64,000 nt of DNA from Microthyrium microscopicum (taxonomy: Eukaryota): NCBI GenBank assembly GCA_010405405.1, contig MU004244.1, positions 189,895-253,894 of the forward strand, in the 5' to 3' direction. This document shows positions 1-64,000 of this stretch, in pieces (position 1 is the first letter of the stretch; the number at the start of each line of letters is the position of its first letter). The translations under genes and the position numbers were made by a program. Below the pieces are notes generated by a model. It ran no database searches. It was not told the DNA's origin and saw nothing but the letters and a program-made list of their open reading frames with translations.

Positions 1-2559
1 CGGGCACGATCTGCGAGCTTTTGAAGGCCGGTAGCATTGTTGGAGGATGAGTAGAAGAGGAGTAGACTACCAAGGTCCCGAGCATGCCAGAAGCATTCTT
101 CCGCAAGTGCTAGATCAAAGGCGACAAGCGCAGCGTCGCCAACAACGCGCCACTTGTGTTCCTCGTCACGGAGGCGTGCGAGATTGAGAGCTTCATCGAG
201 TCTGCCGAGGGATAGAGCGAGGTCGAAGCGATGTTCTGGATCAGTTGCGACTTCGAGCGCTTCTTCCTTGTAGCCTTGGCCTTCGAGGAAGCGAGCAATC
301 TTGCTCTTTTGCTCATCTCCAATGTCTGGTAGCATCTCCATGGCGGTCTCTAGCTCGCCACGGAGCACCAGGGTCTGGAACTCCACAAGTGCAAGTGATA
401 GAGCAAAGCTGGTTACACCGACGTCTTTATCGCAGAGGTAGATGCGTCCATCTCGAGCGAGATAACCGAGCACATACATGGGATGGTCAAAATGTGAAAT
501 GGTGTAGCTCTTCTCGCCGACGAGATAGTTGAGGCGGTTTGTGGATGTAGTGTAGACAAAGCAGTCGCCAACCCAGCATCCGGAGGTAGCTGTTTCTGGC
601 TGATCTGTGACAACTTCGAAAGCGGCTTCTACACCGTCCTCATCGACCTCACCGGCCGACAAAGCAGCTTCATAGTTATCCCTTGAAAATCTAAGGACAT
701 AAAAAGTCTCGTCGCAGGCAAGCGCCACTATAAGTTATTAGCACAGTTCTTCTGCTAAAAGTGAAGCAACGTACCGAGCTCGCCGTTCTCTGACCAGAAG
801 ACGTTTCGTGGTTCTACTTCAATTCGTCGAACCAGTTTGCCAGAGTTCCAGTCAAAAAAGCCAACACCTCCTTGCCCCTTGACGCCCAATAAAGTACCTC
901 CACTGAGGCCCTCGGCTTGGAAACCAACATCAAGTCCACCGCCAGGTCGTTCCTTGAAGTTGCGATATACTTTGACGCTCGTTGGGGATTCGCGGACAGC
1001 GTAGTCCTTGTCGTTTTCTTTCGAACCCCATGCGAAATCTAGGCCGGCACCAAATGCTTGATTTCGAAGAGCAAGGGAGGTATATATAATCCATTCACCA
1101 TCGCCACAGACTGCGACGAAACGGCCATTGGGAGAGTGTTGTAGGGATTGTGGGTATACTTCAGTGGATCCAAGGTCTTTCTTTGGTAATGACAGGTCGT
1201 CGCCATCTTTTTGGTCCTTGTCTATTCGTGATTAGCGCCATGTCTTGTGTCGAGCTAGGATTTAAACATACCGACTCCTTTTATTTGTGTTGTCACAATG
1301 TCAGTGTGCTTGGCATATATTATCTTGCCGGAAGCATCCATACTCATGGCAGGCTCCTCGCGACCCATCTTTATGACAACCATACCCTCGTCAAAACCGA
1401 CCGCAACATTTTGTTTTCCTCGTTGATAGCATACACACCACGCACGTTCGAGTCCGTAGTTTAATGTTTGCTCGAGGCGAGCTGTGTTGGCATTCCAGAT
1501 CTTCAAAGTGCCATCCTCACTACCGGAAATGATAATAGGAAGTTCTGGGTGGTAACAGGCGAAAGACACTGATAGGATTTAGTAATGCTTGTCTTCTAAA
1601 GAGCAAGAATCTTACCGTTTGATTGATGACCTTCCAAAGTTGCAACAAGTTGCTTGGAAGTGTAATCCCAGACCTTAACGGTTTTGTCGTCAGATGTGGT
1701 GAGAATATATGGTTTATCGTTGTGAGGATAATAGTCAACCCAGTTGACACCCTATGTCGGTACATTAGCTGCTGGCTCTATTTGAATCTCCTTGATGCAT
1801 ACCTTGACCTCATGGGCTTCAAGTGTGAAGTTTGCGGTGCCCGAACCCAATGACCAGATCTTGACCGTCCGATCTAAACATGCCGACGCGAAGGTGTTGG
1901 TATCTTTGGGATTGATTGCGATGGCTGCCACTTGTTAATCATTGAACGTATCTCTCAGCATTCCGCAACATACACATGACATAGTGGCTATGCCCCTCAA
2001 ATATCTGGACACATTTCCATCCCTTTTCCCAATCCCACAATCTTATTGTCATGTCATCGCTTGCCGTGAGCACAAAACTCTGTGTTGGATGTACCGCAAT
2101 GGCACGAATATAATCAGGATGCGCCTCGAAGGTTGTGACTTTTTCCGCCGTATTGTAATTGAGGACTCGTAATTGGAAATCATCCGAGCCAGTGACAATC
2201 CAGTTCTTGCGAGCCACAAAGCGACCAGCCCGAACAGGGACATCAGTAACCTCAAATGTCTTGATCGTAGTGCCGGTTTCGTAGGACCAAATGTGAACAT
2301 GGCCACTGTAAAGCGTTGTAAGGACCCATGGTTCTAGCAGTATGTAAGATTTATGCGCAGGCGGTGTAGTAGCGGGGAAAGGTACCAGTTGGGTGAAAGT
2401 CGATGCCTTTGACACGTTCGGAGCGGGCAAACAGCTGTCTCTGTATATTCAACCAAATGTTAGCGCCAACCATTATGATAATTTTCGAGACCCAATGTGC
2501 TGTGGCTTCTTTGGAGAGCTTAGGGGAACAGGAAGACTTGCCTTGACGTCGAAGCGCAT
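1..2559 (-). CDS. SEC27: Coatomer subunit beta' (COPI), multi-exon, 3' end runs off the window
   Basis: Spliced N-terminus [26 protein letters not shown]40 exons ([25 protein letters not shown]), and later exons with [10 protein letters not shown] / [16 protein letters not shown]; several short introns. Confidence 0.96.
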
Positions 2560-2894
2560 GGCGGGCAACGGTTGATAGCAAAAGGAGTGTGGAAGCAAGG
2601 AGAAACACAGGAGCCCGAAAGAGAAGGCTGTATCACCACAACTTGAGCTTCAATGTTCGATGGCTTTGCTGTCCTCAAGTGCTGTCCTCATCAATGTTTA
2701 GAGATGCCTTCAAATGTTGGTGGGTTGAGCGTAGCCTAGTTCAGGCATCCGTTGTATCGCCCCTCTAAAATCTCATATCCCCCATTCATTATGTATGTTT
2801 CCAAGGTTAACACTTGAACATCCAAGGTTAGTCTCAATGACTGCGATGTCTACAATCCACCTCACTATTTATCCAGTGCTTTGTTTGCAATCTG

Positions 2895-3422
2895 ATGCTT
2901 CAAAGTCTTGATGCTTTGACCACTGCGATGAGCAATATAGCATATTTTCTTGGGAACTCTCGACGAAGCTGTCTCCAAGAGCGAGGAGCATTTCGAAGAT
3001 ACAGCATTCGACTGAGCTCGCAATGTAGTCTTGCCATTGCGTATCGGGAGGATGGACCACTCTCACGGGCTATAAGCCTCATGTACCATGCGGCAAAGCT
3101 CAAAATGAAGAAATGGCCTGAAGAGAATCAGGGACAGATCAACGGGGAGAAGTCATTTCCATACATATTGGAACATAGGCTGGAAAGTCGAAAAGATGAA
3201 CAGCTCGTAGATTTCGTCTACTTACCTTTTTTCCAATTTGTAGCAGGGACGTGTGGTCTACAATATGAAAAAATATGTCCTCAAGCTCAACATTCTCTAG
3301 CGAAAGATGACAGCGCAAGTCAGCATTTTCTGTCATCATCCCGTTATTGTCCAGAGTACCCTCTTGTCCCCTCGGATTCATTGTATCAAAAACTTTTCAT
3401 AATCGTTCAAGTCTATGAGTAA
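2895..3422 (+). CDS. Possible hypothetical protein (fragment; gene model unresolved)
   Basis: 175-codon open frame divergent from SEC27, no recognisable motif. Confidence 0.25.
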   Translation: MLQSLDALTTAMSNIAYFLGNSRRSCLQERGAFRRYSIRLSSQCSLAIAYREDGPLSRAISLMYHAAKLKMKKWPEENQGQINGEKSFPYILEHRLESRKDEQLVDFVYLPFFQFVAGTCGLQYEKICPQAQHSLAKDDSASQHFLSSSRYCPEYPLVPSDSLYQKLFIIVQVYE

Positions 3423-4515
3423 GACCATAATTATAAAGACCGAGCTGTTAGGGAGGCTCCATAGACCGGGCTGGCAATATCACGATAGATGCCACCTGCC
3501 AGTCTTGTTCAGCATCCGCAATTGCGAACACAGGCCACGCGTTGTTGAATCACTAGCCAGCAATGTCTCCATTTCTCACTGTTCGTAGTAAAGATAAGAT
3601 ATCATCTTACATGTACCTGCTCGTGAACCTCACAAGCCCATCATCCGGTGAGGAGAACCGAAGCTGCGAGACGGACAATAACACCACAACCAGCTACATA
3701 CCTACATGCATCAGGATCAGCATTACGTATACCTTTTCAAGAAAGCAACAGTTGTGCCGTACCTCGCCGATCGTGCTGATCTCTCACTCAAAGCCAACTT
3801 CAATCCTTCAATGCTCGTCCTACCCTACGAAGCGACGACATCAAGCAACTAACACTAGCCACATACTACTCAGCGCATAGAGTCGCCCACAGATAACATC
3901 ACGGACAAAGAACCTGAAGAGAATTGAATGCAGACAATAAATTATTCCACCCCAATTCTACTACCAGAATGGTGGATTATAGTTTTTATGTACATGCCGC
4001 CCATCCCCAACACCTCTCGCTCTCCATCAGCCACACAAAATCGCGCATAACATACTCTATGTATGCACTTCGCCTCCAGCCAAAAGGCTAAGATTGACCC
4101 CATAAGATTTCCTCTCTGCCAAAAAGGCTAGTAGAGGGTAATTGTAGTAGTATAATAGTAGTAGCAAAAAGTTCTCCATGAGAAAAAAAAACAAGGCAGT
4201 TGTAAAACAGAATCGTCTACGTCCCGCCGGCTCCCACGCTCGTGCGTAGGACTGGTATCTTTGAAGAAAAAAAGAAAAGCAAATAGTAGTAAAGGAAAAT
4301 ATATGTTGGCAATGTGATGATGATCGATGAAGTTTGGATCGTTGTGGAGGAGGGGCGGACAGTTGAGTTTGGCGATCGGCTGTCCAATGGTGTCGTAAGA
4401 TTAGGACCCGGCCAATGTCCGTGTGTCGATGATGTTCCGTTTGAAAACGACGTTTTTGTTTCGTTTACTTTACGATTTGTTCCGTGCACAGCACGAAGAT
4501 CCTTTTGGCTAGCTT

Positions 4516-7293
4516 TTAGTTCCAGCCGAGAGAATTTTCTGACATGACGGGTGCGGATATTTGAGCTGTTTGCACGCTACGCCCGCTCGTATTTCCACTG
4601 CCCCGGCTATCTCTACTACCCAGGGAACTGTTACCAGCACCAGCACCGGTCATCCAGGCTGGATCGCCGCTGATGGAGCTTGAGCGTTGGTGACGACGAC
4701 GGCGCTGCATGTATCGACGGGAAACCATGATCATAGCAAAACCATATACTGCAGCACCAGCAACAAGTGGAGCGACAATCGTAGTGGTTGACTTGTTAGC
4801 TGGTCCACTGTTTTGAGCATCGGCGCCAAAGGGATCGGCTCCGTTTGCTGAATTGGTCGCACTGGATGATTGAGATCCAACAGTTGCAGAAGAGTCGAGC
4901 ATTGGTTGTCCTGCAATAAGAGGGATGCCAGTGTTGATATACTTCATCAGAGTGAAAACGCGTGGATCGGGGTGCTTAAATAAAGGAGAATTCGGGGTAT
5001 GTAGAGCAATCGACAGTTGAGAGATTGAATCGGTTGGCACATACATCATAGCCAATGTAGTAACATATTTGAGTGACTTTGAAGTGTCGTATGGCTGAAT
5101 TGATTGCATCTGAACATCCGTGTTTCCGATATCACCAGCGACAGCCATTGGAACAAACTGGAAAATCTGATTGATGGCATCTTCGTTTGTGGAGACGAAT
5201 TGGTAGTTCAACTCTTGTAAGAAACCGAATTGAACAAGAGTCATGCCAGCTTGCTTGTTTGGCTTGCCACCAGGAGGTTGAATAACCTTCGGCAGAGAAC
5301 TTGGAGTGGACGAATATTGAGGGGCTCCAGATTGAACCACAATTACTGTTTGTGATGCTATGCCAGAGCTGTTATCAGTGGCTGTAGCCGAAACAGTAAA
5401 TTGATTTGGCAGCTTGTTGGTGGTGGACGGAAGAGGGGCCTGAGTTACCAATGGGTTGGGAGGTGGGGCCGAAGATGGTAGAGTAGTGTTCTCTGTTCCA
5501 GCAGAAACAGGAGTGGCAGACGATGCGGGTGGCACAGGAGATTTGCTCACATCAGTTGGGGTGGCGGGAGTGGTAGTCTCAGTTCCAGTGGTAGTTGTCG
5601 CTCCAGTGCCAACAGGTAATACACTTCCAGTGCTGGCTGGTAGGCCAGATCCAGAAGGAAGGACACCAGACGGGAGAAGTCCAGATCCAGTTGCTGATGG
5701 AATTCCGCCGCTGAGAGGATTGCTGACTGGGGGAATTATGCCACTCAATGGATCAGAAGGCAATGGATTAGTAGACAACGTGTTGGATGGTAAGGTGATA
5801 GTTGGTAGCGAGACTGGTAAAGTAACGCTAGGCAGGACTCCAGTACCAGAAGGCTGTAGAGCAGGAACAGAGATTGGCACAGGGAGAACAATTCCAGCTG
5901 ATCCGGTAGTGGTGCCAGATACATCTGAAACTGGTATGATTGTTGGTAAAACGCCACCAGTGCCTACTGAAGGCGCGGAAGTTGGCAGAACTCCAGGTAA
6001 AAGAGATGGCAGGACCGATAAAGGATTGCTAGGAGTTCCTGAAGCGCTAACAAGTTGAGGTGTTATGCTCTGACTGCCTCCTAGAGTGTTTCCTAGACCA
6101 GATCCTAGATCAGGGCTACTCGTGGCGGTAGGTAGTATTCCACTGATCACAGTGTTCAAGCCAACAATGATTTGCGAGCTAGCCGGGCTCGAAGGAAGTA
6201 ACCCGCCGAGTCCAAGGCTCGGGTCAACGGAAGAAGGCGAACTTGGAAGTACAATTGCCGGGATGATGGCTGAACCAGTTCCTGATGCAGTTGGTGCTGA
6301 GGAGGTAGGTAGAACAATTGGGAGACCGTTAGAGGGCTGGCTAGAGGGAGAACCTGAGCTCCCAATGAGCGAACCTAGATCAGCCGAAGAAAGGAGTGTC
6401 GGAAGAGATGGTTGGCTGACTGAAGGTAGAATTGATGGAAGAATTGACGAAACCGGAATAGGAAGGCCGGCAGAATTTATAGACTGGCTTTGAGGTGAGA
6501 TTGAGAGAGAAACGCTGATGGCTGCCGAGCTTGTGGGCTGAAGTCCTCCTGTCAAAGATGGAAGCACGCTTGATACAACTGTTGGCACTATGGTAGGAAG
6601 AGCTACAGATGCGCTTGATGGTGATATAACGTTGGGGAGAAGAGCTCCGAGACCCACTGATGATGAGGCGCTGGAACCAACGCTTGGTACCACACTGGGA
6701 AGAATCGATGCCGGAGTAGATGACGCTACTATCGTAGGAGGATCAAAGGCTGCGGATGACGACACTGGGACTGGAACAGCGCTTGATACTACGCTCTTGG
6801 CTTCCGCAGCCGGTGAAGATGGTACTACGCTAGGCGCAGCACTTGGGACAACGCTCGGAGCTGCAGGAGATATAGCTGGCGTTGATGATAGTTGTGGTAG
6901 TATGCTTGAAAGTGCTATGCTTCCTAGGTCTAATGTCGGAGAAGCAGAAGGTATCGCTGGCACGGTACTGGGATTTATTATGGCCTGCGATGGATCTGAA
7001 GATGGTACCGAGACGGGTATTATTGGAACTAAAGCGGAGGATGATTGTGCTGAAGAAGGATCTGAGGATGCCACCAACGCTGGTGTTGTGCTTGTTGGTA
7101 TCACATCCGATGTTGATGATGATATGACAGGAGGGGATCCATTATTGAACAGTTGGCCAGTAAGTTGCCTCCTTACAGGTACGCGATACCTTCTCTGAAT
7201 GTTTCTCGATTGGCCCGGTGCGGGAGCGGCGTCAGCTAGGATGGGAGCACCCAAAAGCGCTATTGAAGCGGCCCATATTGTTGTGGTCCGCAT
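4516..7293 (-). CDS. MSB2: Msb2/MsbA-type signalling mucin
   Basis: Signal peptide, long S/T/P-rich mucin tract, globular segment (LVQFGFLQELNYQFV...IQPYDT...TTLA), one TM helix followed by RRYMQRRRRH, C-terminus ISAPVMSENSLGWN. Confidence 0.92.
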   Translation of the reverse strand: MRTTTIWAASIALLGAPILADAAPAPGQSRNIQRRYRVPVRRQLTGQLFNNGSPPVISSSTSDVIPTSTTPALVASSDPSSAQSSSALVPIIPVSVPSSDPSQAIINPSTVPAIPSASPTLDLGSIALSSILPQLSSTPAISPAAPSVVPSAAPSVVPSSPAAEAKSVVSSAVPVPVSSSAAFDPPTIVASSTPASILPSVVPSVGSSASSSVGLGALLPNVISPSSASVALPTIVPTVVSSVLPSLTGGLQPTSSAAISVSLSISPQSQSINSAGLPIPVSSILPSILPSVSQPSLPTLLSSADLGSLIGSSGSPSSQPSNGLPIVLPTSSAPTASGTGSAIIPAIVLPSSPSSVDPSLGLGGLLPSSPASSQIIVGLNTVISGILPTATSSPDLGSGLGNTLGGSQSITPQLVSASGTPSNPLSVLPSLLPGVLPTSAPSVGTGGVLPTIIPVSDVSGTTTGSAGIVLPVPISVPALQPSGTGVLPSVTLPVSLPTITLPSNTLSTNPLPSDPLSGIIPPVSNPLSGGIPSATGSGLLPSGVLPSGSGLPASTGSVLPVGTGATTTTGTETTTPATPTDVSKSPVPPASSATPVSAGTENTTLPSSAPPPNPLVTQAPLPSTTNKLPNQFTVSATATDNSSGIASQTVIVVQSGAPQYSSTPSSLPKVIQPPGGKPNKQAGMTLVQFGFLQELNYQFVSTNEDAINQIFQFVPMAVAGDIGNTDVQMQSIQPYDTSKSLKYVTTLAMMYVPTDSISQLSIALHTPNSPLFKHPDPRVFTLMKYINTGIPLIAGQPMLDSSATVGSQSSSATNSANGADPFGADAQNSGPANKSTTTIVAPLVAGAAVYGFAMIMVSRRYMQRRRRHQRSSSISGDPAWMTGAGAGNSSLGSRDSRGSGNTSGRSVQTAQISAPVMSENSLGWN

Positions 7294-7498
7294 TTTGAAA
7301 TTAGTGAAATAGAATACTCAAAGCAGCAATTTATCCTGGGGGTATCTTGGAAAAGGACGGTGACGCTGGGTCTACTGTCGGATGATTAGAGACGAGTGAA
7401 TGGATAGGTAGGATAATGGGGTGATCGTACGGTCTTGTTTGATGGTAAAACGAGTGTAATTGACGATAGAGTCAAAAGAGTGTGGGGTGATGTATTAT

Positions 7499-7595
7499 CT
7501 GCGCGACAAGAGATGTTAGTTTCAAATCAAGAGAAGGAACGACCCAGGAAGAAGAAAGTATGAGGAAGGAACGATGGAAGGAGTGGGTTGCTTAC
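7499..7595 (-). other. Probable 5'-UTR intron of the mucin gene
   Basis: Minus strand GTAAG donor (7595), CTAAC branch point (~7517), CAG acceptor (7499). Confidence 0.55.
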
Positions 7596-8851
7596 TAGAA
7601 TACGCGTAGAGCAGAATGACTTTTTTGGTCGTGACGCCAACCAAAAGACGAGAAACGAAGAAGACGCTATATGGACAAACTGTGTAAGAGGTCTAGACTG
7701 ATCAATCCGACATCTTTAACGATGAAGAAAAGTCTGATCCGAGATTTGAGCTATGCTCTTTTGTTCAAACAAAAAAACCTCGTGTCTTCAAATCATTCAG
7801 TCTCTTGTCCAGTCCTTCAAGCTGTAGCGCAATGTCTTTGGGGTTAGACAAAGCGCGACTTCTTTGTTTCCTTGTTTCTTGAAAAAGTTTCGCCTCTCGT
7901 ATCGTCTGTTTATCCGGCGAGTATTCCAGAGACGCCAATCGAGAGCCCTGGCGTGGTATTGTCCTGGAATTAGACCCGTTCGGTTGCGTGACAATCGTCG
8001 TGAAGTCTGTCAATATCGCTGTAGAATGAGAGTGTTGGTAGAGAACGAATGACCGTGTATCCTAAAGAGTGAAATCCAATCCCATCAACCCAAACAAAGA
8101 GTGAATCGAGTCGAAAAAGCCCGGAAGGGAAGAGGAAGGAAGAAGATCGAGGACGGTTGAAGGAGCGACGGCGGCGAGGTTGAAGGTCTGCCGGTGCTGG
8201 CAGATGCTAGCGAACCAGGCGGAGGATTGTCGTGTCGGCGGGTGGAGAGAAGGAAGAAGGGAGAAAGGAGGATTGGCTCGTGGTGAAGGGCGCGGCAGTG
8301 GAAGGCTACTGAACTGGGCTCCAGTAGAAAAGTCGTGTGTTAACGGCAACAACCCGTCGAGGCGTGCCTTGGGGAACGAAAATGGCAGCGCTGGGCAAAC
8401 ATCAAGGGAGAATGAGGCGGCGACTAGGCGAAAAAGTATGGCATCTCCAGAGTTGTATTGTGGCCCAAGAAGTGGCAGAAGGAAGCCCGTGGGGAGCGAA
8501 GGCGTTGAGAAAGGCGCTTTGGCGGAGTGGAGGGTGAACAGTGATGGTAATAGTTCCAGGGCGCCAGCCAAGGGTGCGGTAGGATGGAATTGGATTTCAA
8601 GAAAGGAGTCGAGAGGAGAGTGGACACTGCACACTGGGTGAAATCTTACAGAGTACGAATACAGTACAGGAGGCGCACCGTAGTGTCGACGAGGCTTGGC
8701 GGGAAGCAAATGCACATTGGCCGGCCGCCGAATGAGGAATGGGGCGGCTCCTGTGCTTGCTAAAGTTGCTGCTACCCACTATTCATTCACGGTACTGCAA
8801 GTCTGCGACTCTTCTCTATGGCTAGCCTGGGCCTGGTACACACTCCTACAA

Positions 8852-8881
8852 TCCTAGTTTCCTAGTTTCCTAGTTACCTAG
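8852..8881. repeat. Short tandem repeat (CCTAGTTT)~3.5
   Basis: cctagtttcctagtttcctagttacctag. Confidence 0.8.
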
Positions 8882-8992
8882 AACACTTCAAGCGATTTCA
8901 TAGCAATCTAGTCTGGACGTGGTAACTACTGGGATTGCTGACTGCCACGGCTGGACTGCGACTGACAGAACACGACATGGGACAGACCGTCA

Positions 8993-9020
8993 ACTACTGG
9001 GACTACTGGGACTACTGGGA
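8993..9020. repeat. Short tandem repeat (ACTACTGGG)x3, with another copy near 8926
   Basis: actactgggactactgggactactggga. Confidence 0.85.
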
Positions 9021-12000
9021 GAATAGCAACTGCAAGAGACCTGGCGGGAAATCATAAACTCATGGATTGATCAGGAGCCAAGACATCGACGGCCACGACG
9101 ACGAGAACGACGAGAGACGCGGCGTTGCAGCAATTGACCAAAGTGCAGGCAGCATGGGCAACATTGGGCTCCATGGGCCATGCACTGTAAAGTGTGGGCT
9201 ACCAAGGCTACCTTACGGATACGGGGATGCGAGCGACGGGGTGTGCCCACAGGGTGTACTTGTACAATCATTTTGGGTGTAATAATAATATCGGCCAGAG
9301 CCTGCCAGACGCTGTGAAAGAGGAGTTGTCCAAGGAGGCCCTGGTGGTCCTTGATGTGTCTAATATTATTCAATAAGGGGTTAAATGTGGGAACCTTCCT
9401 TTAACAGGCAAGCCTTGTATCACTATATATCCTCCCTGGCTCGTGGCACCAGAGTCCAGAATCAAGAATCAAGAATTAAGATGACAAGACAGCTTTGCCC
9501 TCTTGTCCAGATGAGTATGAAATCTGCTTGTTCTTGTACAACTAACAATCTCTCTATGATCTTGTCTGTCAAATCCAGAGCCATCACGGCTGAACGTTCA
9601 ATTGTCAATTCACAATACATGTCATAGAGTACCAGTAGAGTAAGAAACAACCCAAACATGGCTTGGTCCGGGGTATGTGCGCCGCTTCAATATCACGATT
9701 GGTGGCAGATGCACCATTCTTCCCCTTGTTTCTGTGCAGGCTGCACGTCTGACGGCCGCTGTTCGCTGCAGATTGAACAGGCCAAGTCTTGTCAGAACCG
9801 AGCATACAATAGCTCAAGATCCAAGGCGACGGTGCTCTATCATCAACAGGTAGCTCTCAGGCAATTTCGGCAGCGCGCCCAGCAGTCATGACAGTTCTCG
9901 GCAGTAATTATTTGTTACCAACTGCAGTCTGCAAGTGCAGTACAGATAGCATCGACTCGTGGCAAGCTTGTGACGGTACCGTTCTTCTGCAGTTAGGTTC
10001 CTGAGCTTGTCTCAATTCAGGAACCTAATATTACTCGCCGCGGCGCTTGCCAGAAGTTACAACGCCTGCCTCAAATTGCCGCTGCCCCTACCGTTGACTA
10101 ATAATTTTCGAATTTGTGTTGACACTGTTGAGCATTGATGGCTGCCGCGCTCCGCTTCAGAAAAAAAGCCGTCATGTTTGGAACTTTTGACGGTATCCTT
10201 GTGGCGTCAACCATTCCTCATCTCTTGCGTGATTGGTGTTTTGTTTTTTCCAGCGCGTTAAAACTCTGAACATTCCACGGTCAGTAAGAAACCAGAAACA
10301 ATATCCATGATAATGATGATAGCAGTATGGTTCGATGCCTCTTAACCTTGGATTACCCTCGTGAATCCACACTTCACGAGCCCAGAGTACAAGTCCGCAA
10401 GCCTATGTCATTTGGAGCTTGCCCTTCATCCTCCCCGCTTGGTCGAAGCGACGGCGACCGTTGGTACCAGACGGGCGACGGTGAACAAATGAAAAAACAG
10501 GGTTCGGCGTGCACCCGTAAATTAACAGGCAAATTGAAATTGCCCTGATGGTTGACAGGTACACACCAAAAGTATTCTCCTAGGAAGCTAGCTGTCTTAG
10601 GTCTAGCGTATATCGATTAGAGAGGCGAGACACAAGTTGTGTAGAGTAGTAAGCAATTGAACACTGTCCAAAGAAACGTGATCGAACAAGGCGAAAAAAC
10701 ACAAAAAACACAAACCAGTTGACTGATTCAAAGGTACTCTATGCTTGACTTTGTCGTGCTTGTCCAATCAGCCAGCTTGTCAGCACTGTTCGGCGAAATT
10801 GCGCCTCTTTCACTGGTGCCGTTCTGGCTTGTCTGGTGTCTTTGGCTAAACCTCCTTTAGGACACTCCACGAGAACCTTTCCAGCCACTGGCCTGCTCTT
10901 AAACTAGTCGAGACAATAGTGAACAATGAAAAAGATCTGAAAGGGAATTGATCTGTCTTTGAACTTTCCGCACGCGCGCTTAGAGCAAGCCTTTTCACGT
11001 CAAACCTCCACAACGTCAAGCTTGGCTTTATTTCGCGTGGCCGTGGTTGTCGTTTTCGAACTAGCTTTCTTGCATTACTCGAAATAGCAAACTTGAATAT
11101 CGATTGTTGCCTCTGTGGGCCGAGTTGTGCCGACATGAGCATTTTGTGTTCACTGTACTTTACTTCGAAGAACTTTCTGTATAGATAAGCAGCTGGAACG
11201 TTATGAAACCTGGAGCTCGTTGATACTTGAGAAACGCTTGCTCGATGCTTGCTGCATGCATGCATCATGGGCCTATCGCCAACGGTAGACTGACGACGCA
11301 AAGGACATTTTCCGATTTCGCACCTGTATTGCAAGTGTGCAACTGGTAAACCAACCATGAAGCACCTCTTACAATCCGCGACGGCCCGAGTCAGCGCAAA
11401 GCGTCAAGTTGCCTATTATTTCATTCCGTGGCATCTCTGTAATTGATGGATAGAAAAATCCTTGGGCAGGTCTCAGGGATCGGCTACTAAAACAATTAGA
11501 GAACAATGACACAACTGGCAATCTTCTAGAAGGTTTCTTTCAGATTCTTATGCCCGACCAGCCTATTTGTTTACATCGCAACTCTTCGCATATACTCATC
11601 ACCGTATATCAATTACTTCCTGTAGGTTGTCAGCGGGAAGTCATTTGGCACCCAATCAACCAAAGATATCGCTAGGACAGATTCAAGAACATTCTATATC
11701 CAATGTGGTGGATAGACTAACTAGGTAGGTAGTATGACCTTGTCACGCATGCTGAGAGGCAAAACAATTGATAAGTAGGCGTAATCATTTTGTCTAGAAG
11801 TTCACTATCAGAATCGAACGAGCCGACTTTACAGCAATTGGAAACCCTACTTAGTTAATGTATCACGACCCCCTCTTCTTCCCTTGAAGCAGTGTGTCTC
11901 ACTGTACTGTTGTACATGATCAATTTCCAGTCCTGTGATACCTTCGGTAGTTTGTCACTAATCCAACTTAATGTTAAATAGCAAACCATGCGCAGAATTT

Positions 12001-13369
12001 GACCGAGATTGGTCAATATGATAGTGACAGCAAACTGTCATATTCTCTGCTTCTTCATCCACAACCAACTATTTGAGTTCTCGGGATGACTTCCAGATAC
12101 GCACATGCACATCGGGATGCAAACGGTCCTTCAGTGCTACACCTGCGTGACACAGTTTGGACGTGACATTCCTGCCTCCTCGTGCAAGGGACGAGTATCT
12201 CTTTAGGCCAGTGGCGCTGCTAAATGCTGTCGTGTACCAATCCATGCCCTCAACACTGAAGATTGGTGACATGATAACAAAGCCTTTGTTGACATACAGT
12301 CATATACCTTCTACAGTCTTGGTAATCATCAAAGCTGGGTAGACTCAGGAACAACTTGCATTTACATTTCTGGTATCTAAAGAGATTAAGAACTCAATCA
12401 TCGTCTCAAAGGTTGCATTGAGAAGCGACAGTACGAGGTTATCTCATGATGCCATGTTACCGTGAGGTATTCAGATAGTGCCGTATGTATCAATCTTATA
12501 AGCGCCAGCCTACCTGATTATATGGTTACTAATTAGTCTAAAGATATATTAAAAACGTGGACGAACGCGTTCACTACGTTGATTATCTGCACTTCGGGTT
12601 CGAGCCATCATCTTGGTACGCCGGTTGCAACTATCGGTTAGTGTATCAGTATCTGTCGGAGCAGAGACTATAGGTAATATTGCTGTACCTCAACGGTTAA
12701 TATTGGAGCATCTCAATAGAGGGTGAAATCACGTACCTACCATTTCAAGGCAAGTCCTTAGAGGTAGAGGATCTTAGACAGGGCTCCAGAAGAGAGTAAA
12801 TGGCGTAATGAGCTCTCAAAGCTCTAGGGTTGCTTTGGTCATTCGTTCATCTACTTAAGCTCACTTGACCGACTTCAAGAAGGTTGGACTACCATATTCA
12901 AGGGATCGATGGCACACCTCGCCAAATCTTAATATCAAGCTATTAAGTGTCTACCTTCACCGCACGAGTTACCGCACTTTTTTGTATAGCCACCTGATGT
13001 CAATTGATAGGGAATGGAACTCAGAGTGTTCGCTTCATGGATTATGCGAGAGTTATCTACAAACCTAGAATGCTATCCTGACTTCTGACGGAGATGAGCT
13101 CTCCCTGTCCCTAATAATTCAGCCAGACTTATCCATGTCAGACAGGCACAGCAAACATCAAACCACGATCTCCGGCCCGATACCGTAGCCATGAGTCGAT
13201 GAGACAAACATGTTTCCCCAACTAGCCCTTTTCATCAAAGACTTTGTCGACAACTTCCACTCACTCCTCAATTGAGATTCCCAGTATTTCCCCTTCGGTA
13301 ATGGACCCCATGGATCTGGCCCTTATTGTATAGGATCCTCTCAGGTGGTAACTTGATCACCACAAGATA

Positions 13370-14221
13370 TCACATGGGAGCAAACTCGCTTCTCATTGCT
13401 TCCTTGACAATTCCGGCGCACAGCCTAGCATATGGATTTGTGCGGACGGCCAGGTTACGCCCTATTTCGCTGCCGTACATGCCAGCCATGAAGAAGCTTC
13501 GACTTCCTTCTTCTTCCAGACGACTGTTATCCCAGGTCTGCCAGTCTGGAACATCTTCGTCCTGCTTTGGGGTTGGTGCGGCAGCTGGGGTGCTCTTTTG
13601 GGCGGGTTGGAGTGATCCTGCTCGTTTGGTAATTCCCCAAAATACGGCGCCTCGTTGTGTCCAGGCTTGGGAAAGTAGCTTTGCTTGCGCGGGGCTTACC
13701 GATGCCTGTGTTTCTGGCGGACTTGCTAGGGCGATCGCGGTTTCTAGATCCTTGATGGTCGCCACTCGTGCTTCTTCCAACTGCTCGTCTTTTAAGGAGA
13801 GGTCTAGTAGAGCATTTTCGTATCGCCAGCGCCGTAGCTGTGCTCGGTTGTTGTATGCAGAAGCGTAATCTGGGTTCTCGGCGATAAGAGCAGTGAGTAG
13901 TTCCAGTGCTCGGAGGTAGACCTCGTGTTTTCTCGAATTTTCAGATTGCGCTTGTGGTATATCGGTTGATTTGTTTGATAGTTGAATGTTCGGTGCTGAA
14001 GTGGATTCAACACTGAATTGTTCAACAAGTCGCACTGCCCCCAGTTCCGCCTTTTGAAGCTGCTTGAGACGTGCCGAATCATGGACCTTAGAATCTGATG
14101 GGAGAGTCGTATCAATTGTGACGGACGGAGAATCTGGTGAATTTTCGGGATCAAATACAGAGTTTATGATCCTCTCGTCCGCATTGGAAAGATGAGTCTG
14201 GTTTGACATTGTAACAGCCAT
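13370..14221 (-). CDS. TPR protein, TTC36/HmgX-like, probable HPPD accessory factor
   Basis: TPR motif PDYASAYNNRAQLRR and C-terminal NPYARLCAGIV, typical of TTC36-like proteins; head-to-head with HPPD. Confidence 0.8.
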   Translation of the reverse strand: MAVTMSNQTHLSNADERIINSVFDPENSPDSPSVTIDTTLPSDSKVHDSARLKQLQKAELGAVRLVEQFSVESTSAPNIQLSNKSTDIPQAQSENSRKHEVYLRALELLTALIAENPDYASAYNNRAQLRRWRYENALLDLSLKDEQLEEARVATIKDLETAIALASPPETQASVSPAQAKLLSQAWTQRGAVFWGITKRAGSLQPAQKSTPAAAPTPKQDEDVPDWQTWDNSRLEEEGSRSFFMAGMYGSEIGRNLAVRTNPYARLCAGIVKEAMRSEFAPM

Positions 14222-14992
14222 TGCCGAGCGGTAGTACGCGTTTCTGGCGACCAAGATATAGATGTACGGATTGTGATGGGAAAGAGTAGTGGTGGTTGAC
14301 GAGAAGGAGTCAACGTCCTTTGTTTGCTGGTTGTTGAGCTTATTGCCACACGAGGATGAATTCAACACTTCTACAACTGTAATGCCACCTGAATGTGCTT
14401 ATCAACCGCAGTATTGTCACTGTACCAAAATCATGCGGACTCATCAACTGCCGGGACTGATACCTATCTCATCCCGATTAGGCTCAGCCTTGTGGTGCAT
14501 CCGAGAGTAGCCGATGGTAGCCAGTACTTTGAGTTTCCAACAGCCAATCAGAGCCCATGACATCAGCCGCTTTCAACGTCGTTGCTTTGTTCCCATCGCT
14601 GACAGTCTTTGATATTACCGCTTACGGGTCCTTTTGCATGGATCGGTGCTTTTTATCAATCCATCTGCTGATAGCTCTGACATACTAACGTAACATGACC
14701 CTTCGACCAACCAGCTTGTTTGCCATCCCGGTGGATATCGACTGTGGGTGCGGATAGTGACGGCCCAAAATGTAGAGGTAGGAATGGCGATAGTTGGCCA
14801 AAGTGACAGTTGCGATCAAGGTTAATCAAGTATTATTTGCGAAGCTTTGCTCACTTCTTATCCTGATATTCTCAGTCTATATTCATCCACTTTGACATCT
14901 CCTCTAAGATACAATTCTTTGTTCTATACTTCTTAGTGCACTCTTTATCAACAGCATTGATAACACCATCACTGTACTATCAGATCTTAACC

Positions 14993-16345
<1,353 letters not shown>

Positions 16346-17326
16346 GGGAGTATGGAATAACATATGGATGATGTTTCTGACCGCATTGGCATAATTGAAG
16401 CTATTTGGAAGCCGGTTAAAGCGACGGATCTCCCATGGAAGCATCGTGGCGCTTCCTTTTGACAATAAATATAAGTTCTTGATCATTAATTTAGTCGGTC
16501 AAACACCAAACATAGATGTGATCCAGAGCATGGTACTCCTCTCATGATCAGTGATATTGCAAGTCGCCATCTTCAAAACTCGATATAAATTCTCAGTACC
16601 GGAATGTCTAGGCGCGCTTGAAAGGGCTAATGGACCACCTGCTGAGGTAGTCTATCTAACATGCCATCGGGGTCTCCAGATCAGCTTATAGGTTAGTCAA
16701 GAAGCCAATAGTACCGCTATTAGGCTTAGAATCCTTTGGAATATGAGTGCGCTTATTGAAGTCTTGTCCAACTTACACTTCCAGAGGTGCAACACCATGC
16801 ACTGCGAATGATCTTACTCGTACGGGATATGACAAACATCACATACGACAGGTCGAAGACGGAGCATGTTAGTCGGACATTTGGAATGAAAGCAATTTTT
16901 TTGGTATTTTCATAGGTGCAATTAGGTACATAGTTCCAAAAAAGTCAAAATTCTCCGCCTACCAACAGTGTTGCATGAAGCTGGCTGTAGTACAAAGTAG
17001 TCATCACCTCAGTAGTAAAAAGTCAGCCTCGTTAGGACAAGGCTGGGCTATTGACCAATGAAGTTCACTGCTTTATGAATGCTGTTTGCCAAGTGGCTGA
17101 TATTTTCAGACCCAATAATGCAAAATAAGTCAAAAATACTCGATACTGTTGTATCATGCAAGCAGTTGATAAAAGAGCATAATGCCAGCAATATCCTAAT
17201 ACTAATCGGCACTCAGTATGGAATTTCTCGAAATGACCTGAAAGAAAGATTGTTCGGTATAAACAGCGCCATTGGCTTTGGAATTTGGCGCTGGCGCTTC
17301 CATAGCTTGAAGTTTGATGACCAAAG

Positions 17327-18414
17327 TTACCATGGAGTCCACCACCCGATGGAAGGCCGGGCATTTCGCTTGAAAGCAGGAATTGCCACTGAAGAAGTCG
17401 GAGCAGCAGGAGCAGCAGGAGAAGTCGGAGCAACAACAGCAGTAGGAACAGTAGGGATGGCACTACCGGTGGCAGGGCCATCATTTCGTCGTTTCACTGG
17501 ATTGGAAGTGATGGCAGCAGGGCTGTTGGAGCTCCCTAACCAGTACAAGTCAGCCGGCATGCCTTTCGCAGCATTCGCAGCATCAGTAGGCACCGGTGAA
17601 GGGGCTGGAGACGCCGGTTGATTCGGGACAGGTTCGGCATCATTGCCACCAAAGATAGACAACGCTTGCTTCAAGTTAGGTAGTTTATCCCAAGTGCCAT
17701 CGTTCTTGGCTCCAGTTATGGTCATGGGAGCGCAGTTCATATAAGTTTCGTTCGTAGAAGTCACGGCATTCTTCCAGACCCACGAAAATATGGCATTGCC
17801 ATTTTTCATGGCGCCGTGCATCGGAATGTTGTAAGAGCGAATGCATCCTGCCACCTTAGAGTCTGACATTGCACAGTGCGCCCATGGAGCATCGTGATGA
17901 CCGGCAAGTCCTAGGGGTGGTTTGCCAATACCTGACGGGCCAGCCAAAGGTATGGGGAAATTATTTGGAGGAGCATTAACCATGAAACAGTCTGGGATGT
18001 GGTAGATCTTCTTCCACTGTGTGGGATCTTTGAATTCCGGCGAACCTTCCACAGCGTATGTGATAGCAACAGCACACAACCTAGGTAAAGTCATCAGTAG
18101 TCGCACTCGATATAGAGAGAGTTGAGTTACCCTCCTAGATGAGGAGTTGCGCTCTGGAGATGCAGAAGCTGGTTCTGGCCACCGTCCCATGAGGTCCTCT
18201 GTCCCGCTGTTGCTGGAGTGATGGGGTTGTTCTGGTCCTTTGTATTGGGATTGCAGGGAAATGATATACTGAGATCAGTATCTTTCGTGGCTATTGACCA
18301 AATGGGACCATTGAACAATGCCGCAAAGTTGTATGGTAGCGGTGTGTCCATCACTGTGTGAGCGCCTGCGCTCGTGAATAGGCTCCAGGCCAGTATAACA
18401 AAGATGAGTACCAT
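17327..18414 (-). CDS. Secreted AA11-like lytic polysaccharide monooxygenase (intron 18081-18130)
   Basis: Signal peptide ending AGA followed by His1 (HTVMDTPLPY), FPC, second His in PHLGG-LCAVAITY, WKKIYHI, FSWVWKN...NETYMNCAP; P/A/T-rich tail. Confidence 0.8.
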
Positions 18415-19243
18415 GTTGAAAGAGTCAGTAAGTATAGTAGGTTGGAGTGTTGTGTAAGAATCAATCTGTTAATGGATGCCTACCTACGTAAATGTTATAT
18501 AGCCATTAAGTAGAACCGACCAAACACAGTTGCGTTTGCTCACACAGACGAGAAGCTTGTTCGATCTGATCGCGGTGGCTACGTGGGCACATTGGTGATT
18601 GCCAAGTAAATACATGTCCTTTTCCGTCAGAATGCGCGGACTAAAAGCTTCAATGCCCAGCTTGCTCCGAGTTCTTAAGAAACCTTCGTACGGAATAGCG
18701 AGATCGATTTGCTTTACGTCAAGCTCATCTGCAGATATCCACTATGCTAGACCGATCGACCAAGTGTTGGGGGGGATTTATGCAATAGATAATTGCAGAG
18801 TAGAGACGCATGTTGAGAGGAAGACAATCAGGTTGAAAGCGAACGAAGCTTGTGGAAGATGCGAACGGAATACGTTGGCTATCGCGAACGGGAATTGACT
18901 TGCGACCCTTAAAGTTACTGAGCAGCACTGCTCGGCGCTGAATTGTCACTGATTCCTTGTTTGCAGCACAGTCGGTGTGTTTGCAGCCTATGCAATTCGA
19001 AACAGCAACTGATTGAACGGTTCAGGAGATTCACTTCTGGAGGCGAGGTAGCGGCAGACTATATTCCTAAAGCTTATTAGCGAAAAATTATCATGCAGTG
19101 ATTGAGCCTGTGCCGTTTAAGGGGAATACTAGGCACAAAAACAAACTACAGGATAAGCCGGAACATAGGTTGAGTCAAGCATTGGTATATAGAAAGTACC
19201 GAACAAACGCCATGCTAAAGTTCAGCGGGTTCACATCAATTGG

Positions 19244-20605
<1,362 letters not shown>

Positions 20606-23600
20606 ATGGCCAGCGCTCTTCAAAAGCAGTTGGCTGCAATTGCTGCAAAATCTACCCACCAATTGGATCTCAAGGCCCAGCGCGCTGCCCATGGAAAATC
20701 TCTTCTCTTCGATCCAAAGCATGCTGTTACCCAGAACTTCGACTCGTTATACCAGATCTGCCTCGAAGGCTTCTCCGACTTATGCATGCTGGACCCACGG
20801 TTCATACCCTTTTCGAACAATATATTTAGCGAACAAAGCATAGACGAGGAGCGGGAGCAGATGACTGCGACTCAGAATGAGGAACTGAATTCGGTTCTTC
20901 AAGCATTTCTTGGATTGGTTAGCTCTTCTCTGCTACTCAAACCGGGACAGAAAGCCATCGAATGGACGATACGAAGATTTCGAGTCCACGAATACAACAC
21001 CGAGGATCTCATTCTCTGCTTCTTGCCATACCACACCACACATTTGTTTGTCAAACTTCTGTCTATACTGCCACAGAATATACCGCAGACTTGCAAATTC
21101 ATTCAACCGTACATTTCCTCCTTATCGAGCCCTCCTATACGCGCCATATCCTACTCCGCCACAAACACCCCAGCATTCTTCTCCCTCCTTAACCAACACA
21201 TTCTTCGAATTGCCCGAGCAAAGTGTCACTCGAGCGCTCTACTGAGTTTCTGGTCGAGCATCGCCACTCAAGCTGTTGAGGGCATGTTGACTGGGGCACA
21301 ATCAGGAATTGCAACTATCAGAAAAGAACGTACGGAAAATGCTCTGCTCCAGATAATACCAGTTCTCAATGACGCGCTGGCAATTAAGGGGATACCTGAA
21401 CTTGACATTGCAGTATTCATGATCATAATTATTCTAGCGGCTCGGGCTGATATGAATGATGAGACTGTGGACAGCCTGATGGAAGCAGTTACCATGAATT
21501 GGGACAAAACAACTGCCAATCTTCGCTTCATTTGCTTAGCAGCACTAGCACAAGAGAGACATTCAAAGAAGCTTTCCAAGCCTGTCGCAAAACGACTTGT
21601 CGCTGTTGATGGGCTCTTTGATGGCTTGAGTGACATCTCCACAACATACAGAGCCAGTAAGCTGATACAAGGTCTGATGCTGCGATGCATTGATCGTTTG
21701 AAAAAGCCGGGCGGTCAAAAGGAGTTCGGTATAATCCGCAAAGGCTTTGAGAGTAAACTTTTGAGCCAAAAAGAATACCAGAAAGTCCTTCAATCGCTCA
21801 TAACGGTTGTTCTCCTATGGAACTACAAAAATCTTGCGCAACCAGAGGAATTGGACTGGAATGCCCTACAGGACGTGGGGGAATTCTTCAATAGTATCAC
21901 TCTCCCAATTGACTTGTCGGACAGCCAGAAGCAAGATTTACAAAAACTGGAGCTACTCCTACAAGTCTCAATAATACCTGAAGATGTAGAACCTGAGCAA
22001 TCGGCACTTCCAAGCGTGGAACCTGAGCGACCTGCCACACCAATGGAAATCGATTTCGAAGGCACTATTCTGGAATCAGATATCTCTGGCGTTTCATTTC
22101 TCGATGGGCCCCATTCGAGTGGCTTCAATAAAATCGCAAGTCTTTTCGGACAAGCCGCTCGGAATAGCGTCGATCTTCACAGTTTTATTGAGCAAGGTAT
22201 CTTAAGAAAGAATGGGGCACAGACTGGCGACACACGTTACGTTACCTTGCTGGTTCGAATCGCTTGTTCAGAGCGCCCGGTTAGCGTGCGATCCACAGCT
22301 CTCAAACTCCTAGCTGACGAACTCGACGCTCTTTTTACAGCGGAATGGAACTGTCAAGTCATCCTTCCATACCTGATCTCAGGCCTGGCAGACCAATCCG
22401 CGCAGATAAGACGAGGTGCAGCTCAGTGTATTGTCAAGTTCTCCAAACCCACGGACAACCAGCCAAAGGCTCAAATCTGGGGCGATAATAAAATATACTC
22501 TGAAGGAAGTGCGACGAAATTGTCACAAGAACATACGCTGACTCTGGTCAAATCAATTCTATCGCCAAAGCTAGAAGAATGCATTCTGAGCGCCGAAACC
22601 ATTTTCGCCGTATTCACATCATCTTTATCCAGCACAGACTCAAAAAAGACCAATAGTTCTCATTCGGAGCCGCATGCTATCTCCAAGCTTGCACGGGCAG
22701 ATATCTGTGACTTTTTGGCCGGCCACGCCGCTCTTACAGGAATCATGTCCGTGAAATCTCAATTGGTCGTCTTGCTGAACAGCCTTGGCAAAGCGGCATT
22801 GAATGCGCAGTCTACCATCATTCTGCCATTCATCAAACGCTGGAGCACTCTTTCACCAGCGAATGTGGAGTTGGCTTGCAACGGCCAGGGCGTCAAGCTA
22901 GAGACAATAAACCAGCACCTTCTACAGTCAATTACTCATCGCGACGCTGCCAGTTTACAATACCTCGCCGAACTTGTTTTGACTCCCAAAGACCGACAAG
23001 ATCTAATAGCACCAAGCCATGCTCGTCTCATAGAGTTGTGGACGACATTGGATATACATATGCGACAAGCAGTGCTTATTGAATTCACCACAATAAGCCT
23101 GAGACCACGAAACTCCAAGCTCGATAATGCCCCCGAACAGGCTAAGACATCATTGAGAAATCTGCCTCTGACTTCTGATGACCTTGGCTTCTTGTTGTCG
23201 TCTTTACCAAAGGCGACTAATATGCCCGCTGGACCCGCTGCGAAGAGAAGAAGGACTAGTCAGACTCGTTCTTCTAGGCCCGAGCAAGCGCCGAAAGAAA
23301 CGATTGAAGCACTAAGAGGTTACAATCTCGTCCTTGAACTAGTGGACTCTTGTCAGCCAGCACAGCATCCTCAGCTCCTTGGCCCGCTTTTTGAAGTCTT
23401 GAACGAACTTCAGGTGTTTTCTTCGCAAACAAATAATGCTCTCATCTACCTCAAAAGCTCTACTATCAACTCACTCTTTGCCATCGTGGACAAGCTGAAG
23501 AACACGAAGGAGGTGCCGAAGGATAAAACGGCTATTCGAACAGATCTTGTCGTGGACACAATACGGACTACTAGCAACATACAACTTCAGAATGAGGCAC

Positions 23601-26002
23601 TACTTTTAGTGTCTTGTTTGGCGGTTTGGATTCCAGAAGTCGTTCTCCACAGTGTTATGCCTATATTCACACTAATGGGAACGACAATTCTACGTCAAGG
23701 TGATGACTATTCAGCCCATGTTATTGACCAGACAGTTTCACGAGTTGTCCCTCCTCTTGTTGCTTCGCTTAAGAAGCGTAGCCGTGAGGTCGTCAGTGGA
23801 GTTTCTGATTTGCTCGTGAGCTTTACAGCCGCGTTTGAGCATATACCTTCGCACAGACGACTCGTACTCTTCCAGCATGTTGTGGAAGCGTTAGGGCCAA
23901 AAGATTGTCTCTTTGCAGTTGTATGCATGATCCTGAATCAGCACCGATCAGACTTTTCAGCACGACAGTTCGTTATCGATCTAGTCAACCAATTTGATGC
24001 AGAGATCCAATTGGGAATGCTCATACAGAGCGTGGATTTGATTGCGGACATCTTCCGTCCTCGCCGTTCGATGTCAGAAGTTGTTCTTAATATCAAAGAG
24101 AAGAAAGAGATGGTCGATCAGATCACAGCGCAGAATCTGATTGAGGCGCTTTCGGAACTGCTAACAAGCAGTGTTGTGAGATCGAAAATTGCCGAGTCGT
24201 TTGACTTTGGAAGCACCGACTCAGAAGCACAACAAAAGCGATTTACACAATTGATGAGTGGAGCAATCGGCCTCATGCAACTCTTCAAAGGCAAGACGTG
24301 TGAAGGAGCATCGAAAGAACTGCTCTCGAGTGTGTTCAGAGTGCTTCCTGTCAGCGAGCTGATTGGCTGTGCAAAGATGCTATTAAGCACATCCACCGAA
24401 GAAGTTCGCATTATACTCATCCAGTCCGCAAGCTCTCAAGTCAACAGCAGTCGTTTATCGGATCAGAAAGCCGCTACAGCTTTCTTGGAATTCATACCGG
24501 ATCTCAGCCAAGTTATCAGCCAAGCCAAGTCAGTGCAAGAAAAGAGCAGTTCCATATCATGCATCCACCAAATTGCCAAACTATTTGGAAAGCTGGATTC
24601 TTCGCAGGTTCTTTCAGCGGTTTCAGTCATCCTGGGAGACACTTGTATCGGAAGTGGAGAACTATCATTACAGGTTCAGTGTCTCTCTGCTTTGGCATCA
24701 ATGATTAAAGCACTGAAGGAAGACATGTTGCCTCATATCACTTCGATTCTCACCATCACCGACAATCTTCTGCAAAATGATCTCCAATCTGATCAACCTA
24801 GCAGTGAGCTTCATGATATGGCTTTCACAGTCATCAACGCTGTTGGAGATACACTTCCATTCCTCTTGACTGGGCGACAACTTGACAGTGCTATTCATCT
24901 CGCTCAACTTTCCAGCAACAAGCCAACTGATCAACCCACATCAACGCGCGATCATTTCTATCAAATTGTTGCAGAGCGTGTAGACCCTGCGGAAGCATTT
25001 GCGGCGATTGAGCGCAATTTCGAATGGACTCTCAACAACCAAGGTTTCGATGCGATTGTTGATTACTACAAGCTGGTGAAGGGTGCCATATCTGCCCATT
25101 CCAAGTCGAACATCATCAAAAACGCTACTGTGCTACTCAAATTCGTGAAGCAAGCAATGAACATACGGGCTCTCAAAGCTGCTGATGATGATAACTTGAT
25201 TATTTCAGCCACTGAGGCAGAAGATTTAGAGCTACTTATCATTGATGTAGCTTTGAGTTTGGTACTCAAATTGAACGATGCCATATTCAGACCCTTCTTC
25301 ATACAGCTCGTGGATTGGGCTGTCTTCCAACCAACTCAGATGAAGCCAGCTTCCGTGGCGAGAGCAACCACTCTTTTCCACTTCTTGAAGGCACTGCTTT
25401 TCCGACTCAAGGGACTGATGACAGGCTATATGAGCTACGTGCTGGAATTCATTTCGAATCTTCTTCAGTCAGATCTTACAGTAGACGAGCTCAAGCAAGC
25501 TCTACTCGTTGCGATGCTCGGCTCAGCAAGACAGAGTTTCGACTGTGACGAAGACGGTAAGCAAACTCTACAATTGATAAACGGAATAAACTAACATTTT
25601 CCAGAATTCTGGCAATCCCCGTCACACTTTACCGCCATCGCTAAACCCCTCCTCAGCCTCCTTGGTCAGAAACTAGGCGCCATCACAAACGACAGTGTCA
25701 TTCCAGCCATCACTTCCTTTGCGGTTGCCGCTGCATCAAATGACCACCTCAAAGTGCTCAACACCGACATTCTACACATGTTCCGCGCAGAGTCTCCATT
25801 TACGCGGCTGGCAGCGGTCAAGTGTCAACATAGCTTGACGGAAGAGTTGGGTGAAGAATGGCTGGCTCACTTGCCGGAGATGTTACCTTTCATGACTGAG
25901 ATGCTAGAAGATGATGATGAGAAGGTGGAACGGGAGACGCGAAGCTGGATTCGAAGTGTGGAGAAGATTATGGGAGAAAGCTTAGATAATATGCTGCAGT
26001 AA
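20606..26002 (+). CDS. UTP10: U3 snoRNA-associated protein 10 (HEAT repeats, BP28CT); intron at ~25557-25604
   Basis: MASALQKQLAAIA...SLLFDPK, EWTIRRFRVHEYN, VLHSVMPIFT, LKLNDAIFRPFF, C-terminal LPEMLPFMTEMLEDDDEKVE...MGESL. Confidence 0.96.
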
Positions 26003-26138
26003 GCCTTATGAGCTATTGAATCAACCATTAAACATGAATCTTGAGCATAGTGAGCAGTTTGTGTACCAACTTATCCCACTTCTTAATCCGTCTTATTGAT
26101 TTATGCTTAAAAAGCCGTCTTTGATACCTCTCAGTGGG

Positions 26139-26185
26139 CAAAATTAGTGGTACCCTCCCATCGAGTGCGATATCTACCATGGCAC
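26139..26185 (+). repeat. Degenerate third copy of the hairpin-containing repeat (CAAAAT..TCCCATCGAGTGCGAT..CCAT..CAC)
   Basis: TCCCATCGAGTGCGAT at 26156-26171 is identical to the reverse complement of 30036-30051 and 15/16 identical to 29724-29739. Confidence 0.75.
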
Positions 26186-27399
26186 CTTATAATGGGCACA
26201 ACTCCACTTCCCACCACCGCTTGATGCAAATCAATACCCACTACAATCATTTGAAATGTTTCAGCCTCATAAGCTATGCAAGCTGGTAACTAATAGGGAG
26301 ACTAAGGAATGTGAGAAGAAAATTGACACTACGTTAATCTAGGAAGGCTCGAAGCAAAATTAGGGAAAGTGCGGATGCTATGGGAGAAGGTGCGATTTTG
26401 GGTGCTCAAGAGGTCTTGCCTTATGAGACAAATCCAGCTTCCGTTCCAGGAAAGTGCTGCTCCTAGAATGTTAATGCCTAGACTGGAAAGAGCCATCAAG
26501 ATCTTGCCAGAAAATGAAAAGACTCTACCAGGATTATAAAGAGGAGCTGCTTATAAGACTTCCAGTACTTCCGTATCTAGTAATGGCAGAAAAAGTACCA
26601 CGCAAGCAATTTCTACGAGCCACATGCGCATGTAGATTTAAGAACTGTATCTGGTGGAACTGACCTCCCTCTAGAGACCGGCTAGAAGAAAATTCGTTGT
26701 AAAAAAGCACCAGTAGCACATGAACGATAGATTCTAGCAAGAAAGATTTCACTAACTGTCCTCCAAAGTTGAAGAAAACAACAGGCGCTACCCAACCACC
26801 AGTTGGTGCAATCAATCTATAAACTTGGGAGAAGGCTTTTCCAATGATCGCAATCAGAAAACACGAATAAGAAGTTTACTGAATTCCATACTTTACAAAA
26901 GGGACAAGATTGATTTGAGCCCAAAGACGACGGAAACTGAATCATTCACTTAGCATAAATTGTTGCTGACGGTTCAATTATAACGGCAGCGTCAAATGGC
27001 AAATACAAAGCTTTTTGAAAGTTGAACCTGAGTCAAGTACGTGGTGCTTATCTATTTGTTCAAGGTCTGGGCGTGACGGAAGACGGTGACATTGATTGGG
27101 TGGATAAACATCGTCGTGGAGGACCATAACACAGGCTGCGGGGACGCGCGGAGTGCCTTATGTAAAAGGATCAACCGCAACCCGTGGCAAGAAGAGTGGA
27201 GCAGCTTTACGAGTACTGCATTACACGATCTGAAAAACGAGTGAAAAGGTATTGATATGAAACGGGATGGTATTCCGAGAGTTTTCTATAGATTAGTTCA
27301 CTGGTTGTTACTCATTGCGGCATTGAATGGTAGGGATGGCTGATAGAAGAAGTGTTTGTTGTATTACAACGAAACTGCCAATCCTGAACTTTGCTCTTT

Positions 27400-29595
27400 G
27401 AAAAGGTAGGAATAAGAGTCACTATTGGAAGAAAGCTTATTCCGAGCTTTCGAGAGAGAAAACCAAGCATTGGGGATCCCGAGATCGTCATTGGTGATAT
27501 AGCAGCTTCATAAACAGGTGATATAGCAGCTTCATAAACAACGAATGCAAGAACAACCAATACTTGATCAAGGTATCTGAAAATATGGGAATAACAGTAC
27601 TTCAGTCCAATAAGCTTATTTCGAACTATTTAGACTCTAAGATCTAGTATTGGTGATTTTGCAGGGCAGAGCATTGAATTCAGAGTACACGTTGTGGAAG
27701 ACTCTTGCAACCTTGTCTAGAGCAATCCTTTGTTTAAGGAAACTTCTGGAACGGTAGGAATAAGACTTGTTAGGCAGGAAAATCTTATTCCGATCTTTAT
27801 AGGAACTATACTCTAGTGTTGGTGATGGCACAGATCGTAAACAACCCCTAGTTCTATGCGGACTACTCGCCACATGTGTTGCTTACATGCAAGGGACTGG
27901 TCAACTCAAACCTTGATCAATGGTTTCAAAAAGATAGGAATAAGAGTTTATTATCCTCGAAAAGTTTATTTCGGCCTTTTCGCAGTGTTTAGTTAACATA
28001 TAGGAGTTGAGTAAATTTGAAAGTTGAAAAAATGGCCTCCGTACGTATGTATGCGCCTACCCATTGAAATGATCAAGCCTAGATGAATCTTTCTAAAAAT
28101 ATAGGAACAAGCTCTAAATAATGAAGAACTCTTATTCCTATCTTTATAGAAAGACCGTTATCAAGTTAGCATAACTCCTTCAATACTGCTCGGCATTCTT
28201 CAAAAATGTAAGAATAAGCTTGTTGTATCATGCTAAACTTATACCTACTTTTCTATATCGATTGGCCTATGCGTGGTTGAGTTATACTAAAACTGCCAAC
28301 TTTACGCTGCATTGTCTAGAAAGTTAAGAACAAGATTAAATCACTATCAAAAGCTTATTCCTGGCTTTTCAAGTGTGTTCGAAGCTCCATTGCTGAGTTA
28401 CTTATAAACTGCGAACCGTTGCGTGCATTGTTTGGAGAAATAGGGGTAAGTTATCCCTGTCAGGAGGTCATACATGCTCCAAAATTCTGAGTTCCCACCA
28501 TTATATTAGCTAGCCACTCGCATACTGTACTACACCCTTTCAAAAGATAGACATAAGCTTTTCTCCATATGTACAAGAGGCTTATTCCTATCTTTTTGAA
28601 CCGTTACAACCAACCGTTGCGATAATAGTAAAAAATCGTCAATTCTGCGCTGCATTCTTTGAAAACATAGGAATAAGCTCTTCTTTCCAGACGAACCTTA
28701 TTCCTAAATTTTCAAGGCAACCAGACGTTAGATGGATGTGTTATGAAGGTTTGTTACTGAAAAAAGGGGTAAATAGTGGTAAGTGGAATGATCTGAAGCA
28801 TCCACGAATCTACAGTAACCAGATGATCGACTCCTCATCACCTTGTGCTTTTCGGAATAAGCTAATGTGCACGAAAAACGCCTATTCCTATAATTTGCTA
28901 TCTCATAGCCCAGCAACCCTCGAGTTGAAGTATCTCAACAACGAGTAGTCTGATGGCTCTGAAAATATGGGAATAAGCTTTCTTACACAAATCAAGCTAT
29001 TCCTGGAATATCAAAGCCATATCTACATTATAGCTCGAGATACATCAACTCGCCTATTTTCACGTCTTTTCCTCCACAAATATAGGAGCAAGCTTTTTTA
29101 CATGGATAATGCTCATTCCTATACTTTAGAATCGATAGCTCCACCACAACCCTTTATACAATAATTAACTCAATTCAGATCACATAGACTTGAAAATCTA
29201 CGAACAAGCTTCTTCAATTACCCACTGCTTATTCCTGGAATTCTGAACCTGTATGTCTACTGTACCTTGAGATATATAATAACTCGCTCAATTTACCTTA
29301 CCTCACTCCAAAAACGTAGGATTAAGCTTCTCTACTCAAACAATACTTAGTCCTATGTTTTCAGGTCTATAGATACACCAAAGCCTAAGATATAATAACT
29401 CATTTAATCTTTCATATTTTGCTCCCAAAACATACGAATAAGCTTTTCTATTTGAATAATACTTATTCCTATCTTTTGAAATCCGCACGTGTGTCACAGC
29501 TTTAGTTATCATAACTCAATTATTTTGGCTGATATGAATATATAATCATAGGAATAAGCTAATACAAACTAGAATAGCCTACTCCTATATTTGTA
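27400..29595. repeat. Array of 17 degenerate palindromic sites TAGGAATAAG-N19-CTTATTCCTA, period ~116 bp (right part) or ~167-180 bp (left part)
   Basis: Left arms start at 27407, 27586, 27755, 27935, 28102, 28209, 28325, 28441, 28548, 28668, 28852, 28968, 29083, 29199, 29317, 29433, 29549; spacer is 19 nt in 13 of 17 units; most flanked by AAAA/TTTT. Confidence 0.93.
27493..27540 (+). repeat. Perfect 24-bp tandem duplication GGTGATATAGCAGCTTCATAAACA
   Basis: Two identical adjacent copies. Confidence 0.95.
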
Positions 29596-29692
29596 GACTT
29601 CTAGATATACTATAGCCTAAGATATAGCAACTCGCTCGTTTTAGCTACCTTGTTCCCATGTTCTGGGACCCAAATAGCATCCACTCTTCGTA

Positions 29693-30082
29693 GACAAAAT
29701 GAGTGAGCCGTTTCAACACCTACTCCCATCGATTGCGATGGCCGCCATAACACTTGTCAAAGAGTGAATGCTTTACACCCGTTTGCGAAAAGTGATGATC
29801 ACCGATCCTCCTCCCCTGTATCATATCTTTTGCTGGTTTCTACCAATCACAGACTAAATAGCCTTCTTCAAGTTCGGTATCATCGATTTAGCGTCCCAGA
29901 TAACTACTTTGTTAGCTATCTAGGTTGTGATTTTCATGAAAACCAATATACGGGGGGATGTCTTATGTTTACCTCGGATTATCTAATACCATTGGTAATC
30001 AAAGTAGCCGCTCTTGAAGAGGTGTTATGGCGGCCATCGCACTCGATGGGATTGCTCGTCAAAATGGCTCGCTTATTTTGTC
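29693..30082. mobile_element. 390-bp element with ~85-bp imperfect inverted repeats (MITE-like or element-end relic)
   Basis: 29724-29753 and reverse complement of 30022-30051 match at 29/30; similarity extends outward (GACAAAATRAGYGAGCC) and inward (AAGAG..CTTT). Confidence 0.6.
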
Positions 30083-30680
30083 CCTTGAGAGATCCACTAC
30101 AGCTTGCTCCGACCGCATGAAAAAGTAATTGACGTTCTCCCATTAGCTGATGGCTCTTACGAACGCTTCTAATCAGAGGTGTTACATTTTCCATCGCTTT
30201 CAAAATATCCGGGGAAACGCGCCAGCTAGTAAATAAAGCGCTCCATAGCAGAGCGTGTTGTGTGGGATTCATCGAAGTCGATGAGCGCACGCCATTTATT
30301 TTGTCTACCGGATGAGATCCAATAAACAAATCTGCGATATTATCGATAAGACACTTCGCACGTTTCACAAAACAAGATTGCACAATGTTTGGTAGCTCAC
30401 GCAAATATGATTTTTACCCCAGCGTTGAGCGGGTGGGTATCACAAAGTACATATAAAAAACATTCAGCTCTTTCCGAGTTGAGAACGGGCATACAATGAC
30501 CACGCTTTTAATGTTGAAAACTTTTCGCCTTGAACTCCTTCAAAATCAAAAGCCATGAGGTTCTCTCACCATCGCAAGCAGAACCTTTCCCCTATCCTTG
30601 GTATTTTGGGCTGTTGAACAGCAAAAAGCTAAAACGCCGGTGTTGAATGGATCGCCAATGCATTAGTCAAAAATTGTGCT

Positions 30681-33131
30681 CTAAGCCTTCTCCTCCTTTT
30701 GGCGGTAGAACTTGGCCGCATTCACCATGTTGACGAGAGCGGCTTTAGTCTCCGCCCATTGACGAGTTTTGAGACCACAATCGGGGTTGACCCAGAGTTG
30801 ATCTGGTCGGAGGTATCTGATTTTGTTAGTCAAAGAAGTAACATTGGATGGAAATACTAACTGAAGCATTTCTGCGATGCGGTCCTTGATCTCTTGCTCG
30901 CTTGGAACACGAGGAGAGTGAATGTCGTACACACCAGGACCAATGTGACGTGGGTAAGCTTCCTCAACAAAGACCTTGAGGAGCTTAGCATCACTCTTGC
31001 TGTTCTCGATGGAAAGAACATCAGCATCAAGAGCGGCAATGGCATGGAAAAAGTCCTGGAATTCAGAGTAGCAGAAATGGCTGTGGATCTGGGTGGAATC
31101 CTTGACACCAGAGACCGAGAGGCGGAAGGATTCAACAGCCCACTTGAGGTAAGCATCTCTCTCACTTCCCTTGCGAAGTGGGAGACCTTCACGAAGAGCA
31201 GGTTCGTCAACCTGGATGACATAGATGCCAGCTGACTCGAGATCAACGACTTCATCGCGAAGAGCAAGAGCAAGTTGTTGAGCCTGGACAGATTGATGAA
31301 CGTCATCACGAGGGAAAGACCATCTCAAGCAGGTAATTGGTCCAGTGAGCATACCCTTCATTGGCTTCTTGGAGACAGATGCGGCATATTTGGACTCCTT
31401 GACGGTCATCGGGGCAGGACGAGAGATGTCGCCGACAATGATTGGAGGACGAACACATCGAGATCCATAGGACTGGACCCAGGCGTGTGTAGTAAAGACA
31501 TAACCATCCAGACGCTCGCCAAAGTATTGAACCATGTCGTTACGCTCGGGTTCGCCGTGGACGTAAACGTCAAGATCAAGCTCATCTTGAACCTTGATGA
31601 CATCGTCAATTTCCTTCTCGATGAACTTCTCATACTCTTCGGCAGTGATGTCACCCTTGGTGAACTTGTTACGTTGAATACGGATTTCCTTGGTTTGTGG
31701 GAAAGATCCGATGGTGGTGGTAGGGAAGAGTGGGAGCTTGAGATGTTCTTTTTGAGCAGCATATCTAGCTGGGAACTCGGATTGACGATTGTGCTGTTCT
31801 GGGGTAACCTTTGCTTGACGGTCCTTCACAGCAGCGTTGTTGGTTCGCTTAGACTCGGCACGGGACTTCATCGAAGCAGCGTTGGCCTCGAGTAGATCCT
31901 TGACGGCAGCTGGTCCTTCAGTGATAGCCTTGGCAATAACAGCAACTTCAGAAGCTTTTTGAACAGCGAAAGAGAACCAGTCTTTGACTTCAGAGTCGAG
32001 CTTCTTCTCGCTTTCGAGAGTGTGAGGTACATGGAGTAAAGAACTGGAAGTGGCAACGATAACACGGTCCTTTCCAAGCTTCTGGATGGCAGTCTCGACA
32101 GTCTCAATGGCGCGCTTGAAGTTGGTCTTCCAGATATTTCGACCATCAACGACACCAGCAGAAAGAACTTGGTTGGATCCGAGTTGACCGAGAACACCCT
32201 CTAGCTGCTCTGGGTTACGGACAAGGTCGACGTGGATACCGTGAACATTCTTAAGTGCTGGGAAGACGTCAAAGTTGTGAACGATGTCGCCGAAATATGT
32301 TGCCAAAACCAAGTTTGGGATGCTGCTGCCAGATAGTGCTTCATAGGCAGGCTTGAACGCATCCTTGACCTCTTGGGGAAGATCAAAGACCAAGATTGGC
32401 TCGTCGATTTGAACAGTCTCAGCTCCAGCTTGCTTGAGCTTCTCGAGAAGCTCCTTGTAGACAGGGAGAAGCTTTTGAATGAGAGAGATTGGCTTCACGG
32501 ATTGATCACGATCAGCTTTTCCGAGGAAGAGGAAGGAGACGGGACCAAGGACAACTGGTCGAGTTGTAATACCAGCCTCTTTGGCCTCGAGGAATTCGCG
32601 GACGGGTTTGGGGTCGGCAGAGAGCTTAAATGATTGTCCATCTTGGAATGTTGGCTTGACATAGTGGTAGTTAGAGTCGAACCACTTGACCATTTCCTAA
32701 AAGACATTAGTCCATGTTCGAAGACAGCTGAAAACGAATTCTCGTACCAGACTTGGAACATCGATGCCATCCTTTTGGTGACCACGGCCCATTGCAAAGT
32801 ACTCGTCAATGGGGTCAAGGCCATGCTTAGAATACCGTTCTGGAATAGCCTTTGAATACAAGTTAGCATTGAGGCTTGTATGATACGAAAGAGTTCATAC
32901 ATTGAATAGTTGAATGTGATCAAGGACTTGGTCGTAGAAGGCAAAGTCATTGCTGGGAATGCTGTCAACACCAGCATCCTTTTGAATTTTCCAATGAGCA
33001 AGACGAAGACGCTTTCCCTCGGAGAGTAAATCTTCGCGAGAGAGTTTACCGCCCCAGTAAGCTTCAGTTGCTTTCTTGAGGTCGCGAAGGACGCCCATAC
33101 GAGGGAAACCGAGAACTGATGATTGAACCAT
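30681..33131 (-). CDS. MET6: Cobalamin-independent methionine synthase (three introns)
   Basis: MVQSSVLGFPRMG, MVKWFDSNYHYV, TTTIGSFPQT, HGEPERNDMVQYF, HFCYSEF, WVNPDCGLKTR. Confidence 0.98.
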
Positions 33132-34287
33132 GATGGGTAGGTTTAGAGGTAAAAGGAAAGAACAATGGAGTAGAAGGAGGCAGAAGGGAAGTGGCACTGG
33201 TGATACAATGTAACCAGTTAAGAGTGTGAGAATAGCGTGAGGTAGAAGGAGGAGAGAAAGAAAAAAGCGGGAGAGAATGAGGTGATGGAGAAAAAAGGTG
33301 CGATGGTCGGAGGGGCAATAAATATGGACAGTCAGTCAGACAGTTCAAAGTGTGAGACAATTCTTGTGGGAAGGCGCGATGAACGTTTTCAGGGGTGGGG
33401 CAACAACAGGCAAGAGCGGGCAAGAGCAATGCGGGGTACAGACTCAATACTCCAAGATACATCTATGACCATATTCACATGTACCTCCTAGTACATGTAT
33501 GGAGTATAAATACCTCATCTATGCTCAAGCTGGGTATTGACGGGTATCAACTACCTGCCGCTGATGGCCATTGAGCCATACAACTACAGAGGATTACAAC
33601 AGCAATGGGAATATGGATTCCTCCTAAGCAACACTAACCTTATGTTATCACTTCATCAATACACTCGTTTGAAAACCTGGTAACCCTCTCCTCTACTCAT
33701 GCAAGTGGTTGCTCATATCTGGAGCAAATGGTGTGGCGAGCAAGAAAAAAATGACTCCAGTCCGATGTCGCCGAGAAACAATTGCCCAATTGCCATTGGC
33801 ATGTCTGCAGTTTTATATCACCACTAAACGTTTCTCGATCTAGCCCTTATATCAATATATACACAGGCGACAGGTCCAGCCCACAAGCCAGTATAACGAC
33901 AAAAGCCATTGTGTCGAATGAATTGTTGACATGGATACCAAAAAATAATCAGACAAATGCTTGCATCCTGCTCTCCTTGCTGGCCATCTCCGTAAGATGG
34001 ATCTTACCGTACCTGCCGCTATACCACTCAACATGTCCAATGCAACAGATGAGGCATTCGCCCACGAGGCTCTAATGGAGCACGTCTGTTCTTGGATACG
34101 AACTACACAAAGAAAAACCTGAAAAACCAACCATATCCTTCCAGAGAATAGTAGCATGGCAAGTGTAAGGATGTAGCACGATATCAAGAGACGGCTAAAG
34201 GCTTGCGGTTTCCTCAAACTCAGCACAATATCAATCGTCACTGGCCATTTTACGTACAACCTCCTTCAAGATGATTGCCAGTCATCC

Positions 34288-36078
34288 ATGTCTGGCTTCT
34301 GGGTCAACAACAAAGTCAATAACATTGCCGAGCTTGTCATCTTCCTTTACCTATCCTCGCTATTCATCAGATTTTCCCCTCGAGTATCTTCCCACCCACT
34401 CGCTAACATGGCCTATTGTATTGTCAAACGTTGCAAAAAGGCATTCAAGCGAAGCAAGGCCTCTTCGTCGCCAGCACCTCTCGTTGAAGCAGTCGAGAGT
34501 CCTACCATCTTGCCAGATCCTCCAGCCATTCCACCCATGGAATTTGCAACAGACACCAAGGCTCCAGCTTCATCTATTTACTCGTCTCATCCAGCTAGCC
34601 CAGCATTATCCGGAATGGACGTTGATATAACTATACCTGGATTCGCGTCAATATACACTGCAATGATAGGGTCCCCAATCTTTCCTTCCACGGATGAAAT
34701 ACCAGAAGATATCAACACTTCACCACGACTAGAAACAACCAGTGCAATGATAGAGCCCCCAGCTATTGCTTCCTTGGACGGACCATTAGGCAGTACGGAA
34801 TCTTTGCTTGGACCAGACGCGATCGATGGGCTGCCATTTTCTCCCAGCTCATCTAGTCTGGGCAGGGAAAGTAGGTTCACGGAAGAGTTGGAAGTCCCAC
34901 CGTCTTTAAGATCCAAGAAAAGCTCTATTCGGAGTGTTATTGGAAAAGGCAAGAGGATGAGCGTTGATCTACTCAAATCATTGGAGCCAACCATTCTCCG
35001 ACAGTACCCAGTGACTAGTGTTGAAGAGCCACCACAAGTCAATCGATCGTCGTTGAAGGTCCCAGGAGCAATTTGCTCAAGGCATTCCCAGAAGGATATC
35101 CCTCAGTGGCATAATATCAGTGGCTCTTCAAGCCTCTTCAGAGCCGACACGACACTGCAGAGCTCTACGTCCTTTTCTCGACAAACTCCAGATGTCGGTG
35201 ATGAAAAGATGGTTTCAGCGTCCAAGCGTCCTTCTTTCATGGTCGCGCAAATCACAGATTCAAGACAGTCCCAAATTGATGCTTCCCACTGGCAAAAAGT
35301 TAGTGTTTCTTCAAGCCTCCTCAGAGTCGACACCACACTGCACAAGTCTACGTCTTTTTCTCGACAAAGCCAAGTAATTGGCAGTGAAGAGATAATTTCA
35401 GTTTCCAAGCGATCGTCTTTCAGAAGCGCAAAAGGCACCAATTCATGGCAATCCAAGACGGTCACTACCAAGCTCGTCAGTCCCTTCAAAGATCCATCGC
35501 CGGAAACTTTGTCTGCTCTTTGCGCACGAAAAGACGCTACAGGGCAATTTGCAAAGGCAATCAAAGAAGCGGAAGCGGAACGGTCAGCTTTTCTTCTTCC
35601 AGAAAACAAAGATCTAGCTCGTAAACCTCAAGTTAGACCAAGAAGTGCTTCATATGTACCACCAATACCAACCGAGTTGACTGATAACCTTGCGAACCCC
35701 TCTGGCCCAGCACCACGACCGGCAAGTGAATCCAATCTTCCAAAGCTTTCAGTGAGTACCTACGAACCAGTTGAGGCATGGGCCAAATTCCCAAGTCATA
35801 CCCGACCTGCGCGCACTGGGAGTGCTAGTGATGCTGACAAAGTGCTCACCAGAGACTTTGCTTATAATGGGAATCCAGTGCTCTTCCGCGAACTCGCCTA
35901 CAACTCGAGTCCAGTGCTTGTCAATTCCAAACCAAAAAAAATGGCAAGAGCTCGTAAGGTTTTGAGGAATTACAGGGAATTTTTTAGCGCTCCAAGCTTG
36001 GAATACATTCGATATGGGCTTAGGAGGCGAACATCAGTCGATTCTGGGGGAGAACCGGAGGATCCTGACCTAGATTGA
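34288..36078 (+). CDS. Ser/Pro-rich hypothetical protein with an internal 61-aa duplication (start uncertain, 34288 or 34408)
   Basis: 596-codon ORF; C-terminal WAKFPSHTR..RTGSA...VLTRDFA motif looks like a conserved fungal disordered-protein motif. Confidence 0.75.
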   Translation: MSGFWVNNKVNNIAELVIFLYLSSLFIRFSPRVSSHPLANMAYCIVKRCKKAFKRSKASSSPAPLVEAVESPTILPDPPAIPPMEFATDTKAPASSIYSSHPASPALSGMDVDITIPGFASIYTAMIGSPIFPSTDEIPEDINTSPRLETTSAMIEPPAIASLDGPLGSTESLLGPDAIDGLPFSPSSSSLGRESRFTEELEVPPSLRSKKSSIRSVIGKGKRMSVDLLKSLEPTILRQYPVTSVEEPPQVNRSSLKVPGAICSRHSQKDIPQWHNISGSSSLFRADTTLQSSTSFSRQTPDVGDEKMVSASKRPSFMVAQITDSRQSQIDASHWQKVSVSSSLLRVDTTLHKSTSFSRQSQVIGSEEIISVSKRSSFRSAKGTNSWQSKTVTTKLVSPFKDPSPETLSALCARKDATGQFAKAIKEAEAERSAFLLPENKDLARKPQVRPRSASYVPPIPTELTDNLANPSGPAPRPASESNLPKLSVSTYEPVEAWAKFPSHTRPARTGSASDADKVLTRDFAYNGNPVLFRELAYNSSPVLVNSKPKKMARARKVLRNYREFFSAPSLEYIRYGLRRRTSVDSGGEPEDPDLD

Positions 36079-36483
36079 GCAGGAAAATTATCCTACAGAC
36101 CTAGTGAATACCCTATAGACCTAGCGAGTAACATTTCTTTCTTCTAATGATAAATTTTGGCTTTTTCCTTCAATTTAGGTGGGAAAATGTCGCGTCTTAT
36201 AGTAGACGTCGTACTCGCTGGGACTTCGTACATCGTGAAGCTAACATTAAGCGGTATTTGGAAAGTATTAAGGCCGAAACTAACTTTATGCTGATATCAT
36301 GGCAAATATTAAAACGAATCCATTGATAGGCTTTGCAAGTACAATTACTCAAATAAATACTACTACCAGATAGGCAAAAAAATGAATAAAGTCCACACTA
36401 GGGTATTCGCTCAATCACAAATCATCCATGACGCCGGCCAGAAGTTGGCAAGACCGGCCAGGGTCTCAACCATAAGAACTCTC

Positions 36484-37184
36484 CTAGTTCTTGACGTCGT
36501 AAGCCATGGTATTGCTAGGGTCTTTAGCATCATAGGTCATGGTATTGTTGGAGCTGTACTGAACAGCACCGGAGCTCTTCTCAGCCTGGCGGAATGTGAC
36601 CTCCTTCTCCTGCTGAACCAGACTGCAAAGAGCACAGCAGCACGAAGCAGCAATATCAGTGATACAGCTGCCCTCGAGGTTGTACTTTTGACGAACTTCG
36701 GATCGCTGCAATGATCCTAGGAGCCAGTGGAGACCGACGCAAGATGAGCCGACGAACATCAAGCACTAGATTACAAAGTGGTTAGTTATCATACATCAGG
36801 ATGAACTTGGGACATTGTACGTACGCTGGTGTTGATTGGCTCGTAACCTTCAAGGGTCTCGCTCTTATGAAGACGATGATGGACCTTTCCAAAGGTAACG
36901 CAAGAGCAGCACCAGGTCATCAAGCCTGTTCGCATAATGAAGTTAGCATATCTAAATTGGAGGACAGTGGAGGGTTCGGCAAACATACAAACGTCAATGG
37001 GCGAGAAACACCCAAAGAAAGCATCATGCCATGAGCTTGCCCCTTCTGGAGATTTGCTATTGATGGTCCCACTAGCATCACCAAGTGCTCGGTTGAAGCT
37101 GTTCTTCCAGTGGTCGATATCGTTGTTGTCAATAGGGCCGTTGCTAGCAGCCGGGGCAGGCATTTGAGTTTGATGAGCAGCCAT
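36484..37184 (-). CDS. PLAC8/DUF614 cysteine-rich membrane protein (two introns)
   Basis: WHDAFFGCFSPIDVC, TWCCSCVTFG, QRSEVRQKYNLEGSCITDIAASCCCALCSLVQQEKE. Confidence 0.92.
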
Positions 37185-38723
37185 TCTTAGGAACGTTATA
37201 TAATTGAAGTGTGGGGTATCAAGAGAAGAGAAGCCAAAGAGCGTAAGGGAGTATTGCCAAATGAGAGGAAAAGCACAATGAAGTACTGAAAGGCTGATGC
37301 AAGGGATGGATTGGGAAGAAAGCTACGCATTCACTATTTGAGAGCGAATTATCCTAAATATAAGTGCATGATCAAAGCACAATTCCAGTCTATAGAGTCC
37401 AGTCTTACTTTGTTGTCAGGGGCACATTGCTATCAATGTTTATTCGCTTACATTACGAAAGGCGTTGTAAAGTTCCGCCTTCAACATGCTTCAATAGGAG
37501 CATCTTGGCGAAAAAGGTGAAGCATTCCAAGATCATGACGATGCTGATAGGCTGAGGGGGTAACTGTTATTCCATTTTCCGCGTTATGGTTTTGTGACCA
37601 AGCCATTGGAGCAATCGTGTGGAGATTTGTTGAAGACTGCCATTCAAGTTCAGTCGGTTGTGGCTTGCCTGTTGATCCCAAGAGGTTAGCGAACGTTGAC
37701 ACACAAGCTTCCAAAAGAAAAGTGACTGCTTTCGGAATCGGTCCAGCCTTTTGGTCTTTGATAAATCCATTCTAAAATCAGGAACTTTCGATCGTGTTGA
37801 CCATACCTCGTCATTTCCCGTGCAGCAATACGGAATGCAGATTTGGGTAGATACCGGATGTTTGCAATGTCAAGCAGCTCACAAGCTGGTCGTTCAACAT
37901 GCATCGTATGATGCTTGTTCCAGATTGGCGCATTGCTTCCAATGCCCCGTAGGAGAGCGGGGCATGTCAAGTATCGTTCAAGGGTCAAGACTCTAAAGCT
38001 ATGAACAGTCCAAGTTCTCTGTGGCGGGCTGGTTCACCTTATTTGGAGATTGCTGCCACAGCGAGCACCGCCTACCGTCATGTTCGAGCCTTACGGGTTC
38101 TAGGTCCCCAGTGAGCGTGCTGGTTTACTGGTAGGCAATTCACAGGCTTTGGTGGCGCCAAATGGCCTCCTGCGGCTGGAATGGCATGACTGTCTGATCA
38201 ATTGATGTTAGGCGGAAAGCACTAATCGCATTATTGAAAAATTGGAATAAAGGATGCAATGTGGTTGAAGAGCGTTGAAGGTGAAGTTGGCTGACATTGA
38301 TGTTGGACAGGGCAAGGCAAGGCAAGCCGATCATTCCCGAAATAGCTGAGATTGTGCCCTTCTGCATCTCCATCCGCAAGTTTACCGACCACTCACTATC
38401 ATGATACCATCTCCAAGACTCAAATTTTCCAAAGCAACACCTCATCAGAGCAACAAAATTAATCACTTCCAAGCGAATCAATCCTTTAGTCTCATCAGAG
38501 GTACTCCAAGATTCCGCCCCACGACTAAGAGTCTACCTCTCGCAAGTCTTGGTTGATTAGTACTCCTGACTGTACATTATCTACCGTATCTCGCATTCTC
38601 AGAGCCTGTGGGGAGAGCCAGACCCCTGTTTCACCTGAGCTCTGTGCAAAGGTCAGAATGCCCATCCCACTACGAGAGTCTAATACGTATTGATCATCTC
38701 ATTTACGATCAACATTTCTCAAA

Positions 38724-39671
38724 ATGGGTGATGCCGAGTCGGACTCGTATTCAGTCAACATGAAAGCACGAGTTGGCCAATTAGCACGCCTACTTCCCAC
38801 ATTAGAGTCATCCGTTCAAACATTCGTGAATTCAAAGTCGAATTTCACTCGTATCGCAACCAACGACTCGCAATCGCCATGGCCTGGATTTGCAAGCGGA
38901 GAGACACGATCGCAAGAACAAATTCAAAACGCTCGCAAGTTGTTCATTCTTGACTCATCGTATAATCCACCATCCAAAGCTCATGCAGCATTGGCTCTTT
39001 CAGCTTTGCATAGCGTTTCTTCAACAGAATCAACACGGTTGCTTCTTTTGTTCGGTGTATCGAACGCCGATAAAGGTTTCAAGCCCGCAGCATTTCACCA
39101 CAGACTTGCAATGATGATCTTGTTTGCTCAAGACCTGCGAGAAAGATCGAAAAACTTCGAGTTTGCAGACATCCCCATAGATATTGGACTGACATCTGCG
39201 GCATACTACACGGACAAGTCACCGGCCATTTCTGAATCCGGCGTGTATGCTGACGAGTGCACTCATGTACATATGATCGGTTACGATACTCTCATACGAT
39301 TTCTGAATCCAAAATACTACGAGAAATTCGACCCACCTCTCTCGGCGTTGGATCCCTATTTCGACGCAGGACACCAGATTAGAGTACTACTTCGTGCAAA
39401 TGAAGACGGGAATGACGAGCAAGAACTGAAAGCTCAGAAAGCTTATATCACTAAACTCGCTGTTGCAGACAGTACGAGTCGTGAGCTTGGCTTCAAGAGA
39501 GAATGGGCTCAACAGATCGTCTCCATGGAAGATATTCATGCAGCAGGAATAAGCTCCACACGGATACGAGAGGCTGTCTTCCTTCACAAGTGGGAGGCGG
39601 TTGAGAGATTAGTAACTCCTGGAGTATTTGCGTGGTTACATCAGCACCACATTTATGACGAACCAACCTGA
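38724..39671 (+). CDS. POF1: Pof1-like nicotinamide-nucleotide adenylyltransferase (cytidylyltransferase fold)
   Basis: LDSSYNPPSKAH, NADK, IGYDTLIRFLNPKYY, ISSTRIR. Confidence 0.85.
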   Translation: MGDAESDSYSVNMKARVGQLARLLPTLESSVQTFVNSKSNFTRIATNDSQSPWPGFASGETRSQEQIQNARKLFILDSSYNPPSKAHAALALSALHSVSSTESTRLLLLFGVSNADKGFKPAAFHHRLAMMILFAQDLRERSKNFEFADIPIDIGLTSAAYYTDKSPAISESGVYADECTHVHMIGYDTLIRFLNPKYYEKFDPPLSALDPYFDAGHQIRVLLRANEDGNDEQELKAQKAYITKLAVADSTSRELGFKREWAQQIVSMEDIHAAGISSTRIREAVFLHKWEAVERLVTPGVFAWLHQHHIYDEPT

Positions 39672-39802
39672 TTCGTTTGATGGTGAAATTCAACGAATGT
39701 CGAAACTAGAACACTAGAGACGATACTGTATGGCCATAAAAGTCATTGATTCAATGTACACGCTACGTAAAACTCCAGCATATTCAAACATTCATAAGTC
39801 AA

Positions 39803-42724
39803 TCAAACATTCACTTTATGTTTCCCTGAGCCAGCACCAGGCGGTACAGATTCCAGCGCATTTTCTCCCTCTGCACTAACAATACTTCTGCCGTCAACAT
39901 CGCAATTAACAACCCTTAGCTGCTCTCTTGGAACAGTAAACATAAGCTGAACCACTCGAGTCTGTGCAGCTGTTTCCACATCCCACTCTTCATCATCGTC
40001 ATCATCTTCCCCTCCCCAGTCTTTAGCTCCTCGCTTGCTCTTCCAAAAGGCGGCATCACTAGCACTCCTTCGAGGAACGACTACGCCACCAGGATTTGTA
40101 GAAATTCCGCTAGCAGATGCTACGCCTGTATGGTCGTCCTCCACAGTTCTAGAAGATGTGTATCTCCCTCGGGCACTACTGGCTGTTAAACTTGTGCTTC
40201 GTCCTGCAGCTGGCAATGAAATGCCAATGGCACGTTTCACGCTTCCCACCCAACTTCCAGCAGGATGAGCCTTGCGGGGAGGAACGCTCGTTGCCGGGAC
40301 TTCTGCAGGCTGAGGAACTTGTTTGCGAGATATGGGCGGATATGCCCCTAATAGAGCCTCACTCTCTTTCTGAAGCTTGGCAAAATCTGGTGGCGCACCA
40401 GCCCAAGCATCTGGATGCTTAGTCCGTACGGTAGGGGAGGACGCCGAGTAGCTACCAGCGGAATTTGGCTTTGATGTCAAAATTGGCGACACATTTCCGG
40501 AAGCATCAGCGCCATCTCTACTCCCTATCGTAGTTCCAAAGGGGCTAGTGATTGAACTCAGGAGTGCTGCAGACCTCGTGGAAAAAGTCCGAGCAAGCGT
40601 AGACACGGGGCCACTAGCTGTTCCAGAGTTGCTAGATCGAGCTGAAATTGCAGAGATGGTTGACAAATTTGAAAGTGTGCGATCGGATTTGGTGGGAGAT
40701 TGGCGACCAGGAATCTCTAGTCCTGCCACGGCGGCTCCCTCTGATTCACGGGCCATTCTTTCTCCTGCTCGCTCCCAGCCTGTGACCCAAGACCGAATTT
40801 CCTCCTCTTGCTCTTCACTCGCTGATACTTGGCTTATTGGACGGGTCCCTTTGTTGACTGGATGGCTGCCAAGGGGGTCAACAAATGGGTCAGGCTCAAT
40901 TGAATATTTCCCCATAGCATTAGACTCGTTTCCATCTATTTCTTGTAGCTTATCACCATTTCTCGTCATCTGCGGAGTTTCTTCTCCTTCTGCGATGGGA
41001 TGTATATGATCACGATTCCGTATCGATCGTTCGTAAGGATAAGGTCCTCGACCAGCAGTACTTTTGCGTAATCCTTTGGTATGAACAATGTTCTCTGCCA
41101 TTGAGCTTGAATTGGATGATGAGGCTGGCTTGGAGTTTCTCAAAGTGATCTGAGAGTTAGAATCATCCGTTATAGTATCGCGAGGAGACATTCCAGCCAT
41201 TTCTGGGTGTATAGATGACGAGTTGGGATTTGGATGTACCATTCCCCATTCATCAGAAACATATCCTTGCTGCATACTACGCAGTTCATCTCTTCTCTGT
41301 TCCCGCTTCCACCGAAGCCGACGTTTGTACCACAAGTAGAATATGAACAATGCAATAAGAGCGACGACAGCAACTGCGAGACCGACGCCTAATCCGACTT
41401 TTTGTGAAGGACTTGATAATGCACCGCCATGAGATGTGCTTTGGGTATCGTCCGATGCTGGTGGTGCATGATAGTCCGAGATCCACGAGTTTGAGGTAAG
41501 ATTATAGAGATAACTCTTGCCATTAGCTTGCTGAGCAACATCCCTCTTTCGATGAGATGCTGAAGCTGCGATGTTATAACCTCCCATGACGAGCATAACG
41601 TTTCCTGGAAGCATGAGAGAACCATGGCCGTATATGCCGGAGCCAGAAGGCGGTCCAGATCCTTGAGGAGAGGAAGCTGACCATTGCCAGTTACCTGTCC
41701 CACCGTAGCCATCTGCTAAATTTAGAACCAATAGCTGTGGTGACGCTGCTGTATTTACGTCTCCAACCCAGCCTCCAAAAATAACAATTTGTCGACCATC
41801 AGCTGAAAGCGTTGCAGTGTGTCCAGAACGTGGCTCCAATGTCGATTCGTCCCTAACTGGACCAGTTGTACCGGTTCCTACAATCGAGGAGATAGAAAAG
41901 TATGACCAGGTTTCTTGTGGCAGCGAGTATATAGCTGCTTGCGATATGTTCAGAAATGCAGTACTTGTATGGCCTCCAAGTAGCAGAAAACTTTGTGAAG
42001 CACTGACAGTTCCATCCGTCCGATTCGAATATGAAGGAGTCAAGGGTGTTAATGAATGGCCTGCCTGGGGGACTGGAGGCGCTCTGGCGGCCACTGTGTT
42101 GACATCATAATGGTTGTTGACAGCCCCAATCTGAAGCAATGATCTGAAATATGACGCTGAACTTGTCCATGTCACACTTGTCGAATTATCCCAAGGACAC
42201 ATTCCACCAAAAGTGTACATCTTTGGATTGCTTTGGGATCCACTCGGATTGGATGCGAACAATATTGCTGACGCCAGAAACCCAGTATTTTGCGCTCCGT
42301 TGAAACTCGACGTTGCAACTTGACTCCATGTGCCAATGCTTTTGGTAGTCCCACCGGTGGTCAACGACCATACGGTAACGTCAGTGCTACCTTGTGAACA
42401 TCCACCAACCAAAACTGTGATAGTGCCATTACTATCAATAGAGGCCGAGAAAGGCAGGGAATTTTGGTTATCCAGAAATGGCAAGGTTGTTTGAATGGTC
42501 GTCGTGGGCACGAAAGCGCTGGAGATATGAGCTGACAGGTCAATCCAGTTGAGTTGAAATTGCTGAGACGTGGAAGATGCTGGCTGGAGCACGTATGCTA
42601 CCTTGGAATTTGGAGAACTGAGAATTTGGGTTGGGTTGTAAGGAAGATTTACTGCAGCCACGGTCTCGATGAGTAGAAATACCGCGAATCGAAGCAGTAC
42701 AAATGGATCTAACAGTGTCTTCAT
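39803..42724 (-). CDS. Type I membrane protein with extracellular kelch/galactose-oxidase-like beta-propeller
   Basis: Signal peptide; kelch GG motifs (FGGMCP, LLGGH, PRSGHTA, IFGGW, YGHG, VMGGY); TM helix GLGVGLAVAVVALIALFIFYLW followed by KRR; disordered tail ending WDVE...RVVQLMFTVPREQLRVVN. Confidence 0.85.
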   Translation of the reverse strand: MKTLLDPFVLLRFAVFLLIETVAAVNLPYNPTQILSSPNSKVAYVLQPASSTSQQFQLNWIDLSAHISSAFVPTTTIQTTLPFLDNQNSLPFSASIDSNGTITVLVGGCSQGSTDVTVWSLTTGGTTKSIGTWSQVATSSFNGAQNTGFLASAILFASNPSGSQSNPKMYTFGGMCPWDNSTSVTWTSSASYFRSLLQIGAVNNHYDVNTVAARAPPVPQAGHSLTPLTPSYSNRTDGTVSASQSFLLLGGHTSTAFLNISQAAIYSLPQETWSYFSISSIVGTGTTGPVRDESTLEPRSGHTATLSADGRQIVIFGGWVGDVNTAASPQLLVLNLADGYGGTGNWQWSASSPQGSGPPSGSGIYGHGSLMLPGNVMLVMGGYNIAASASHRKRDVAQQANGKSYLYNLTSNSWISDYHAPPASDDTQSTSHGGALSSPSQKVGLGVGLAVAVVALIALFIFYLWYKRRLRWKREQRRDELRSMQQGYVSDEWGMVHPNPNSSSIHPEMAGMSPRDTITDDSNSQITLRNSKPASSSNSSSMAENIVHTKGLRKSTAGRGPYPYERSIRNRDHIHPIAEGEETPQMTRNGDKLQEIDGNESNAMGKYSIEPDPFVDPLGSHPVNKGTRPISQVSASEEQEEEIRSWVTGWERAGERMARESEGAAVAGLEIPGRQSPTKSDRTLSNLSTISAISARSSNSGTASGPVSTLARTFSTRSAALLSSITSPFGTTIGSRDGADASGNVSPILTSKPNSAGSYSASSPTVRTKHPDAWAGAPPDFAKLQKESEALLGAYPPISRKQVPQPAEVPATSVPPRKAHPAGSWVGSVKRAIGISLPAAGRSTSLTASSARGRYTSSRTVEDDHTGVASASGISTNPGGVVVPRRSASDAAFWKSKRGAKDWGGEDDDDDEEWDVETAAQTRVVQLMFTVPREQLRVVNCDVDGRSIVSAEGENALESVPPGAGSGKHKVNV

Positions 42725-44325
42725 GATTCTGTACCGGAGGTTTATTGGTCTGATATTGTGTCGCTAGGTCATTTTATTGACAAGAAAAGTCGCCGCATTT
42801 GTGTCGAAGTGCTGATCGTTGATCCACTGCCTACGCTCCCGGGCTGTAAGCCTAATCTCAAGATTCAAATGGCATGAAATAGTAAAACTCGAAGGTGGTA
42901 CAGAGATTGCGACAAGGGAGTGCGAGAGAATAGGCCGTTGTAAGATGTCTCAGTGTAGTTGAGTTGACGCATAAGTTGAATGTGGAGTTGATAGGCGATG
43001 CAGAATCGTAAACAAAAGTTTGACAGCGGAAGTATATCCGATGATTACTCTACCGCAATGAGGGATGTAGTGCCGAATAGAAACCAAGCCAATAAGCGAG
43101 TAAGCGCGAGACACGGACAGTGGATCTGTATAAATTTACGCAAGCCACAAGTTGCGCAACTCACAAGACAAATACCTAGCCGATGGACGCGGCAAGTGAT
43201 AGCTGACGATGGGCTGAAAACAAGCAGATTGTGAGCGCGAAGGCAAAGCCATTAGCCAAACACGTTGGAAAGTGGGTGTTTAAAGAAAGCAGAAATGCAG
43301 AAGAGACTCGAATTATGCGCACTAAGAAGTTTATAGGAGCACCAGCAATGATGGCGTCTCAAGATGCCTCGAAGAGCAAACGAAGATTGGTGGAGCTGAT
43401 AAAAGTCAAATAAGAGCGAGCCCGATAGCCTGGTTGCTAGGCAACGTTTTAGTCAGCCATGATCCTTGCGGATCCATGTGGACACATACACGCGGCAAGC
43501 ACGATCCTGAAGATTCGGCCCATGCCACGGCGTGCACCAGGCTGACGGCAATCTCATCGGCTTGCTGGTACCTCACGCGATCAGCACGAATCGGCCCGGA
43601 TCGGGTATCTGGCAATGCGCCTTCATTAAATGTTGACCCGTGGCAATCTTGATCTGACGATGGTACTTCACTCCTTCTCTTCCGAACATTTTCGATTCTT
43701 TTTTAGACAGCTCTGTACAATTCAAGGAAATATTATTGTTACTTTCCTTCTTCCGCTTCATGGCGGTAGTTGCAATGGCATCAATCAGACTTGCAAAACA
43801 CTAAACTGAGACCACTAGCACCTGCAGTGCATGATGTAGCTCTTTCAAAATTCCCAGTTCCAAGGTTACTGCTCTACTGGTAGTGTTATCAACTTGATTT
43901 GCACTGCCACAAAGTCCGCGAGTCCTTCACGACGCCCTTTCATCATTAAACCTTCATCTCTTGCAGCTTCGTACCGCATTGGCTCTGTTGGTCTGGCTCC
44001 AAAGCGCTCTGTAACCTCAAACTTCTCCATTCCTGGTCCCGCGTGCCCTATCCATCTGCGCCGCTTGATACCTTACTTACCTTGATCCGCCAACTCATAC
44101 TGCCTAAGCTGTCACGTTTAACAGTACATGCATCCCTGGTTATATTAACCTCTTGGTTACCTAATTGTTTATGATAGCATAGCACCAAGCTTCCTTCCTG
44201 TTTTCACAAAGTAGGCATCATCAAATAATCTTAGCGCATAATCACTACCACCGCTTTCAACAAAGACTGTCTTACTGCCTTGGTATATTTACCATTACAA
44301 TTACCTTCTCCTTGTAGAAAGCACG

Positions 44326-46337
44326 ATGAAAGCGCATCTCAGAAACAGGGCCAGAGCCCGATCTCTTACCACTGTTGCTCCTCCTATGACATCTGCAGAG
44401 TACTCGCAAGAGTTGGCCAAATTTGCTTCTAGCATCTTATATCAATCACCAATCTGTTCGAAGACTGGCCATGCAATATACATTCTGAACGCTGCTGCGC
44501 TTCCAGATACCCAGGAGGTGGATTACGATGCGCTTCTACCATATGTCGTTTCTCGCCTACCTGGAGAGGATGATTTGATCAGCGGCACAGAATATGAAGT
44601 TGTGTTCTTTGCAGGAAGTAATGCTGGCAGTGCCACCAATTCGAGGAGAAATAGGCCGGGATGGGGATGGCTGATTCAGGCATATCACTTGCTGTCAAGA
44701 GCCATGCGAAAACGAATACAGAAGCTCTACATCGTTCATGAGCGGACTTGGGTTAGAGTAATGACCGAAATGTTCTCGACAGTTGTTAGTCCAAAGTTCC
44801 GTCGGAAGATTGTGCATGGTATGCTGAATCTGGCCCCTGGGTTTTATCCATCCATGCTAACATCTTTCTAGCTTCTTCTTTGACCCAGCTAGCGCTTCAT
44901 TTGAACATCGAAGATCTTCTCATACCGCCCTCAGCCTACCTCCAGGATCGTAAACTCAATTCTGACATATACTCTCCGAGCAGCCCCGGCCGCCGTGTAT
45001 TTGGCGCCAAGCACCCGCTGCCTGCTGGCTTCGAAGGGAAACGCCGACTACCAAGAGTTCTGCGAGAAACGACTGCTTTCATCTTGACTGAAGGCGTCAT
45101 AGAAACCGAAGGGATCTTCCGGATATCTCCACCAGCCAAATTGAGAGAGATTCTCAAAGAGGCATATGACAGAGGGCAGAAATTTATCATCTGGAAAGAT
45201 CACGACAAATTTCTACCGCTTCCACCTTATCCGAATACGATCGATCTTGCTGCACTGGTAAGCGAAATTGACACCTCTGAAACCTATGGCTCGCATTTAG
45301 CGGCTGGAATCATCAAACTATGGTATACTGATCTCCGTGAGCCACTGGTACCTCAATCTGCATATCGAGAAATCTACAAGCTTTTCGGGGATACCCAAAA
45401 AGACATAACCGTCGATGAATTGGCCGACTTTCTTGGTCTATTTTCTCAATGGTCCCCTCTACCTTCCGTCAGCCGAGAAATACTCGCTCGACATCTTCTA
45501 CCCATGCTCTCAGAAGTCACCGCCCACCAAGACGATAACAAGATGACTCCGGAGAACCTCTCTGTATGCTTTACTCCTACTCTCCTATGTGGACCCGATC
45601 CGATGGAGGATGTGAAAATGTCCACCGTCTTACGACGAGTCCTGACGAAGGCGATCCTGGAATGGCCTAAGCTATGTGAAGTGTTTGGGACGAGCTCACA
45701 AGCCTTCTGGGACGACCTCAAAGCACCAGACCTGGTTGACTATTATGAGGACCCTATAGAACAACAAGAGGCTCGATCATCACTCGGTCCCGCCGACATA
45801 GAAACCCAGCGAAGTGGCATAATTCTTCAAGACAACGAAGGCCACGACTCAGATAGCTCGGGTGTTGGTGAGGATATCTTCAAATCAATGAGGCCACCAC
45901 CCCTACCTCCAAGATTGCAAACCCAGCCAACAAATATTCAAGCACCACAACTACCTCCTCGATCTACACCAACAGATCAGTATGCTACAGACCCTCCTGA
46001 ATACTACGGGCCACGATCTCGCGCCAATACCGGTGGGAGCTCTCGCCCAGGCTCGAGTGATCAATCACCTTATAGGAGAACGCCGACTGTGGGTGGCCAA
46101 ATATCGGTATTGCCACCAAGATACTCTGCCGTCGTTGCTCAGGATATGACAAACTCCCCGAGTTCGTACACAGGACCAGCTGATGGCTTCGGACCTGCAA
46201 GACGGGGCGATTGGAGCTTTGATCCGAGTGAACATAGAAACTCACCAATCTCCTCCGACCCTATGCATACTCCAATAACCCCTAGTAGTTCTATCAAACG
46301 AAAGCCGGTTGGCTCTAGTGACGAGAAGAAGGTGTGA
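44326..46337 (+). CDS. CRAL-TRIO (BCH-like) plus RhoGAP protein, Ecm25-like (intron at ~44819-44871)
   Basis: YEVVFFAG...RKRIQKLYIVH..VSPKFRRKI; RhoGAP EGIFRISP (Arg finger), LREPL, NKMTPENLSVCFTPTL; Pro-rich tail. Confidence 0.9.
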
Positions 46338-46945
46338 CAAGCAGCATGATACTGCGGTCTGGCTCTTAGCCGATATGAAGTGCTCTGGGGTGTGGAAAGG
46401 GGGCTCAATAATTGGGCTGTATTGTGTAGTTCATGAAATAATGAAGTAATGCCCGTTTGCTTATTCTTTCCTATTGATTCAGATAGGATTTGATTTCACT
46501 AACCGATTCTATTTCTGATATCAACGCAAGCGAGTGACCAGCCCACAACTTGTTGGCCACCAGTCCACGCCAATCACAAGAAATCCAGCCACCACTGCAC
46601 GCGTAGTACGAATCCGGCGGCTCGAAAGTCTATAATCGGCATCAGGTTTCCGCTGTGGAGGCTATAGCCGCGTATGAAATCGTCACTCTATTTTGTTCGA
46701 AGTAAGAGAGGCATTGCAAAATATCTTCAACCGGTGACGACCTCTCCTCAAAGCGCAAAGCTTTACTCATTTTTGAGAGGAAGCTAGACTGAAGACCTGC
46801 TCTTACTGTATACACTGCTCCTATATTCGTTCCTGCTCCAATTTCCATGCAAATGGCAGGCTTCACCATGTACCTACCCCATAACATTCGCCAGGTGTCG
46901 AAACCGCATTGACTATAGGAAGCAACAATAGCAGCTTTGACTCGA

Positions 46946-48189
46946 ATGCCCGTTTTATCTCATTCTGTGCCCATTCATTTACATCCTGAAAACGAACAAC
47001 CTCCCGAATGCTCGATCATCATGAAGAAACAAGCCACCTGGTTTGGTCAGGCCGTTCCTGAGGTACTACATCCATATAACCTAAAACTAACAGCATCACG
47101 AATTCGCGATGTGCTGGATCCTCTAGTTGCCCGTGAAGGGCCATCTGCATTGGAACCTGACGATGTCCTAACACTCCACACACTCCTCGTTGCGCTACAA
47201 ACCATTCGGATTCCTATGGCTGCCATCCGGTACTCTCGCATACATATAGCTGTGGCAGAAATACGTGGAAAAGCCACCCGTTGGCCAGCAAGGCTGGTTG
47301 ATGAAGCGGATGCCGTTATTTCTCTCCTAGAAAGTCGGCATGGAGCACTGTCACAGATCAAACCGCCATTGTTCAATACGAATGGACGTCTTTGGAAAGT
47401 CTGCGATCCTCACGAATTTACACGAACGGTATGTAGGCGACCATTGTGGAATTTTATGTCGCTGATTGCCATAGGCGCTCTACAATCGGTTCATCTCGGA
47501 TGATCCCAGCAATGTGGATGATAGACGAGCGTATGAATATGGAAATGTGGGATTTCCCGTAGGAAGGTCAGTCTCCTGCACATACAGGGCTAAGATTTTG
47601 AGCCGTAGCGCTAATCCATGTAGCTGGTGGATCAATTCCTTGTTCGCATTTCGCGACGGAATAATCGATAGCCGTTCAGTTGATGGTGGACTGTGCTGGA
47701 GTGGTCGAGGCTGTTACGCGATTGTTCTTCGTGGACGTGATGAGATAAACTGTCAGTATCCAGACAAGTTCACCTACGATTGCCAGCACAATGATCGGGG
47801 CATGTTCCGGCTGACTGCCAAATGCCACGAACGCGACCGATGTTTTGTGCGTGTACTTCGAACACATGCCCTCTACTCTCTCTGGGCCCCAGTGGCAGGA
47901 ATACGTTACGATGGAATGTTTGTGCTCGTCTTGCTGTTATCCAAAAGTGCTAACCGTGACTCATTCCAGGTACAAAGTTGTGGGTTGGACTTGGAAACCA
48001 TCGACCGACGAGCAACTCAAATCGCAGAAGATTCATGTCAACTATCAAGTTCATCTAGAGCGAGCTGATCCCACTCCAATCGAAGAGGCCCTGAGGCATC
48101 CTTTGGCTGACGAACTAGACGACTATCGCGATTACAAGATTTCCATCCATGAAGAACGCCAAAGAGTCAAGGCCGAGCATCAGGTTTAG
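46946..48189 (+). CDS. SRA/YDG-domain protein (three introns; ends uncertain, may splice on to ~48483)
   Basis: Spliced GFPVGSWW...AFRDGII, YAIVL, VRVLRTH...WAPVAGIRYDGMYKV. Confidence 0.8.
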
Positions 48190-48725
48190 CAAGCCAATCG
48201 AGGCCAAAGACTGGGTCATCATGGAAGAGAAGATAACGGCTTAACAAATTTAAGCAGCATGAGCAGCAATAGCAAATCCGACCAGCATATGATGTGGGCG
48301 GATAATGTTGATGTCATTCAAAGCTACGACGGGCAGAATGATCCAAACGGGAATATTCAGCGGAATGCTCAAGTAGGTCGGACCCGTCGAGCGGAAGAGC
48401 CAGAGACAAATGCAGAGGTTGCCGAGAGATATCACAAAACATTCGATGAATGGGCCCTTGGAAACCCGTGGCGATCGCAGTGAGCCTTGTGTGGTGGCTA
48501 TATGGATCAGTATGGCAGCAACGAGTGTGATCCTGTACCATTTCTATAGTGCTTCCAACGTTAAATTGTTAGCACGCCCTATACCCCTAGCAGTCTTGTT
48601 TTATAGGAACTAGGATTGTGTCATTGGAATAGTTTCTGGATTCTTTCGATGGATGTATGCTCATAGACTAATCTCGGCGTCAGAAAGCTGCTTTCTTATT
48701 GCGAAATGACGACTTTATTTAAGCT

Positions 48726-51089
48726 TTAGTCCATCAAACTCCCCGCCGGTCTATTGTCTCCTCCAAATGCCGTTTGTGGTTGATTCTGGCTATTGGGGAA
48801 CCCGCCTGGCTGATCGGAAAAGTACATATCCGCCGCATCTAAAGCGGCCGAAAGGGAGTGGGTATTTTGTCCAACTCCTCCATCTGGACTTGTTAACATG
48901 TTTCCACCGCCCAAAGATGTTTGATTGGAGGTCGCTAGTTGTAGCTCAGCCATTTGTTTTCTCACGTCCACCTCTTCCTGATGTGTGGGTAGTTGAGATT
49001 TTTGGAGCGCCGGACTTTCCTGCAATTTACGAGGTCTTGCTGATCGAAATACCTGGTTCACAGGCTTGAGGTAAATGGTGGCGAGAGTGCCAACAGTAAG
49101 GCACATCTCCTCCAAAGTAGCCGCCTCAAGCTTTTCGCTCTCTGCAGTTATTGGAGGCTTATCTCCCATCACTATAAGTCTAGCGGTGTTGGCGTCCTGA
49201 GTTTGAAGGTCGGATGAAAGAAGTCGCCAATACATGAAGCCCCGGTCACGAAGATCTGGGTTATCGGTTTCCTCAGTGGCCCACTTTAGCACCTTTGGTA
49301 CAAGAGCTTGGCCTTTCGACGGCCGTTGAACAAAGAGTTTGACCGTTGCTGTAAGTAGTGCAAGTTGAACCTCTACCGGCTCGTCTGCAAAAGTGAAAAG
49401 AAAATCTTCGAGCAGCTCGTCAGAGTTTTCAATCCGATCTGCATACTGCCCAATGACCCAAATCATCGCTGCTTTGGCTTCCGGCTCATCTAAAGAGTCC
49501 AAGTGCTCGCACAGTGTACCAATGACAGATTCGTACTGGTTTGGATACTTCCGAAATATGTTGCGAAAGACGACTGTGGCTTCTTGAACGATATATGTCA
49601 CTTTTGTGGCGACAAGATCAAGCAAGACATTGATGCACTGTCGGGCGGCAGGTTCGATCTTGATCGCTAGCTTTCCAATCGCTCTCACGGACTTGCGGAC
49701 AAAGTCGGGGTCAATTTCTGTTGCATACCTTTCAGTGTTAGTAAACTTGATGTCGTTGAATTTAGCACACGGCTTACTCTCGAAGTTCAGTGAGAACCTC
49801 CTTGATATTAGTTTCCGTTGCCAGCATGAATATCAACTCCAGTTTGGTGACTTTGACGTAGATTGGGTCATTGTACTTGCAGAAAAAGACACGAATATCG
49901 TTTCTCAATATCTCAGGCCTTCTTTGTAGGATTAGTATTGCATTGCGTAGAGCGAGGTATTGAATTTCGGGTCCTTTTGATAATAAGGTAACCAGAGGTG
50001 GAGAAAGTTTGTTGCAAAGCGATGTAATGACCTTTTGATCATCTATATAGTTCATGAGGTATAGGATGACCCGTATGCAGGTCAGCACCACAGAGGAGTT
50101 GGTGTGTGAGAGTCGAGGTGATATTCTTTCCGCCAGTATTGAAGCTTCGGAGGTCTCCTGCGGAACATAGTTCATAAGAGCTTCCAGAATATAAGTTTGA
50201 CCCCATTCTGAGCAGTCAGGCATAATTTGGACAATCTTTGAAGCACTAGCATAATCTATGGTGAGCTTGATGTTTTCAGATCGCTCCCAAATATCCATTA
50301 AACTCGCCAAAGCGCTGGAGACAACTGTAGGGTTCGGGTCGCGAAGCATTTGGTTTAAGAGGCCTATGAGATCTGAATTTTCGACGAGTCCTTGATCATG
50401 GTCGTATAGTTTGGCGACACAAAAGGCAGCTGTTTTCCGAACATATGGGTCGTTATCTTTCAGAAGCTTTCGTAAAGGCGTGACTGTGCCTTGGACGAAT
50501 TCGCGAACATGAATGTAGGAAATGGTTCGAAGAGCAAGGGCGCGAACGAGGGGGTTTTGGTCGTCCATATCCTACAGTATGTAAGTAAAAGATAGAGTTG
50601 AGAAACGATAATCTTACGGATAAAAGTACAGGTAATGCTTTCAGCGCTACTTCTGGTTTTGCTCTGGCATAATTCACAAGGTATAGGAAACACCTATGTC
50701 CGTTAGCTGTTGTCAGACATGGATTTGCAAAGCACAAATCTCACATCTTCTTGATCTCCAGGCTTTCTATGGTCATACAGGCTACGATATCGGGAAACAA
50801 GGCAACCATGTCATTGTTGCTCATGGTCATATTGGCGACAATTCGTTTAAGTGCGATCTTTTTGGCAGAGTGGTTCTTGTCCTTCCGGCCCCCAGCCTGG
50901 AGCTCGGCACGAAGCTCGGCAACTTTTCCCTATCGTTCAACATGCTGTTAGCGTCTTGTATCTTGTATGTCTCCAATGTTCTATCGGGTTCGGAATGATG
51001 TAGACTAGCCCATGAGCTTGGGCGTTGTTGGAAAGGAGGAGGAGAGCGCCTACCCGCGCGAAAAGCTTCGCATCTTGACCTGTGCTCAT
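48726..51089 (-). CDS. APL1: AP-2 adaptor complex beta subunit (multi-exon)
   Basis: MSTGQDAKLFAR|GKVAELRAEL..IVANMTMSNNDMVALFPD, DQNPLVRALALRT, DPYVRKTAA, DNPDLRDRGFMYWRLL; no appendage domain, as expected for fungal AP-2 beta. Confidence 0.9.
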
Positions 51090-51757
51090 CTTTTGGAGGT
51101 GATCATTCGATATGATTCCAGGAATTTGAGGCTAGAGGGGTGTAGGGAATGGCAGCGTAACGATATAGATTTGTAGTAGTTGATTGGGGTTGCTCAGTGC
51201 TGGTCGCAGAAGCTCAACACCACATGGTCTGAGCTTCTCCCCTCTAATCCCTATAATTCCATTTCACATCCCAACTGGTCAACCAAATAAAAGCGTTCTC
51301 CCATCAGCGTTGATGAATCCTACGAACGCTCTTGATTAAAAGGTGCTATATTCCCTATCGCATTCAAAAAAATGTCCAAGTGGCAAATATAGCACTCGAT
51401 AGCAGATCGTCCTGTTTGGGAGCCATCGGACTCGCTGGGAGCGCGCCATTTATTTCATCGACCCCTTGACATCATTCTCTTCATGGCAGTATCAAAAGCC
51501 TGTACAAAGTATCTACAATTCTTGTACGACAATATCATGTTTCCTTGTCCAGCTCCATGGCTCTGCTGCGTTACAAACTATGTCATACTTGCGTTCAAGT
51601 CATCTACAACAAGTTATGATTGCGACTCGTTGGCGGCTTCTCCCAGCAGGCTATACATTACAGTGTACACTCTTTGTCCCTTGCAATCGACGTGTATGCT
51701 GATAGATCTAGGGATATACTTGAGGCCCCAACTCTCCTCGAATTTTTTTGGATCTAT

Positions 51758-54509
51758 TCAACCTTGGGACCAGCCACTTGATCTTGGAAATGGCTGCCAT
51801 TGAGATCCATCGCCGCCTCCTGTAAAGGCACTCCAATCCCTCCGAGCTTCATTAGGTCTTGCATAAGGATGATTTATAGTGTCAACCTCCGAAAAAGTGT
51901 CCCAGATCATGTCATCCCAAAATCCTACAGGCGACGTTTGCTGTGGATGCATGTTCGGCAGATTAACAGGGCCTGTCGCTGATACCGGACCCATTCCCAA
52001 AACACCAGAAGGCTGATGCTGTCCAAATCCCATGTACTCGGTAGGCGATGCCAGTTGAGAAGATGCTATGTGGCTGGACACACTTTGAGCTGGCGTCAGA
52101 ACTCCACCCATGGGACCATAACTTCGGGGCGATACATCTTCCGACAACTGATCTATCGGGGAATGATGTGGTGATTGTAGGGCAGCAGGATTTTGCATCA
52201 TCAAACCGTGGAGATGAAGCGGATGCGATCTTATATGTTGCTGCTGCTGTTGCTGCTGTTGGTGTTGGTGTTGGTGTTGATGTTGATGTTGATGTTGCTG
52301 CTGCTGTTGATGATGCTGTCGCTCTCGTTCTGCCATGATTTTGACCAAAGCATCTTGCTGTCGTCTTTGCGCATTTGCCGCATCGGACAAAGCCTTGGCC
52401 GCATCGAGGAGTTTGGAAATGACCTCCTGGGACGGCTTGGCTGCTACCGAATACTTTTCCATCCTCGAAAAGTAGTTGACGACATTATTGATCTGATTTC
52501 TCCATTTCTCGGTCTCTTCGGGGCTACCAAAGTCGGTGAATAAAGAGACTAAGGGGATAAAAGAGGCCTGGTAAGCCAGCCAGACTCCGTTCCAACCCGA
52601 GATCAGGTCTTCCTTACACTCTGAGCATATGTCTTCGATGGCTTTGGCCGCTGCAATGCGACACTTGCCAATTGCCAACTTCTCTTCTGCATTGAGCGTC
52701 GAGAATGGTACCTTTCTCAAAGCAGCGCTAAGCAGGTAGGGCCGATGGAGGACAATTTGTAGGTTGTGATATCTCCACTTCATCACTCGACGAGGAACGC
52801 GCAAAAATGACGGTATGCTCTGCTCCGGATCGTCTCGTAACATGCTCGGCAAGTCTTTCCACCACTTTACCAGATTATTATCCAACTGAACGGCTACCTC
52901 TGGTGGTACAAGGGGGGTCGCGCTTAGCTTGTCTTGAATCGTCGTGGCTATTTTGCAGAATTCTGTGTTATGAATGAGAGGCAGAAGCTTGAGCCTTTCT
53001 GGGTCTTGAGGACCCTTTTCCTGGATCAAGTCAGCAAAGCGTAAAGACATTGGTGCCATCGACGTACACTCGCAATCTTCCCAAGCTCTCGTACCGTCAC
53101 CCCTGGCGACAGCCTGCCTAGAGTTGGCCTCCCAGTGGTTGTGGTTGCCCAAGTGTCAAGACAGAACAAACTCCACCATGTCCTCCTCCGAATTTCCGCA
53201 GCTCTTGTCGTATCAATACCTCTACCTTCGGTTTTATTCATAGCGTGCTCGACTTTCTCGTTGCCATCAACTTCCTCGGTCTTTTGGGGACTGACAAAGT
53301 ACTCTCTGTGTAGCCCAAGGGAACAGGCTATTCGCATACCAGCACCCATGGTCAGATCGCCTTCATTTGGTCTGTTGAGATAGTGCAAGTAGTAGCCTCC
53401 AACCATCCCAACAACCTGAAGGCCTTCCAGATTCGGGCAACGATAAGATCCCACTCTTGTGTTGATATGCTCTAGAGCTTTCCGGTAGTATTTCATGTGT
53501 TCTTGGTTATCCTTTGTTCCAGAAGCAAGAGAGCCTAAGGCACATATTACATTCAAGAGAGCTAGCCACGATGGATCTGTCCGCTTTTCACAGCTATAGT
53601 CGGTCCAGAACGCTTCTTCGTCGACCATGGGAAAGAAAGGGTGGACCTTTTCAAAGAAAGCACGAGCGAGTGTTTCTCTTTGCTCCCGGGATGGTTCAAA
53701 GCATTTATAGGTATCCTCGTATCGAGGAGACTCCAGCTTTCGTGTTTGCGACTGCTCGTCTTCGGACTGAACCTGGATGAGTGCTTTCGCATTGGGCGCC
53801 ATCTTGAAAATCACCTTTAGCGCTGCGTTGACTGACGATATCCCCACGTAGGAGCTCTGTTTATCAACTCTCATGGAAAGGGAGTTGACGTCGTCGGCTA
53901 CGCTCTGCAGGGGCTCCCTCGGGTCCTCACGCCAGTCTGATCTGTCCTCGGGGGCATGCTCTAAAGCCTCTAATGACTCAGCACCTTCTGATTTGACTGT
54001 CATATGGCCCATCCCATTAGAGTCTGATGGTGACAAATAAGGTGAACTTATTGCCGGTGTGGAGAGCGCAATATTCAGAAGTTCCTCCCTTGGCAAAGAC
54101 AGCAGGGATTCAACATCTTTGGAGCCAAACAGTCTTTGCAAGATCATCTGATGCTGCTCGATAGACGAGTTCAACTTTTCCACGAGTCTGCCAATCAGTT
54201 AGTCTTGTATGGATTGGACGAGATGGGACATCGATGTGAATAGGAACGCATTCTCATGACTTACTTGCGCGATGGTACTACCCGTTGAATTGGCTTCGCA
54301 TAACTGCATGCTTCGGGATGTTGATACCACTGACATTGCCCACATGGTTGAACGCCATCGCATCGGATCTTACGTCGGCGACATTCGACGCATGCATTAG
54401 TAGTCGTGATTCGTCTCGAGCCAGTTGAACGGCTGATCTTCATACCTTCTCCTCCTTCTCCACTGGCCGCTCGTACACCAGCTGATGTGGTTTGGAACGT
54501 TGTGAACAT
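51758..54509 (-). CDS. Zn(II)2Cys6 transcription factor with fungal-specific TF domain and Q/H tract (two introns)
   Basis: ACVECRRRKIRCDGVQPCGQC...C, FFEKVHPFFPMVD, SLGLHRE, RRRTWWSLFCLD, LHRPYL. Confidence 0.93.
52236..52320 (-). repeat. Coding CAN microsatellite (poly-Q/QH)
   Basis: QHHQQQQQHQHQHQHQHQHQQQQQQQQH. Confidence 0.85.
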
Positions 54510-57199
54510 GATATCTTCCAGCGCGAAGTCAAGCAAGGCCAGGCACTCTCAGTGCCAGCTATGGTAGGAAACTACAGGTAAATCATCTGGCACTGGCAGG
54601 GAATAGCCTCGAAATCCCCAGTAGTATGTGGATGGCTTGGTGGTCCTAGGGCGAAAGATGGTCCTTTAGGTTTGTCTAAAACCAACTGGCCAAGGGAAAA
54701 CTAAAGGGGTGATCGATATGATTAGTAGATTATGCTTTGATTCTCGTTTGCGATTGTAAACGATAATGACAGGATATGCTCTTGAGTACTATCTCCACCA
54801 GGTGTAGTAGTAAATGGTTCTTCACAAATGAGCTTCAAATACTGGTCGGGAGTAAAATAATGTAGTCCTATGAGCCCCGCCTATGTAGGCCTACGTGCTG
54901 TAATTTCATCGAAATTAAGCGAATTACCTTGTAGTTTGTAATGAGCACTGTTCGATAGAAGGAGTGGAAACATGCTTCTACAACGCAAAGACCGTTTTCT
55001 GGCCATAGGCTGCATACAAAACCTTAATGAGAGAGTATTTAGAAATGACAGCAGGACACTGCCTTTAAGTTCATGCCAGGCTTATGTCCTGTGAACGTTG
55101 TATTATTTCTGGCTGGGCTCGAACCTGTTTGAGCGTTACCTTGTGTAGTGTCATTGCATAACAACTTTGTACCTCGACGCAAAGAAGTACCTCAACGCCG
55201 GCCGCATTTGCTAAGTCATTGACTGTGTAAATATATGGCACTCGTAGTAGAAGAAAGCTAACTTGGACGCTTGCTGAGGTCAACATTCTGCTATTGGTGG
55301 GATATTTCGATACTAGATCAGTTCATAGCCTTTCCCAGGTTAAGGTTAATCTGGTACCGTATTTACCAAATATCATGGTTGGACGAAGGTGTGTGGTCAG
55401 ACAGGTGGAGCCTGTGAAAGAAAATCCGCTTAGACCATTTGTCAAGGTTTAGTACTATCCCCCAATGATTATCTCTGGGGCTCTCGTGGCTCTCCTAGCT
55501 GGTGTGTATCCGATTGTTTGGAATATAGCTTCTGCCACGAGGTGCCTCGGATCGCCCCGAGAACCAGCTGGTATCAGAGTAAAAATAACTAGTTGGAGCG
55601 CAGTTCTATCAATTAGCGAATCGCAAAACAGACCTTCATTGTAAACCAACGGGAATCCGGTCCGTCTAAGGTGGTACGTGTTAGATCGGCACCTGTTTCT
55701 AAGACTAGCATGAATAGTCAGAATGATCCTACCTACATGCTACACACAGAGCAAACAAGGTCTTTCACCACTCTAGCTACATTGTCTTCGCTAATGAGAT
55801 CGCTCAGCAACCAAGAAGAACTCACGGATATCTGGTAGCATTTCAAAAGTTTAACTAAAATCAATCCAGGAGTCGTGGCATGCCGGCAGGAACATTCCGA
55901 AAACTTAATCTGGGGATATTCTCAGATAGGGAACAACTCCTCGAAGAGGTACAGATTACCTCAAGTCCTCGGTTGCATGTAATTGGTCGCCGGCTCGCGT
56001 GGTCGAGCCCTGACTGCATTGCAGTCAAGATGTAACCCCCTAACGATCATATGGATCTAGTAAGTATAATGGTAAATAAACGTCAAGAGCTGATAGATAT
56101 CATGTTATTGGCAACGACCAACCCAGTATGATAGACACTGGAGATCGGAAGGAGTAAGTAATAGTATGTAATACAGAAAACAGCTTTTGTTTGTTTAGCT
56201 CGACATACTTCTCAACACGCATGGCGATTTCGGTGCGGTACAACCCGTAAGTAAGGGCGAAGCTTTGTTCGGGTCTTTCGATTTGTCGAGACCCGAGTGT
56301 GAGAGAGCTCGACAGGAATAACAATTGCTGTGTACTCGAGTAAAATGACATTTGCATGACCCCCGAGCCGGACACGCTTGGGCACCAGTATTGAATCATC
56401 TAATGAATACAATGAGTACGTCGGCCAGTCTTACATGACGATTCGATTTCAGCATATTTCCCCTTTCCAAATCAGCATATTTGACAGCAGTACCACAATA
56501 GTAGATCAGTTATTACCAATGTTGGTGAGATGGATCAACTGGTACCTCAGATTACTGATATGGATGACTCAGGGAATACTCGCACTCTCAAGCATTCAAA
56601 AAGTCTAACCAAGTTTGTAGCGCAAACATAGGATTTGTCCTGCACTTAGTACACACATCGAACAGGAAGGGCCTGTCAAGAGAAGCTACAGTTATATAGC
56701 ATTCGAGGCTAATGACGGGTAAGCAGGTTATCTATCTCAATAAATATCGTTACAATAATCCAATGCCAAAACAAATAGATGTCCAAAAATGGTCCGATTT
56801 TTGATATGCCCAGTGTCATCTACGAGAAAGATCCTATCCATGATCGAAAGCCTAACAGAATTGTAACAGGGATGATGACATAGTGTGCTAAGAAAAGGTC
56901 GCGGTTCTGGGTTGCATTAAGTAGAACTAGAGGTAATAAGAGAAACAACCCTTAATTGGTTGGCTGTGGGTATTGGATATACCTTGAAACATTTGAATTA
57001 AAGTAGCGGACAAGGAGTCGTGCTGGTCGATTGACGGGCCGTGGAAGTGAGTTCTGAAGATGACGGAATCTCAAAACGCCGAGGATCTAATAATCCATGC
57101 ATAGAAAGGGATCGAATTATACGGGTATGTGGTTCGTGGGAAACATTAAACAATATATGTAATGGTATACGAAGTGAATTGTAGTCGAAAAAGCTCACT

Positions 57200-59921
57200 C
57201 TAGCCCACGAAGGAGCCGCTTTTATAGCCAAGTGGACTAGCTCCAAACACTTCGTCGTCTCCATAAAAGCTGGGCATTCGTAGGTGTCCAGTGCAAAATG
57301 CACAGACATAGATGGGTGGTAATTTTAGATTCCGTTCTTCAGCTCGTTTGCCAAACACACAGCGTATATGAACAAAATTCGAGCAACGATGACATCTGAT
57401 CACTGGCGATTGGCTGCTATCATCTGTGGCCCCACATGAGCAGCGGATAGAATCTGTTGATCGATTGGATCGGTCTGTCGTAGGAGTGTTATTGCTTGAT
57501 GTGGCTTGGCCGTATGGTAAAGATGGAGATGGAGGCGATGGAAACTTGGTTATGTCCATGAACCCAGAAGAGCGAACAGGATTGGTAGCGGCGCGCCGAG
57601 GCTTAATCGTTGCATTTGGATCGAGGAAATCTTCAAATAAGGGGTTAGAGGTTGAATGAGTGGAAGTCAGAAGATGGTAGCCTACCTCGTCGTACTCTCC
57701 CACCGACCAGCTTTTTCAACGCACTTTGAGCATCGCCAGTATCTGAGTCATCACCATCAGGCGCCATTATCGTGTCTTGAGAAGATCCAGCCAACTGGTC
57801 TGCCAAAGAACTGGAAAAGCTTTCTTGGCTGGAGCGGCGATGGGCCTCCATGGAGACTTTACGTCCAAGAGGCGTTGCGTTCATTCGAGAAGTAAGACTA
57901 CTCAATGATGTAGAGCTCAAAGGCCGTTTGTACAGGCCACCATCCTCATCGTCGCTGTCCATACGTGCGTGCTTCGGTGCACGTAAGAGATCCGATGAGA
58001 ACACAAAGGAGTTTCGCTGGCTTGTTATCAGAGGATCATCTTCTGAACTATCTTCTTCTCCAGGCCAATGAGTAGAGGTTCGACGACTAGGCAGCTCATC
58101 ATCATCGTCCAGTGAGGTTTCTGTTCTAGCAGTTCCAGTGTCATCAATAATCAGTCTAGTACGAAGTCGTGATGGCCTAGAAGACGACTCAGGTATGGAT
58201 GATAGTGAGGCTTGACTGAGCCTTTTGAGCGGAGAAGACTTTCTCTGAATGCTTTCGGCCGTTTGGACCGCCTGTCTTGCATCAAAGGATTTTGTTTTGA
58301 GTCGACGAAATCCGCTATCTGTATTACTCCTCTGAAGGGCAGGGCGATTAGAAGGACCCAGTGATGACCCCGTTCTGCTATGTTGTTGCTGTTGTTGCTG
58401 CTGCTGCTTTTGCTGGCGAGTTTTCTTGACCAACTCCCGTTCACGAGTGGACTCTCTGGTTTGTTGCTCATATGGCTGCCGAGAACCCGGGTCGAATATC
58501 GGTGGAGGTATAGGGGCTCCCACAGACGACGGATTCACTGTCTGTACCGGACTTGAAAAACTGAAAAGTAAATTAGGATTGACATTAGGAGGTACGGCCG
58601 GATCCCATGAAGGTCTGGCACGGGCTGTAAGTGTGGAATGAGCATGACCACCGTTGTCGGTCATGTAGGAAAATGCCTCTAGTATTTGCCCATCTTGTAC
58701 CGGAGTAGGACTTTGCTGATGTATAAAGTTACTGTGCACGGCTTGCTGTGGTACTTCCTGATGCTGCCAATTCCTCATTTCGTCCATCATAGTATTATTG
58801 CCCGCGAATTGAGGCTGGCTTGTTTGCAACATTTGATTCTCGAATTGCTCCATTTGTGGGCTGTTATCCCACATGAATCTTCCGTGAGGCACAGGTGGTG
58901 CACTAGCAGGTGCATTTTGAAACTGTCGAAACTGATGAAAATCCGTCGAAATTGGCAGTGGTTGTTGAAAGGGCGTTTGAAAAGTAGGAGTTGGAAACTC
59001 GTTGCCAGGGAAATTCAGCGGAGGTTGTCTACTTGGAGTACTGAGAGGATCCTGCGTCTGATGGAAGGACATCGAGGTATTGGCAGATGGATGCGCGAGT
59101 CCCCGGTGATTTCTAGTATCCTCCCCAGAAGGAGGGGTTTGGAGCTGATATGGATTCATCTCATCAGTCCGTGTGAGAGGTCTTACTGCTTTTGAGAAAT
59201 CGGCTGGACTATCTAGAAGGTTTGGAGAAGAAGAGAGCCTTTTTGAAGGGTCTACCGGTGGTAGGGGTAATTTGCTAGTTGTGGTGATATTTTGATGAAA
59301 TTGGGGATCATCCGGAGAAAGTGGAGAATTTTTTATACTCCTTCGAAAGGTAGCTGTAGTTGCAGATGTAGGTGTAAGAACAGGTGTCGTTTGTCCCTTG
59401 AGCGACGGTGTATAGTATGCATCCACAAAGAAGGTGGGCGACTCTGCCTTTGGTGTATTAAAGGGATGTTGATGGCCGCCTGAGGACTTTGGGGTTGCTG
59501 AGGGGCTTGGAAGTGGCCAATTCGATACTCTAGATTATGGAGAGATGGTTAGCCAGCGTACTAACTATCAATTGTTTGCATTATTTGATGCCTTCAAAAG
59601 CCTTTCTCTTGCAGCTGAGGTTAATGCTGTAGGACCCAACGTTGTCATGCAGCTTGCCATCTGGGCAAAATAGCAGCACCACACTCATTGTACATTCCAG
59701 AGAAAAAGCCCGGAAACAAATATAGCAAAATGTAGTTGAATGGTCAGCGACCGGGCTGCTGCCTGTAAGTTGCGACGCTACTATAGATTAAGCCCAAACT
59801 CGCACTAAAGAATCTTTGATGCCAAGCAGACGATTCGGCAGCACCCACATAAAACAGGCAGCGGTGCAGCAAGAGTGCTTAGGAGAGTGTCTTACCCATA
59901 AGAGGATGGTTCCACGCTCAT
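57200..59921 (-). CDS. Low-complexity protein with C-terminal PHD finger (three exons)
   Basis: Exon 1 MSVEPSSYG ends at a GTAAG donor and splices in frame to VSNWPLPSP; C-terminal IRCSCG...IRCHRCSNFVHIRC...YVCAFC (C4HC3). Confidence 0.85.
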
Positions 59922-60712
59922 GTCAGAAGAGTGTTACAACAACCTCGTGCAAGTCGGCCAGATATGGCACGAGTACAGCCGCTTTGAGAATATTGTAGAA
60001 GGTCGAAGTGATAAGGGCGGAACGCTGCCTGAGATCTCGGCTGTGACGTTGAAAGGACGGCGAGGTCACCCAGTGTATATTCGGATCCAACCAACTCCGT
60101 CGAAGAGAGTTTCTTGTGGTAGTAAAAGGACCAAGAGAGGGCGTCTGGAGGAGAAGGGCACGAGACAGATGTTATATGGCGGTGCAAGAGATTTAAGGAT
60201 TTAGGAAAGGAGCAAGCAGGACGAGTGTTCGGGAGCGATTGAGAGGTGGTTACACCTGCGTGTTGATTAGCAGGCAAAAGGTGTCGACGATAGTAGTACA
60301 AGGCGGTTGAGGATGCGGTGCGGGCATACAACTTGACTTGTATGGCGTCCGTCGAGGTCGGATAGAGCCCCTTTGCGGCGCCAACTGCTCACGGCCTCAG
60401 TCTCATGGGACCCAGGTCAAAGAAGCTCTGAGCGCATCTTGCAGAGATGGCAACGGACGAGTAGAAAATGGCGTAGAGGAGTGGGGATGGGGAAGATTGC
60501 GAATGGAGCTGGGGAGAAGGAGTGGTATAGCAGTATGGGTATAGTAGACGACCGTAAGTAGGCAGTGGATCTGCCAACAGGCATTGGCTTACCTCGACTG
60601 TACTCTTTGGCTGCTTAGACGCATTTCAAGGCATTCTCCACCATGGCCCATACCATGGACTGGCCTGTGAGAAGAGTCTTTGCTTGCTCGGCATGTTGCT
60701 AAGCGCATGCCA

Positions 60713-60739
60713 CACCACCACCACCACCACCACCACCAC
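60713..60739 (+). repeat. (CAC)n microsatellite
   Basis: caccaccaccaccaccaccaccaccac. Confidence 0.9.
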
Positions 60740-63700
60740 TTACCATTCCATACTCTAGAGCCGTAATATTGTGTAAGCCCGATTAATACTACTCTCACAC
60801 TCTTCATTGCCGCGACAGTCGACTGCTTCCATCCAACTGGGAGGCTTGCCCACCATGTACCTAGGTAGTAATGTACTGGCATTGCCTGGTATTGCGGTAG
60901 GCGCTCGCCCGATCTACATGGAATATGCAGCTATCTACGTCCATACATAAAAAATATCTCGGTTCTGCCCTCCTATTTGCTCGTCAACCCTACAAAGTGC
61001 TGGTAACCTTCTCCACTGCCAATGTTAATCATGTACCTGACCATTGTCTTGAGGAACTCAAGGTCCTTGCTTGCGTGAGCACGCCCCTCATTGTCGACTA
61101 ATAGTCTTGGTAGTCAATCCATAGAAAGCCGAAGCCAGATATTTTGTTGAATCTCGACCCCAAGTCTTCCTTTGCCGACCGGAATGTTCGTCCGTGAGGA
61201 ATGAGGTATGAAAGACGACGAATTTTTAAACTCTATCTAGACATGTTCTGTAGAGACTACAGAGCTGCAAAAGGCCATGGAGAACAATTGAACTGCTCTG
61301 CAGGCCTTGAAAAGGAATTCTTAGTACCAGCACCAGTAGTCAGCCCCATTATCTTGGTCGATGGGAGAAATCCATCAGATTGGTACTTTTTGCCCGCTAA
61401 TCTCAGGTACCATGAGCTGCAAGGGCTTGCACAGGCGCGGCTCTGGAGGCTAAAAAAGCCGTTCATGTCACCACTCTTCTGGACGGGAATCCCCAGGTGT
61501 CATTAGGAACAGCTTCAAATCTTGGTACCCTAGAATGCGACGAATGATTCGAAAGCAGATTGTGTGTTTGAGCCATAAAACGGCATCAGATGGTCGTTGT
61601 CTTGAGCCTACATCGAGAACTTACGGAGTACTCTACTGTACAATCTCGAAGGGGAAAACAACGACGGTTAAATCGCGGGGTTAAAAACGCAAAAGTTCAT
61701 CCAGCGGCCAGCCCGTGAGCCCGTGTTGCTCGGCCGCAAGAATGAAAACGACGACGTGAAGCCACACACGGCGATCCCACAGCAGTCCGCCAAATTCAAA
61801 TTTCATACCTTCAGAACTCTACTCCAGATTTTCCCCACTCCCTACAAGCAAATTTATTTAGAAAGACGGCAATCTATTCATACTCCGATGTACTACGGAG
61901 TAGTAATACTGGTTGAAACTTGAGAGTGAGCCTGGAATCATGGATGTCGAAAACGGTGACGGATGTAAAGTCGGTGATAGCCGTGCTCTAGACTACTCAC
62001 TGGGAGTCGTTTGCTGAACCATCTAGATCCGTAATGATTCGCAGCTGTCCCATCTCAAATTACTGCTGAAAGCTCAGCGGTTGGCAGCGCAAAGATGGTC
62101 TCATCAAACGCCGTGGGTACCATATTGCTTTCTCCTGCATCATGCTTGCACCACGCAAAGATTGAAAGCAGATATCTGGACCTGTGGCATGTCCAGCCTT
62201 ACGAAAAGCCCAGTTTCCTTGCCGTCTTGGAGTCGGCTGTATTGACCAATCAACATCCACAGTGTCGAGGCCTAAATGATCCCGCCTCATCCCCTGAGAC
62301 CAATCGCCTACTCGTTGCTCTATATCCGTCTATTCTCCTTCCCCACGGTACTTTTTCTCTGTGGCATGATATTTACCATGTGAGTGGCATTCGTGCCTGA
62401 TGGCGATATTGCATATTGAACCACAATTCTCGGCTGTCATGGTCACTCGATTGGCGCAACATATCTATGAGAAAATTCCGTGGGACTCGGTAAAGCCGAT
62501 TTCTTATAATCCGGGTGGACATTGATTTGGTACAGAATTTCTTATTTTCCTAAAATCCCCTTGGGTAACGAGTCGGCGCCAACCACCCCAAAGCCCCGAC
62601 TTGAGCGAGTCATGATAGCGGGAATCCTACGACCATGAACACGAGCAGAACCGTTCATCAAAACCTTCTCGCGGGGCATTCACAGATGCAAGCTTGTTAG
62701 TGATATGATCTGGATTGTGTGGAGGATAGAAGTTTAAAGTCGACTTGTTTTATCTTCTCGCAAGTGAATTCCATTTTGGTTCAGTGGCAAGGAAGACGCC
62801 TGAATAAATACGGTAGTGGCCATAGACGCCAGTGTACTCTATTCTTGACGCCTCATGATAATAAGACTCCCAAGACCTCCACCCATATTTTTAGGATTCT
62901 TAACAAGGAATCGCACTGAAGATGTCGAAAACAAAAAGCAATGCGACCAATCAACAATAAATCTCTGTACTTCAACGCTCCGTGCTCTATACTGGCAGAA
63001 TGATCTGAATGTCATTCATTGGTAATTTGGTAGTTATAACTTATGGTTGTCTGTGACCTTTTCTATGTCACTGCTCACTTTAAAGAACCTTGATTTAGCA
63101 CGCCACCAAAGAACCCACTTCTCATATCTGCGATATCTTCAACGAAACTCGCAATCTCCTATATAACTTTGAGAGGGCCGGCTCACTGCGGTAAGCTAAT
63201 TCAGCTAACAGATCGTCGGATACCATTTGTCCGCTTTCCATCAACGACACTTGATGACATGTCAAATCGTTTTAAATCCGAGGGTAGCTCACTCCTCTAA
63301 CCTTGGAACGTTTAGCTTTAGTCTTGATATAAAAACGATATTACTTTCTGAATACATGCATCTCCATCTGTCACAAATTATTTAGTAACAGCTCCATTAT
63401 AGCTTGACGACTCACTCTGCATCAGCCTCATCAAGCCCGAGCCTTCAAATGGAGCTGAGTTGTCCACCAGCATTGAGTTTCCGGGCCTGAAGTCCACTAG
63501 TAAATACGGCAGTAGGAGAGAACGTGTAGGAAGCATACATTACAAATAATTATACCACATCTTGCACCGCAGATAGCCTCAGAGCTACTGTAGGTATTGT
63601 AACCAGCTTCGCTGGTGACTACTAAGTATCTAAATTTACCAATTCTTGCATAAAGTTATCCTGTTGGCTGCATTCTTCATGAGCCGCTTTGATCACTCAT

Positions 63701-64000
63701 GCATCACAGGGCTGACAGCTCTTATTGAGGTTAAGCGGTAGCTGACACTGCACATGGTCTCCTGGTTGCTGCATACTATTACTGCAAGGTACACCCGCCA
63801 TGCATATGTGAAGATCATGGTTGGAACTTGGATCAGAGGCTCAAAGAACAGGGAATTTCATCTTGTTTTATCCGATCGATCGCAACTGGGGTGCAAATGG
63901 TACTCGGTCTCAGGCATACAATGGTGCTTCCATTGTTTCTTGTGATTAGCATTTTCTCACCAAATCAGCCGCTGACAATACCATACAACTTGCATTAGAA

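Follow-up and report, generated by a model that had tools for sequence, protein, structure and literature searches.

Inverted half-sites kept at a fixed distance in a diverged tandem array between the convergent genes UTP10 and MET6: possible docking sites for a DNA-binding protein

In the gap between UTP10 and MET6, we found an array of 17 head-to-tail units (27377..29664 on the + strand; positions are those of the window, by which we mean the whole stretch of 64,000 nucleotides that we analyzed). It appears to be an old, single-locus array with units of about 116 bp, and the only strongly conserved parts of each unit seem to be two inverted 10-bp half-sites, TAGGAATAAG and CTTATTCCTA, which lie 19 bp apart. 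Judging from the sequence, we propose that this is a phased array of bipartite sites for a sequence-specific protein, and that the half-sites and their spacing are under purifying selection. This proposal is tentative: we would give it a probability of roughly 0.4.

A search for the exact pattern TAGGAATAAG-N15..26-CTTATTCCTA gives a single match (28668-28706), and none of 100 shuffled sequences has one. In a fuzzy scan of the 64-kb window, where each arm could have as many as 3 mismatches and the spacer could be 14-28 nt long, we obtained 22 rows. Fifteen of these, none with more than 4 mismatches over both arms, are at 27407-29587; the other seven rows (6 sites) are in the rest of the 64 kb and all have 5-6 mismatches. 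Arms with at most one mismatch are concentrated in the same place, as 11 of the 12 left arms and 12 of the 12 right arms in the window fall inside the array region. Our count of 17 units comprises the 15 pairs from the fuzzy scan, u4 at 27935 (with a 20-nt spacer), and u8 at 28441, which is half decayed; the other 16 units are recognizable. Both the scan and the unit listing agree with the list in an earlier note on this DNA, which had reported 17 palindromic units with a 19-nt spacer in 13 of them.

The 13 palindromes with a spacer of 19 nt are u1 (27407..27445, with the right arm CTTATTCCGA), u2 (27586..27624, with 2+2 mismatches), u3 (27755..27793), u5 (28102..28140), u6 (28209..28247), u7 (28325..28363), u10 (28668..28706, the sole perfect copy), u11 (28852..28890), u13 (29083..29121), u14 (29199..29237), u15 (29317..29355), u16 (29433..29471), and u17 (29549..29587). 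The remaining four are u4 (27935..27974), with a spacer of 20 nt and a decayed right arm, TTTATTTCGG; u8 (28441..28480), which retains the left arm TAGGGGTAAG and has lost the right arm, with a spacer of about 20 nt; u9 (28548..28590), with 23 nt; and u12 (28968..29005), with 18 nt. From u1 to u17, the start-to-start distances are 179, 169, 180, 167, 107, 116, 116, 107, 120, 184, 116, 115, 116, 118, 116, and 116 bp. Eight of the 16 intervals are thus 115-118 bp, two are 107 bp, one is 120 bp, and five are 167-184 bp. Of the 16 linkers, each measured from a right arm to the left arm that follows, 8 are exactly 77 nt long. Given the five unit lengths of 167-184 bp and the two of 107 bp, strict helical phasing fails across the array. 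There is also no 10.5-bp helical periodicity of AA/TT within it (z = -0.1).

These copies are units of a diverged, directional tandem repeat, arranged head to tail and mostly 116 bp long. A profile built from 16 training units gives them 39-59 bits on the + strand and 11.5-43 bits on the - strand. The + strand scores higher in all 16, which shows that the units are polar. The profile found no further copy in the window (the best hits outside of the array had E = 2.2-9.6), and it missed u8. Tandem Repeats Finder missed the array at every score, a measure of how strongly the units have diverged. A run of A or T sits two bases outward of each half-site, and its majority frequency of 0.66-0.67 confirms the flanking A-run and T-run that the earlier note had described. 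We also considered two other arrangements. The idea that the spacers and linkers of the left units are inverted relative to those of the right units was dropped because forward and reverse scores were alike and the profile favors the + strand. The idea that the whole 116-bp unit is a palindrome was dropped because complementary positions lie only 10-29 nt from the axis.

To ask how evenly the units have decayed, we compared them in gapless register, with shifted (out-of-register) alignments as the control. The 77-nt linkers have a pairwise identity of 42.7%, versus 26.8% for the control (standard deviation 1.4), and the 19-nt spacers have 38.8%, versus 26.5%. The spacer is therefore not freely varying, as the earlier note had supposed: the spacers are homologous in register, and they decay at a rate like the linker's (39% and 43% identity against about 27% by chance alignment). 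For the two arms, identity is 82% and 79%, although this is somewhat inflated because the units were located via their arms. Across the 13 units with 19-nt spacers, the majority frequency is 0.90 and 0.91 in the arms, 0.66-0.67 in the ten flanking bases, 0.56 in the spacer, and 0.48-0.54 in the linker. The ratio of transitions to transversions is 1.57 in the arms and 0.54-0.62 outside of them, which implies that the sequence outside of the arms is near substitution saturation. By a Jukes-Cantor estimate, the arms have accumulated 0.22 substitutions per site versus 1.08 elsewhere, so that they evolve about 5 times slower. The expectation that a unit alignment would show arms more conserved than spacers and linkers is thus borne out (identity of 0.79-0.82 versus 0.39-0.43, and majority frequency of 0.90-0.91 versus 0.48-0.56).

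Lengths have been kept as well. At about one substitution per site, the geometry persists, and net length has hardly changed. Ordinarily, the ratio of indels to substitutions is roughly 0.05-0.1. At that ratio, several indels per linker would be expected (this is reasoned rather than computed), so the constancy of the 77-nt linker is no less remarkable than that of the 19-nt spacer. The earlier suggestion of selection on geometry is therefore supported for the spacer (19 nt in 13 of 17) and extends to the linker (77 nt in 8 of 16). Together, the uneven decay supports constraint on the arms and on the geometry.

Could this be an ordinary minisatellite that evolves neutrally, with arm conservation that is only apparent? 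Mutational bias (such as sparing by repeat-induced point mutation, or RIP), ascertainment, or gene conversion limited to the arms might give this impression. CpA/TpG is the preferred context for RIP, and the arm consensus contains neither CpA nor TpG; also, the units were found via their arms, and GC content is lowered in the region. But divergence outside of the arms is mostly by transversions (ts/tv of 0.54-0.62), and linker columns with a majority of A or T are also poorly conserved (0.64). An ordinary minisatellite or VNTR should decay evenly along the unit, whereas here the linkers are 43% identical and the arms have decayed more slowly. Furthermore, neutral decay at about one substitution per site should scramble the lengths, yet half of the linkers are exactly 77 nt. 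As for conversion, 10-20 bp is too short for ordinary homologous conversion. A neutral minisatellite is already disfavored by these observations, and we consider it the least probable of the readings discussed here. A related candidate, a repeat degraded by RIP, was rejected: divergence is dominated by transversions, and the dinucleotide indices of the region (TpA/ApT of 1.01 and (CpA+TpG)/(ApC+GpT) of 1.15) are outside the range typical of RIP.

Because the half-sites are inverted, each unit could in principle form a hairpin, and the question is whether sequence or pairing is conserved. Within the 10-bp core, the two arms of a unit pair at 127 of 160 positions (0.79), and arms taken from different units pair equally often (0.79, P = 0.55). 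The mismatches include 26 G:T and 31 A:C, so there is no wobble bias on either strand. Just one of the 160 cells shows a double change at a core pair, and it is in u15 (A-T to T-G, pair 36-68). Since self pairing equals shuffled pairing and there is no wobble bias, each arm tracks the consensus and not its partner. The conserved feature is mainly sequence, namely two inverted half-sites a fixed distance apart, rather than a helix. The check for arm covariation that the earlier note had proposed for a multi-hairpin RNA thus turned out negative in the core, with a weak signal only beside it: at the two positions that adjoin the core, pairing within units is 0.53 versus 0.34 for shuffled units (P = 0.01; the neighbor control is 0.42), and at positions 11-20 outward it is 0.34 versus 0.29 (P = 0.047).

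These flanking signals bear on another explanation, in which the units are RNA modules, transcribed (perhaps only at some life stage) as a long RNA or as a precursor of small RNAs. Each unit would then form a roughly 20-bp stem closed by a loop of 19 nt, to be bound or diced. High conservation of the arms and low conservation of the loop and the flanks does resemble tandemly duplicated hairpin precursors, and the better pairing of the positions next to the core fits as well. The covariation of the 31-pair hairpin is 0.218, versus 0.162 for shuffled units (0 of 500 shuffles reach it) and at most 0.134 with slid partners, although relatedness alone can place sequences above every shuffle even if they have no structure. 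In RNA folding, the central hairpin is in the minimum-energy structure of 12 of the 16 units. Seven of the 16 fold with z of -2 or below, including u10 (-5.78, the best), u9 (-5.03), u5 (-4.59, with complementarity that reaches 24 nt per arm), and u12 (-3.89). But the other nine fold no better than shuffles at that cut-off, four lack the hairpin, the core shows neither better pairing within units nor more than the one double change, and there is no G:U bias. We found no match in Rfam 15 over 25000-31000 (E ≤ 1), and a fixed linker of 77 nt is not expected of hairpin precursors. By eye, the linkers contain no consistent boxes of C/D-box snoRNAs, pol III genes, or hammerheads and no consistent B-box motifs; ARAGORN predicted 0 tRNAs in the whole window. 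We consider the RNA modules quite unlikely. Of the interpretation in the earlier note, the constraint on arms and geometry stands and the multi-hairpin RNA finds little support. Among the alternatives that it listed, sites for a dimeric protein fit best, since each arm keeps to the consensus regardless of the state of its partner.

The neighboring genes were confirmed by Pfam and by spliced RNA contigs, and they are convergent, as noted earlier. UTP10 (20606..26002, + strand; Pfam U3snoRNP10 and BP28CT) has its 3' end toward the array. It has a 48-nt intron at 25556-25603, the open reading frame of its last exon ends at 26002, and a spliced RNA contig reaches 25994. MET6 (30681..33000, - strand; Pfam Meth_synt_1 and Meth_synt_2) encodes cobalamin-independent methionine synthase and also has its 3' end toward the array. 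Its stop is at 30681 and its spliced RNA contig begins at 30392. The MET6 protein is 98% identical to a protein from Microthyrium microscopicum, and the next matches, at up to 90% identity, are metagenome proteins and proteins from other Dothideomycetes. These matches indicate that the host, a fungus of leaf litter, is a Dothideomycete and thus a filamentous ascomycete, not a yeast. In the one run of RNA type, contigs extend to 25994 and resume from 30392, with none over 26517-29700; this gap says nothing about expression.

The gap between the two convergent genes is 4.4 kb and gene-free. With a GC content of 0.37-0.41 in the array region, versus about 0.45-0.52 elsewhere, it has the lowest GC in the window. 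No open reading frame that begins with ATG exceeds 70 amino acids within the array or 97 amino acids in the gap. The description of an AT-rich region without a credible ORF is therefore correct.

The surroundings of the array raise the possibility of a mobile origin. A MITE-like element with 82-nt inverted ends that are 77% complementary (29685-30082) starts about 20-30 bp beyond the right end of the array, and a second dispersed repeat follows at 30229-30315. For both repeats, the summed contig depth at the listed positions is about 25,000-50,000, versus about 800 for single-copy sequence. The left side has just an inner piece of the MITE end, 35 bp long (26155-26190), which is 1.2 kb away from the array and lacks the outer end.

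To look for copies of the array, we compared the window to the contigs of a DNA run, which is probably the source of the assembly. The array itself is at single-copy depth: one contig covers 24000-29731 at a depth of 802.6 with no differences, and no other contig from the run matches along the array at 80% likeness or above. Several close copies of the whole array, as transposon-borne arrays would have, were not found; the other contigs match only pieces of arms. In at least three contigs of single-copy depth (838-885), a match to the arm and flank of one unit is followed by a match to the opposite arm of a different unit. The shorter of the two matches that meet at the joint is 20-23 nt long. 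For two of these contigs, the sum of matched and intervening letters gives a 19-nt spacer (by arithmetic from the matches). One of the arm-pair contigs runs on into a conserved linker block, and in one, the 10 intervening letters are absent from the window. Related N19 units thus exist at other loci of the same DNA sample, presumably in the same genome. Low-depth pieces in runs X6 and X7 are identical to the window, and we take them to be from the same organism rather than from an independent relative. A metagenome scan with TAGGAATAAG-N19-CTTATTCC gave 17 loci, each with one arm pair, and found neither arrays nor relatives.

Given these surroundings, the array might be the immobile relic of a satellite-like array that was carried by a transposon, in a landing zone for transposons, with boxes that once bound the transposase or another protein of the element. 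Besides the adjoining high-depth MITE-like element, the second dispersed repeat, and the MITE fragment nearby, the box-bearing units at other places in the DNA sample are consistent with this. There is also a precedent: according to the available part of PMC7492417, non-autonomous Helentrons of the oyster carry short satellite-like arrays. Like the Helentron- or MITE-borne arrays described there, our array is short, lies in gene-rich DNA beside a MITE-like repeat, and has related units elsewhere. It differs in that it does not appear to be bracketed by the ends of an element, that it is present once, and that its units have diverged well beyond what a mobile array would show. The earlier note had also suggested that linkage to a recombinase or transposase would point to a mobile system. 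We found neither among the 18 additional and 4 other ORFs of the window that we scanned with Pfam; the 18 are housekeeping genes or have no Pfam family. Near-saturated divergence with intact geometry implies constraint over a long time, which a dead element would not maintain. We view a transposon relic as unlikely, though it deserves more weight than the RNA modules.

We return to the array of protein-binding sites. Each box would be a putative docking site for a protein that contacts both half-sites, about 29 bp apart, and which might be a dimer or a protein with two DNA-binding domains. The array as a whole could be a multi-site loading platform in which the length of the unit is itself constrained. 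This would explain why the arms are conserved independently of each other and why they are kept 19 bp apart. It would also explain how a box without polarity can sit in a polar unit, and why the same box geometry appears at other loci. We infer that selection comes from a protein and that the array works in cis on its chromosome; it might serve as a platform like those of kinetochores or partition systems, as a barrier to replication forks or transcription between UTP10 and MET6, or as a chromatin boundary. Selection itself is inferred from this one array. Against this reading, 29 bp between the centers of the half-sites is unusually wide for a simple dimer, and strict helical phasing is broken by the deviating unit lengths. 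The five units of about 1.5 periods are left unexplained by protein sites, and a pure protein-site model does not predict the within-unit pairing next to the core or the covariation of the hairpin.

Arrays of palindromic sites for dimers that load partition or maintenance proteins are known from the family of repeats in oriP of Epstein-Barr virus (bound by EBNA1) and from sopC of the F plasmid (bound by SopB). As in our array, these are tandem units with one inverted-repeat site each, and their function arises from loading of multiple copies. But the units of oriP and sopC are 30-43 bp, nearly identical, and episomal, with short spacers, while the units here are 116 bp, diverged, and chromosomal.

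A more specific proposal is that a small centromere has its sequence-defined core in this array. The split-palindrome box of each 116-bp monomer would recruit a DNA-binding protein associated with the kinetochore, and related arrays would be expected on other chromosomes, so that this would be a fungal counterpart of the satellites with CENP-B boxes. We know of no satellite centromere in filamentous ascomycetes, and we rate this proposal as very unlikely, just ahead of the neutral minisatellite. The location in the gene-free gap of lowest GC between convergent genes, and the related units elsewhere in the sample, are compatible with a centromere.

In satellites with CENP-B boxes, such as human alpha satellite and the 120-bp minor satellite of mouse, monomers have a fixed length and a conserved box while the rest drifts. 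Our array likewise has monomers of constant length (115-118 bp in 8 of 16 intervals, close to the mouse minor satellite) that retain a box. On the other hand, centromeric satellites form long, homogenized, multi-copy arrays, and here there are just 17 units at single-copy depth, which are about 43% identical and not homogenized. The box also differs, as it is a split palindrome (10+19+10). In the nematode Meloidogyne, CenH3 binds tandem repeats with divergent monomers and a conserved 19-bp box (PMC8097292, abstract). The combination of divergent monomers with one strictly conserved box is similar to what we see; in contrast to our locus, the abstract of PMC8097292 concerns holocentromeres with many arrays and evidence from ChIP, and it does not describe the 19-bp box as a split palindrome. 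Centromere satellites with dyad symmetry, which may adopt non-B-form DNA, are another point of comparison, and dyad symmetry is present in every monomer here too. However, PMC5889037 deals with dyads under 10 bp at known centromeres, and in this array pairing itself is not conserved. Among Dothideomycetes, the centromeres of Zymoseptoria tritici contain genes, are not purely repetitive DNA, and share no consensus motif, according to the available part of PMC4589918. Our literature search found no other ChIP-mapped centromeres from Dothideomycetes.

Tandem repeats in which one box persists as the remainder of the unit drifts are a known kind of element. The split 10+19+10 palindrome within a near-saturated, length-locked unit of 116 bp matched nothing in Rfam, in the metagenome scan, or in the literature that we searched. 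We searched the open literature (subscription journals were outside its scope), and no description of such an element was among the matches listed. For satellite DNA, the matches listed included no case from Pezizomycotina, and for the species name, they were taxonomy or gene surveys. Filamentous ascomycetes are not known to have chromosomal cis-elements that are defined by sequence and made of satellite-like units.

The array amounts to a natural mutagenesis experiment in which everything except for the inverted 10-bp motifs and the geometry has become nearly random. The pattern of decay points to a specific DNA-binding factor and to a rule for its spacing, 10+19+10 within 116 bp. Should this factor be found, a new kind of centromere, barrier, or boundary element of fungi could come to light here. 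If a transposon instead carried the array, the locus would document, for fungi, how transposons give rise to satellite-like arrays. In both cases, the site is short, clonable, and testable.

The half-sites themselves offer some hints about the putative binding protein. Dimers of Zn2Cys6-type proteins bind inverted CGG/CCG half-sites with a fixed spacer. We rejected this family because the arm consensus lacks CGG, and CCG or TCG occurs only in the right arms of u1-u4. The half-site does resemble what we take to be the sites of TEA/Tec1 (CATTCY) and of Ste12-like proteins (TGAAACA); it is one base off in most units, so we mention this as a lead only.

The array between the convergent genes UTP10 and MET6 is made up of two subfamilies of units, one on the left (27400-28100) and one on the right (28100-29600). 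Each unit has two inverted arms around a spacer, and a linker joins the right arm to the next left arm. In the first four units, which form the left subfamily, the linkers are 127-141 nt long and share a block that begins with TTGGTGAT and ends with GCAG; the left arm is followed by AGT, and the right arm ends in CCGA or TCGA. In contrast, units of the right subfamily have 77-nt linkers that contain a ATAATAACTC block, and their left arms are followed by CTT. The long units measure about 1.5 times the 116-bp period. The linker after the first unit contains a perfect 24-bp tandem duplication (27493-27540), which shows that the long-linker units do undergo changes in length.

The GC skew also changes sign along the array (27000-30000), falling from +0.17 at 27-28 kb through -0.06 at 28-29 kb to -0.26 at 29-30 kb. 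We compared the linkers of left-hand units with those of right-hand units and found no reverse-complement relationship between them.

To the right of the array lies a MITE-like element (29685-30082) with 82-nt inverted ends (29693-29774 and 30001-30082), which are 77% complementary and are separated by 226 nt. In the DNA run, which is probably the read set behind the assembly, the summed contig depth at positions within the left end of this element (29715-29743) is 25,000-51,000, versus about 800 for single-copy sequence. Pieces of the element are also present among the RNA contigs. To the left of the array, a 35-bp fragment (26155-26190) matches the MITE end in its inner portion, in direct orientation to 29723-29753 and inverted to 30020-30051. 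At other loci, this piece is present in two copies 13 nt apart. A second short dispersed repeat (30229-30315) lies immediately downstream of the MET6 3' UTR region; up to 28 contigs match at one position, and their summed depth reaches about 47,000.

An RNA contig skips 45 nt of MET6 (30817-30861), with CT..AC on the forward strand, which reads as a GT..AG intron on the reverse strand. Because this intron is in frame and lacks a stop codon, a naive open reading frame reads through it. This read-through may partly explain why MET6 is 98%, and not 100%, identical to the database protein. MET6 has further introns at 32696-32746 and 32849-32899. In the left part of the gene-free gap, the RNA-type run gave a single 201-nt contig (26316-26516, depth 2.9), with the rest uncovered; this contig may represent either a rare transcript or carried-over DNA.

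Follow-up and report, generated by a model that had tools for sequence, protein, structure and literature searches.

The window analysed in this work is a 64-kb stretch of DNA from Microthyrium microscopicum (GCA_010405405.1, contig MU004244.1) with a fungal gene content and genes that carry introns. Pfam analysis of 29 open reading frames (ORFs) across the window detected housekeeping families only, namely COPA/B, KRR1, UTP10, MetE, Kelch, RhoGAP, adaptin and a fungal transcription factor. UTP10 and MET6 are convergent, and their 3' ends flank a non-coding array of about 2.2 kb (Table 1), which is not spanned by any ORF and whose 116-bp period is not divisible by 3. The MET6 ORF corresponds to positions 30681-32693 and the gene extends further to the right; the transcript contig reaches 30392, and the MET6 contig of run X7, which was guessed to be an RNA run, is spliced from 30816 to 30862. 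In this run MET6 was covered and 27000-29683 had no contig, a result that is uninformative on expression. The dispersed repeat that adjoins the right end of the array has inverted repeats, with CCATC-N6-GATGG at 29726-29741 and 30034-30049, and may have cut off an 18th site. The array region has an A+T content of 63% and shows an excess of C over G and of A over T on the plus strand. Since the units are too diverged, Tandem Repeats Finder missed the array and detected only a 24-bp duplication. Run X5, from another organism, contained its own MET6 at about 80% identity and nothing alignable to the array; a few identical low-depth pieces in this run and in an air metagenome look like traces of M. 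microscopicum itself.

Table 1. Coordinates of the palindrome array, its parts and the flanking features in the 64-kb window.
Feature	Position	Strand	Basis or remarks
UTP10/HEATR1 homologue, left flank	20606..26002	+	Pfam U3snoRNP10, BP28CT, HEAT; at least one short intron near the 3' end
Whole array	27358..29665		Linker-like lead-in, 16 good palindromic sites and one decayed site, last linker
Sites 1-4	27408-27444, 27587-27623, 27756-27792, 27936-27973		Long linkers, 132-143 nt
Extended palindrome, centre site 2	27546..27663		Arms ~27546-27585 and 27627-27663
Sites 5, 6, 7	28103-28139, 28210-28246, 28326-28362		Palindrome scan
Linker 6-7, 79 nt, mirror-symmetric	28247..28325		GAGTTA at 28279
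Linker 7-8, 78 nt, mirror-symmetric, co-linear with 6-7	28363..28440		GAGTTA at 28395
Site 8, decayed	28441..28477		Left arm TAGGGGTAAG; without matching right arm
Sites 9-12	28549-28589 (21-nt spacer), 28669-28705, 28853-28889, 28969-29004 (16-nt spacer)		Palindrome scan
Linker 11-12, right-hand type, whole-linker inversion	28890..28968	-	Local alignment
Extended palindrome of ~130 bp, centre site 12	28921..29052		Arms 28921-28962 and 29011-29052
Linker-centre dyad in 'forward' linker	29037..29051		GAGATA at 29037 and CAACTC at 29046
Sites 13-17	29084-29120, 29200-29236, 29318-29354, 29434-29470, 29550-29586		Palindrome scan
Dispersed repeat, unlike the array, adjoining its right end	29684..30311		Many contigs, high depth at 29684-29771 and 30229-30311
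MET6/MetE, cobalamin-independent methionine synthase, right flank	30392..32693	-	Pfam and transcript contig

A palindromic site typically comprises 37 bp, with 10-nt arms (AGGAATAAGC and GCTTATTCCT) around a spacer that is usually 17 nt long (13 of the 16 good sites), and A-run/T-run flanks extend the pairing to about 22 positions. Linkers usually measure 79 nt (exactly so in 7 of the 11 short linkers, whose length ranges from 70 to 81 nt), which results in the period of 116 bp. From the start of one site to that of the next the distance is 167-184 bp in the left part and between sites 10 and 11, and 107-120 bp, mostly 116, elsewhere. All 16 good sites, with 0-5 arm mismatches, sit in the array. 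No array-type site was found elsewhere in the window, where the scan returned 4 borderline palindromes with 5 mismatches each (1-4 hits in shuffled windows) and where 8 13-mers were shared with the array (1-12 in shuffles). In sites 1-4 the left arm ends in AAGA (AACA in site 2) and the right arm in TTCCG or TTTCG. Sites 13-17 and linkers 12-13 to 17-18 make up a co-linear block in which the 116-bp unit is repeated directly; the linkers of this block aligned with each other at a mean z of 4.0 forward and 0.39 reversed and contain the direct-repeat families D1, D5 and D8. Inverted repeats of about 20 bp are available between any two sites, for instance one of 20 nt at 100% identity (27925-27944 with 28581-28600) and one of 19 nt, also at 100% (27930-27948 with 28127-28145).

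The original prediction had described a TAACTC-like motif at a fixed distance ahead of the left arms and its reverse complement at the same distance past the right arms, and had read the two as linkers in opposite orientations. All the motif positions proved correct and, in a shuffle test, far above chance. With up to 1 mismatch allowed, TAACTC-like boxes end exactly 32 nt ahead of the following left arm at 28172, 29046, 29280, 29396 and 29512, and at 29166 and 27902 the distance is 28 nt; one more box, at 29628, keeps the same register when measured from the right arm. GAGTTA begins at 28279 and 28395, each time at linker position 33 and so 32 nt past the right arm, and the GAGTTG of 28004 begins at linker position 31. 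A GAGTTA-like box at position 33 is present as well in linkers that had been called forward: 12-13 (GAGATA, 29037), 14-15 (GAGATA, 29269) and 16-17 (TAGTTA, 29503). Both boxes occur together, in the same orientation, in 5 of the 11 short linkers, and the pairing listed in Table 1 is repeated at 29269/29280, 29503/29512, 28163/28172 and 28922/28931. In a forward MAFFT alignment, RAG(T/A)TA fell into one column block in 10 of the 11 linkers. The GAGTTA-like and TAACTC boxes are the two halves of a second dyad, located at the linker centre. This dyad is weak in each single linker, as the 95th shuffle percentile was reached by 16-17 only and the best palindrome was centred at positions 40-42.5 in only 4 of 11 linkers. 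Because cognate left-right symmetry beyond the 12-nt flank is clear only at sites 2 and 12 (mean 15.8 versus 14.8 for non-cognate pairs), an ancestrally palindromic unit is something that we infer rather than observe.

Linkers 6-7 and 7-8, which had been taken for inverted linkers, are mirror-symmetric and not inverted as wholes. The left half of 6-7 is a mirrored TAACTC module and its right half a forward module (AAACTGCCAAC...CGCTGCATT), and in local alignment this linker scored 25 forward to 14-15 (0/500 shuffles) and 23 reversed to 16-17 (2/500). Linker 7-8 scored 35 forward to 6-7 and 26 reversed to 13-14 over 40 columns, its core giving a score of 20 when reversed against the 13-14 core (z 3.31, 5/500 shuffles). 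When both linkers were aligned globally to the right-hand linkers, mean z values were 1.87 (6-7) and 1.16 (7-8) forward versus 0.46 and 0.95 reversed, so that inversion was not borne out; aligned locally, 6-7 gave a tie (1.49 versus 1.47) and 7-8 was higher reversed (1.46 versus 0.37; 5 of 6 targets). This mixed outcome arises because each of the two linkers joins a mirrored module to a forward one: the reversed matches cover the left half only, and the right half is forward and carries the direct-repeat families D3 and D12, which are common to the left flanks of sites 1, 2 and 5-10. In the MAFFT alignment, flipping reduced the matches between 6-7 and the right-hand linkers from 33.2 to 29.0, and raised those of 7-8 only from 23.7 to 25.7. 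An inversion of half the linker, or an older one, may have taken place at 7-8.

The clearest inverted linker is 11-12, which carries GAGTTG at 28922 and was absent from the flips cited in the original prediction. It is the only linker that aligned better reversed as a whole: against 12-13 it scored 32 reversed (z 6.8, 0/2000 shuffles) and 14 forward (z -0.5), and reversed against 2-3 it scored 30 (1/2000 shuffles). The inversion gives rise to the ~130-bp palindrome centred on site 12, where cognate left-right identity is 22/40 (non-cognate mean 14.8, sd 2.2). At site 2 the corresponding value is 20/40, and linker 1-2 had a local score of 30 against the reverse complement of 2-3. Palindromic sites lie on both sides of the inverted linker, which makes it plausible that the DNA was once rearranged at the palindromes there. 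Linker 11-12 would then record one rearrangement at a palindrome, as a fossil and not a working switch; either the inverted arms that sites 11 and 12 provide recombined and inverted it, or it arose by fold-back (template-switch) copying of linker 12-13. Hairpin-loop and short-segment inversions in plastids, in the cases outlined in PMC6342102 and PMC12928735, similarly involve inverted repeats of about 20 bp without a dedicated enzyme and offer a model for the 79-bp inversion of 11-12, whereas the array described here is nuclear, fungal and tandem, and recurrent flip-flop was not found in it.

With its 116-bp lattice, its double symmetry, its co-linear block and its one inverted linker, this locus is probably an old tandem array that is non-coding, is built from a palindromic, foldback-type unit with two dyad axes, retains one fossil inversion and has no working switch. 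The first axis is the centre of the 37-bp site, with its variable 17-nt spacer, and the second the centre of the 79-nt linker, where the GAGTTA-like box 32 nt past the right arm faces the TAACTC box 32 nt before the next left arm. Under this explanation, the motifs previously regarded as forward and reversed would be the two halves of the linker dyad, and the right-hand block (12-13 to 17-18) would be an asymmetric version of the unit, directly repeated. The array may have grown by tandem duplication, and the hairpin core was presumably retained as the recognised part, since mean identity is 0.765 in the arms, 0.383 in the spacers and 0.422 in the linker cores while lengths have remained almost unchanged, in a comparison within this one array; no related array was found in another organism.

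For the 13 of 16 sites that have a 17-nt spacer, we also analysed how the 22-bp stem has changed. Double-sided changes were present in 19 cells versus 11.5 +/- 2.8 in shuffles (2/500), and the covariation score was 0.182 versus 0.140 in shuffled data (11/500) and 0.045-0.098 in slid controls. Nearly all the double changes are located in the flank part of the stem, and no arm pair has more than one; kinship of the sequences, or palindrome correction at the DNA level, can produce the same pattern. The conserved stems, the drifting loops and some compensatory changes suggest a role at the level of the hairpins.

One possible but tentative form of such a role is that the cores are hairpins in a transcript, in which case the array would encode about 17 hairpins of about 60 nt, with a 22-bp stem and a variable 17-nt loop, expressed from a long precursor or from mini-genes with the AT-rich TAACTC box at a fixed 32 nt. 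Their putative roles would be those of Dicer substrates (microRNA-like), of protein-binding hairpins or of terminator-like structures against read-through from the convergent genes. Conservation of the stem around a loop that varies at fixed length agrees with this proposal, and so do the compensatory changes at non-conserved stem positions, although the arms are conserved as sequence and not merely for pairing. Transition-type mismatches in the arms of sites 5-17 are strand-biased (16 A.C versus 3 G.T, p 0.004; 0 versus 3 in sites 1-4; Fisher p 0.017 over the full 22 bp), which would fit a transcript too; however, the skew of the plus strand could alone yield this bias, several of the shared mismatches were probably inherited and so are not independent, and the wobble bias points to the wrong strand if TAACTC is a plus-strand promoter box. 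The minus-strand fold was the more stable in 12/12 sites among sites 5-17, but by z-score against shuffles the minus strand was ahead in only 8/12. Runs of at least 4 T after the stem, also expected under this proposal, were counted manually at 7/16 sites on the plus strand and 11/16 on the minus strand. Against it, Rfam 15 gave 0 matches at the gathering score in the whole window, and a permissive scan of 26500-30500 returned two chance-level hits only (E 1.4 and 9.2). Clusters of microRNA-like and other hairpin RNAs, such as the miR-430 cluster and fungal milRNAs, resemble the array in their conserved stems, varying loops and flanks and many near-identical tandem hairpins; in contrast to them, the array has a short (about 22 bp), A/U-rich stem and no homologue found in Rfam. 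Box C/D snoRNAs were discarded upon inspection, as CTGA adjoins the arms in only 3/32 half-sites.

It could also be, and this reading is equally tentative, that the array is selfish or neutral foldback-derived DNA in which short conversion tracts would keep the arms alike. Tandem arrays of foldback transposons or MITEs, as outlined for Tetris of Drosophila virilis (PMC4079207; review PMC12628747), likewise consist of non-coding palindromic units arranged head to tail. Compared with what these accounts describe, the best-conserved part of the present units is the palindrome centre and not the element termini, the units are about 40-60% alike outside the arms with their length kept, and no target-site duplication, autonomous partner or transposase was found. 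Candidate unit boundaries are the 3-nt gap between the boxes and the 17-nt spacer, and the 3-nt gaps read from the linkers (TCA, CAT, GCA, AAG, TAA, TAG, TAC and CTT) show no common duplication.

We consider it unlikely that the array is a series of binding sites for a dimeric DNA-binding protein, with predicted 10-bp half-sites 17 bp apart in helical phase, which would act as a putative insulator, barrier or regulatory array between the convergent genes. Such a protein would account for the conservation of both arm halves as sequence, for a spacer of fixed length and free sequence and for the strict period, 116 bp being about 11 helical turns if 10.5 bp per turn are assumed. It would also fit three extra contigs of the source run, at single-copy depth, which join arms of different sites across a 17-nt gap and because of which further sites or copies probably exist elsewhere in the genome. 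However, binding of a protein predicts neither the compensatory changes at non-conserved stem positions nor the strand-biased mismatch spectrum, no candidate factor is known, and the motif was found in no paper by a literature search.

More speculatively, and with little probability, the same features could denote about 17 genes, or one precursor, for an undescribed class of fungal hairpin RNA with a stem of about 22 bp, a hypervariable 17-nt loop and an AT-rich box at a fixed 32 nt. Its best-folding strand would read in from the nearer convergent gene, and the array might supply small RNAs or form a fail-safe zone of termination or insulation.

The original prediction had attributed the mirrored motifs to recombination between the inverted arms, by which whole linkers or multi-unit segments would have been inverted and possibly still are, as in a shufflon. 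Mirrored TAACTC modules in exactly the mirrored register past sites 4, 6, 7 and 11, the true inversion of linker 11-12, the higher reversed local scores of 7-8 and the inverted repeats between any pair of sites argue for this scenario, which nevertheless appears improbable. Forward modules make up the right halves of 6-7 and 7-8, and the GAGTTA-like box is also present in 'forward' linkers; moreover, among the top 30 half-module pairs by similarity, 28 were same-side and 2 cross-side (12L-12R and 6R-12L), and half-modules 7L and 10L are L-like. The AAGC(T) arm is on the right in sites 1, 2 and 7 only, as had been noticed, but when the cores (inner arm bases and spacer) were compared forward and in reverse complement, the polarity of these three sites was not significant. 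Core polarity flips of sites 1-4, 7 and 11, based on the AAGC arm and the T-rich end of the spacer, were likewise discarded as not significant. No recombinase or transposase domain was detected by Pfam among the 29 ORFs of the window, a scan that intron-split genes could escape. In one of the four runs listed for the source sample, positions 27000-29731 are covered by a single contig that shows 0 differences, and no joint between opposite strands lies within the array; rare variants are lost from contigs, so that inversion might still be active at low frequency.

Hence, the occurrence of the 116-bp unit in both orientations holds for linker 11-12 and does not extend to 6-7 and 7-8; rearrangement by recombination between inverted arms is plausible at 11-12, most of the flipped motifs being built-in symmetry; and ongoing switching finds no support in the source contig or in the scanned ORFs. 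Shufflons are plasmid systems of bacteria. As in these and other invertible segments (R64 Rci/sfx, Hin/Gin), inverted repeats bound the segments of the array, one of which, 11-12, is inverted; unlike them, the array has a eukaryotic host, no recombinase in the scanned ORFs of the window, segments without alternative gene ends and, in the contigs of one source run, no mixed orientation. Mirror symmetry and ancient inversions at palindromes may be the same history. That the mirrored motifs, only 5-6 nt long in a region with 63% A+T, are chance matches was rejected as very improbable, since each box is within a few nucleotides of its register in 7/11 short linkers, while 2000 shuffles gave about 0.5 on average and never more than 4.

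A metagenome search with GGAATAAG-N19-CTTATTCC retrieved at least 115 loci; among the matches listed, 104 had one site, 8 had two, 2 had none and one was an unrelated 19-bp repeat. None of those listed showed an array or common flanks (best flank 11/24), and they were dismissed as relatives and regarded as chance matches. A literature search with the arm and flank motifs produced only primers and unrelated sequences, and no description of a matching tandem palindromic array in a filamentous fungus emerged from a word search. Repeat-induced point mutation (RIP) is indicated by TA/AT above 0.89 together with (CA+TG)/(AC+GT) below 1.03 and by differences between copies that are mostly transitions. 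It was rejected as the cause of linker divergence, given that TA/AT was 1.00 but (CA+TG)/(AC+GT) was 1.15; the right-hand linkers differ by 271 transitions versus 336 transversions, which also argues against RIP. CRISPR arrays, integron attC sites and bacterial REP/BIME elements share with the array, in form only, palindromic repeats regularly interspaced by variable DNA of fixed length, whereas here the host is eukaryotic, the loop of the repeat is itself variable, and ORF cassettes, cas, intI and attC core sites are lacking. A CRISPR array in particular was excluded by loops that differ between sites and by the intron-containing fungal genes.

A eukaryotic palindrome array that shuffles itself would be remarkable, and this claim mostly dissolves. 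What is left, and is unusual in the nuclear genome of a fungus, is a strict lattice of 116 bp in which the stems have been kept and the loops and linkers have drifted near randomness at constant length, in an array unmatched in Rfam, in the literature search and among the metagenome matches listed. If the cores are transcribed hairpins or protein-binding sites, they would constitute a new kind of fungal non-coding element; if they are neither, the array would be a clean example of the evolution of a palindrome tandem array, in which symmetry mimics inversion.

Sites were searched for as two 10-nt arms, AGGAATAAGC and its complement, with up to 3 mismatches in each, up to 5 in total and a gap of 13-23 nt. 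Sixteen sites matched, every one within 27408-29586; elsewhere in the 64 kb there were four borderline matches, and shuffled windows yielded 1-4. With one decayed site (site 8; see the table), they are numbered 1-17 from left to right, and each linker is named after the sites that it separates. The spacer measured 17 nt in 13 of the 16 sites, and an A-run to the left and a T-run to the right prolonged the palindrome to about 22 paired positions. Seven of the 11 short linkers were exactly 79 nt long, the rest being of 70, 78 and 81 nt together with an 80-nt stretch beyond the last site, and five long linkers measured 129-147 nt. The 32 half-arms had a mean pairwise identity of 0.765, the 17-nt spacers one of 0.383 and the linker cores one of 0.422; the arms were thus kept while all else drifted with hardly any indels. 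RIP was unsupported as the source of this drift, which was not RIP-like (271 transitions vs 336 transversions, composite index 1.15).

Three local features were also observed. At 28441-28548, the sole lattice break inside the short-period part of the array, the left arm of site 8 is still recognisable (TAGGGGTAAG); after it come an unrelated small palindrome (AGGG...CCCT) and some 100 nt unlike the other linkers. Linker 1-2 carries at 27493-27540 a perfect tandem duplication of the 24-bp unit GGTGATATAGCAGCTTCATAAACA, the only part of the array reported by Tandem Repeats Finder, and so marks a recent change in an array that is otherwise old. At site 4, the left half (27925-27948) shows 100% complementarity over 19-20 nt to the right halves of both site 5 (28127-28145) and site 9 (28581-28600), a closer match than to the right arm of site 4 itself (3 mismatches). 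Short conversion tracts between half-sites, or mere consensus retention, may account for this.

The original prediction regarded linkers with (T/C)AACTC as forward and those with GAGTTA as flipped by shufflon-like or homologous recombination at the palindromes. A rescan bore out all of its motif coordinates. The distance from the end of a TAACTC-like box to the next left arm was 32 nt at 28172, 29046, 29280, 29396 and 29512, and 28 nt at 29166 and 27902, with a further box in the same register at 29628. GAGTTA started at linker position 33 (28279, 28395) and GAGTTG at position 31 (28004). Each box was in register in 7 of the 11 short linkers; in 2000 shuffles the expected number was about 0.5 and the highest 4. 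The position-33 GAGTTA-like box was also present in the supposedly forward linkers 12-13 (GAGATA, 29037), 14-15 (GAGATA, 29269) and 16-17 (TAGTTA, 29503), as well as in linker 11-12 (GAGTTG, 28922), and both boxes occurred together in 5 of the 11. Positions 33-38 and 42-47 mirror each other about position 40, the centre of the 79-nt linker. GAGTTA and TAACTC thus make up a second dyad, one half each, and are not one motif in two orientations.

Linkers 6-7 (28247-28325) and 7-8 (28363-28440), the two cited as flipped, were aligned forward and reversed with the six linkers of the right-hand block (12-13 to 17-18). Global alignment gave higher mean z values in the forward orientation (1.87 vs 0.46 for 6-7; 1.16 vs 0.95 for 7-8), and flipping within a joint MAFFT alignment lowered the matches of 6-7 from 33.2 to 29.0 and raised those of 7-8 only from 23.7 to 25.7. 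By local alignment 6-7 was a tie (mean z of 1.49 forward vs 1.47 reversed), and 7-8 favoured the reverse (0.37 vs 1.46; five of six targets). The reversed match of 7-8 was confined to its left half, of which 40 columns aligned to the TAACTC...CAAT...TTGAAAA half of 13-14 and 14-15. Linker 6-7 aligned reversed to 16-17 across the box, and forward over 30 columns to 14-15 (TTGAGnTATA...AACT...TTTAC). The right halves of both linkers (AAACTGCCAAC...CGCTGCATT...GAAA) belong to two direct-repeat families, D3 and D12, common to the left flanks of sites 1, 2, 5, 6, 9 and 10. With the left half mirrored and the right half forward, each linker consists of a mirrored and a forward module of one kind; on these alignments, both appear mirror-symmetric and co-linear with their neighbours, and not inverted.

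Co-linearity extended to the right-hand block (mean z of 4.0 forward vs 0.39 reversed) and to linkers 5-6 to 9-10 (3.73 vs 0.82), and 28 of the 30 most similar pairs of 40-nt half-modules (one side of a site) lay on the same side of their sites. Taken together, the units were strongly co-linear. The asymmetry of the AAGCT-bearing arm, previously read as a sign of inversion, was confirmed at sites 1, 2 and 7, but when inner arm bases plus spacer were compared forward and reversed with the right-hand sites, no significant core flip was found at any site, and the flanks to the left of sites 1 and 7 ran in direct orientation with the others.

The flipped-linker reading did hold for linker 11-12 (28890-28968), which the original prediction had not cited. 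Reversed, 43 columns of it aligned with the neighbouring linker 12-13 (score 32, z 6.8, reached in 0 of 2000 shuffles), compared to a forward score of 14 (z -0.5), and 28924-28953, also reversed, matched part of linker 2-3 (27680-27711) with a score of 30 (1 of 2000 shuffles). This inversion is real. Site 12 is therefore the midpoint of an approximately 130-bp palindrome, and a similar extended palindrome was found at site 2. Two events would explain the site 12 palindrome equally well: an inversion by way of the inverted arms at sites 11 and 12, or copying of linker 12-13 by fold-back at site 12.

Shufflon-like active inversion was unsupported: in one of four sequencing runs of the probable source sample that contain the stretch, a single contig covered 27000-29731 without any difference (0), and no opposite-strand joint fell within the array. 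This is weak evidence against switching, since contigs drop rare variants. The 29 window ORFs scanned yielded no recombinase or transposase domain. In the same run, X3, three further contigs at single-copy depth (838-885, vs 803 for the main contig) joined arm and flank of different sites (see the table); where intervening letters were given (10 and 4), the spacer totalled 17 nt. They are probably further palindrome copies elsewhere in the genome, one then running into linker-like sequence. Pieces identical to the array (27799-28039, 28451-28820) occurred at very low depth (2-3) in a run labelled as another organism and in an air metagenome, indicating traces of Microthyrium microscopicum DNA there.

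The window is eukaryotic, fungal. The domains of the long ORF at 20606-25594 identify it as UTP10, and the remaining ORFs are ordinary housekeeping genes (COPA/B, KRR1, adaptin, RhoGAP, fungal transcription factor). The approximately 4.4 kb on which UTP10 and MET6 converge held no convincing ORF. In a presumed RNA run, 45 nt (30817-30861) were spliced out within the MET6 ORF, an in-frame intron whose retention leaves the ORF open, and the transcript contig stopped at 30392, about 290 nt past the stop codon. A different dispersed repeat (29684-30311) adjoins the right end of the array, with inverted repeats (29741-29753 vs 30023-30035) and CCATC-N6-GATGG at 29726-29741 and 30034-30049; its segments 29684-29771 and 30229-30311 occurred in many contigs at high summed depth in a DNA run and the presumed RNA run. 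It may have removed an 18th site, as linker 17-18 has the usual boxes and then no site.

Features of the array, the joint contigs and the flanking genes
Feature	Position	Remarks
Decayed site (17th in count)	28441	
Joint contig, run X3	27948/28578	
Joint contig, run X3	28113/29455	
Joint contig, run X3	29451/28575/28597/29377	
UTP10	ORF 20606-25594, on to 26002 past short intron	U3snoRNP10, BP28CT, HEAT domains
MET6, cobalamin-independent methionine synthase	ORF 30681-32693	minus strand

Across the 22-bp stem of the 13 sites (of 16) with a 17-nt spacer, 74.1% of cells were paired vs 33.0-46.5% in slid controls. Double-side changes numbered 19 cells vs 11.5 ± 2.8 in shuffles (2 of 500), with a covariation score of 0.182 vs 0.140 (11 of 500). 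Nearly all of these changes fell outside the arm, in the three positions before the A/T run or farther from the centre; the arms themselves kept their sequence. Arm mismatches on the plus strand were 16 A.C vs 3 G.T in sites 5-17 (p 0.004) and 0 vs 3 in sites 1-4; over the full 22 bp the strand bias had a Fisher p of 0.017. The minus-strand fold had the lower energy in 12 of 12 sites examined among sites 5-17, and the better z-score in only 8 of 12. The array has a plus-strand skew (C>G, A>T), however, and several mismatches are probably inherited. Together these results are a hint, not proof, of a strand-specific constraint on the cores, RNA-level or transcription-linked.

Rfam gave no match for the array, no relatives were found among the listed matches in metagenome contigs, and the literature searched held no match to its motif. 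To judge from excerpts of the sources, the array most resembles, in form, tandem arrays that arose from foldback elements or MITEs (Tetris, PMC4079207; review PMC12628747); for the inversion of linker 11-12, the nearest parallel is the small inversions that plastid genomes show between short inverted repeats (PMC6342102, PMC12928735). The array is not a shufflon, CRISPR array or integron array, since the defining features tested were absent. Its palindromes form a lattice that is strictly phased and symmetric about two axes, and their hairpin core is constrained.
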